A DNA stretch of 32,000 nucleotides from Fastidiosibacter lacustris (lineage in GTDB: Bacteria; Pseudomonadota; Gammaproteobacteria; Francisellales; Francisellaceae). The DNA is taken from assembly GCF_003428155.1 (NCBI RefSeq), contig NZ_QLIR01000002.1, positions 60,001 through 92,000 on the forward strand. The letters run 5' to 3'. The notes beneath the pieces are model-generated. The model saw only the letters and a program-made list of their open reading frames with translations, made no database searches and was not told the origin of the DNA. This document shows, in pieces, positions 1 through 32,000 of the stretch (position 1 is the first letter of the stretch; every line of letters starts with the position of its first letter). The position numbers and the translations under genes are program-made.

Positions 1-260
1 ACTATAGCTATACCTGCTTTTAGTCAAGTACATAAAAGTTAACAACGCCTTAAATAGTATATATTTTTTCATTGATGATTCACCGAAAGTAATTTATGTG
101 CCTTATCTTTTCTCATCAACCGATATTATAGAGCTTTCAGAGAGTCTTAAACAAAACTTATATCCTGTTAAAATAGCATATAAGTGAGGAGAACGCTCTT
201 TATTGTTATTTGAGTACGTTATATACTCAAACCAGTCAAGGATAATAAAGTGAGGATGCT

Positions 261-1073
261 ATGGTCAAAGCAGCAGTAATTCAAATGAGCTCTTGTCTGG
301 CAGTGGGTATTAATTTATTGACGTTGAAGCGCATGGTTGAGCGTGCAGCAAGTGCAGGTGCTAAGCTTATTATTTTTCCTGATAGATGTACTCTTTTTTC
401 TGTTAACGCAACTGATTATGACATCAATAAGGAGGTTTTAGGTGAAGGAAGAATACAGGATTATATTCAAAAATTAAGTCGCGAGAATGACGTTTGGATT
501 ATTGCCAGTGGGATTCCCATCGTATCTGAATATAGTAAGTTAAAATATTATTTGGCTACGGTCGTTTACAATGACTTGGGAAATTTAATAGAAGTATATT
601 ACCAATTACCACCTACGTTACCTGCTGTGTTTCAATGGACGCATATGTTGTTGCAAAACCAAGAGTATGGAGAGTTTGTCAAAATTGTTCAAACACCGTT
701 TGCGAACATTGGACTTAGCACAACGTATGACATATTTTGTCCAGAAATTTTTCGTTACCTCAAGAGGCAAGGCGCTGATGTATTTGTATTAAGTGCGGCG
801 ATGGGTAGTGATTTGGGTGTACACGCTTGGACTATGTTATTGAAAACCCGTGCATTGGAAAACAGTACGATGATTTTAGCAGCTAATCAAAGTGGTTTTC
901 ATGAAGATGCAAATATGCTTTCGCATGGTAATTCTGCGATTATAGATGATAGAGGTCAAGTTGTTGACAGTGTCGAAATTGGTGAAAAAGTACTTGTTGT
1001 TGAGCTGAATTGTAATTCTTTTAAAAATATTTGTTTTGATCAAAATCCATTCCAGTTACAATATCGCAGATAG
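261..1073 (+). CDS. carbon-nitrogen hydrolase (nitrilase superfamily) family protein, probably catalytically degenerate
   Basis: The 270-aa ORF has the nitrilase-superfamily layout: N-terminal VIQM, then LIIFPD, GLSTTYDIFCPE and TRALEN blocks, colinear with E. coli YafV-type proteins. The positions of the Glu/Lys/Cys triad appear to read D/Q/T (see findings). Confidence 0.7.
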   Translation: MVKAAVIQMSSCLAVGINLLTLKRMVERAASAGAKLIIFPDRCTLFSVNATDYDINKEVLGEGRIQDYIQKLSRENDVWIIASGIPIVSEYSKLKYYLATVVYNDLGNLIEVYYQLPPTLPAVFQWTHMLLQNQEYGEFVKIVQTPFANIGLSTTYDIFCPEIFRYLKRQGADVFVLSAAMGSDLGVHAWTMLLKTRALENSTMILAANQSGFHEDANMLSHGNSAIIDDRGQVVDSVEIGEKVLVVELNCNSFKNICFDQNPFQLQYRR

Positions 1074-1129
1074 TTCTTAAACGAGGTGTCATTTATTTGT
1101 ACGCCTCATTTTTTTAAAGAAGGTTAAAT

Positions 1130-2461
1130 ATGCAATTACATATGCCAAAAGTAGGTTTTTTGAGCTTAGGCTGCCCTAAAAATTTAGTTGATTCTGAACG
1201 TATTATTACCAAGCTTAAAACAGATGGTTATGAAATCGCAGCTGACTATGCCAACGCAGACTTAGTTGTTGTCAATACATGTGGCTTTTTGAACTCAGCA
1301 ATTGAGGAATCACTTGATGCAATTAAAGAGGCTTTGGATGAAAATGGCAAAGTGCTGGTTACAGGGTGTCCTGGCAAAAAGTCCGAGATGATTTTAGAAA
1401 GATATCCTGATGTATTGGGTGTTTCAGGTCCACAAGATTATGAAAACTTGATAAAAGCAGTGCATAAGCATTTGCCAATTGAACATCATGCCTTTACCTC
1501 TCTTGTGCCAGCACAGGGGATTAAGCTTACACCACGTCATTATGCATATTTAAAGATATCAGAGGGTTGTAACAATAGTTGTACTTTCTGCATTATTCCA
1601 GATATTCGTGGTAAGCTAAAGTCACGTAGGATTGATGATGTGATGATGGAAGCAAAACGCCTAGTCAATGCAGGTGTTAAGGAATTGTTAATTATCTCTC
1701 AAGATACCAGTGCTTATGGGGTGGATATTAAATATGAACAAGCAAAGTGGAACGATGAAGTGTATCAAAGTCGTTTTGTTGATTTAGCGCAAGCACTATC
1801 AACGCTAGGGGTATGGGTGCGGATGCATTACGTTTACCCTTATCCTCATGTCGATAAAGTTATCCCTTTAATGGCAGAAGGTAAGATTGCACCATATTTA
1901 GACATTCCCTTTCAACATGCCTCAGCACGTATTCTAAAGCTTATGAAGCGTCCAGCCAATGCAACCAATACACTTGCTACCATTAAGCGTTGGCGTGAAA
2001 TGTGTCCTGATCTTACAATTCGTAGTACTTTTATTGTTGGTTTTCCTGGAGAAACTGAGCAAGAATTTGAAGAACTTTTAGCTTTCCTGGAAGAAGCAGA
2101 GCTTGATCGCGTAGGTTGCTTTAGCTATTCGGAGGTTGAAGGTGCTCAAGCAAACGATTTACCAGGTCTAGTTGCAGAAGAAATAAAGCAAACGCGTTTA
2201 GAGCGTTTTATGTTGGTGCAATCTAAAATAAGTGCCAAACGTCTTAAACGTCATATTGGTAGTGTACAAAAAGTTATTATTGATGAAATCCGTCATGATG
2301 AAGGTATTGCACTTGCACGCACGCAATATGATGCACCAGAGGTCGATGGCGTTGTGATTATTGACAATATCAGTAACAAACAGCTTTCTAAGGGTTTGTT
2401 TGTGAATGTTGAGATTATACAAGCCAATCAACATGATTTGTTTGCACGACTTACTAAGTAA
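1130..2461 (+). CDS. rimO: ribosomal protein S12 methylthiotransferase RimO
   Basis: The N-terminus has the MTTase block ([21 protein letters not shown]). The radical-SAM CxxxCxxC motif is present ([13 protein letters not shown]). The C-terminus is TRAM-like, and the 443-aa length fits. GAAGG lies 6-7 nt before the ATG. Confidence 0.93.
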
Positions 2462-2672
2462 ATCATTAGTTATATGCGTTGCATAATGCACAAAAGCCTT
2501 GAAATGTTTTAGATATAGTTGATTTGAGTATTAGATTCAATGCATCTTACGGGAGCTTATATTATAAAAATATAAAAAATAAATTGAATTTATGAGTAGA
2601 GGTACTTTAGAATTTTGAACCAAAGTGGTTTTGGATTTAGCTTTTGTAAACAGAAGTACTCAAGGAGAAAGT

Positions 2673-2873
2673 ATGCGTTTTATAAATACAGTTTTGATGT
2701 TACTTACGATTATTGGTGGCTTTAATTGGTTCACTTTTGCGGTATTTAACTTTAATATTATTGCAACTATTTTTAGTAATTCAGCAGTAGGGCAAAAAAT
2801 AGTTTATGTCATTGTTGGTTTGTCAGCTTTGTACTGTTTAAGCTTGATTAAGGTAGTTTATAAGAGTAAATAA
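2673..2873 (+). CDS. small DUF378-like membrane protein
   Basis: This is a two-TM small protein (IIGGFNWFTFAVFNFNII) resembling the DUF378 family. I place the start at the ATG at 2673, preceded by AAGGAGAAAGT, rather than the GTG at 2625 given in the ORF track. Confidence 0.6.
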   Translation: MRFINTVLMLLTIIGGFNWFTFAVFNFNIIATIFSNSAVGQKIVYVIVGLSALYCLSLIKVVYKSK

Positions 2874-3058
2874 GTTTTCAGTATGAAAGCCTGTTGTAAA
2901 ATTAGTTATTTTGATTAGAGAAGGATAACGTTACCTTCACCCATGTAATGATGAGTTAGCTGATTTCTTAGTGATGATTGAGGCAATTACTCCAAGTATA
3001 TCCCAGGGATGTATCACAACATAAGTAGGGGTAGTACGCAAAAGGTTGGGCATACTTT

Positions 3059-3619
3059 CTAGCATGTAGAATTTTCATTAAAAGGATTAGAAATAGTCCT
3101 ATGAGACTTTCCCAGTACATTATCCTTATTACTGTCACTATTGCTTGGAAGATTTAAAATATAATCTGCTATTTCGGCTTTTTTAAGAAACTCCTCCTGT
3201 GACATTGCCATTAAGCGAGAAAAACCTGGATGATCTGTAGAAATTTGTTCTTTCACCAATTCCTTAAATTCATCCAAGCTCATTAGAGAATTATTCCCTT
3301 TCACCGAACCAAAATCAAAATCATATTGACCTGCTTCTTTAGCCTGCTCTGAAGTTACACCGTGAAAGACCGCAAAAGGCTCAAGAGCATCTGGATATAA
3401 TTTGATGTAGTACTCCATAAAATTGATATTTCTGAAATCGTTGATGTAACCAGTTACTGTTTGATTTTGATGAAGACGGTATGCATTTTGATTTCGAAGA
3501 TATGAGGCAGGATAATCGCTATTATCGTTAACCATTCCTGTGTGGTCTATCCCCGCATAGGCATAATGAATAGTGCTAAATGTGATTAATGCTGCGACGC
3601 TGTATATTGTCCTTTTCAT
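3059..3619 (-). CDS. hypothetical secreted protein
   Basis: The 186-aa ORF has a clear Sec signal peptide (MKRTIYSVAALITFSTIHYAYA). AGGAAAGGAAAAGC lies upstream of the ATG on the minus strand. I recognise no family. Confidence 0.5.
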   Translation of the reverse strand: MKRTIYSVAALITFSTIHYAYAGIDHTGMVNDNSDYPASYLRNQNAYRLHQNQTVTGYINDFRNINFMEYYIKLYPDALEPFAVFHGVTSEQAKEAGQYDFDFGSVKGNNSLMSLDEFKELVKEQISTDHPGFSRLMAMSQEEFLKKAEIADYILNLPSNSDSNKDNVLGKSHRTISNPFNENSTC

Positions 3620-3791
3620 GTTGCTTTTCCTTTCTGAACTAAATTAAACCAATGAAGAAAGGTCATCTCCCTTTCTCACTATCGAATGGTAATAAAAAAA
3701 AGCATGAGGTCAATAGGTTGCAAACCATAAAAAATAATTATCCATAATCATTGTAAAATCTGGTAGAGTTTTATTTTAACTTGAAAGCATT

Positions 3792-4706
3792 ATGTCTATA
3801 CTTGCGAGACTGCTTGGTATTATACGTTTAAGATTTATGTGGAAAAAAACCGTTATTTTATCGACGTTTGTTGTTATGAGTGCAGCTGTTGTATTTGCAG
3901 GTGAAGTATCACTGCCCTCAGCTAAGTTTAACTTTCAAGTAAACACGATTTCATCGGATTCAACCTATAAGCCTTTCCTTGCTTTTGTTGATAATGAGAA
4001 GACATATATTCGTTTTCCTCCAACCGTAACAAATGATAACATGCCAATTATTTTAGTAGATCAACTAGGTGATGCTAATACACCGATCATTTTGTGGCAA
4101 CAAGGATACGTTGTAATCAATCAGCCTTCTAGTCATATTAAAATTTATAATCCTAAAACAAAAAAGCTTATTTATGATTTGACTTTCCCCGAGCAGTTTA
4201 ATTATGCGGTTGTGCCACCTTCACCTAGAATTTTGCCTTATGAGTATGCTGGTTTCTTCGTTGGAGCAACTGTTGGAGCATCAAATATAGATGGTAAAGG
4301 CATATCAGCTGCCGGTGGTATGAAGGCAGGTTATGATTGGCATTTCTTGAAAGGATTTTTGGCTGGATTTGAATTTGGCTTTAACTATGATGGTAAAGTG
4401 TCAAAAGATTCTGTTAACTATAAGAGCTGGAATATAAATACAATGCTAAGAGCAAAATATTTGTTCCAATCTGGGTTTAGCGTTACAGGTAAAGCAGGTA
4501 TAGCATACGTCAAAAATAGTCAATCTACCCCAGCTGGAGCAGCAAGTAATAGCATACGGAATACAGTTGCCCCTCGATTTGGTGCGGAAGTGGGTTATTT
4601 GTTTACCAATGGAATTGGTTTAAATTTAGAATACGATCATTTATTCTCAAGTTCGAAAGTACTCTCATTAAATAGTTTTCGGTTTGGGGTTTCGTATATT
4701 TTTTAA
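3792..4706 (+). CDS. outer-membrane beta-barrel protein with VirB9/TrbG-like N-terminal segment
   Basis: It has a signal peptide; the true start may be M16 at 3837 (MWKKTVILSTFVVMSAAVVFA). The C-terminal ~150 aa alternate aromatic and glycine residues in a beta-strand pattern and end in the OMP signature FGVSYIF. The N-terminal part (FLAFVDNEKTYIRFPPTVTNDNMPIILV...GYVVINQ) resembles the VirB9/TrbG/CagX N-domain. Confidence 0.6.
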   Translation: MSILARLLGIIRLRFMWKKTVILSTFVVMSAAVVFAGEVSLPSAKFNFQVNTISSDSTYKPFLAFVDNEKTYIRFPPTVTNDNMPIILVDQLGDANTPIILWQQGYVVINQPSSHIKIYNPKTKKLIYDLTFPEQFNYAVVPPSPRILPYEYAGFFVGATVGASNIDGKGISAAGGMKAGYDWHFLKGFLAGFEFGFNYDGKVSKDSVNYKSWNINTMLRAKYLFQSGFSVTGKAGIAYVKNSQSTPAGAASNSIRNTVAPRFGAEVGYLFTNGIGLNLEYDHLFSSSKVLSLNSFRFGVSYIF

Positions 4707-4741
4707 GAGCTTTGTAAAAAATGCAAATATGGAGTTTGTTT

Positions 4742-5482
4742 ATGAAAATTGCTACAACCCTTGTTTTATTGACACTAACGAGCACACTTCTATATGCAAA
4801 AGAAAATAATAAAATCAGTGTGGATTATGCTTTGGGTGATTATTACTACCCCTACATTGATAAGGGGCAAACAGATAATGGTTGCTTGACACGTTTTGTG
4901 ACAAAAGTATTTAAGAGTCAAGGTATTGAGCTTGGAGAGATACGCTGGTTACCATGGAGCGTGGCATTAAAAAGTTTAAATTATACAAAATCTGCTGTTG
5001 TTTCGTTTCCATGGAGTTACACAAAAGAGCGTGCCAAGGATTATTTGTACAGTGATATTTTATATACTAAGCAAGCCTATATTTGGGCGTTAACTGAACA
5101 AAAAGATAAGTTAATTGACTTTACCAAGCTTAATGGTCAAAAGGTTTGTATTCCACAAGGTTATGGTGCCTATGGTCAGATGAAAAGCATGTTTGAAGCA
5201 AACAAAGCTATGCGTATTACGACACCAACGATGCAAGATTGTTTTAATCAATTAAAAAACAAGCAAGTCATAGCGGTTTATGCAGGTGATGATGCTATGA
5301 AGAACATGAAAAACGTTGATAAATCTGCAAATATGCTTTTTGCAAAAGCATTTGCTGCTGATATGCAAACGCATTATTTGATCGCAGGAAAAAGTAATTT
5401 TTTATCGGTTAAGCTAATTTCGGCTTTTAACAAAGGCTTGGAAGTGAATAAATTTGACTTTGATAAATATTGTAAGCAATAG
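4742..5482 (+). CDS. periplasmic solute-binding protein, family 3-like (orphan)
   Basis: The signal peptide is MKIATTLVLLTLTSTLLYA, and the ATG at 4742 follows TGGAG. The pattern YYPY...G...F...WLPW...ERAKDYLYSD is typical of SBP_bac_3-type orphan binding proteins. There is no adjacent permease or ATPase. Confidence 0.55.
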   Translation: MKIATTLVLLTLTSTLLYAKENNKISVDYALGDYYYPYIDKGQTDNGCLTRFVTKVFKSQGIELGEIRWLPWSVALKSLNYTKSAVVSFPWSYTKERAKDYLYSDILYTKQAYIWALTEQKDKLIDFTKLNGQKVCIPQGYGAYGQMKSMFEANKAMRITTPTMQDCFNQLKNKQVIAVYAGDDAMKNMKNVDKSANMLFAKAFAADMQTHYLIAGKSNFLSVKLISAFNKGLEVNKFDFDKYCKQ

Positions 5483-5656
5483 CGTTAGCATGCATTGATC
5501 AATCTTGAGAATCACAAGATATATCAGTTCTCTAAAATTAAGAAGTTGTTAATAAGCATTTTATATTAATTATTAAATAATAATATATTTTAATTTGTTC
5601 TATGGGTTTGATACTATCAGTGACAAATTAAGAACTGTTTATTAAAGGTTAAGATC

Positions 5657-7078
5657 ATGAAAAATGTAAAAGTGGCAATAGTTGGTGCAGGGACTGCAGG
5701 ACTTTCAGCCAGAGCTCAAGTTGCACAAGTAACGGATGATTATGTTGTAATTGATGGGGGTTATATGGGTACTACTTGCGCACGTGTTGGCTGTATGCCA
5801 TCGAAAGTACTGATTCAAGCGGCAAATGACTTTGATCGTCGGAAAGTGTTTACCAGTGAGGGAATCTACGGGGCAGAGTATTTACAAGTAGATCATCATC
5901 AGGTAATGCAATTTGTACGTAAATTAAGAGATAGGTTTGTTCGAGGTGTTATAACTGATATGCAAGGATGGCAACAAGAGAAACTCATCAATGAATATGT
6001 ACATTTTGTTGATTCCCATACTTTGCAAACAGAAAGCGGTCTGAAAATAAGAGCAGAAAAAATTATTGTAGCAACGGGATCAAAGCCAATTATACCAAAA
6101 TCATGGCAAGTTTTTAACCGTCATATTATTGATACTAACCAGTTTTTCGAACTTGAAGATTTACCCGAAAGGATGGTGGTTATTGGACTAGGGATTATTG
6201 GTATTGAATTAGGACAGGCTTTAGCTAAGTTAGGTATTGATGTGACGTTGGTTGGATTAGGTAAAAGTATAGGTGGTTTAAGTGATCCTGTCATTCAGGA
6301 ATATGTGGCATCTAAATATGTAGAACAGCTCAATATTTCTTTTAATGGCGCGAACCTGATTGGGATTGATCACAATGATAAGCTGCAAGTTGAAATAGAA
6401 GGCAAAATTAAATTATTTGATAAGGCATTACTAGCAATGGGACGCACTCCTAACTTAAGCCAGCTTAAGCTTGAGGTATTGGGCTTGTCATTAGATAAAG
6501 GCATTCCACGCTATAGCGAAACAACCTATCAACTACAGCAGCAACCACATATTTATTTAGTTGGTGATGGTAATGCTCAGCGTCCGCTATTACATGAAGC
6601 AGCAGACCAAGGTAGGATCGCAGGCTTTAACGCTGTGCGTGCAGATAGTCAATGTTTTACAAAACGCGTAGCTTTAGCAATTACATTCAGCGATCCTAAT
6701 ATTGCAACAGTCGGCATGCGTTACCAAGAAATCATCAGTAGTGATATAGATTTTGTCATAGGTAAAGTTAGCTTTGAAGGGCAAGGGCGCAGTATCGTTA
6801 AATCAAAAGAACAGGGTCTATTGCATCTTTATGCCAGAAAATCAGATGGTAAGTTGTTAGGTGTAGAACTACAGGCTCCTGAAGGAGAGCATTTGGCACA
6901 TCTGTTGGCATGGGCGATTGCCAATCAGATGACAGTTGATGAAGTTTTGACGATGCCATTTTATCATCCTGTTATTGAAGAAGGTGTGCGCACCGCATTA
7001 AGAGATGCCTCCAAGCAGTTGGCGACTAAGGAGCATGATTTAGAGCTGTTTCGGTGTAGTGATATGCCAATTCGGTAA
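5657..7078 (+). CDS. dihydrolipoyl dehydrogenase family FAD-dependent pyridine nucleotide-disulfide oxidoreductase
   Basis: FAD fold is IVGAGTAGL, the redox-active disulfide is TCARVGCMPSK, the NAD fold is VIGLGIIGIELG, and the C-terminal dimerisation block contains HPVIEEG. No E1 or E2 genes are adjacent, so I assign no specific lpd symbol. Confidence 0.8.
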   Translation: MKNVKVAIVGAGTAGLSARAQVAQVTDDYVVIDGGYMGTTCARVGCMPSKVLIQAANDFDRRKVFTSEGIYGAEYLQVDHHQVMQFVRKLRDRFVRGVITDMQGWQQEKLINEYVHFVDSHTLQTESGLKIRAEKIIVATGSKPIIPKSWQVFNRHIIDTNQFFELEDLPERMVVIGLGIIGIELGQALAKLGIDVTLVGLGKSIGGLSDPVIQEYVASKYVEQLNISFNGANLIGIDHNDKLQVEIEGKIKLFDKALLAMGRTPNLSQLKLEVLGLSLDKGIPRYSETTYQLQQQPHIYLVGDGNAQRPLLHEAADQGRIAGFNAVRADSQCFTKRVALAITFSDPNIATVGMRYQEIISSDIDFVIGKVSFEGQGRSIVKSKEQGLLHLYARKSDGKLLGVELQAPEGEHLAHLLAWAIANQMTVDEVLTMPFYHPVIEEGVRTALRDASKQLATKEHDLELFRCSDMPIR

Positions 7079-7268
7079 ATCTGCTGAATTATAATTGTAG
7101 AGTTCAGTTTTTATATGCTATGGTTTGAGGCATTAAGAGAGATTGCAAATTTTTGTTGTGAAGTCATCGCGACAAGGTGGGTGATATATTATAATATGCA
7201 GTCAGAACTACCTAAGTGGTCAGATTACAAAGGTTAAAACAGACTAAATCAATAGGGATTACACTTGC

Positions 7269-9194
7269 ATGAAGAAAAATGAATTTTTGCGAAATGCACT
7301 GTTCTGGGGGCTTATTGCCATTGGATTAGTGTTTATTTTTAGCAATATGAGTACTAAGACAGATTCATCAACAGCGATGAAGTACTCAAGCTTTATTCAA
7401 CAACTTAATAGTGGCAGCATTCAATCGGTCATGGTTGATGGACGTACTTTTATCGGTACGACGGATACAGGAGAAAAGTTTACAACTTATGCTCCATTAC
7501 TTGATCAAAGCATTGTTGATCAAATGCTGAGTAAGAATACGGAGGTTTCAGCTAAAGCGCCTGAGAAACCAAGTTTACTATTGGCATTTTTATTTAATTG
7601 GCTACCACTTTTATTGATTGCTGGTTTCTTTATTTTTCTGATGATGCGTGCAGGCGGTGGCAAAAGTGGAGCTTTTTCATTTGGTAAGAGTAAGGCCAAG
7701 CTTTTAGGTGAAGACCAAATTAAGGTTACACTTGCTGATGTCGCTGGTGTCGATGAAGCAAAAGAAGAGGTCAGTGAAATTGTGGATTTCTTAAAAAATC
7801 CGGCTAAATACGAAAAAATTGGCGGTAAAATTCCTAAAGGTGTATTAATGGTGGGACCTCCTGGGACAGGTAAAACGCTATTAGCGCGTGCGATTGCAGG
7901 TGAAGCTAAAGTTCCGTTTTTCTCAATTTCAGGTTCCGATTTCGTTGAAATGTTTGTTGGGGTTGGCGCATCTCGAGTTCGAGACATGTTTGAACAAGCA
8001 AAAAGACGTGCACCTTGTATTATTTTTATTGATGAAATTGATGCTGTTGGACGTCATCGTGGCGCAGGTCTAGGAGGTGGACACGATGAGCGTGAACAAA
8101 CGTTAAACCAAATGCTCGTTGAAATGGATGGTTTTGCCGATAATGAAGGTGTGATTGTCATTGCTGCAACTAACCGTCCTGATGTTTTAGATCCTGCGTT
8201 ATTGCGTCCTGGTCGTTTTGACAGACAAGTAACGGTTGGTTTACCAAGTGTCAAAGGTCGTGAGCAGATTCTTAAAGTACATATGCGTAAAGTAGCAGTT
8301 GGCGAGGAGGTGCGTGTTGATTGGATTGCGCGCGGCACATCTGGTTTCTCAGGGGCTGAGCTTGCTAACTTGGTCAATGAAGCTGCTCTTTTTGCTGCAC
8401 GTTCCAACAAAGAAATTGTTGGAATGGAGGAGTTTGAAAAGGCGAAAGACAAAATCTTAATGGGAGCAGAACGCCGTTCTATGGCAATGAGTGATGAGCA
8501 AAAACGCTTAACTGCGTATCATGAAGCAGGACACGCTATTGTTGGTCGTTTGGTGCCAGATCATGATCCTGTGTATAAAGTGAGCATTATCCCTAGAGGA
8601 CGCGCATTAGGCGTTACAATGTATTTACCAGATGGTGATCAAGTCAGTCAATCGCGTGAACAACTACTTAGTCGATTATCGAGCATCTTTGGTGGGCGGA
8701 TTGCAGAAGAGCTTATTTTTGGCTATGACAAGGTGACAACTGGAGCTTCAAATGATATTCAAGTTGCAACTAATATTGCTAGAAGCATGGTTACAAAATG
8801 GGGGTTATCAAACAAGATGGGACCAATCTTGTTTGACGAGGATGATCAGCAACCATTTTTAGGGCAAAGTATGAGTAAAAGCCCTAAACATTTCTCAGAT
8901 AAAACCGCGTTAGATATTGACGAGGAAGTACGTCGCTTGATTGATGAAAATTATGCAAGGGCAGAAAAAATCCTACGTGAGAACGTTGACATTCTCCATG
9001 CTATGGCAGAGGCGTTGATGAAATATGAAACGATTGATTCAATGCAAGTAGATGACTTAATGGCGCGTCGTGAAGTCAGAGAACCAGGTGACTGGGGAGA
9101 TAGTTATGTTCCTAAAGAGGAAAAGCAAACTATAGCAAATAGACCAAGAAACAATGAATCATCTAATGTGTCAGAAACCACTCTAAAAGAGTAA
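7269..9194 (+). CDS. ftsH: ATP-dependent zinc metalloprotease FtsH
   Basis: Two N-terminal TM helices are present. Walker A is GPPGTGKT, Walker B is IIFIDEID, the second region of homology is [19 protein letters not shown], and the zinc site is HEAGHA. Length is 641 aa. Confidence 0.97.
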
Positions 9195-9223
9195 ACTACA
9201 CCTTTTTAACTTGTGGGAAAATT

Positions 9224-9249
9224 GGCTATTCGGCTTAAGTAGTTGATTT
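9224..9249. repeat. terminal inverted repeat (transposase-proximal end)
   Basis: The sequence is GGCTATTCGGCTTAAGTAGTTGATTT, with its outer end 95 nt from the transposase stop codon. It matches the reverse complement of 18169..18194 at 24 of 26 positions. Confidence 0.7.
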
Positions 9250-9318
9250 CATCAAATGATTTTTGTATGCGGCATATAAGGTTGATATATCCTGTCCAAA
9301 ATATTGTTGATCATTTTC

Positions 9319-10545
9319 TTAAACATCTTGAGATTTTTGCTCAAACTGAGTGTATCTTTTAAATGTCTTTCGTTCTTTGTATTTCCGTGACTGTAAGCTA
9401 AGTATTGCTTTTGCTCTTAGAACATCAAATGAATATCCACGCCCATTTTTATTGATCAATTTAATCAAACCATTGATCGCCTCAGTACAGGCATTAGTAT
9501 ATTGATAGTAAAAGTAATTAAAGATTTCATCCTTCCAGTTGCTCACGGTTTTTGCCACTAACTCATAAAATACTTTAACGTTATCATCAATAAGAGTGAG
9601 CCAAGTGTCATACGCTGCTAATGCTTTTTTTCTATCTGATAACTCAAAAATACAAAAGAAAGCTTCTTTTAGAACATAAACCTGTTCTAATTGAGGGAAT
9701 TTACCAAACCAGTCATATAATATAATTTTTTCCATCTCAGATAAATCACGTTGGTGCTTCAATAATAAATAACGATCATTCTTTAATTGTTTTCTCTCTT
9801 TGTGTGATAAGGCAGACTCAATTGATTTTCTTGCTTTTTCAAGCGCCTCTTGTGCTAATTTGACGACATGAAATTTATCAATGACAACAACAGCGTGTGG
9901 TAAAAGCGCTTTCACAACACTATGGTAAGGGCGCCACATATCAATTGAGACGACAGAGATTTTATGTCTATCAGGTAAGTTACTAATGTATTTTGACAGT
10001 GTCACTTTATTGCGATCAACAAGCATATCAATAAGGCATTTTTCTTTAACGTTTGTAATCACACATCGAGCTTTTCCAATCAGATGTGCCTCATCAATAC
10101 CAAGTATTGTTGGTGTAATTGGTTTGTAGCTATTTATTTCTGGCGTTAATGATTCTTTAAATATTCTTCTTACCGTTTTCTCATCTAGACCAATTTCATC
10201 CGCAACAGATTGGAAAGTCTTATTGAACGCATTTTTATAAATATACTCGTGCAATCGATTTGTCATCAATGCTTTTTCGTGCATCTCACACGAGTGCTGA
10301 TATAAGGTAGCACCACAGTCTTTGCATTTATAGCGTCTACGCTTAAGATAAATACCAACAAACAACCCATGTAATGGAATGTCACGATAAAGTGTTGTTT
10401 TGCTGCCATTTTTAATCAGCTTACCAGTATTACAGGATTTACAGGTGGTCGGATCAATGACTATTTCAGCATTGATATGGCATGTATGATCAGCATCCTT
10501 TTTAATATTAATGACACGAATATCACTTAGTTGTAAGTTGCCCAC
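9319..10545 (-). CDS. ISL3 family transposase
   Basis: The N-terminus has a zinc-finger region (HTCHI, CKSC, YKCKDCG). The DDE_Tnp_ISL3 core is present (ILGIDEAHL, VSIDMWRPY, VIDKFHVVK). The start is a GTG at 10545, preceded by AAAAGG. Confidence 0.9.
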   Translation of the reverse strand: MGNLQLSDIRVINIKKDADHTCHINAEIVIDPTTCKSCNTGKLIKNGSKTTLYRDIPLHGLFVGIYLKRRRYKCKDCGATLYQHSCEMHEKALMTNRLHEYIYKNAFNKTFQSVADEIGLDEKTVRRIFKESLTPEINSYKPITPTILGIDEAHLIGKARCVITNVKEKCLIDMLVDRNKVTLSKYISNLPDRHKISVVSIDMWRPYHSVVKALLPHAVVVIDKFHVVKLAQEALEKARKSIESALSHKERKQLKNDRYLLLKHQRDLSEMEKIILYDWFGKFPQLEQVYVLKEAFFCIFELSDRKKALAAYDTWLTLIDDNVKVFYELVAKTVSNWKDEIFNYFYYQYTNACTEAINGLIKLINKNGRGYSFDVLRAKAILSLQSRKYKERKTFKRYTQFEQKSQDV

Positions 10546-13500
10546 TGTCTGCCTTTTCAGAATAAATCATATCTGCAATCAAAGAAGTAATTAATGCCAT
10601 TTTTTCTTTTTGTCCTAGCGCTTGCATGCTTAAATCCGTATGAGTACGTAGACTATCTACAACAGCTCTTTCTACTGATTGCGGCAAACTTCCCTCCATT
10701 GCGCGCTGTTTATCGTTAGCATGAATTTGTGCCATGGTTTTTTCATCTTTTTTCACTTTATCTTTAACACTGGTCACAAAATTGATAGCATCTTCATCAC
10801 TAAAGTCCCCCGAAAATAGCTTATTGAATTGATCGATAATTTTGCTCAAAACTTCAGTTTTCTGATCTCGTGCTTTAGCTTGACCTGGGTTAATGGCATC
10901 TATTTTGCTGCCTTTCAAGTCAATGCTTTGGGTTGCCTGTTTAGTTAGCTTGTAGTTAGTAAGTACCACATCGCCAATATCAACCTCAGGTGCTAGTTCA
11001 GTGGTATATAAATTTGGCAACAAGCCACGCGCATAACTTGAGAATTTTTCTAGTTCAATATCATTATAATCATGCACCTGAGACAAGAAGTCGTACATTC
11101 TGATAAAGGTTGATAACGATTTTTTAAACACATCTAAGTAATTTTTGGCTTCTGAGACTTCTTTTAGCTGTGAGTTTGCATTTTTGATAGCAATCTCATC
11201 ATTAGAATCCTTTGCGCGATTAAGCTCAAGTTGTGCGTGCTTGATTGCCTCAATAGTCTGTCTATAACGCCCTTTAAATCTATCTGCTGCGGGCTTAATG
11301 GCAGCACTCATTAGATTTTGAAGGTTCTTGTGCTGATAAAATACTGCCGAATAAGCATTTATTTCAAGTGTGGTAAATATACCATATTCATCAAGCTTTT
11401 CATAAAGCTCATACACTAAATTTTCATCAGTTACATCGGTGATTTCAGCCGCCTTATAGTATGGCTCAAACGCTTCTTTTATATCTTGAGCTTTATTGAC
11501 AAAATCTAAGATAAAAACATGATCTTTGCCGGTATAGGTGCGATTTAAGCGTGATAATGTCTGTACAGCATCAACACCACTTAATTTCTTATCAACATAC
11601 ATAGCGCAAAGCTTTGGTTGGTCAAAGCCTGTTTGAAATTTATTAGCAACAAGCATGACTTGGTAATCATCCGTATCAAAGGCATCACGCATATCACGCC
11701 CCTTTAATGTAGGATTCATATTGAGCTCAGTATATTCCTTTTCATCCCCTTGATAATCATCATTAACTTTACCAGAGAAAGCAACCATTGCTGCAACGTT
11801 ATCAAAAAGTGGATTACCTTTATTTTTTTCTAAAAAGCGATCAAACTCAATTTTATATCTTACCGCGGCCTTGCGTGAGGAGGTAACCACCATTGCCTTG
11901 GCTTGGTAGTTTAATAATGATTTAATTGAAGTGGCAAAGTGGTGAAGAATAATGTCAATCTTCTGTGCAATCGCATAAGGATGTAAAGTGGTATAGCGCT
12001 TAAGTTTGATTTTTGCCTGCTTGGTTTCTACTTCACGCTCGCCATCTTTTGAGATAATCTTTAACGCGGTTTCATAGGTTGTATAATCTTTCAAAACATC
12101 GAGAATAAATCCTTCTTCAATGGCTTGTTGCATCGTGTATACATGAAATGGCAATGGCGGATTGTCCTTGCTTGTGGGGTTATTTGGGTTTGCAGGTCGT
12201 CCAAACAGCTCCATCGTTTTGTGTTTTGGTGTAGCAGTGAATGCAAAAAAACTGATATTGGTTAGTTTGCCTTTACTCTCAAGAGTTGCATTTAATACAT
12301 CCTCAGCACTCATCTCATCATCAAGCATTTCAGCATTTAATACTTCCTTCATTTTTTGCGCTGTTTTGCCTGATTGAGATGAATGCGCTTCATCGGCAAT
12401 AATGGCAAAGTTTTTGTCCTTTAATGTGGTTGTTTTTTGTATCTCTTCCAACACAAAAGGGAAGGTTTGAATCGTCACAGGAATGATGGCAGCACCATCT
12501 TTTAAGGCGACAGCAAGCTGATTAGATTTGCTTTGAAAGTCCGAGTTTCTCTCAATAGGTACCACTAAGCCGTCAACTTGCTCAAATTGTTTGATCGTTT
12601 GTTGTAGCTGACTGTCCAAAACCGTGCGATCGGTAATTACAATTACGGTATCAAAGTAACGCCTGCCTTCATTACTATGCAATGATGATAATTGATGCGC
12701 AAGCCATGCAATAGAGTTAGACTTGCCACTGCCAGCACTATGCTGGATTAAATATTTCTGACCAACCTTTTCAACATGCACGACCTCTAGTAATTTCCTA
12801 ACCACATCAAGCTGATGATAACGCGGGAAAATTAACGCTTCTTTTTTCTTGATAACGCCTTCAGCCGTTGTTTTTTCTTCAACTTGAAGGTGCATGAATT
12901 TAGCTAAAATATTGAGCAAACTCTCTTTGCTTAAAACTTCCTGCCATAAATATTCAGTTGCAAAGCCCTCTGGTTTATGCGGATTGCCTTTACCGCCATT
13001 ATGACCTTTGTTGAAAGGCAAGAAAAAGGTATTTTTGCCTTCAAGCTTAGTCGTCATATACACTTCATCGGTACTCACTGCAAAATGCACCAACGCACCA
13101 CGCTTGAAAGTAAGCAATGGCTCATCTTTACGTGTCGGCTTATCTTTTGGTAAACGATCTGATTTATATTGCTCAATGGCATCTTCAACCGTTTGCGTAA
13201 AGTCGGTTTTTAACTCGATGGTCGCAACAGGGATACCATTGACAAATAACACCAAATCAATGCTATTTTTATTATTTTCAGAATAAAATACTTGCCTGAC
13301 TACGCGACAAATATTGGCATGATAATTACGTTCCAAAGTCTCATTATGTAACTGCGGTTTAAATTGGCATAGTTTTAATCTTGCTGGATGTGCTTTTATT
13401 TCATGTCGCAAATAATGCAAAGCACCTTTATCATGAATTTTTTTAGCAACAAGTTTGGTAATTTCATCATCTGCTTTATCTTTAAAGCGTAGTTGATATT

Positions 13501-13672
13501 TCTCATAGGCTTCAGATTGTGTCATTTTAATATAATCGAGTAAATCCTCTGTGTATAACGCCAAAGATTTATCATAACGACTTGAAACACCTTCAACCCA
13601 GCCGCATTCGGGTATGCACATATCTAAAACAACTTGCTGTTCCATTTTTTTCTCGTGATGTTTTGTACTCAT
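10523..13672 (-). CDS. hsdR: type I restriction endonuclease subunit R (HsdR)
   Basis: The N-terminal PD-(D/E)xK nuclease block is IDLVLFVNGIPVATIELK. SF2 helicase motifs are present: QHSAGSGKS, IADEAHSSQ, FTATP and QTLSRLNRT. At 1049 aa it looks full length. Its start overlaps the upstream stop (ATGA). Confidence 0.93.
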   Translation of the reverse strand: MSTKHHEKKMEQQVVLDMCIPECGWVEGVSSRYDKSLALYTEDLLDYIKMTQSEAYEKYQLRFKDKADDEITKLVAKKIHDKGALHYLRHEIKAHPARLKLCQFKPQLHNETLERNYHANICRVVRQVFYSENNKNSIDLVLFVNGIPVATIELKTDFTQTVEDAIEQYKSDRLPKDKPTRKDEPLLTFKRGALVHFAVSTDEVYMTTKLEGKNTFFLPFNKGHNGGKGNPHKPEGFATEYLWQEVLSKESLLNILAKFMHLQVEEKTTAEGVIKKKEALIFPRYHQLDVVRKLLEVVHVEKVGQKYLIQHSAGSGKSNSIAWLAHQLSSLHSNEGRRYFDTVIVITDRTVLDSQLQQTIKQFEQVDGLVVPIERNSDFQSKSNQLAVALKDGAAIIPVTIQTFPFVLEEIQKTTTLKDKNFAIIADEAHSSQSGKTAQKMKEVLNAEMLDDEMSAEDVLNATLESKGKLTNISFFAFTATPKHKTMELFGRPANPNNPTSKDNPPLPFHVYTMQQAIEEGFILDVLKDYTTYETALKIISKDGEREVETKQAKIKLKRYTTLHPYAIAQKIDIILHHFATSIKSLLNYQAKAMVVTSSRKAAVRYKIEFDRFLEKNKGNPLFDNVAAMVAFSGKVNDDYQGDEKEYTELNMNPTLKGRDMRDAFDTDDYQVMLVANKFQTGFDQPKLCAMYVDKKLSGVDAVQTLSRLNRTYTGKDHVFILDFVNKAQDIKEAFEPYYKAAEITDVTDENLVYELYEKLDEYGIFTTLEINAYSAVFYQHKNLQNLMSAAIKPAADRFKGRYRQTIEAIKHAQLELNRAKDSNDEIAIKNANSQLKEVSEAKNYLDVFKKSLSTFIRMYDFLSQVHDYNDIELEKFSSYARGLLPNLYTTELAPEVDIGDVVLTNYKLTKQATQSIDLKGSKIDAINPGQAKARDQKTEVLSKIIDQFNKLFSGDFSDEDAINFVTSVKDKVKKDEKTMAQIHANDKQRAMEGSLPQSVERAVVDSLRTHTDLSMQALGQKEKMALITSLIADMIYSEKADSGQLTTK

Positions 13673-14130
13673 TTCTTGCCTCTTCCCTTTGGTAATTGAT
13701 CAATGACCTTATCAAAATCACTTAACCGCTGATCGTTATGCTTTATCTCATTGGCATGAAATGTATCATAAGCTTGCTCTGCTAATTGATTAGTTGCCCA
13801 TTGGCGGAATCTTGTTGCAACATGAGATCTAACCCGATATCCCACTGAGATGATCATATCCAAATTATAATAATCAACAGCCCTATTTACTTGTCTCTCA
13901 CCCTCAAATTGAACTGTTCGGAAATTCCGAACAGTTGAAATTTGTTCAAGCTCATCTTCTTCATAGATATGTTTAATGTGTTCACTAATAGTTGATTTTG
14001 CAACTTGAAATAACTCAGCCATGCTTTTTTGAGTAAGCCAAACGGTCTCATCTTGCAAGCGCACTTCTATTTTGGTTTTACCTGATTCAGTCTGATAGAT
14101 AATAAATTGAGATTGATTTTCAATCGACAT
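13669..14130 (-). CDS. RhuM-family protein, short form (N-terminal HTH region only)
   Basis: IIYQTESGKTKIEVRLQDETVWLTQKSMAELF...TISEHIKHIY...YYNLDMIISVGYRVRSHVATRFRQWAT matches the conserved N-terminal part of RhuM virulence-family proteins. I chose the ATG at 14130 because it overlaps the hsdS stop as TGATG. The ORF track's GTG at 14139 is the alternative. Confidence 0.7.
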   Translation of the reverse strand: MSIENQSQFIIYQTESGKTKIEVRLQDETVWLTQKSMAELFQVAKSTISEHIKHIYEEDELEQISTVRNFRTVQFEGERQVNRAVDYYNLDMIISVGYRVRSHVATRFRQWATNQLAEQAYDTFHANEIKHNDQRLSDFDKVIDQLPKGRGKK

Positions 14131-15386
14131 CAAATGCACTCCCTTACGTCAACTTTGCCTGTGACCACAGCGGTGATTAAGGCAGTACGTTTTTCTTTTA
14201 GTAGCTCAATTGCCTGTTCAGCTTTGGTAATGGTTTGGTCTATTTTAGCGGTTTGTTGGTCTAGATAATTGGCTATGGCGGTTTGTTCTTGAAGTGAAGG
14301 TAAACCTATAGTTATGTTATTTAAATCCTCCTGCGTCATACTAGGAAGGGCAGTACTGGTAGAATAGAAATCAAAATTTATTACCGTAGATCTATAGAAG
14401 ATAAATTTAGGGTTACGGTTTGCTTCGATAATTGAATAAAACATTGTATCTACTGTCCAGAACTTACCATTAATTAATAAAGGTTTATCAATTGTACCTT
14501 TTCTTCCAAATAAAATAGAAACTCCTTCATACAGATAATTAGATGCTCTTGCAAATTCACCTCCTGAACCCATTACAGGGTATCCTCCTGTATCTGTTTG
14601 TATGTTTTTATAGTCTTGACCATTTTTTATCTTTAAAGAATATTTCATTTTTTGAACAACCCAATGCTCAGGCACCTCCCCCAACCACTCAACCCCACTA
14701 TTTTTCATTTTAACCGTTGGATCTAAGCCTTTGGTCACACAATGGGTAATTAAAGCTGTGCGTTTTTCTTTGGAAAGTGCAATTAGCTTTTGATAGTGCT
14801 CAATAAGCTTATCTATTTTTGTGGTTTGTTGGTCTAGGTAGTTGGCGATGGTGGTTTGTTCTTGGCGTGGTGGCAATAATCCAAAAAGGTAGCACAGCCT
14901 TTCAGCTTTAATCCCAAGGGCAGTTGACCCAGATGCATACAAATATAGGCTAACTTGAAATGAATATGACATTATGAAATATTTAAGAAAATAGTTACAA
15001 AGTTGATTTGAACGCCCTCTGAACTTAATAATTCGTTGCGCTAATGCAATTTCTTCATTGTCAATATTTGCAACTTCACCCAATGGTGCTTCTGTAGTAA
15101 AAACCACATCACTAATCTGAGGAAGACCTCTAGACATAACCTCTGAATAATCGTTAGCAGTAATATATTCTTGTGAAAGTGTATAATCAATTTTACCTTT
15201 TTTAATATTCCTTGCTGTAACTAGGAAAATTCCTTCAGTATGCTTTTCAGGGGTCTTACCTCTATAATCAACTATTGATTCCATCATTTTCTTGAATCCA
15301 ATAACCACCCAACCCTCAGGCACTTCCCCCAACCACTCAACACCACTCTCTTTATATTTTGGATAAGGCTTCAGTTTACCACTCAC
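14130..15386 (-). CDS. hsdS: type I restriction-modification specificity subunit (HsdS), two target-recognition domains
   Basis: The architecture is duplicated. GVEWLGEVPEGWVV and GVEWLGEVPEHWVV open the two TRDs. Two conserved helical spacers are present (EQTTIANYLDQQTTKIDKLI...KEKRTALIT and EQTAIANYLDQQTAKIDQTI...KEKRTALIT). The GTG start overlaps the upstream stop (GTGA). Confidence 0.9.
   Translation of the reverse strand: MSGKLKPYPKYKESGVEWLGEVPEGWVVIGFKKMMESIVDYRGKTPEKHTEGIFLVTARNIKKGKIDYTLSQEYITANDYSEVMSRGLPQISDVVFTTEAPLGEVANIDNEEIALAQRIIKFRGRSNQLCNYFLKYFIMSYSFQVSLYLYASGSTALGIKAERLCYLFGLLPPRQEQTTIANYLDQQTTKIDKLIEHYQKLIALSKEKRTALITHCVTKGLDPTVKMKNSGVEWLGEVPEHWVVQKMKYSLKIKNGQDYKNIQTDTGGYPVMGSGGEFARASNYLYEGVSILFGRKGTIDKPLLINGKFWTVDTMFYSIIEANRNPKFIFYRSTVINFDFYSTSTALPSMTQEDLNNITIGLPSLQEQTAIANYLDQQTAKIDQTITKAEQAIELLKEKRTALITAVVTGKVDVRECI
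14239..14291. repeat. intragenic direct repeat in hsdS (C-terminal conserved spacer), copy 1
   Basis: This 53-nt segment matches 14822..14874 at 47/53 positions in direct orientation. Confidence 0.85.
14822..14874. repeat. intragenic direct repeat in hsdS (central conserved spacer), copy 2
   Basis: This 53-nt segment matches 14239..14291 at 47/53 positions. A second repeat pair lies at 14667..14699 and 15315..15347 (31/33). Confidence 0.85.
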
Positions 15387-15991
15387 TGCTTGTCTCCTTG
15401 CGGAAAGGGAATCACATTATCAATACCAGCGACATTTTCGCCCTCATTAATGCAATCGCCATCAAGATACGACTGCCAAAGCGCAATTGGTTTAGTGTAC
15501 TCTTTTTTAGTATGTGGGTTGGTGATTAAGGCACTTTGCCAGTAATCCATTGTTTTATTACAAACTATTTGACTCACTTCACCATGGCGGAAACATTCAA
15601 ACTCTAGGATTTGTTTAAATTGATTGAGATGTGTCGTCACACTGCGATTATCCGTTTTACAAAAATCAAGCTGCTTTAACTGTGGCTCAAAATAATCACG
15701 AATCTGGCAACCGTAGTCTTCAAACCTTGGAATTTCAAGCTCATTAATCGCCCATTCGATCATTGCTGGCAGCGAATCAAAGAGATATTTTGCACCACCT
15801 ATTTCAAACAATGGGATAGCTAATGTGACTCGCGTGTTAACGTGCATAAACACGGCAACATCTTTGCGTTGGATTTTTAACAAATCAACTGCCCAATCAT
15901 CATAAAAAGGTAAAGACTGCTCTTTTGATTGTGGCAAGTCCATTATTTTAAGCCTGCTTGCCATTTTAGCCGTTAATCTAAATTGGGCCAT
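15383..15991 (-). CDS. uncharacterised 202-aa protein embedded between hsdM and hsdS
   Basis: The ORF is clean, with AAGGGA 8 nt before the ATG at 15991. Its stop overlaps the hsdS start. It has no signal peptide or TM segment. The N-terminal pattern (RLTAKMASRLKI...DDWAVDLLKIQRKDVAVFMHVNT) faintly recalls DUF6933-type proteins, but that is from memory and unverified. Confidence 0.6.
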   Translation of the reverse strand: MAQFRLTAKMASRLKIMDLPQSKEQSLPFYDDWAVDLLKIQRKDVAVFMHVNTRVTLAIPLFEIGGAKYLFDSLPAMIEWAINELEIPRFEDYGCQIRDYFEPQLKQLDFCKTDNRSVTTHLNQFKQILEFECFRHGEVSQIVCNKTMDYWQSALITNPHTKKEYTKPIALWQSYLDGDCINEGENVAGIDNVIPFPQGDKQ

Positions 15992-16014
15992 TTATGTTTC
16001 CCTTAAAACGCAAA

Positions 16015-16052
16015 AGCCGCTAAAGTGTGCGTGAATCAGAGGCATAGCGGCT
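16015..16052 (-). terminator. possible intra-operon attenuator hairpin between hsdM and downstream genes
   Basis: On the minus-strand RNA, AGCCGCTA (22-nt loop) TAGCGGCT is followed by TTTGCGTTTT. It sits in the only sizeable gap (107 nt) in the operon. The large loop makes it a weak candidate. Confidence 0.25.
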
Positions 16053-16098
16053 ATGTTGCCCCTAAGTATATTCGCAAGGATCCGAAAATGCAAGCACC

Positions 16099-18060
16099 TC
16101 ATGAATGCACCTCGCCCAAAAGCGCTAATATCTCTTTGGTAACTGCATCTAATTCTGCGTCAATTTCTGCTAACGCGCGTGGTGGTTTATACTCGTAAAA
16201 GTAACGATTAAATGGGATCTCATAACCAACAATACCAATGTTACCATCCTTCTCATCGCGTTTACTCTCATCAATCCAGGAATCTGCTACATGCGGTTTG
16301 ACTTCCTTTTCAAAGTAATCATAGATATCCTGTTGTAATGGGATATTTTCATAATCTCTTAAGTCAGTATTTGGCTCGGGGTTGCCTTTGCTATCAACAC
16401 AGATTTCAGCATTATCATTGGTTTGAGAGAAATGTTTTTGCAGTAATTTAAATTGTGCTGCGGTCAGCTTGACATTTAGGTCTTTTATAAATTGATCTCG
16501 CGATAAGTACTCTTCTTTTTTGCAACTTGTTAAGGCATTCAATATTTCCTGTTGTTGTTCATCTTTAAGCTTCAAAAACGCGTTATCCTCTTTAAGCGCA
16601 TTGATGTTGTTCTCGTCTTTTGGGTAAAAGGCAAGCTTTAATGGTCGCTCAATGGTTACCCGTCTAAAACCAAACTCAGTATAATCAAATAACTTACTTG
16701 TCTTAGTTTGTTCAAAGTTGCCATACGCTTGAACAATGTCAGCAATAACATCTTCATCTAAGTATTTACGTTTAGATCCCAATGACTTGCGCATGGGGCT
16801 ACCTTTATCTGCAGCATTAATTAGTTGCACTTTACCTTTGCGCTCAGGTGATTTTTTATTGCTTAACATCCAGATATAAGTAGAGATACCCGTATTAAAA
16901 AACATATCCGTAGGTAAAGCAATGATGGCTTCCAACAAGTCATTTTCAAGCACATAACGCCTGATTTCAGACTCCCCTGAACCAGCGCCACCTGTAAATA
17001 AGGGTGAGCCATTAAGAATAATCCCAATGCGACTGCCACCTTCTTGTGAAGGACGCATTTTTGAAATAAGGTGCATTAAGAACAATAACGAACCGTCACT
17101 CACTCGTGGTAATCCAGCGCCAAAACGCCCGTTATAGCCTTGGATCTTATGTTCATCTTTTACTGCCTTTTCAACCTTTTTCCATTCCACACCAAATGGT
17201 GGATTAGATAGCATATAATCAAATTTTTTAGACGTAAGTTGATCGTCACTTAAGGTGTTGCCAAATTTAATATTGTCCGCATCTTCGCCTTTGATTAAAA
17301 TATCTGCCTTACAAATGGCAAAGGACTCAGGATTCAACTCCTGTCCATAAGTTTTTAAATGGGCATTGGGATTAAGCTCCGCAATATATTCACTGGCTGA
17401 TGTTAGAAAACCGCCTGTGCCAACTGTAGGATCATAGATTGAGCGTACCACGCCTTGATCAGTTAACATCGCATTATCTGCACTGAAAATTAATGAAGTA
17501 GCTAAACGTACAATGTCTCGTGGTGTAAAATGCTCCCCTGCGGTCTCGTTAGACTCCTCGGCAAACTTGCGAATCAACTCCTCAAATAAGTTACCCATTT
17601 CATAATTTGAAACCGCTTCAGGACTTAAATCGCAATCTTCTTTTGTAAAACGCTCGATGATCTTATACAGCAAGTTTGCTTCATCTAGGTAATGTATTTG
17701 ATCTATAAACTTAAATCGATTAAAAATATCTTTGATATTGTCACTAAACGAATCAAGGTAGGTAATAAGGTTTGCTCTTAAGTTATCAGAGTCAGCCTTT
17801 AATTTAGCTAATGTATATTCCGATGTGTTATAAAACGTGTTTTGCGACTTAGCAGTTAAAATGGCATTTAGCGGAATGCCTAAATCTTTGCGTTTGTTGT
17901 ATTCATCGACAACATCTTGCCTTGTCGGCGCAAGAACTGCCTCAACACGCGCTAAAACCGTAAAGGGCAAAATCACCTTACCAAAATCAGAGCGTTTATA
18001 ATCACCGCGCAATAAATCTGCAATTGACCATATCAATGAGGATAAGTTTTTTGTGTTCAT
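16099..18060 (-). CDS. hsdM: type I restriction-modification DNA methyltransferase subunit (HsdM), long form
   Basis: An HsdM_N-like N-terminus (IWSIADLLRGDYK) is present. The AdoMet site is IYDPTVGTGGFL and the catalytic N6-adenine motif is LSNPPFGVEW. A ~200-aa C-terminal extension ends with the GYEIPFNRYFYEYKPPR block seen in long HsdM proteins. Confidence 0.93.
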   Translation of the reverse strand: MNTKNLSSLIWSIADLLRGDYKRSDFGKVILPFTVLARVEAVLAPTRQDVVDEYNKRKDLGIPLNAILTAKSQNTFYNTSEYTLAKLKADSDNLRANLITYLDSFSDNIKDIFNRFKFIDQIHYLDEANLLYKIIERFTKEDCDLSPEAVSNYEMGNLFEELIRKFAEESNETAGEHFTPRDIVRLATSLIFSADNAMLTDQGVVRSIYDPTVGTGGFLTSASEYIAELNPNAHLKTYGQELNPESFAICKADILIKGEDADNIKFGNTLSDDQLTSKKFDYMLSNPPFGVEWKKVEKAVKDEHKIQGYNGRFGAGLPRVSDGSLLFLMHLISKMRPSQEGGSRIGIILNGSPLFTGGAGSGESEIRRYVLENDLLEAIIALPTDMFFNTGISTYIWMLSNKKSPERKGKVQLINAADKGSPMRKSLGSKRKYLDEDVIADIVQAYGNFEQTKTSKLFDYTEFGFRRVTIERPLKLAFYPKDENNINALKEDNAFLKLKDEQQQEILNALTSCKKEEYLSRDQFIKDLNVKLTAAQFKLLQKHFSQTNDNAEICVDSKGNPEPNTDLRDYENIPLQQDIYDYFEKEVKPHVADSWIDESKRDEKDGNIGIVGYEIPFNRYFYEYKPPRALAEIDAELDAVTKEILALLGEVHS

Positions 18061-18091
18061 TTTGTATTATCTAAAATCTTGAATAATCGTG

Positions 18092-18120
18092 AATCTAGCA
18101 GTAAAGGATGTCAAAATCAA
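18092..18120 (-). promoter_or_regulatory. candidate sigma70 promoter for the hsdM operon, inside the transposon leader
   Basis: On the minus strand, TTGATT (-35), a 17-nt spacer and TAGATT (-10) lie about 30 nt upstream of the hsdM ATG. An overlapping TTGACA is also present. This is a sequence match only. Confidence 0.25.
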
Positions 18121-18168
18121 TGGCATCATCAACCATAAAAGCCGATATTTAAAATAATATTCAAAAAT

Positions 18169-18194
18169 AAATCAACTATGTAAGCCGAATAGCC
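18169..18194. repeat. terminal inverted repeat (hsdM-proximal end)
   Basis: The reverse complement reads GGCTATTCGGCTTACATAGTTGATTT, matching 9224..9249 at 24/26. A further ATTTTTG match follows if a 9-nt gap is allowed. Confidence 0.7.
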
Positions 18195-18254
18195 TTAATT
18201 AGGTTTCATTGACTGTTTATTGTTAATCATTATTTGATGATGGGAGGAAGTAGG

Positions 18255-19703
18255 TTATGCAAAAAAATGTTCAATCAATTCGCAAGTGTACCAAACTCCA
18301 ACACCACTGATTTCGGTTGGAATAGGAGCAAGCCCACCTTTATGTTTGCAAGAAGCTAAATCCATGTGTAGCCAACGAATTTCTTTGCCTACGAATTGTT
18401 GCAAGAATTTAGCTGCAAGAATATGGTCGGCATTACCCGTTACATAGCATTGTTTTAAGTCAGCGATATCTGATTTCAGTTCTTCTAAATAATGCTTATC
18501 CATTGGGAATGGCCAGACTTTTTCTGCGCATTTTATGCCATATTTGACGAGATTGTGCTGCCAATCATAATTGTTACTGAAAATGGCAGAGTATTCAGTA
18601 CCTAGCGCACGCACTGCCGCCCCTGTTAAGGTTGCATAATCAATCAGTAGATCTGGTTTTTGCTGGCTAGCAAGACAGAGTGCATCGGATAGTACCATTC
18701 GTCCTTCGGCATCGGTATCAACAATTTCAATCGTTTTACCGTTTAAAGCGGTAATGACTTCATTAGGTAAAAAAGCATTTGCACCAATATTATTGGTGGT
18801 AATCGCCAAATAGCAATGCACTTGGAAAGGTACTTGTAAGATGCTTAACGATAGCAAGCTGCCAACTGCAACCGCGCTGCCCATCATATCATCATTCATG
18901 CCATACATATGTTGTGGTTGCTTTAAGCTTACTCCACCTGTATCAAAGCAAATACCTTTGCCGACTAAAGCAATGGTGTTAGTAAACTCCCTTGGTGTAT
19001 AGGATAGCTTAACAATGCCCGCGACTTCTGATGCACGTGCTACTGCACTGAAAGCGCCTGCCCCCATATCTTGAAGTTGTGCTTTGTCATACAGTGTATA
19101 TCCCCAACCTTCTGTTTTAGCCATGTTGGCTAATATTTCAATATAGATAGCGGGGGTTAAATAATTTGTAGGTAAAATAGTAAGATAGCGTGCTAACGCA
19201 TTGCCTTTATGTTTGGCAATAATTTCTAGAAAATCACTTTCGATATAATCGCCAATGATATCAATTTCAGCATTGCATGGCTTATTATCGCGTTTAAAGT
19301 TAGGCATGTTTTGAGTGTGGGCAAGCAGTGCTCGGACACATGCTTCTACTGTTACATTATCTGCGTGATTAGTAATCAAGGCAATGTGTTTGGCTTCTAA
19401 TACATTTGCCTCAGAAAGCAATTTAGAAAGATCCTTTAACCATAAGTAAAGCTCACAATCGCCTAGATTTTGTTTAACAATGATTCGAGTTCCTCTAGCG
19501 TTAGGTAGTTGAGTGAAATAGCCTTTCTTGTCGTGTGGCGCATAATACATTTTGCGCTGATATATCGTTTCTCCATGAGGTAGACTTAACCATTGCTGCT
19601 CGTCATCAGAAATAGCAATAATTACATCATATTGCTGTTGTGTTTGATTATAATCTTGAATAAAGTTTAACCTTGTTGCTGAGAGTGATTGTAGTACGTT
19701 CAT
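18255..19703 (-). CDS. pepA: leucyl aminopeptidase, M17 family (PepA-like)
   Basis: M17 active-site blocks are present: VGKGICFDTGGVSLK and VDTDAEGRMVLSDAL, plus ATLTGA. I chose the ATG at 19703 because AAGGA lies 7 nt upstream. The ORF track's TTG at 19721 is less likely. Confidence 0.88.
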   Translation of the reverse strand: MNVLQSLSATRLNFIQDYNQTQQQYDVIIAISDDEQQWLSLPHGETIYQRKMYYAPHDKKGYFTQLPNARGTRIIVKQNLGDCELYLWLKDLSKLLSEANVLEAKHIALITNHADNVTVEACVRALLAHTQNMPNFKRDNKPCNAEIDIIGDYIESDFLEIIAKHKGNALARYLTILPTNYLTPAIYIEILANMAKTEGWGYTLYDKAQLQDMGAGAFSAVARASEVAGIVKLSYTPREFTNTIALVGKGICFDTGGVSLKQPQHMYGMNDDMMGSAVAVGSLLSLSILQVPFQVHCYLAITTNNIGANAFLPNEVITALNGKTIEIVDTDAEGRMVLSDALCLASQQKPDLLIDYATLTGAAVRALGTEYSAIFSNNYDWQHNLVKYGIKCAEKVWPFPMDKHYLEELKSDIADLKQCYVTGNADHILAAKFLQQFVGKEIRWLHMDLASCKHKGGLAPIPTEISGVGVWYTCELIEHFFA

Positions 19704-19877
19704 TAGTAAGTCCTTAGACAAAAAAACTTTTTGCTAGAATGCCTTAGTATAACGAGACTCACAAGTAGTATAAACCATAATTTTACATATTTTGGGACTT
19801 AAAATAGCCGAAAAATTTAATGCAATGAGTGTACAATATTATGCGCATGTTTTACTATGGCAAGACTAAAAGATACC

Positions 19878-19905
19878 TCATCATTTTAGGTACCTAAAAT
19901 GATGA
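19878..19905. promoter_or_regulatory. perfect 28-bp palindrome in the pepA/map divergent intergenic region
   Basis: TCATCATTTTAGGTACCTAAAATGATGA is exactly self-complementary. It lies 81 nt upstream of the map ATG and 175 nt upstream of the pepA ATG. The palindrome itself is certain; any function is inferred. Confidence 0.35.
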
Positions 19906-19985
19906 TTAAAGTGAGAAAGAATGGCATTGATAACTGATCAATCCATAAAAGCTAATCAACATTCTAAATTAAAGTTTAAGAAAAT

Positions 19986-20786
19986 ATGAGCAATAAGATT
20001 ATTTTAAAAACCCCTGAACAAATTGAGAAAATGCGCGTTGCTGGTCGTTTGGCTGCTGAAGTTTTAGAAATGATTGAACCATATGTGGCAGTTGGTATTA
20101 CAACAGCAGAGCTAGATAAAATTTGTCATGACTACATCGTTGATGTGCAAAAAGCCACTCCTGCACCTTTAAATTATAAAGGTTTTCCTAAGTCGATTTG
20201 TACATCGGTAAACCATGTAGTATGTCATGGTATTCCATCGGATAAGAAGCTTAAAAAAGGCGATATTTTAAATATTGATGTCACGGTGATTAAAGAAGGA
20301 TTTCATGGAGATACCAGTAAGATGTTTTTTGTTGGTGGCAAAGAAAGTGCATCGATTATGGCGCAACGTTTAACAGAGGTGACTTATGAGTGTTTATTAA
20401 AAGCCATTGAGATTGTAAAACCAGGAAATATGTTGTTAGATGTCGCAAACGTGATAGAAAAACATGCCAAATCTCATAACTTTTCAATAGTAGAAGCATT
20501 TTGTGGTCATGGGATTGGTCAAAATTTTCATGAAGAACCACAAGTCTTACATTATGTTTCTAAAAATCCACAGGAGCATAAGTGTTTAAAAACTATCTTA
20601 AAACCAGGAATGACCTTTACGATTGAACCAATGATTAATGCAGGGAAAAAGCAAGTGACGATTTTGCGTGATGGTTGGACGGCAGTAACAAAAGATAAAA
20701 ACCTTTCTGCACAGTGGGAACATACGCTTGTTGTGACTGAATTAGGTTGTGAAGTCTTAACTAAGCGCAAAGATGAAGTGATTTAG
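19986..20786 (+). CDS. map: type I methionine aminopeptidase
   Basis: MetAP-I metal-ligand blocks are present: LNIDVT, FHGDTS, CGHGIG, TIEPM and WEHT. Length is 266 aa. Confidence 0.95.
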   Translation: MSNKIILKTPEQIEKMRVAGRLAAEVLEMIEPYVAVGITTAELDKICHDYIVDVQKATPAPLNYKGFPKSICTSVNHVVCHGIPSDKKLKKGDILNIDVTVIKEGFHGDTSKMFFVGGKESASIMAQRLTEVTYECLLKAIEIVKPGNMLLDVANVIEKHAKSHNFSIVEAFCGHGIGQNFHEEPQVLHYVSKNPQEHKCLKTILKPGMTFTIEPMINAGKKQVTILRDGWTAVTKDKNLSAQWEHTLVVTELGCEVLTKRKDEVI

Positions 20787-20795
20787 AGACATATT

Positions 20796-21638
20796 ATGTT
20801 AAGCCAACGTCAGATCAATGAAGCTTGTCAAATGTTAAAACGAGACGGGCAAGAAATTAGCATTGCTAAAGTGCGTAAGCTCTTGCAAGGGCATTATTCT
20901 TTTTTTGATGTAGCTGACAAAGTTTTGCTTTTTAAAGAAAATCCAGATAAGGCACGTGAGCTTGCCAAAAAAGAGGTTATTATTGAGGATAAAAGACCAA
21001 ACGGTTTAGCTTATGTCATTGATCAAGTGTTACTTACTTGTGCTTTGCATGAACATAAACAAATTACTTTAAACCTTAAAGATAAGTTACAGAATTTTGT
21101 TGATGCTGAAATTAAAAGTAAGACGCATGATTATGAACATAAGCTTAGAAAACTGCGTCAAAAAAATGATCATTTGGAAGTAAACTTTTATAGTCTTCAA
21201 ACCCGTATTTTGCAGCTTATAGAAACTCAAAACGTACTAAAAGAGCAAAATTACAGCTTGCAACAGCAGCTGCAAAAGGCGCTTGCTCAGAAAAACTATC
21301 GCTTACCAGAGGAGCAAAATACCCAAAAACCTGCACAAATTCGTGATTTTCAGACCCAGATATCGTTTTTAAAAGCTGATTGTTGTGCCGTTTATGATAT
21401 TGAGAAGCAGAGAATTGTGGTGAAATTGCCACCAAAGCATAAGTTAGAAAGAGAGTTTCAAAAAGGACTAAATAGCATTTATTTGCGTGCTAACGCTATC
21501 TATGACTTTGAGATGAAGTGTTGGTTTTTAGATCAATTTGAAGCAAAGACGATTAACCTTTTGGTACGTAATAACTTCGTTATTTCTAAAGAGTTGGCTT
21601 ATGTGCTGCAAAAGTTGCAGGAACAAACGACTAATTAA
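20796..21638 (+). CDS. hypothetical coiled-coil protein with KfrA_N-like N-terminus
   Basis: The N-terminal ~45 aa (INEACQMLKRDGQEISIAKVRKLLQGHYSFFDVADKV) follow the KfrA N-terminal DNA-binding pattern. A Q-rich heptad region (LKEQNYSLQQQLQKALAQ) follows. The family assignment is tentative. Confidence 0.5.
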   Translation: MLSQRQINEACQMLKRDGQEISIAKVRKLLQGHYSFFDVADKVLLFKENPDKARELAKKEVIIEDKRPNGLAYVIDQVLLTCALHEHKQITLNLKDKLQNFVDAEIKSKTHDYEHKLRKLRQKNDHLEVNFYSLQTRILQLIETQNVLKEQNYSLQQQLQKALAQKNYRLPEEQNTQKPAQIRDFQTQISFLKADCCAVYDIEKQRIVVKLPPKHKLEREFQKGLNSIYLRANAIYDFEMKCWFLDQFEAKTINLLVRNNFVISKELAYVLQKLQEQTTN

Positions 21639-21702
21639 GACTTTCAAATACATTTGTTAGTGTTAAAATAATCTCATTTTCATGAGTCTAAGGGTGTCGA
21701 TT

Positions 21703-22026
21703 ATGCCGTTTGTAGTAACAGAAAGTTGTATTAAATGTAAGTATGGTGACTGTGTTGAGGTTTGCCCAGTAGATTGTTTTTACGAAGGTGAAAATATGTT
21801 GGTCATTAATCCAGATGAATGCATTGATTGTGCTTTATGTGAGCCTGAATGTCCTGTGAATGCAATTTATTCCGAGGATGAATTGCCAGAAGATCAACTG
21901 GAATTTGTTGAGTTGAATCGAGAACTCTCGCAAGTGTGGGATAATATTACCGAAAAGTGTGAGCCACCTGAGGATGCCGATCAGTGGCGTGACATTAAAG
22001 CCAAGCGTCAATATTTAATCAAGTAG
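21703..22026 (+). CDS. fdxA: 7Fe ferredoxin (FdxA type)
   Basis: [29 protein letters not shown] and [16 protein letters not shown] give the 3Fe-4S and 4Fe-4S cluster motifs. From the ATG at 21703 the length is the canonical 107 aa, and AAGGG lies upstream. Confidence 0.9.
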
Positions 22027-22038
22027 GCACGTTTATAA

Positions 22039-22590
22039 ATGTTTAAAAAGAAGCCAGCTTTAGTGATATTGGATCGCGATGGTGTAATCAACGAAGACTC
22101 AGATGCTTATGTTAAATCAAAGGATGAATGGCAACCTATTGTAGGAAGCATTGAGGCGATTAAACTTTTGAAAAAGCATCATATTCCTGTGGCAATTGCT
22201 ACCAATCAATCAGGTATTGCAAGAGGGTTGTTTGATCTTTTTGCTTTGCATGAAATGCACCAAAAACTTTATACACTTTTAGGTCAAGATGCCGATGCCA
22301 TTTGGCATATTGCGTTTTGCCCGCATGTGCCAGAAGATGAGTGCATGTGTCGTAAACCAAAGGTTGGGTTGCTAGAGGAAATTAGTCAAAAACTCAAAAT
22401 TCCATTTAATAAAAAAGTCTACTTTGTGGGAGATAGTTTTAGGGACATTGAAGTTGCATATAATGCAGGATGCATACCTGTTTTGGTTAAATCTGGTAAG
22501 GGACTCAAAACACTTACTACGCATCAAGAGGCATTAAAAGAAGTACCTGTTTTTGACAATTTATATCAATTTGTGGAATCAATTTTATGA
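22039..22590 (+). CDS. gmhB: D-glycero-beta-D-manno-heptose 1,7-bisphosphate 7-phosphatase (HAD-IIIA)
   Basis: HAD motif I is ILDRDGVIN and motif II is ATNQSGI. The Zn-binding CPH...CMCRKP insert and the GDSFRDIE motif are present. Confidence 0.85.
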   Translation: MFKKKPALVILDRDGVINEDSDAYVKSKDEWQPIVGSIEAIKLLKKHHIPVAIATNQSGIARGLFDLFALHEMHQKLYTLLGQDADAIWHIAFCPHVPEDECMCRKPKVGLLEEISQKLKIPFNKKVYFVGDSFRDIEVAYNAGCIPVLVKSGKGLKTLTTHQEALKEVPVFDNLYQFVESIL

Positions 22591-23330
22591 AATTAATACG
22601 CGCTTTATGGCATGGTGTGTTATGGTTAAGACAAATCATTTTTGTTATTTACATCGCATTATTAACATTTATTTTGGCATTAATAACAGTCATTCTAAGC
22701 TTATTGTGTTTGCCTATTCGTATTCGACTCATTCCTGCTCAAATTTGGTCGACCTTAATGCGCTGGGGATTGGTAATTTTTTTGTGGCTTAGAGTCAGAA
22801 TTGAAGGTGAGGAAAACTTATTAAAAGAGCCTTGTATCTATATTTGTAAGCATCAATCATCATGGGAGACAGTAATATTACATGGACTACTTCATAATAT
22901 TTGTTTTGTGTTAAAAGAAGAGCTTTTAAATATTCCATTATTTGGACAAGCATTAAAAGTGGTAGATAGTATTCCTATTGATCGGAAACAAAATCTAAAG
23001 TCCTTTAAGAAGATCTTGCAAATGGGAAAAGAGCGTTTACATTCTGGTTTGAGCATTGTGATTTTCCCTGAAGGTACACGCGTTGCTATAGGGAACTATC
23101 CAAAATTCCATAAAACGGCGATTACCTTAGCTAAGTCAACAGGAGCAATGGTTGTTCCTGTGGCACACAATTCAGGATGCTTTTGGCCAAATAAAGCAGG
23201 ACTCATTAAACCTGGGTTGGTGACACTTTCTATTGGTCAGGCGATTTCATCATCTGAGCTTAATATAGACGAATTAAATAATTATTGTTACCAATGGATC
23301 AACGATAAAGTAAAGCAAATTGGTGGTTAA
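22587..23330 (+). CDS. plsC: 1-acyl-sn-glycerol-3-phosphate (lysophospholipid) acyltransferase
   Basis: An N-terminal TM segment is present. The acyltransferase block I variant is KHQSSWET and block III is FPEGTR. The start overlaps the gmhB stop (ATGA). Confidence 0.8.
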   Translation: MKLIRALWHGVLWLRQIIFVIYIALLTFILALITVILSLLCLPIRIRLIPAQIWSTLMRWGLVIFLWLRVRIEGEENLLKEPCIYICKHQSSWETVILHGLLHNICFVLKEELLNIPLFGQALKVVDSIPIDRKQNLKSFKKILQMGKERLHSGLSIVIFPEGTRVAIGNYPKFHKTAITLAKSTGAMVVPVAHNSGCFWPNKAGLIKPGLVTLSIGQAISSSELNIDELNNYCYQWINDKVKQIGG

Positions 23331-23350
23331 AATTTTAAAAGGATAAAAAA

Positions 23351-24226
23351 ATGAAGATTACAAAGGCGGTTTTTCCTGTTGCGGGTTTAGGGACCAGGTT
23401 TTTACCTGCAACAAAAGCATCACCAAAAGAGATGCTAACAGTTGTAGATAAGCCTTTAATTCAATATGCTGTTGAAGAAGCCATAGAGGCGGGTATTAAT
23501 GAGCTTATTTTTGTAACGAGTACCCATAAACGCGCTATAGAAGATCACTTCGATAAAAATTTTGAATTGGAATATAACCTTGAACAAAAAGGTAAGTTGG
23601 ATTTATTGGAAACTGTGCGCAATATTTTGCCTGCTGATGTTAATTGTGCCTATATTCGACAGAAAGAAGCATTAGGATTAGGGCATGCCGTACTTTGTGC
23701 TAAACCTTTGGTAGGCAATGAACCTTTTGCAGTGTTACTAGCAGATGACTTGATTGACAACGCTAATGGCAAGGGTGCGTTACTACAGATGATGGAGCAA
23801 TATTATTATCAAAAATGTGGTGTAATTGCGGTGCAGGAGGTTTTTAAAAAAGACACAGGTTCCTATGGTATCGTAAAGACAAGAGCTGATAATAGTATCC
23901 AAGCGATTGTTGAAAAACCTAAACCGGAAAGTGCACCTTCGACGAATGCAGTGGTAGGTCGTTATATTCTACCTGGTGAAATATTTGATTATTTGGAAAA
24001 AATTCCTAAGGGTGCAGGTGGTGAAATTCAATTAACGGATGCAATTGCTAAACTTGTTGAATCTCAGCGTTTGGTTGCTTACCATTTTGATGGTACACGC
24101 TATGATTGTGGCGATAAATTGGGTTTCTTGATTGCCAACTTTGAATTGGCTGCACGTGATAAGGTGCTAGGTAAAAAGTTTATGGCTCATGTCGAATCAA
24201 TGTTAAAAAATATTAAGCAAGGATAG
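23351..24226 (+). CDS. galU: UTP--glucose-1-phosphate uridylyltransferase
   Basis: The hallmark N-terminus is [24 protein letters not shown], and VEKP and LTDAI blocks are present. AAAGGA lies before the ATG. Confidence 0.93.
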
Positions 24227-24233
24227 GTGTAGT

Positions 24234-24824
24234 GTGAGCCAACAGGGTAAGGTTTATATTGTTTCAGCTCCTTCAGGTGCCGGTAAAACATCTTTACTTA
24301 AAGCATTTATTAAAAATCAAACCAATCTTGGGATTTGTGTATCGCATACAACACGTAAACCACGACCATTAGAAATAAATGGGGTACATTATCATTTTGT
24401 GTCTAAAGATGTATTTGAGCAAATGATTAAGGAAGGTGCATTCATTGAATACGCTCAAGTTTTTGACCATTACTATGGAACGTCTAAAAATGCGATTTCA
24501 GTTTTGACAGAAAAAGGTTTAGATGTAATTTTAGAAATCGATTGGCAAGGAGCAACACAAGCACGAGAAAATTTTAAAAGTAATTGTGTGAGTATTTTTA
24601 TTTTACCACCCTCACTCTCTGCTTTATATGAGCGTTTAAAAAAGCGTGGTCAAGATTCAGATGAGATTATTCAAAGGCGTATGCAAGACGCAAAGAATGA
24701 AGTTTCGCATGCAAATGAATATGATTATGTTATTGTGAACGATGACTTTGATGAGGCACTAAAAGATTTAGAAGCATGTTTTCGTGTTCAAAAATTAAAA
24801 TCTAATTTAGACTATCAATTGTGA
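24234..24824 (+). CDS. gmk: guanylate kinase
   Basis: The P-loop is SAPSGAGKTSL and the GMP-binding block is SHTTRKPRPLEINGVHYHFV. The start is GTG. Confidence 0.95.
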   Translation: MSQQGKVYIVSAPSGAGKTSLLKAFIKNQTNLGICVSHTTRKPRPLEINGVHYHFVSKDVFEQMIKEGAFIEYAQVFDHYYGTSKNAISVLTEKGLDVILEIDWQGATQARENFKSNCVSIFILPPSLSALYERLKKRGQDSDEIIQRRMQDAKNEVSHANEYDYVIVNDDFDEALKDLEACFRVQKLKSNLDYQL

Positions 24825-24848
24825 TCATTAATGTCAGAAAGATAAAAT

Positions 24849-25637
24849 ATGGTAAAAAAAGCGCTTATATTGGCATCGTTGTCATTGAGTCCTCTTATGG
24901 TTAATTCAATGTGTGAGGTGGATAAAATAGATTGTTCTGAATTTTCGTTGTCTCCTGCTATTGGTTATTATAGCTATAGAGAACCTGGCTTGATGAGTAT
25001 TAAGGGACCAAGTATTGCACTTGATGGTAGTTATCAGTATATCGAACGAAATAGAATCACTTTGATGATTGAAGGACAGCTTGGTTTTGTGAATGGCAAA
25101 TATGATGGACGTTTGAATGACAAACAACAAACACCTTTTCAGATGAATAATGATAACAGTTTTATATTTGGCATTTCGCCACGGATAGGTTATTTATTCC
25201 AATTTCCTAAAGTTTTAATTACCGTTACGCCATTTTTAGGATTAGGTTATCGTTATTTAAATAATGATACTTCAAACGACTCACATGGTTATTTGCGAGC
25301 ATCAAATTATTTTTATATACCTATTGGATTACAGTTTACTTGGCTTCATAAAAAACTGGTTCTTGAATCAAAATTAGAGTTTGATTATTTAATCAGAGGT
25401 ATTCAATACATAAGTGTAGATGGGGGTATTGTTAATCAACAACGTGAAGGTTGGGGTGCTAATGGTAATATTTTATTGGGACGTAACCAGGGAAGTTGGA
25501 TGTGGTTGATAGGACCTTATATTAGGTATTGGAAGATACAAACTTCAGATATCGCAAATGGTAATGCAGAAAAAGGATGGTATGAGCCAGAGAATAATAC
25601 ACTAGGTGTAGGAGTGATGGCTAAGTTTGTTTTTTAA
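24849..25637 (+). CDS. hypothetical outer-membrane beta-barrel protein
   Basis: A signal peptide is present. Alternating aromatic/Gly-rich strands run throughout, and the C-terminus is MAKFVF. I recognise no specific family. Confidence 0.5.
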   Translation: MVKKALILASLSLSPLMVNSMCEVDKIDCSEFSLSPAIGYYSYREPGLMSIKGPSIALDGSYQYIERNRITLMIEGQLGFVNGKYDGRLNDKQQTPFQMNNDNSFIFGISPRIGYLFQFPKVLITVTPFLGLGYRYLNNDTSNDSHGYLRASNYFYIPIGLQFTWLHKKLVLESKLEFDYLIRGIQYISVDGGIVNQQREGWGANGNILLGRNQGSWMWLIGPYIRYWKIQTSDIANGNAEKGWYEPENNTLGVGVMAKFVF

Positions 25638-25699
25638 TCATAAACTTCTGGAAAAAAATGCCACTGTCAGTTAGGTTTGTATAGACGGTAGTTTATGGA

Positions 25700-27145
25700 A
25701 TGATCACCATGTGTGAAAAAGAGTTACAATTACCTACTTTACCTAGTATTTTTCTGTGTGTGCTGGCGTCAATGGTCATTTATTTTGTTGCGCTTTTTTT
25801 ACCATTTGGTGAATTTTCTGCATCAGGGAAGCATGCGTTTGCTGTTTTTTGCGTTGCGGTATTTTTATGGATAATTAATATTTTCCCGCTTGCAATTACA
25901 GGTATTATCGTTCTGTTTTTATTACCTGCTTCTGGTGTGATTTTTGCTCAAGATGTATATAGTTATTTTGGTAATTCTGCAACTTTCTTTGTGTTGGGTG
26001 CATTTATTTTAGCAAGTCCAGTTATGCGTTCTGGATTAAGCAAACGTTTAGCGATTACGATTATTTCTAAATTTGGTAAAGGCTCTAAGCGTCTTTGTAT
26101 GTCGATTTTTGGACTTTCAAGTACTATGGCTTTTTTCATTAGTGAACATGCCGTTGTTGCAATGTTATTGCCGATTGTATTGGAAATTGTTACTGCTGCA
26201 AATGTGAATAAAAAGAGTCGATTTGCATTCGCAGCTTATATGGCAATGGCATGGGGGGCAATGATCGGGGGCACTGCAACGTTGTTAGGTGGTGCAAGAG
26301 CGCCTTTGGCATTAGGTATTTTGCAAGATAATTTTGCAACAAATGCTAAGATGGCACACGTTAGTCATATTGGTTTCTTTGAGTGGAGTTTATGGGTAAT
26401 ACCAATTGTGTTAGTTATGCTTTGCCTTGCAAGTATATGTGTGTTGATTATTGCACATAAAAGTGGTGCTAATATCGAGTTAGCAAGACAAAAGTTAATA
26501 GCGCATAAAAAAGAAATTGGACGGGTGACAAAAAGAGAAGTTTTAACTTTAATGGTCGTCTTATTTACAATATTTCTATGGATTTTCTATGGCACGGCAT
26601 GGGGGCTAGATTGGATTTCATTTTTGGGTGTGATTTTGGCTTTTATCTTGCGTATTACCAACTGGAAAGAGATTGAAAGAGATGTGCAGTGGGGTATTAT
26701 TATTATGTATGGTAGTGCGATTGCTTTAAGCGTTGCCTTACGTAATACCGGAGCTGCCCATGAAATGGTACAAGTGATAATAGATTTAGGGATTTCATCA
26801 CCTTTGCTGATTATAGTTTCATTGATTGTTCTGGTAGCTATACTAACTGAGGTAATGAGTAATGCAGCAGCGGTCGCTATATTGCTACCTGTAGGCTTAG
26901 CATTATCTTTAGAGTACGGTATTGATCCAAGAGTGATAACTGTTGGAATTGCCACAGGTGCTGGGTTAACTTTTTTGTTGCCGGTGAGTACTCCGGCAAT
27001 GGCATTGGTGCTTCACTCTGATCATGTTAAAATTCATGCTGTAATGGCATGGGGGATATGGCTAAAAATCTCTAGTATATTAGTGATTATTGTTGCAATT
27101 ATATTTTATTGGCCACTATTGGGTGCACATCTCTTAATACAGTAG
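25700..27145 (+). CDS. SLC13/DASS-type anion (dicarboxylate/sulfate) permease
   Basis: This is a 481-aa polytopic membrane protein with the two-repeat layout. It has a hairpin-tip SN motif (VMSNAAAVAILLPV) characteristic of DASS/ArsB-NhaD superfamily carriers. Confidence 0.75.
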   Translation: MITMCEKELQLPTLPSIFLCVLASMVIYFVALFLPFGEFSASGKHAFAVFCVAVFLWIINIFPLAITGIIVLFLLPASGVIFAQDVYSYFGNSATFFVLGAFILASPVMRSGLSKRLAITIISKFGKGSKRLCMSIFGLSSTMAFFISEHAVVAMLLPIVLEIVTAANVNKKSRFAFAAYMAMAWGAMIGGTATLLGGARAPLALGILQDNFATNAKMAHVSHIGFFEWSLWVIPIVLVMLCLASICVLIIAHKSGANIELARQKLIAHKKEIGRVTKREVLTLMVVLFTIFLWIFYGTAWGLDWISFLGVILAFILRITNWKEIERDVQWGIIIMYGSAIALSVALRNTGAAHEMVQVIIDLGISSPLLIIVSLIVLVAILTEVMSNAAAVAILLPVGLALSLEYGIDPRVITVGIATGAGLTFLLPVSTPAMALVLHSDHVKIHAVMAWGIWLKISSILVIIVAIIFYWPLLGAHLLIQ

Positions 27146-27308
27146 TAGTGGATTTTTTGACTTTGTTGGTATTAAGCTCTGAAAAAGCATAGAGCACGTT
27201 TTCAAGCTACAAAAATAGCGAAATTTCAGTTCTCCATTTATCGCGCCCGTATTTTACAGTAAACTTATGTCGCAAATGTAAGACCAAAGTGAATTAAGGT
27301 AGTGTATT

Positions 27309-28736
27309 GTGATAAAAGAAGTTAAAACGCGCTTTGCCCCAAGCCCAACGGGGTATTTGCATGTAGGTGGCGCAAGGACGGCGTTATTTTCATGGGTGTA
27401 TGCGCGTAAAAACAAGGGTAAGTTTGTATTAAGAATAGAAGATACCGATTTAGATCGCTCGACACCAGAAGCCGTGCAAGCGATCTTAGATGGTATGGAT
27501 TGGCTAGGATTGAACGCAGATTATGAACCTTATTACCAAACTCAACATTTTGAGCGTTACAAAGGAGTAATTAATCAGTTATTACAACAAGGGAAAGCAT
27601 ATTGTTGTTATTGTTCACGTGAACGTTTAGATGAATTGCGTGATAGGCAAATGGCAAATAAAGAAAAACCACGATATGATGAACATTGCCGTCATTTAAA
27701 CCAAAGTGAACAGGATGTATCAAAGCCGCACGTTGTACGCTTTAAGAATCCCAAGGAGGGTATCGTTAGTTGGTTAGATGCAGTCAAGGGTCAAATTAAT
27801 ATTGCCAACACTGAGCTAGATGATTTAATCATCCAGCGTACGGATGGTTCTCCAACCTATAACTTCTGTGTTGTCGTTGATGATATCGATATGGAAATTA
27901 CCCATGTTGTGCGCGGTGATGATCACGTTAACAACACACCAAGGCAGATTAATTTATATTACGCATTAGGTGCAGATGTTCCTATTTTTGCACATGTACC
28001 AATGATTTTAGGGAACGATGGTAAGAAATTATCAAAACGTCATGGTGCAGTAAGTGTGATGCAGTATAAAGAGGAGGGTTATTTACCACAGGCGCTTATT
28101 AATTACTTGATTCGCTTGGGTTGGTCACATGGAGATCAAGAAATCTTTAGTATGGATGAGATATTCAAGTATTTTGATTTAAATGATATTAATGCCTCAG
28201 CTTCAACTTTTAATACAGATAAATTGAATTGGTTGAATCAACATTATATGCGTAGTTTGCCAGTAGAAGAGGTAGTAAAGCACCTGAAATATCACTTTGA
28301 ACAGCAAGGCTTAGACATTACTGAGGGTCCTGAGCTTGAGCTCATTATCCCTGTGATGGCAGAAAAAGTAAAAACACTAAAAGAGTTGACCGAGCAAAGC
28401 CGTTATTTTTATCAAGGTTTTGAAAGTTATGATGAGAAGTCCGCAGTTAAGCATTTAACCAATGGATCGATTAAGTCATTACAATATGCATTAAAGAAAT
28501 ATGAAGCACTGACAGAGGTAGATTGGCAAGATGAAGCTAAGTTGCATCATGTATTAAAAGAAATTGCACAAGAGCTTGAGCTAGGGATGGGGAAAGTCGG
28601 AATGCCTGTTCGTGTTGCCATTACTGGTACCGCGCAATCCCCTGATATTGGCTTGACACTTAAGTGGATTGGAAAAGCGCGCACTTTAAAGCGCTTACAA
28701 CAAGCGATTGATTTTATAAAAACTCGTGATGCTTAG
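27309..28736 (+). CDS. gltX: glutamate--tRNA ligase
   Basis: [20 protein letters not shown] is the HIGH-type motif and KLSKRHG is the KMSKS motif. The cysteine cluster is CCYC...C. The start is GTG. Confidence 0.95.
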
Positions 28737-30142
28737 CGTTGACCAATTTTATTGAGCTTCACTCCATGTTCTAGGTCTTTTTCGATTTTTTCCAAGCTTA
28801 CCCCCTTTGTCTCAGGAACAAAGAATTTTAAGAAAACCATAGATAGGATACAAAATCCCCCAAATACAAAGAAAATGGAGGCATTGCCATATACTTTCAT
28901 GAAGCTCAGTGCATTGGCCATCACAATACCAGCAAAGGTCCAATTGATCATAGTAGTAACAGTCATGCCGATTTCACGCCCTTTTAATGGAAAAATTTCA
29001 GCACATACAACCCAAGCAACAGGTCCCCATGAGCATGCAAAACCAAAGATATAAACCACAGCTGAAATTAGTAATATTGCCTTAGGCACAGCGCCAGGTG
29101 TAGTGCCGCCATTCGCTATGACTAAAAATGCAAAGCCTGCTGTAAACATAGAAACCATCATTACCACAGCACCGACGTATAAGAGTTTTTTACGACCCCA
29201 TTTTTCAATCCATTTAATAGCAGGGAAGGTAAAGAGCATGTTTACTGTTGGAATGGCAAGTAAAGCAATAATTCCTGTCATGCCAGCATAGCCAAAAATA
29301 GTTGGGGCATAATAAATCATCATGTTAATACCAACGAGTTGCTGAAACATTTGTAATACCACTCCGACAATTAATATTTTCCAAAAATAACCTTTGGATA
29401 GCATAATGATTCCAGAGCCTTGATTTTCTATAATGCTTTCTTTAATTTCAGCTATTTCATCATTTATTTCTTTTTCAGAAGAGCGTACTCGCCTTAGTAC
29501 TTTTAGAGCTTTGTCTTCTTTGCCTTTTAACATCAACCAGCGTGGACTCTCAGGCAAAAAGAAACTGCCAATGAACATAATTAATGCAAATATTACAATG
29601 ACGCTAAACATTAAGCTAAGTGAAATCTCGAAATGTCCTAATGCTTTGACAATCATCACATTAGTAAAAGCGATTAAGAAAATACCAATTGTGATCATCA
29701 ATTGAAATAAAGTTGCCATTCCCCCACGAATAGAAGTTGGCGCTGTTTCTGATAAATAAAGTGGTACTGTAAAAGAGGCAATACCAACGGAAAAGCCTAA
29801 TCCAAAACGACAAGCGATTAAAATTTCAAGTGGTGGTAAAAATGCAGATACAAGTGACAATAACGTAAATAAAAATCCAGATAGTATCAGTACTTTTTTG
29901 CGACCAAGTATCCTTGCAAAAATGCCACTTAATAAAGCACCAAGAATACCACCCCACGCCAGTACAGCAGAGTAATGTTCCCCTTGTGTAGTAGTTAGTT
30001 CATAAATGTGATCAATTGTGGCAAGCGAATTGGCGATAAAACCTTGGTCAAGACCAAATAATAATCCACCTAAAGCTCCAATTAAACAAATCATGTAAAC
30101 AATTTTCTTATATTGTTTGTTAGAAGTTGATTGTATTGGCAT
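28733..30142 (-). CDS. MFS sugar-porter family transporter
   Basis: It has 12 TM segments. Sugar-porter signatures are present: GRKK loop, PESPRWL, and PETKG near the C-terminus. Confidence 0.85.
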
Positions 30143-30724
30143 AAAAGTCCCCTGTGTAAATTAAGACAGGCATATTTTGCGTAGTGTTAATGCAGATGTC
30201 AAATAGTTACATTAGAGAATAGTTATTTACATTGTTCACAATAAAGAAATAATTATTGGTAATGATTAATATTAAGTGTAAATATCTGTAGATATTGCAA
30301 AGCTGATATTGATTCAATAAACAAAGTAGACACGCTTTTATGCAATTTAATAGTTGATTAAAATGCTCATTTAAATGATGATCATGAGTAGAACCACGTT
30401 TAAGTGGACTTTATTGATGAGGTTAATACTGTATGGAAGAATTGCATCAGATGGAATATTACTACCAATAATGGCAAAAAAAGTAGAAGCAAAGTTTAAC
30501 ACTAAGCTACTTTTAATGTTTGAGATGGGCATAAAAATATGCCCAAAAGTAAAAAGCAAGCAAGATACAACGTATCAAAAATCTGTATAAATGTATGAAT
30601 ATTTAAATGGTTTAAGCCAATAGTGTAAGTAGCAAAAGTATAGTTCAAAAGAAGAATATTCGCTGAATATAGCGATTATTTCTGATATGATTCAATCAGT
30701 TTGAGTAGAAGGTAGTAAGTAGCG

Positions 30725-32000
30725 ATGAAAATTGCAATATTTGGTACAGGTTATGTTGGGCTTGTAACGGGCACCTGCTTTGCGGCGATGGGTAACCATG
30801 TTTGCTGTGTGGACATTGACAATAAAAAGGTAGAGAATTTAAAAAAAGGAATTTCTCCAATATATGAACCAGGCTTAGATGATCTAATTAAACGCAATGT
30901 AGCTAAAGGCAGATTAAGTTTTACGACGGAGGCAAAATCTGCGATTGATGAAGCAGAAATTATTTTTATTGCAGTAGGGACTCCACCTGATGAGGATGGT
31001 TCTGCTGATTTAAAATATGTGCTTCAGGTTGCAAAAACGGTTGCAAAATATATGAGTGAATATAAAGTCATTGTCAATAAATCGACTGTACCTGTGGGAA
31101 CAGAGTATAAAGTAACAGAGACGATTTCAAATGTGCTTAGATCGCGTGGCGTCACGCTTGACTTTGACGTTGTATCAAATCCTGAGTTTCTCAAAGAGGG
31201 TGATGCAATTAATGATTGTATGCATCCAGATCGGATTGTGGTTGGTGCACATTCTGAGCGCGCCGCGGATATGATGCGCGAACTTTATGCACCATTTGAC
31301 CCAAACCAAAACCGTTTAATGATCATGGATGTGCGTTCTGCCGAGATGACGAAGTACGTTGCAAATGCGATGCTTGCCACCAAAATCAGCTTTATGAATG
31401 AGATGAGTCAAATTGCTGAGCGAGTAGGTGCGGATATTGAAAAAGTACGAATTGGTATTGGTGCGGATCGGCGTATTGGTTATCATTTCATTTATGCAGG
31501 ATGTGGTTACGGTGGTTCTTGTTTTCCCAAAGATGTGCGAGCGTTGAGTCAGACTTCGCATGAATATGGTTATAAAGCAAGGCTTTTAAATGCTGTACAT
31601 GATGTTAATGATGAACAAAAAGAAGTATTGTTTAATAAGTTTTACAATTATTTTAATGGTGAAGTTGAAGGCAAAATAGTAGCCGTATGGGGACTTGCAT
31701 TTAAACCAAATACCGATGACATCCGTGAAGCACCTTCTCGAGTGTTGATTGAAAAACTATGGCAACACGGTGTGAAAGTAAAAGCGTATGACCCAGAGGC
31801 GATGAATAATTTTATCAACACATATGAGAACCGTGATAATTACGAGTTAGCACAAGATGCTTATGATGCGTTATATGGTGCCGATGCACTTTTTGTAGTG
31901 ACAGAATGGCAAAGCTTTAGAAGTCCAGATTTTGCTAAAATCGCGAGTAGATTAGCGCAACCTGTGATTTTTGACGGTCGTAACCTATATGATAAATCTC
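30725..32000 (+). CDS. ugd: UDP-glucose 6-dehydrogenase (3' end beyond the window)
   Basis: My own translation from the ATG at 30725 gives MKIAIFGTGYVGLVTGTCFAAMGNHVCCVDID...ISPIYEPGLDDLI. The catalytic CGYGGSCFPKD block lies near 31500. The frame stays open to the window end, which is why it is missing from the ORF track. Confidence 0.9.
   Translation, partial: MKIAIFGTGYVGLVTGTCFAAMGNHVCCVDIDNKKVENLKKGISPIYEPGLDDLIKRNVAKGRLSFTTEAKSAIDEAEIIFIAVGTPPDEDGSADLKYVLQVAKTVAKYMSEYKVIVNKSTVPVGTEYKVTETISNVLRSRGVTLDFDVVSNPEFLKEGDAINDCMHPDRIVVGAHSERAADMMRELYAPFDPNQNRLMIMDVRSAEMTKYVANAMLATKISFMNEMSQIAERVGADIEKVRIGIGADRRIGYHFIYAGCGYGGSCFPKDVRALSQTSHEYGYKARLLNAVHDVNDEQKEVLFNKFYNYFNGEVEGKIVAVWGLAFKPNTDDIREAPSRVLIEKLWQHGVKVKAYDPEAMNNFINTYENRDNYELAQDAYDALYGADALFVVTEWQSFRSPDFAKIASRLAQPVIFDGRNLYDKS

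Follow-up and report, generated by a model that had tools for sequence, protein, structure and literature searches.

A probable ISL3-family unit transposon with an apparently intact type I restriction-modification system in Fastidiosibacter lacustris

Our results identify positions 9224-18194 of a 32,000-nucleotide stretch of the Fastidiosibacter lacustris genome (contig NZ_QLIR01000002.1; hereafter the window) as very probably a single ISL3-family unit transposon, an insertion sequence that carries passenger genes. The 8,971-bp unit is bounded by one pair of 26-nt inverted repeats and holds an apparently intact type I restriction-modification (R-M) system, predicted from its sequence to be active. 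An earlier note on this DNA had proposed that the whole unit, R-M genes included, is an ISL3 transposon. This proposal is now supported by a target duplication around the complete unit in a relative (L164), by shared ends and by conserved gene order. The design is already known from ISKpn25 of Klebsiella pneumoniae, and the window adds a new lineage to it.

Boundaries and gene content

The element is ordered left repeat (IRL), hsdM, DUF6933/PDC-S63 gene, hsdS, rhuM remnant, hsdR, transposase gene (tnp) and right repeat (IRR), and all six genes lie on the minus strand, as described earlier. Its features in window coordinates are as follows.

9224..9249, no strand: right terminal inverted repeat (IRR, tnp-distal end), reading inward GGCTATTCGGCTTAAGTAGTTGATTT
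9235..9318, minus: in-frame remnant of the conserved transposase C-terminal tail (ENDQQYFGQDISTLYAAYKNH...), from comparison with the intact 431-aa L001 protein and L002
9319..10545, minus: tnp, ISL3-family DDE transposase, 408 aa, GTG start (Pfam Zn_ribbon_ISL3, HTH_Tnp_ISL3, DDE_Tnp_ISL3)
10523..13672, minus: hsdR, type I restriction subunit, 1049 aa, intact (Pfam HSDR_N, SWI2_SNF2, ResIII, T1R_D3-like; PADLOC REase_I)
13669..14139, minus: rhuM-like gene remnant, 156 aa (Pfam Virulence_RhuM; PADLOC PDC-S05)
14130..15386, minus: hsdS, specificity subunit with two target-recognition domains, 418 aa (Pfam Methylase_S, two stretches; PADLOC Specificity_I)
15383..15991, minus: DUF6933 / PADLOC PDC-S63 accessory gene inside the R-M operon, 202 aa (Pfam PF22016; PADLOC PDLC05056, E 3.8e-124, full length)
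16099..18060, minus: hsdM, type I methyltransferase, 653 aa, intact (Pfam HsdM_N, N6_Mtase; PADLOC MTase_I, E 3e-280)
18061..18168, minus: leader between left repeat and hsdM, with a segment conserved with L164, TTGACATCC.TTACTGCTAGATTCACGAT
18169..18194, no strand: left terminal inverted repeat (IRL, upstream of cargo), reading inward GGCTATTCGGCTTACATAGTTGATTT

The sequence at 9224-9249 and the reverse complement of 18169-18194 are identical at 24/26 positions, both begin GGCTATTCGG, and the pair is the best-scoring inverted repeat within 8500-19500. A degenerate 26-mer search of the 32-kb window, allowing up to 3 mismatches, returned these two sites and no others, where shuffles expect 0.00; a third, internal copy was absent from it, including between hsdR and tnp, where none had been seen before either. 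The outer edge of IRR lies 95 nt past the tnp stop. The match, this distance and the length of the unit all reproduce the figures of the earlier note, whose other numbers also check out. A comparison of base composition that it had proposed gave no separation of the block, GC content and skew being alike in element and flanks (GC 0.34-0.40 in both). A composite transposon, in which two IS copies surround the cargo, was rejected: the 32 kb hold one tnp and two repeat copies, and no flanking IS copies.

The transposase exceeds the gathering cut-off for PF14690, PF13542 and PF01610 and reaches 274.5 bits against NCBIfam NF033550 (cut-off 180). Its N-terminal part is complete and includes both the Zn ribbon and the HTH. 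At the other end a TAA codon at 9319-9321, where L001 and L164 have a sense codon, truncates the protein to 408 aa compared with 431-436 aa in relatives, and the truncated transposase may be inactive. The tail remnant downstream of this nonsense codon continues into IRR; the YGxxIxTL motif of the tail is kept even in L079 and ISKpn25. Such in-frame nonsense codons near the tnp 3' end occur independently in two lineages, and in each the downstream tail stays in frame.

The cargo comprises all the parts of a type I system, each of them intact: HsdM, an HsdS with two recognition domains, and an HsdR that combines nuclease and SF2 motor domains. The last 23 nt of hsdR overlap the start of tnp. By their ORF or gene coordinates, L001 and L164 have an hsdR of equal length (1049 aa) with the same 23-nt overlap, and the 1049-aa hsdR of L002 likewise runs into tnp. 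The specificity gene holds the internal conserved repeats D1, D2 and D4, and in strain L161 both of its recognition domains are replaced relative to the window. The slot of the accessory gene is filled by a DUF6933 gene in L164 and L167 (gene calls) and in L002 (tblastn, 58% identity). Compared with the 337-340-aa gene of relatives, the rhuM remnant lacks an internal stretch of about 552 nt, the reading frame being kept (tblastn and blastn junctions). The leader contains one promoter-like match, TTCACG-16-GATAAT at 18093-18066, in a region where a scan for promoters and terminators gave no more than background (28 found, 31.7 expected from shuffles).

Sibling copies and the transposon reading

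Evidence for a mobile unit comes from sibling copies. L164, with a transposase 91% identical to that of the window, carries hsdM-DUF6933-hsdS-RhuM-hsdR-tnp between GGATATTCGGCTTAACTAGTTGAT and GACTATTCGGCTTAACTAGTTGAT, within a perfect 8-bp target duplication, AAAACTGA, and its flanks are unrelated to those of the window. L001 has a third, different right flank. The element thus occurs in differing contexts (window and L161; L164, L162 and L163; L001), and blastn alignments of L164 and L001 with the window break off at the repeats. The IRR-type end sequence also closes the element in L161, L164, L001, L167, L168, L169 and L171, and in L164 and L169 the cargo is preceded by an equivalent IRL, each time with a target duplication. 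ISL3 elements have repeats of about 15-39 bp that start GG at each end; the 26-nt ends of the window are of this kind and have homologues in seven relatives. The earlier note had held that its claim would fail if the ends were unlike those of the closest relatives of the transposase; the ends of L164, L001, L167, L168, L169, L171 and L003 are closely alike. Further target duplications are TTATTTTA in L169 and ATTATTCC in the ISKpn25-type L079, and 16 further subgroup members also have one of 8 bp.

Two readings would deny the R-M system its role as cargo. In the first, a simple ISL3 insertion sequence that lacks its 5' part inserted at the 3' end of an hsdR already present in the chromosome, and the repeat at 18169-18194 is an unrelated solo remnant of another insertion. 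The lack of a repeat between hsdR and tnp, the overlap of the two genes and the missing duplication at the window copy would all fit such an event, which the earlier note had named as a way for its claim to fail. Against it, the transposase N-terminus is complete; the hsdR-tnp overlap, the hsdR length of 1049 aa and the terminal repeats are all found again in independent contexts; and the duplication in L164 spans the whole unit. The arrangement also persists over transposase identities of 69-54%, hsdR running straight into tnp in L002, L167 and L168 (69%, 61% and 54%). All type I versions have hsdR abutting or overlapping tnp, and in all relatives, from 46 to 98% transposase identity, cargo lies between left repeat and tnp; tnp-only copies were absent among the relatives examined in the clade. 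Contradicted by the L164 duplication and by the recurring architecture, this reading was rejected as having negligible probability.

In the second, tnp is a domesticated, immobile last gene of type I R-M operons, serving for example in regulation or DNA rearrangement, and the repeats are regulatory or binding sites. The operon linkage of tnp and its overlap with hsdR across deep divergence are compatible with this, as are the nonsense codons that arose independently in two lineages. However, perfect 8-bp duplications stand directly outside the repeats in L164, L169, L079 and ISKpn25, at unrelated loci, a split feoB gene among them, and ISKpn25 transposes experimentally (PMC8768599). Domestication, largely contradicted by these duplications, is highly improbable and was also set aside.

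For an ISL3 unit transposon of this kind, the transposase would bind both repeats and move everything between them, duplicating 8 bp of AT-rich target. A circular copy-out/paste-in intermediate is probable by analogy with other ISL3 elements. Given the 23-nt overlap between its start and the end of hsdR, tnp is most likely co-transcribed with the R-M operon from a promoter beside IRL and translationally coupled to hsdR; the last place of tnp in the type I cargo operons, where it overlaps or abuts hsdR, also suggests such coupling. The cargo would guard the host against foreign DNA and would help to retain the element by post-segregational killing.

Insertion site and state of the window copy

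Between the end of the ftsH ORF (9194) and IRR lie 29 nt, and the pepA stop, at 18255, is 60 nt beyond IRL. These distances bear out part of the earlier description of an insertion into a short convergent spacer; a clean insertion is unconfirmed, as no empty ftsH-pepA site was found via PepA homologues and the nearest relatives with readable context (L165, L166) have pepA convergent with polA, not ftsH. The 660-aa convergent neighbour of pepA in L166 was considered as FtsH; BLASTP rules this out, and its sequence and the Cysteiniphilum context indicate PolA. The earlier note had also cautioned that it found no 8-bp target duplication. The flanking 8-mers, CTAATTAA and AATTTTCC in tnp orientation, indeed agree at only 2/8 positions, and there is no direct repeat of this length around the window copy; the caveat applies to this copy alone, since L164, L169, L079 and ISKpn25 have one.

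Because the flanks match at 2/8 positions while the repeats keep 24/26, decay of a duplication by point mutation is unlikely. The mismatch would fit a real ISL3 R-M transposon in which a later rearrangement, ending exactly at the element end, joined unrelated flanks and erased the duplication, whether by recombination between two copies or by an element-mediated deletion or inversion. The polA neighbour of pepA in L165 and L166 places the element at a synteny difference, as such a rearrangement would. These relatives are, however, distant (PepA 75-78% identical), the other side of pepA differs in them too, and synteny is loose in the group anyway. A second copy or solo end with complementary flanks was also sought and not found in the part of the genome examined. 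We regard this rearrangement as a plausible history of the site, with rather less than an even chance of being the true one.

Strain L161 (GCA_024208055.1) shares the insertion, its site, its flanks and the nonsense codon at about 98.8% nucleotide identity (98.7-98.9%). It is the only related genome found with the locus and has both the repeats and tnp; an R-M operon here lacking either, which would have told against the earlier proposal, was not encountered. The insertion was probably inherited vertically in the two strains. No evidence was found for more than one tnp copy in the window genome or L161, the 90%-identity tnp cluster having two members and its representative lying on one contig, and with a single recorded copy there is no direct evidence of movement within Fastidiosibacter. 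Exact-protein look-ups with the window tnp, pepA, ftsH and hsdM gave no match, gene calls for the source evidently differing or being absent there. The loss of the transposase tail, the missing duplication, the rhuM deletion and the insertion common to L161 suggest that the window copy is probably fixed, decaying and no longer autonomously mobile.

Relation to ISKpn25 and to other carriers of defence genes

A tblastn search of plasmids (2,037 Klebsiella records) led to ISKpn25, an ISL3-family element of 8,154 bp from K. pneumoniae plasmid pKPN4 (NC_009650) and pKpQIL-like plasmids, with the ORF table in PMC8796155. Its order, IRL-hsdM-hsdS-hsdR-tnp-IRR on one strand and with no internal repeat, is matched by the window, which adds two accessory genes. 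Both elements have one ISL3-type repeat pair starting GGCTATT, tnp in last place and a complete type I R-M passenger. In entrapment assays ISKpn25 has been caught moving as one piece of 8,154 bp, with duplications of 8 bp (PMC8768599); its target duplication is GAAATTAG, and the siblings of the window element likewise have AT-rich duplications of 8 bp.

The two are otherwise far apart. Their transposases share only 35% identity, below what would make them the same IS or isoforms, and the window HsdR and HsdM are about 38% and 45% identical to those of the ISKpn25-like L079. The repeats diverge past position 8, the junction of hsdR and tnp is a 23-nt overlap in the window lineage and a 4-nt gap in ISKpn25, and the DUF6933/PDC-S63 and RhuM/PDC-S05 slots are absent from ISKpn25. 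The window lineage is chromosomal in Thiotrichales, whereas ISKpn25 belongs to enterobacterial plasmids. On these sequence comparisons the window element is a lineage separate from ISKpn25, not an isoform of it. A rough NJ tree places lineages with other cargo between the two that carry type I systems, which suggests independent capture of type I R-M. The literature searched held no description of the window-type element itself, and a metagenome scan for close relatives yielded only L081, the contig from which L002 comes.

Passenger genes inside a single ISL3 repeat pair, with an ISL3 transposase and 8-bp duplications, are also a feature of ISPst2/ISPpu12-type elements. ISPst2 has repeats of similar pattern, GGGTATCCGGAATTTCTGGTTGAT, and its passengers are a permease and a regulator of the ArsR family (PMC6305408). 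The cargo of ISPpu12a, which is reported to be functional as a transposable element and was cloned on a derivative of a trap plasmid, is a predicted CzcD protein (PMC4447125). Elements of this type differ from that of the window in size (about 3 kb compared with 9 kb) and in their small, non-defence cargo. The window element also has a one-gene DDE transposase and one repeat pair, with neither targeting machinery nor flanking IS copies, and in this differs from Tn7-like and composite carriers. Defence systems are known as cargo of Tn7-like transposons, and R-M genes occur between IS copies in composite transposons.

In the sister clade the same slot holds other defence cargo (L169, L170-173, L003). 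Across the window and sister lineages the space between IRL and tnp is occupied by type I R-M with PDC-S63 and RhuM, by a C5-methylase with GmrSD_N and HEPN, or by a C5-methylase with a GHKL ATPase; in subgroup members further away the cargo is a PstI-like type II R-M system or a Dam-type methylase. In many relatives with perfect duplications, their ends located by an unbiased best-inverted-match search, this space measures 0.75-8.6 kb. The pattern points to a general cargo space in one ISL3 subgroup, lying between left end and tnp and often filled by R-M or defence genes. Tentatively, and with a likelihood only just short of even, the window element may represent an undescribed deep ISL3 lineage that, with its sister lineages, is a dedicated carrier of defence systems. 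If so, the space between IRL and tnp would take interchangeable R-M or defence operons, ISL3 elements would have captured type I R-M at least twice independently, in the window lineage and in ISKpn25, and transposase expression would be tied to that of the defence operon.

Beside ISKpn25, the one well-known case, the window element would be a second, distant lineage in which a minimal one-gene DDE transposon holds an entire type I R-M system, and it extends this design beyond clinical plasmids to the chromosomes of low-GC Gammaproteobacteria, environmental Thiotrichales among them. Annotation routinely presents such units as an R-M operon beside a stray transposase. While the window copy looks fixed and decaying, its R-M genes are still intact and its specificity subunit is swapped between strains. 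A general cargo space in ISL3 elements would bear on how defence systems spread.

Organisation of the candidate transposon

The two 26-nt inverted copies at 9224-9249 (right terminal inverted repeat, IRR) and 18169-18194 (left terminal inverted repeat, IRL) are identical at 24/26 positions and constitute the longest and best inverted repeat in a search of 8500-19500. A degenerate search of the 32-kb window, allowing up to 3 mismatches, returned 2 sites for the 26-mer against 0.00 expected from shuffles. Six ORFs lie between the repeats, all on the minus strand, and were assigned with Pfam and PADLOC as follows.

Features enclosed by the terminal repeats
9319-10545, minus strand: tnp, ISL3 transposase with Zn ribbon, HTH and DDE_Tnp_ISL3 domains
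10523-13672, minus strand: hsdR
13669-14139, minus strand: RhuM fragment of 156 aa
14130-15386, minus strand: hsdS
15383-15991, minus strand: DUF6933 protein
16099-18060, minus strand: hsdM

The hsdM, hsdS and hsdR genes are all intact. The hsdR stop and the tnp start overlap by 23 nt, an arrangement that is conserved, with the start codon at the same position being GTG in the window and ATG in the related locus L001. The earlier note had located both repeats and their 24/26 match, a total length of 8,971 bp, and distances of 29 nt to ftsH, 60 nt to pepA and 95 nt to the tnp stop; both sequences read where it placed them and all of the measurements are correct.

Evidence for transposition of the entire unit among relatives

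That the whole type I R-M block forms one transposon, as the earlier note proposed, is supported by comparison with related loci. A transposase scan of GTDB genomes identified L001 (91% identity) and L002 (69%) as close relatives, and protein searches with context look-ups added L164, L162 and L163 (91%), L167 (61%) and L168 (54%). L001 and L002 share the order hsdM...hsdS-RhuM-hsdR(1049 aa)-tnp, with tnp overlapping the end of hsdR as in the window, and hsdR runs directly into tnp in L164/L162/L163, L167 and L168 alike. L164 is a complete copy in which the IRL GGATATTCGGCTTAACTAGTTGAT is followed by hsdM-DUF6933-hsdS-RhuM-hsdR-tnp and the IRR GACTATTCGGCTTAACTAGTTGAT (read inward), with perfect 8-bp direct repeats AAAACTGA directly outside both ends. 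Its neighbours, an amino-acid permease on one side and a gene of no known function on the other, are unrelated to the window flanks. By blastn, similarity of both L164 and L001 to the window ends at the repeats, and the right flank of L001 is yet another sequence. In comparative terms this pattern is the standard signature of an entire unit transposing, which lifts the main caveat of the earlier note, the missing target duplication, for the family but not for the window copy.

In the 69%-identity relative L002 the right repeat is absent (10224-10300), and what directly follows the tnp stop resembles, on visual inspection, an IS3-type integrase C-terminus (...YIRYYNQRRLHTADG). Another IS thus either truncated this element or served as its insertion target. 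A number of metagenome and MAG contigs end in or near the left part of these elements, L001 and L002 (source contig L081) inside hsdM, and L170-L172 of a sister clade at or near the left repeat. The communities sampled may contain several copies, or insertions that vary among strains, which could account for these breaks.

A mechanism is proposed from one transposase gene, one repeat pair, the cargo inside it and the 8-bp duplications of the siblings. The transposase would recognise both GGCTATTCGG... ends and move the whole interval. As for ISL3 elements in general, the route is probably a circular copy-out/paste-in intermediate. The tnp gene would be expressed as the terminal gene of the R-M operon, with a tentative promoter placed in the conserved leader beside the left repeat. 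The R-M system itself would provide host defence and stabilise the element.

Age and present state of the window copy

The PepA encoded beside the element is 100% identical to that of Fastidiosibacter lacustris. In a second Fastidiosibacter assembly (GCA_024208055.1, locus L161), the element occupies an identical position between pepA and ftsH, and its flanks match as well. By this comparison the insertion is older than the split of the two strains and vertically inherited. Nucleotide identity to the window is 98.7-98.9% in flanks and element alike, with the exception of hsdS, where both target-recognition domains are replaced (window 14291-15308 versus L161 5156-6236). Only a central conserved region of ~197 nt aligns, at 89.8% compared with about 98.8% for the surrounding DNA, and the difference suggests that specificity was switched by recombination. 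The L161 hsdM (2429-4365) is called as two ORFs of 51 aa and 524 aa. This split fits a 1-nt indel when compared with the window sequence, whether as a genuine frameshift or through an error of assembly.

The window tnp ends at a TAA (9319-9321); the corresponding codon is TAC in L164 and TGC in L001, and the conserved transposase tail (...QQYFGQDISTLYA.YKNH) follows it without a change of frame. Loss of this tail is likely to matter, because even ISKpn25, an ISL3 element of Klebsiella, retains the YGxxIxTL motif within it. Single in-frame nonsense codons near the tnp 3' end have arisen twice independently, the TAA of the window and L161, and a TGA at codon 387 in L164/L162/L163 (L164 ~11159-11161). 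In both cases the conserved tail continues in frame past the nonsense codon, and L164 still has perfect target duplications; the codons could represent recent inactivation, tolerated truncation or read-through. The rhuM gene has an in-frame internal deletion of ~552 nt at ~13787-13791, so that the protein has 156 aa compared with 337-340 aa in relatives, and the RhuM of L161 (153 aa) has the same deletion.

As the earlier note observed, the window copy lacks a flanking 8-bp direct repeat. Its flanks agree at 2/8 positions while the repeats agree at 24/26, which points to rearrangement rather than mutational decay; a recombination partner, if there is one, would be flanked by the complementary 8-mers AATTTTCC...CTAATTAA. 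In the nearest readable relatives (PepA 75-78% identical), L165 7575-10295 from Cysteiniphilum and L166 6815-8797, pepA converges on polA and not on ftsH. The window element thus sits at a synteny difference, which is a hint of rearrangement, but a weak one given the loose synteny of the group. No second tnp copy is evident in the F. lacustris or L161 genomes, and the 90%-identity tnp cluster comprises 2 member sequences, with its representative on 1 contig. Judged from its genes, the R-M system in the window may well be functional, while the element itself has probably lost its autonomous mobility.

Relationship to ISKpn25 and the cargo of the ISL3 subgroup

A plasmid tblastn search returned 2,037 Klebsiella records, through which ISKpn25 was identified. 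This ISL3 element is named in ISfinder and is 8,154 bp long, and its ORF table is reproduced in PMC8796155. RefSeq annotation of the pKPN4 copy lists a class I SAM-dependent DNA methyltransferase, a restriction endonuclease subunit S, a type I restriction endonuclease (1085 aa) and an ISL3-like element ISKpn25 family transposase. Read directly, its ends are GGCTATTTGCATTCTGAGG... and GGCTATTTGCATTCTAGGG..., the duplication is GAAATTAG and the length is exactly 8,154 bp. With an entrapment vector, ISKpn25 was caught transposing at its full length of 8,154 bp into several AT-rich targets, each with an 8-bp duplication (PMC8768599). In Paraglaciecola polaris, feoB is interrupted by a 14.7-kb ISKpn25-like element (L079 3304-18012, NZ_BAER01000017.1) whose tnp shares 88% identity with that of ISKpn25 and whose target duplication is ATTATTCC. 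It contains hsdMSR, of which hsdM is apparently frameshifted, and downstream of tnp a further ~6.7 kb of cargo encoding two thioesterases, an aldo-keto reductase, TetR, a ChrR cupin protein, GST and PagL.

Transposase identity between the window and ISKpn25 is 35%, and HsdR and HsdM are about 38% and 45% identical to those of L079. In a rough neighbour-joining (NJ) transposase tree, built without bootstrap, the window, L164, L001, L002, L167 and L168 form one clade, every member of which has type I R-M, sister to a clade with C5-methylase cargo. ISKpn25 and L079 fall far off, with lineages carrying unrelated cargo in between. On this identity and tree placement the window element is a distinct lineage rather than an ISKpn25 isoform, and ISL3 elements may have acquired type I R-M on two occasions. 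As an ISL3 element whose passenger is a type I R-M operon, it is a new and divergent member of the ISKpn25 type, a known design and not a new kind of defence transposon.

For an unbiased end search, sequence lying downstream of tnp was matched to its best inverted counterpart within 10 kb upstream. Among the loci covered by that search, the left repeat lies 0.75-8.6 kb upstream of tnp in the ISL3 subgroup, and a canonical tnp-only version was not found. Perfect 8-bp duplications surround the element in 16 subgroup cases.

R-M and defence cargo in other subgroup loci, with target duplication (TSD) where read
L003 569-6209 and L170-L173: C5 methylase, GmrSD_N and HEPN
L169 5296-11343, on a conjugative element: C5 methylase and GHKL ATPase; TSD TTATTTTA
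L021 1670-6028: PstI-like type II R-M; TSD TGTTTTTC
L020 8862-11333: Dam-type methylase; TSD CTTTTTTC

The remaining subgroup cargo includes Fic, a P-type ATPase, Hsp33 with MerR, a metallo-beta-lactamase-fold protein and TPR/Sel1 proteins. Within the window lineage, the hsdM-hsdS slot holds DUF6933 (PADLOC PDC-S63), Abi_2 with DUF6933, or Fic, and the hsdS-hsdR slot holds RhuM (PDC-S05) or DUF4357/RAMA. Given the left-repeat distances and varied cargo, the interval between left repeat and tnp is, across the loci compared, a general cargo space in this subgroup, often holding R-M or defence genes. It is this defence cargo across the ISL3 subgroup that may be worth following up.

Follow-up and report, generated by a model that had tools for sequence, protein, structure and literature searches.

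A DUF6933 gene between hsdM and hsdS in Fastidiosibacter lacustris: a candidate autonomous passenger of a type I restriction-modification operon

The type I restriction-modification (R-M) operon of Fastidiosibacter lacustris carries, between hsdM and hsdS, a 202-aa gene of the DUF6933 (PDC-S63) family. This family has already been flagged as a defence candidate and the gene is not a novel kind of system. Our best explanation, held with moderate confidence, is that it is autonomous accessory cargo, co-expressed with the R-M genes, whose product would act on nucleic acid and serve in defence or in association with it, both this activity and any anti-phage effect being putative. Such a gene would gain by being expressed and transferred together with the R-M genes, and would be neither a part of HsdMSR nor held latent by it. 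The family seems to consist of small stand-alone genes that move with defence islands, toxin-antitoxin (TA) clusters and conjugative elements and nearly always lie downstream in another gene's transcription unit; here the gene has probably long been carried by a complete type I operon.

The gene and its operon

The features discussed here all lie in the window, that is, the whole 32,000-nt stretch of F. lacustris DNA that was analysed.

16099..18060, minus strand: hsdM, 653 aa, first gene of the operon (Pfam HsdM_N and N6_Mtase, E 4e-58)
15992..16098, minus strand: hsdM-DUF6933 spacer, 107 nt, the former abiD leader with an AAGGGA Shine-Dalgarno (SD) sequence (comparison with Facilibium)
15383..15991, minus strand: DUF6933/PDC-S63 gene, 202 aa (ATG 15991-15989, TGA 15385-15383)
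15584..15895 (codons 33-136), minus strand: predicted RNase H-like core, b1-b2-b3-a1-b4-a (AF2 secondary structure)
15404..15421 (codons 191-196), minus strand: DNVIPF motif in the disordered C-terminal tail (pLDDT 47-57)
15394..15399, minus strand: SD sequence of hsdS, AAGGAG, within DUF6933 codons Q198-G199-D200 (read from the sequence)
14130..15386, minus strand: hsdS, 418 aa, two target-recognition domains (two stretches of Pfam Methylase_S)
13669..14139, minus strand: RhuM-family gene (PDC-S05), truncated to 156 aa and likewise an embedded passenger (Pfam Virulence_RhuM and PADLOC)
10523..13672, minus strand: hsdR, 1049 aa (Pfam HSDR_N, SWI2_SNF2, ResIII and T1R_D3-like)
9319..10545, minus strand: ISL3-family transposase (Pfam DDE_Tnp_ISL3, E 3e-59), overlapping the 3' end of hsdR by 23 nt

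By their Pfam matches hsdM, hsdS and hsdR form a complete type I set around the DUF6933 gene. The earlier note had placed a 202-aa ORF between hsdM and hsdS, and its coordinates prove exact, including the ATG at 15991. The AAGGGA that it read as the ribosome binding site lies at 16004-15999, 7 nt 5' of the ATG. A protein 100% identical to this ORF is included in the F. lacustris annotation. Orthologues with 85-88% identity occupy the same operon slot in Facilibium and Cysteiniphilum, and the dN/dS of orthologue pairs (0.10-0.17) indicates that the gene is under purifying selection. Together with the occurrence of orthologues in three genera and of 274 family members, these ratios rule out a chance ORF or a pseudogene. 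HsdM (90-91% identical to the Facilibium and Cysteiniphilum proteins) and HsdR (91-92% in the sister genera) are similarly conserved. In contrast, HsdS is merely 30-40% identical to the HsdS proteins of the orthologous loci.

The stop codon of the ORF shares bases with the GTG start of hsdS (15386-15384) as GTGA, just as the note had read it. The further suggestion that HsdS translation is coupled to that of the upstream ORF stands only in part: the overlap makes coupling plausible, but because hsdS has a strong SD sequence of its own there is no strict dependence. The DUF6933 gene is probably co-transcribed with hsdM and hsdS, with initiation of hsdS occurring within its last codons.

The spacer upstream of the gene is ~97% identical, as far as the SD sequence, to the hsdM-abiD spacer of Facilibium, and the AAGGGA ribosome binding site is therefore inherited from a deleted abiD neighbour. 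Within this spacer neither a promoter, a terminator consensus nor a structured RNA rises above background (fold z -0.55). The ancestral order was hsdM-abiD-DUF6933-hsdS-rhuM-hsdR, from which abiD has here been cleanly deleted and rhuM truncated. It had been assumed that hsdM and hsdS are normally adjacent. An ORF does intervene here, but embedded genes are a frequent feature of type I operons and no exception (Payne et al. 2024, 10.1101/2024.01.29.577857).

Family membership and predicted fold

The protein matches Pfam DUF6933 (PF22016, a model of 157 positions with a curated gathering threshold of 27 bits) at 65.9 bits (E 4.8e-18), its residues 3-169 aligning with model positions 1-155, and no other Pfam family. 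Unlike its neighbours, the ORF has no Pfam match to N6_Mtase, Methylase_S, ResIII or HSDR_N. PF22016 is present in all homologues retrieved. DUF6933 proteins are 170-290 aa long, and no informative domain fusions were found among them. One (P0075) has an unannotated C-terminal extension; three others that resembled fusions (P0054, P0058 and P0096) were rejected as repeat-protein artefacts. The PADLOC model PDC-S63 (PDLC05056) matches over its full length (1-201 of 201, E 3.8e-124), and the sister HMMs PDLC05054, 05055 and 05057 match more weakly.

The PDC families were drawn up from RefSeq proteins whose genes lie inside BREX, DISARM or type I R-M systems, and are regarded as defence candidates, PDC-S63 being a 'guilt-by-embedding' candidate for phage defence (Payne, Hughes, Fineran & Jackson 2024, bioRxiv 10.1101/2024.01.29.577857). 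The gene here conforms in its full-length HMM match, in its architecture as a single gene and in its same-strand embedding between hsdM and hsdS with hsdR intact downstream; no feature sets it apart from the family. Its promotion as a candidate for an undescribed function is not supported, since both families cover it and the same embedding argument had already been made for PDC-S63. In the literature searched, no paper was found to name PDC-S63, DUF6933 or PF22016, and no experiments were found on any member. What is added here for PDC-S63 is the fold assignment, the conserved residues, the tail motif, the census of contexts and a case in which the gene has outlived its R-M host locus.

A transmembrane segment is absent, as the note had said (maximum Kyte-Doolittle 19-residue mean 1.19), and the protein is mildly acidic (pI 5.26, net charge about -6). 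The AlphaFold (AF2) model has a pLDDT of 85 and a pTM of 0.81. Foldseek matches to it in PDB and BFVD at E <= 0.001 are essentially all catalytic cores of retroviral integrases (E 1e-4, TM 0.42-0.57). The predicted b1-b2-b3-a1-b4-a topology would be that of the integrase/DDE core, an acidic residue (D114/115) follows b4 as it does there, and W61-x-x-D64 of HIV-1 integrase has its counterpart in a WxxD motif aligned with it on b1. The likeness is one of predicted fold: the family profile finds nothing below E 0.3 among PDB chains in sequence searches, hhalign against the HIV-1 integrase core gives an insignificant probability of 1%, and the protein matches no rve or DDE Pfam family. It also differs from the integrase/DDE core in lacking b5, the glutamate helix at about +35 and the DD35E spacing, and D36 is replaced by His throughout the Vibrio branch.

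The residues D36, R42/K43, H50, D114(115), R116, H121 and N123 form a polar cluster conserved across 274 members and both deep branches, the family-wide constellation being D or H at 36, H/D50, D114/115-R116 and H121-x-N123-D. At position 36, 94% of branch A have D and 98% of branch B have H. The topology alone suggests that these residues cluster in space, and in the model they are predicted to occupy the place of the metal- and nucleic-acid-binding site of RNase H-like enzymes. The protein probably binds or processes nucleic acid, and the view that it holds no motif linkable to nuclease chemistry is not supported.

The C-terminal tail carries the pattern [DN]NV[IV]x[FL] followed by basic residues, and both deep branches of the family show it. 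It is present in the 24%-identical, hsd-embedded Vibrio branch and absent from a non-embedded relative with 55% identity (L014). A role as an R-M-specific docking peptide is ruled out, since copies next to ParAB or HigB, without hsd genes, have the motif too.

Genomic contexts and loss of neighbours

The contexts of homologues were surveyed in 39 distinct groups, a small sample with crude ORF calls on short metagenome contigs. Type I hsd genes embed or adjoin the homologue in 7-8 of the 39 groups and in 6 of 12 plasmid records. Among these cases are three hsd families unrelated to one another, and the DUF6933 gene (X) takes three positions, namely M-X-S, S-X-R and R-X. The recurrent association with type I R-M that the note had made a test of its claim is thus supported. 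The M-[abiD]-X-S arrangement occurs in the Fastidiosibacteraceae and in two metagenome loci (L015/16), M-S-X-R-SprT in six Vibrio plasmid records, and M-..-S-R-X in three further loci (L017/18/37). Elsewhere, a homologue lies within three genes of hsdR and mrr (L021), and one in Desulfotalea follows a PLD-helicase restriction-like gene. Nevertheless, 31-32 of the 39 groups (~80%) have no hsd neighbour. Other homologues follow MazE-PIN, TacA-TacT, AbiEi/AbiEii (four groups), HEPN-NTase, Fic or HigB modules; further ones adjoin TraD, a MOBP relaxase, TraM, TrwB or ParAB; and about one-third of the contexts consist of housekeeping genes or carry no information. In 36 of 39 loci the gene upstream has the same orientation as the homologue, and in 20 the two are no more than 50 nt apart (binomial P about 0.002-0.006). 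All-against-all clustering of neighbours found no obligate partner gene; hsd genes are the most recurrent, and nothing is universal.

The gene also outlasts its neighbours. It is present in every relative examined, whereas abiD and rhuM vary. The loss of abiD has occurred in two related lineages, both of which kept DUF6933, and this rules out AbiD as an obligate partner or antitoxin. In Cysteiniphilum halobium, hsdM, hsdS and hsdR have all been lost by deletion: hsdM has an in-frame internal deletion that leaves 99 aa, and the first 43 residues of HsdS are fused to the C-terminus of HsdR (hsdS(1-43)::hsdR). The DUF6933 gene beside them is intact and 88% identical.

This retention bears on the proposal that the protein is a structural partner of the methylase, that is, a new subunit required by the methyltransferase or restriction complex. 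All that favours it is where the gene lies, with hsdM on one side and hsdS on the other, and the overlap of its stop codon with the hsdS start. A subunit should not persist without the enzyme, nor lack hsd neighbours in most members of its family, and these two observations make such a role unlikely. In addition, the position of the gene varies among hsd loci, most type I systems do without it and it does not co-vary with HsdS specificity. We regard a required subunit as highly improbable.

The earlier note also drew a parallel with PrrC of the E. coli EcoprrI system, which like DUF6933 has no part in R-M itself but lies inside a type I operon and shares its expression. The protein would then be a guard, a latent toxic effector masked by HsdMSR and freed once the enzyme has been put out of action by an anti-restriction protein of a phage. 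The embedding of the gene would suit this, as would the recurrence of its family in or beside three different type I systems. On Vibrio plasmids the family member has been swapped for one with 37% identity between flanks that are still 80-87% identical, a pattern known from arms-race components, and the docking-type motif of the tail could bind a partner. However, the same motif is found in the hsd-free copies with ParAB or HigB neighbours. PrrC, at about 400 aa, combines an ABC-ATPase domain with an ACNase domain at its C-terminus. The DUF6933 protein has no ABC-ATPase or other NTPase domain, a search for the Walker A/B ATPase of PrrC and RloC having given no P-loop or ABC match in Pfam, NCBIfam or PADLOC. 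PrrC is reported to occur almost nowhere but within type I R-M loci (Payne et al. 2024, 10.1101/2024.01.29.577857), whereas DUF6933 genes lie mostly outside them, and the C. halobium copy remains intact and constrained after the loss of hsdMSR, an odd fate for a toxin inhibited by that complex. Because of the missing NTPase domain, the mostly hsd-free homologues and the survival in C. halobium, the analogy is weak and a guard of this kind is quite unlikely.

Another possibility is that the protein modulates restriction, either for the host system, in alleviation or the control of establishment, or, carried by a plasmid or ICE, as a means of tuning or evading type I enzymes and SF2 helicase-nucleases. 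DUF6933 genes often adjoin HsdR or other helicase-nucleases; their neighbours on conjugative elements and plasmids (relaxase, TraD, TraM, coupling protein and ParAB) are typical of anti-restriction sites; and a gene upstream of hsdS would be translated before or with the methylase. The known anti-restriction proteins ArdA and Ocr are highly acidic DNA mimics that come from phages or from the leading regions of plasmids. In contrast, the DUF6933 protein, with its modest charge and mixed alpha/beta fold, is no DNA mimic, its sequence resembles no solved chain at E <= 0.3, and its fold-level matches are integrase cores. No phage copies were found in INPHARED (tblastn with two divergent queries), IMG/VR (two pattern sets) or PHROGs, which rules out a phage-derived anti-defence gene at the available sensitivity. 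Retention in C. halobium, where the R-M system is gone, also speaks against a modulator, and we judge this reading rather unlikely. The RptR type of R-M regulator (PMC12255303), a small DNA-binding repressor, was considered and rejected as unrelated to DUF6933.

The integrase-like core raises the question of a gene without any role in defence, such as a domesticated integrase-core remnant used in DNA processing or in plasmid or ICE maintenance, for which hsd loci would be a 'genomic sink'. Consistent with this are the many plasmid, ICE, IS-rich and TA contexts, the habit of the gene of following unrelated genes, downstream and with no promoter of its own, and the presence of an ISL3 transposase and decayed passengers in the hsd island here. 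Against it, the same hsd slot has been kept across genera and across 37%-identical variants, embedding has occurred in three independent hsd families, and the gene outlasts deletions that removed its neighbours. Because the DDE triad is absent the protein is no transposase, and the gene differs from those of IS transposases in having neither IS-like ends nor an IS-like context. A non-defence mobile-element gene of this sort is possible but doubtful.

Embedded genes as probable cargo of type I operons

The best functional analogy for an autonomous passenger is provided by TgvAB of V. cholerae and the BrxU-type GmrSD enzymes, which are embedded in type I R-M or BREX systems, TgvAB in a type I locus, and act as independent, complementary defences (PMC11411939). 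They belong to the type IV restriction enzymes and their activity against phages has been demonstrated; DUF6933 is a candidate and is unrelated to them in sequence and fold. The passenger view may nonetheless underrate one aspect of the contexts: that the homologues so often lie beside hsd genes and SF2 helicase-nucleases could reflect a functional interaction with restriction enzymes. In one such arrangement, which we think unlikely, the protein would belong to a new class of degenerate RNase H-like sensors or effectors of nucleic acid that partner SF2 helicase-nucleases (HsdR, PLD-helicases or DinG-like helicases), dock through the NV[IV]x[FL] tail and, where restriction is blocked or misdirected, serve as its back-up or modulator. 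This would explain the swapping of divergent alleles at a fixed slot of the hsd module.

Type I R-M operons are emerging as scaffolds for extra immune genes, and PDC-S63/DUF6933 is one of 145 candidates. For this family a natural series is available, consisting of operons with and without abiD, an R-M-deleted locus that has kept DUF6933 and plasmid modules with swapped alleles. In combination with a confident fold model and a list of residues (D36, H50, D114, R116, H121, N123 and DNVIPF), this series would allow a cheap and direct functional test. Should the protein turn out to act in defence as an RNase H-like effector, or to partner restriction helicases, a new mechanism would be added to the concept of embedded defence; if it proved to be free of phenotype, the case would counsel caution about guilt-by-embedding.

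Like DUF6933, the proteins AbiD (Abi_2), RhuM (PDC-S05) and GIY-YIG/DUF4357 (PDC-S14), which are unrelated to it, are exchangeable passengers of hsd operons in the sister genomes. The extent of the truncation of rhuM in F. lacustris can be seen from its Virulence_RhuM match, which is confined to Pfam profile positions 1-82 of 252, and from a full-length version of 336 aa that fills the same slot in metagenome loci L015/L016. The overlap between hsdR and the ISL3 transposase gene recurs in the same two loci.

The DUF6933 gene in its operon

The ORF between hsdM and hsdS runs exactly as the earlier note had placed it, from 15991 to 15383 on the minus strand (202 aa), among the following genes.

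16099-18060, minus strand: hsdM (Pfam HsdM_N and N6_Mtase)
15383-15991, minus strand: DUF6933 gene (Pfam PF22016, PADLOC PDLC05056)
14130-15386, minus strand: hsdS (Pfam, two Methylase_S stretches)
13669-14139, minus strand: truncated RhuM-family ORF (156 aa; PADLOC PDC-S05; Pfam, N-terminal third of the model only)
10523-13672, minus strand: hsdR (Pfam)
9319-10545, minus strand: ISL3-family transposase gene (Pfam)

The claimed AAGGGA Shine-Dalgarno (SD) sequence is present at 16004-15999, 7 nt 5' of the ATG; the TGA stop (15385-15383) lies, as described, within a GTGA whose GTG is the hsdS start; and the protein has no hydrophobic segment, in keeping with the proposed lack of a TM segment. 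A strong SD of hsdS's own (AAGGAG, 15399-15394) is located within the final codons of the DUF6933 ORF. The protein is 100% identical to a 202-aa product annotated in Fastidiosibacter lacustris. In Facilibium subflavum and in two species of Cysteiniphilum, orthologues of 85-88% identity fill the same slot, with pairwise dN/dS values of 0.10-0.17; the ORF is thus a real gene under purifying selection. The truncated RhuM-family ORF is a second embedded passenger and overlaps the stop of hsdS as well as the start of hsdR; full-length versions of 336-339 aa fill this slot in the metagenome loci L015 and L016.

The gene had been put forward as uncharacterised and as a candidate for an undescribed function. 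It matches, however, Pfam DUF6933 (PF22016; 65.9 bits, cutoff 27) and, end to end, the PADLOC model PDLC05056 for the phage defence candidate family PDC-S63 (E 3.8e-124). Payne et al. 2024 gathered genes that lie within BREX, DISARM and type I R-M systems and took out known defence, mobility and housekeeping families, leaving 145 candidate PDCs (bioRxiv 10.1101/2024.01.29.577857). PDC families are defined by embedding, and thus the original argument was the same guilt-by-embedding logic that gave PDC-S63. The observation was correct; the gene belongs to a family that had been listed as a candidate before, and embedding in an R-M operon is in itself no longer surprising. No mention of DUF6933, PF22016 or PDC-S63 was found in the literature searched, and a model for the protein is lacking from both NCBIfam and PHROGs. 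What is new here is a fold assignment, a conserved residue set and tail motif, a natural deletion series and an allele swap on Vibrio plasmids, with which the family lends itself readily to tests.

Among 1.84 billion representative proteins, a profile search gave only 92 matches to the window's subfamily. With a plasmid homologue of 24% identity as the seed, a second large branch emerged, in Vibrio, Photobacterium, Shewanella, Marinomonas, Xenorhabdus, Legionella, Thalassomonas, Colwellia and Desulfotalea, all members of which carry DUF6933 as their sole annotation. The proteins of the family stand alone and are 170-290 aa long, and a search among them for domain fusions gave none that was informative.

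Predicted fold and conserved residues

An alignment of 102 sequences gave a structural model with pLDDT 85 and pTM 0.81; one of seven sequences gave an unusable model (pLDDT 48.6). The predicted secondary structure is b(3-6), a(8-13), b1(33-40), b2(43-50), b3(56-60), a1(67-84), a(91-101), b4(109-112), a(116-136), a(141-153) and a(168-176), followed by a disordered tail (178-202). At E <= 0.001, Foldseek searches of PDB and BFVD returned essentially retroviral integrase catalytic cores only, the best match having an E of 1e-4, with TM scores of 0.42-0.57, depending on normalisation, and an rmsd of 7-9 A. The model thus suggests, with moderate confidence, an RNase H-like fold. In an hhalign alignment with the HIV-1 integrase core, itself not significant, W33-x-x-D36 is paired with W61-x-x-D64. 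The protein lacks the DD35E triad.

Residue conservation among 274 members (hmmalign) in branch A, the window's side of the family, and branch B, the Vibrio side
Position 36: branch A, D 94%; branch B, H 98%
Position 50: branch A, H 96%; branch B, H 47%, D 46%
Position 115: branch A, D 59% (a further 16% with D at 114, as in the window); branch B, D 97%
Position 116: branch A, R 69%; branch B, R 98%
Position 121: branch A, H 83%; branch B, H 95%
Position 123: branch A, N 77%; branch B, N 90%
Position 124: branch A, D 74%; branch B, D 89%

W33 and R42/K43 are near-invariant in both branches of the 274-member set. By topology, the conserved residues would sit at the metal- and substrate-binding site of RNase H-like enzymes, and the protein probably binds or processes nucleic acid, a putative activity that could be mechanistically new.

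Both branches share a short C-terminal motif, [DN]NV[IV]x[FL] followed by basic residues, which comes after a disordered linker of variable length; the window's version is DNVIPF (residues 191-196; 15404-15421, minus strand). This tail looks like a docking peptide and is not confined to hsd-embedded copies. Another subfamily has NLPKRK at its C-terminus in place of this motif.

Genomic neighbourhoods

The earlier note's link to hsd or defence genes stood up to a survey across genome, metagenome and plasmid collections. It covered 39 distinct groups (90% identity) together with the DNA on either side, and type I hsd genes recur more often than any other neighbour (7-8 of the 39). These hsd-linked copies span three unrelated hsd families and three positions. 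With X as the DUF6933 gene, the order is hsdM-[abiD]-X-hsdS-[rhuM or GIY-YIG/DUF4357]-hsdR in Fastidiosibacteraceae and in a 58%-identical relative from a metagenome, DUF6088/AbiEii-hsdM-hsdS-X-hsdR-SprT in six Vibrio plasmid records, and hsdM-..-hsdS-hsdR(EcoEI-type)-X in L017, L018 and L037. The copy in locus L021 is three genes away from hsdR and mrr, and that of Desulfotalea lies directly 3' of a PLD-nuclease/helicase/DUF3427 gene. Remaining groups are found directly 3' of toxin-antitoxin or Abi modules (MazE-PIN, TacA-TacT, AbiEi/AbiEii in four groups, HEPN-NTase, Fic or HigB), in the backbones of conjugative elements or plasmids (TraD, MOBP relaxase, TraM, TrwB coupling protein, ParAB), or adjoining ordinary metabolic genes. 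Thus, the link with type I R-M is genuine and does not depend on lineage, yet it is non-obligate.

The upstream neighbour, whatever its identity, is co-oriented in 36 of the 39 loci, 20 of them with a gap of <=50 nt (binomial P ~0.002-0.006 against a background of 72-75%). Such downstream, co-oriented placement is typical of a passenger that has no promoter of its own. Most economically, this is read as an accessory gene that acts autonomously and is carried by the hsd operon, which it would use for expression and co-transfer; modulation of restriction and a purely mobile-element function jointly take about a third of the probability. On this reading, the gene is one of an increasing number of defence or defence-associated genes lodged within R-M systems, of which TgvAB of Vibrio cholerae is an experimentally proven defence (PMC11411939).

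No phage homologues were found in INPHARED (tblastn, two queries), IMG/VR (two pattern sets) or PHROGs. Two mutually unrelated defence islands with a DUF6933 gene, L017 (266-754; type I R-M) and L068 (2115-2570; PLD-helicase/DUF3427), both lie immediately 3' of smpB, a known integration hotspot region. In conjugative-element backbones of Rickettsiaceae, the gene directly follows traD or a MOBP relaxase gene and precedes parA (L004 and L006, the latter an apparently partial copy, on the Candidatus Tisiphia chromosome; L022, Rickettsia plasmid pRNTEN_2).

Loss and exchange around the gene

The 107-nt spacer between hsdM and the ORF (15992-16098, minus strand) is ~97% identical, through the SD, to the Facilibium hsdM-abiD leader (L002, 8969-9073), and abiD also occupies the hsdM-X junction in an outgroup locus whose DUF6933 is 58% identical. 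Thus abiD (AbiD, Abi_2) was probably ancestral and then cleanly deleted in the window's lineage; the AAGGGA site of the ORF is abiD's, and the spacer a relic. In Cysteiniphilum, both spacer and abiD are absent and hsdM abuts the ORF as TAATG. In C. halobium (L001, NZ_QLIU01000030.1, 9702-10800), an in-frame internal deletion cuts hsdM to 99 aa and the first ~43 codons of hsdS are joined to the last ~20 of hsdR, with the DUF6933 gene intact between the two deletions (dN/dS 0.13 against the sister species). The gene has persisted beyond the loss of its Abi neighbour and of its R-M host.

The earlier note had suggested a latent guard like PrrC, the anticodon nuclease embedded in the EcoprrI hsd operon of E. 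coli. The embedding is similar, but such a guard is unlikely, since the DUF6933 protein lacks an NTPase domain, hsd neighbours are missing from most copies and the gene is retained once hsdMSR is lost. A structural subunit of the methylase, also proposed there, is very unlikely.

Among the Fastidiosibacter and sister-genus loci, HsdS is only 30-40% identical, whereas DUF6933 is 85-88% and HsdM and HsdR are 90-92% identical, so that DUF6933 does not follow HsdS specificity in these loci. The pattern is opposite on Vibrio plasmids. There, a conserved mobile module (L023, L061, L062, L063, L067) consists, in order, of genes for a tyrosine recombinase, DUF6088/AbiEii, HsdM, HsdS, DUF6933, HsdR and an SprT-like metalloprotease. 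Between NZ_OX411214 and pLA16-4 the module flanks are 80-87% identical but the DUF6933 alleles just 37%, the allele in NZ_OX411214 having been swapped jointly with the adjoining hsdS, which points to donors of like architecture being common.

In the window, hsdR and the ISL3 transposase gene lie on the same strand and share 23 nt at the 3' end of hsdR. That this overlap recurs unchanged in the metagenome relative L015 (13932-15230), whose DUF6933 is only 58% identical, indicates that this junction is old, and the R-M island may move together with the ISL3 element. The island adjoins ftsH in both Fastidiosibacter (7269-9194 in the window) and Cysteiniphilum (L001/L003) but in opposite orientation to it, the ftsH-proximal end being hsdM in Cysteiniphilum and hsdR with ISL3 in the window.
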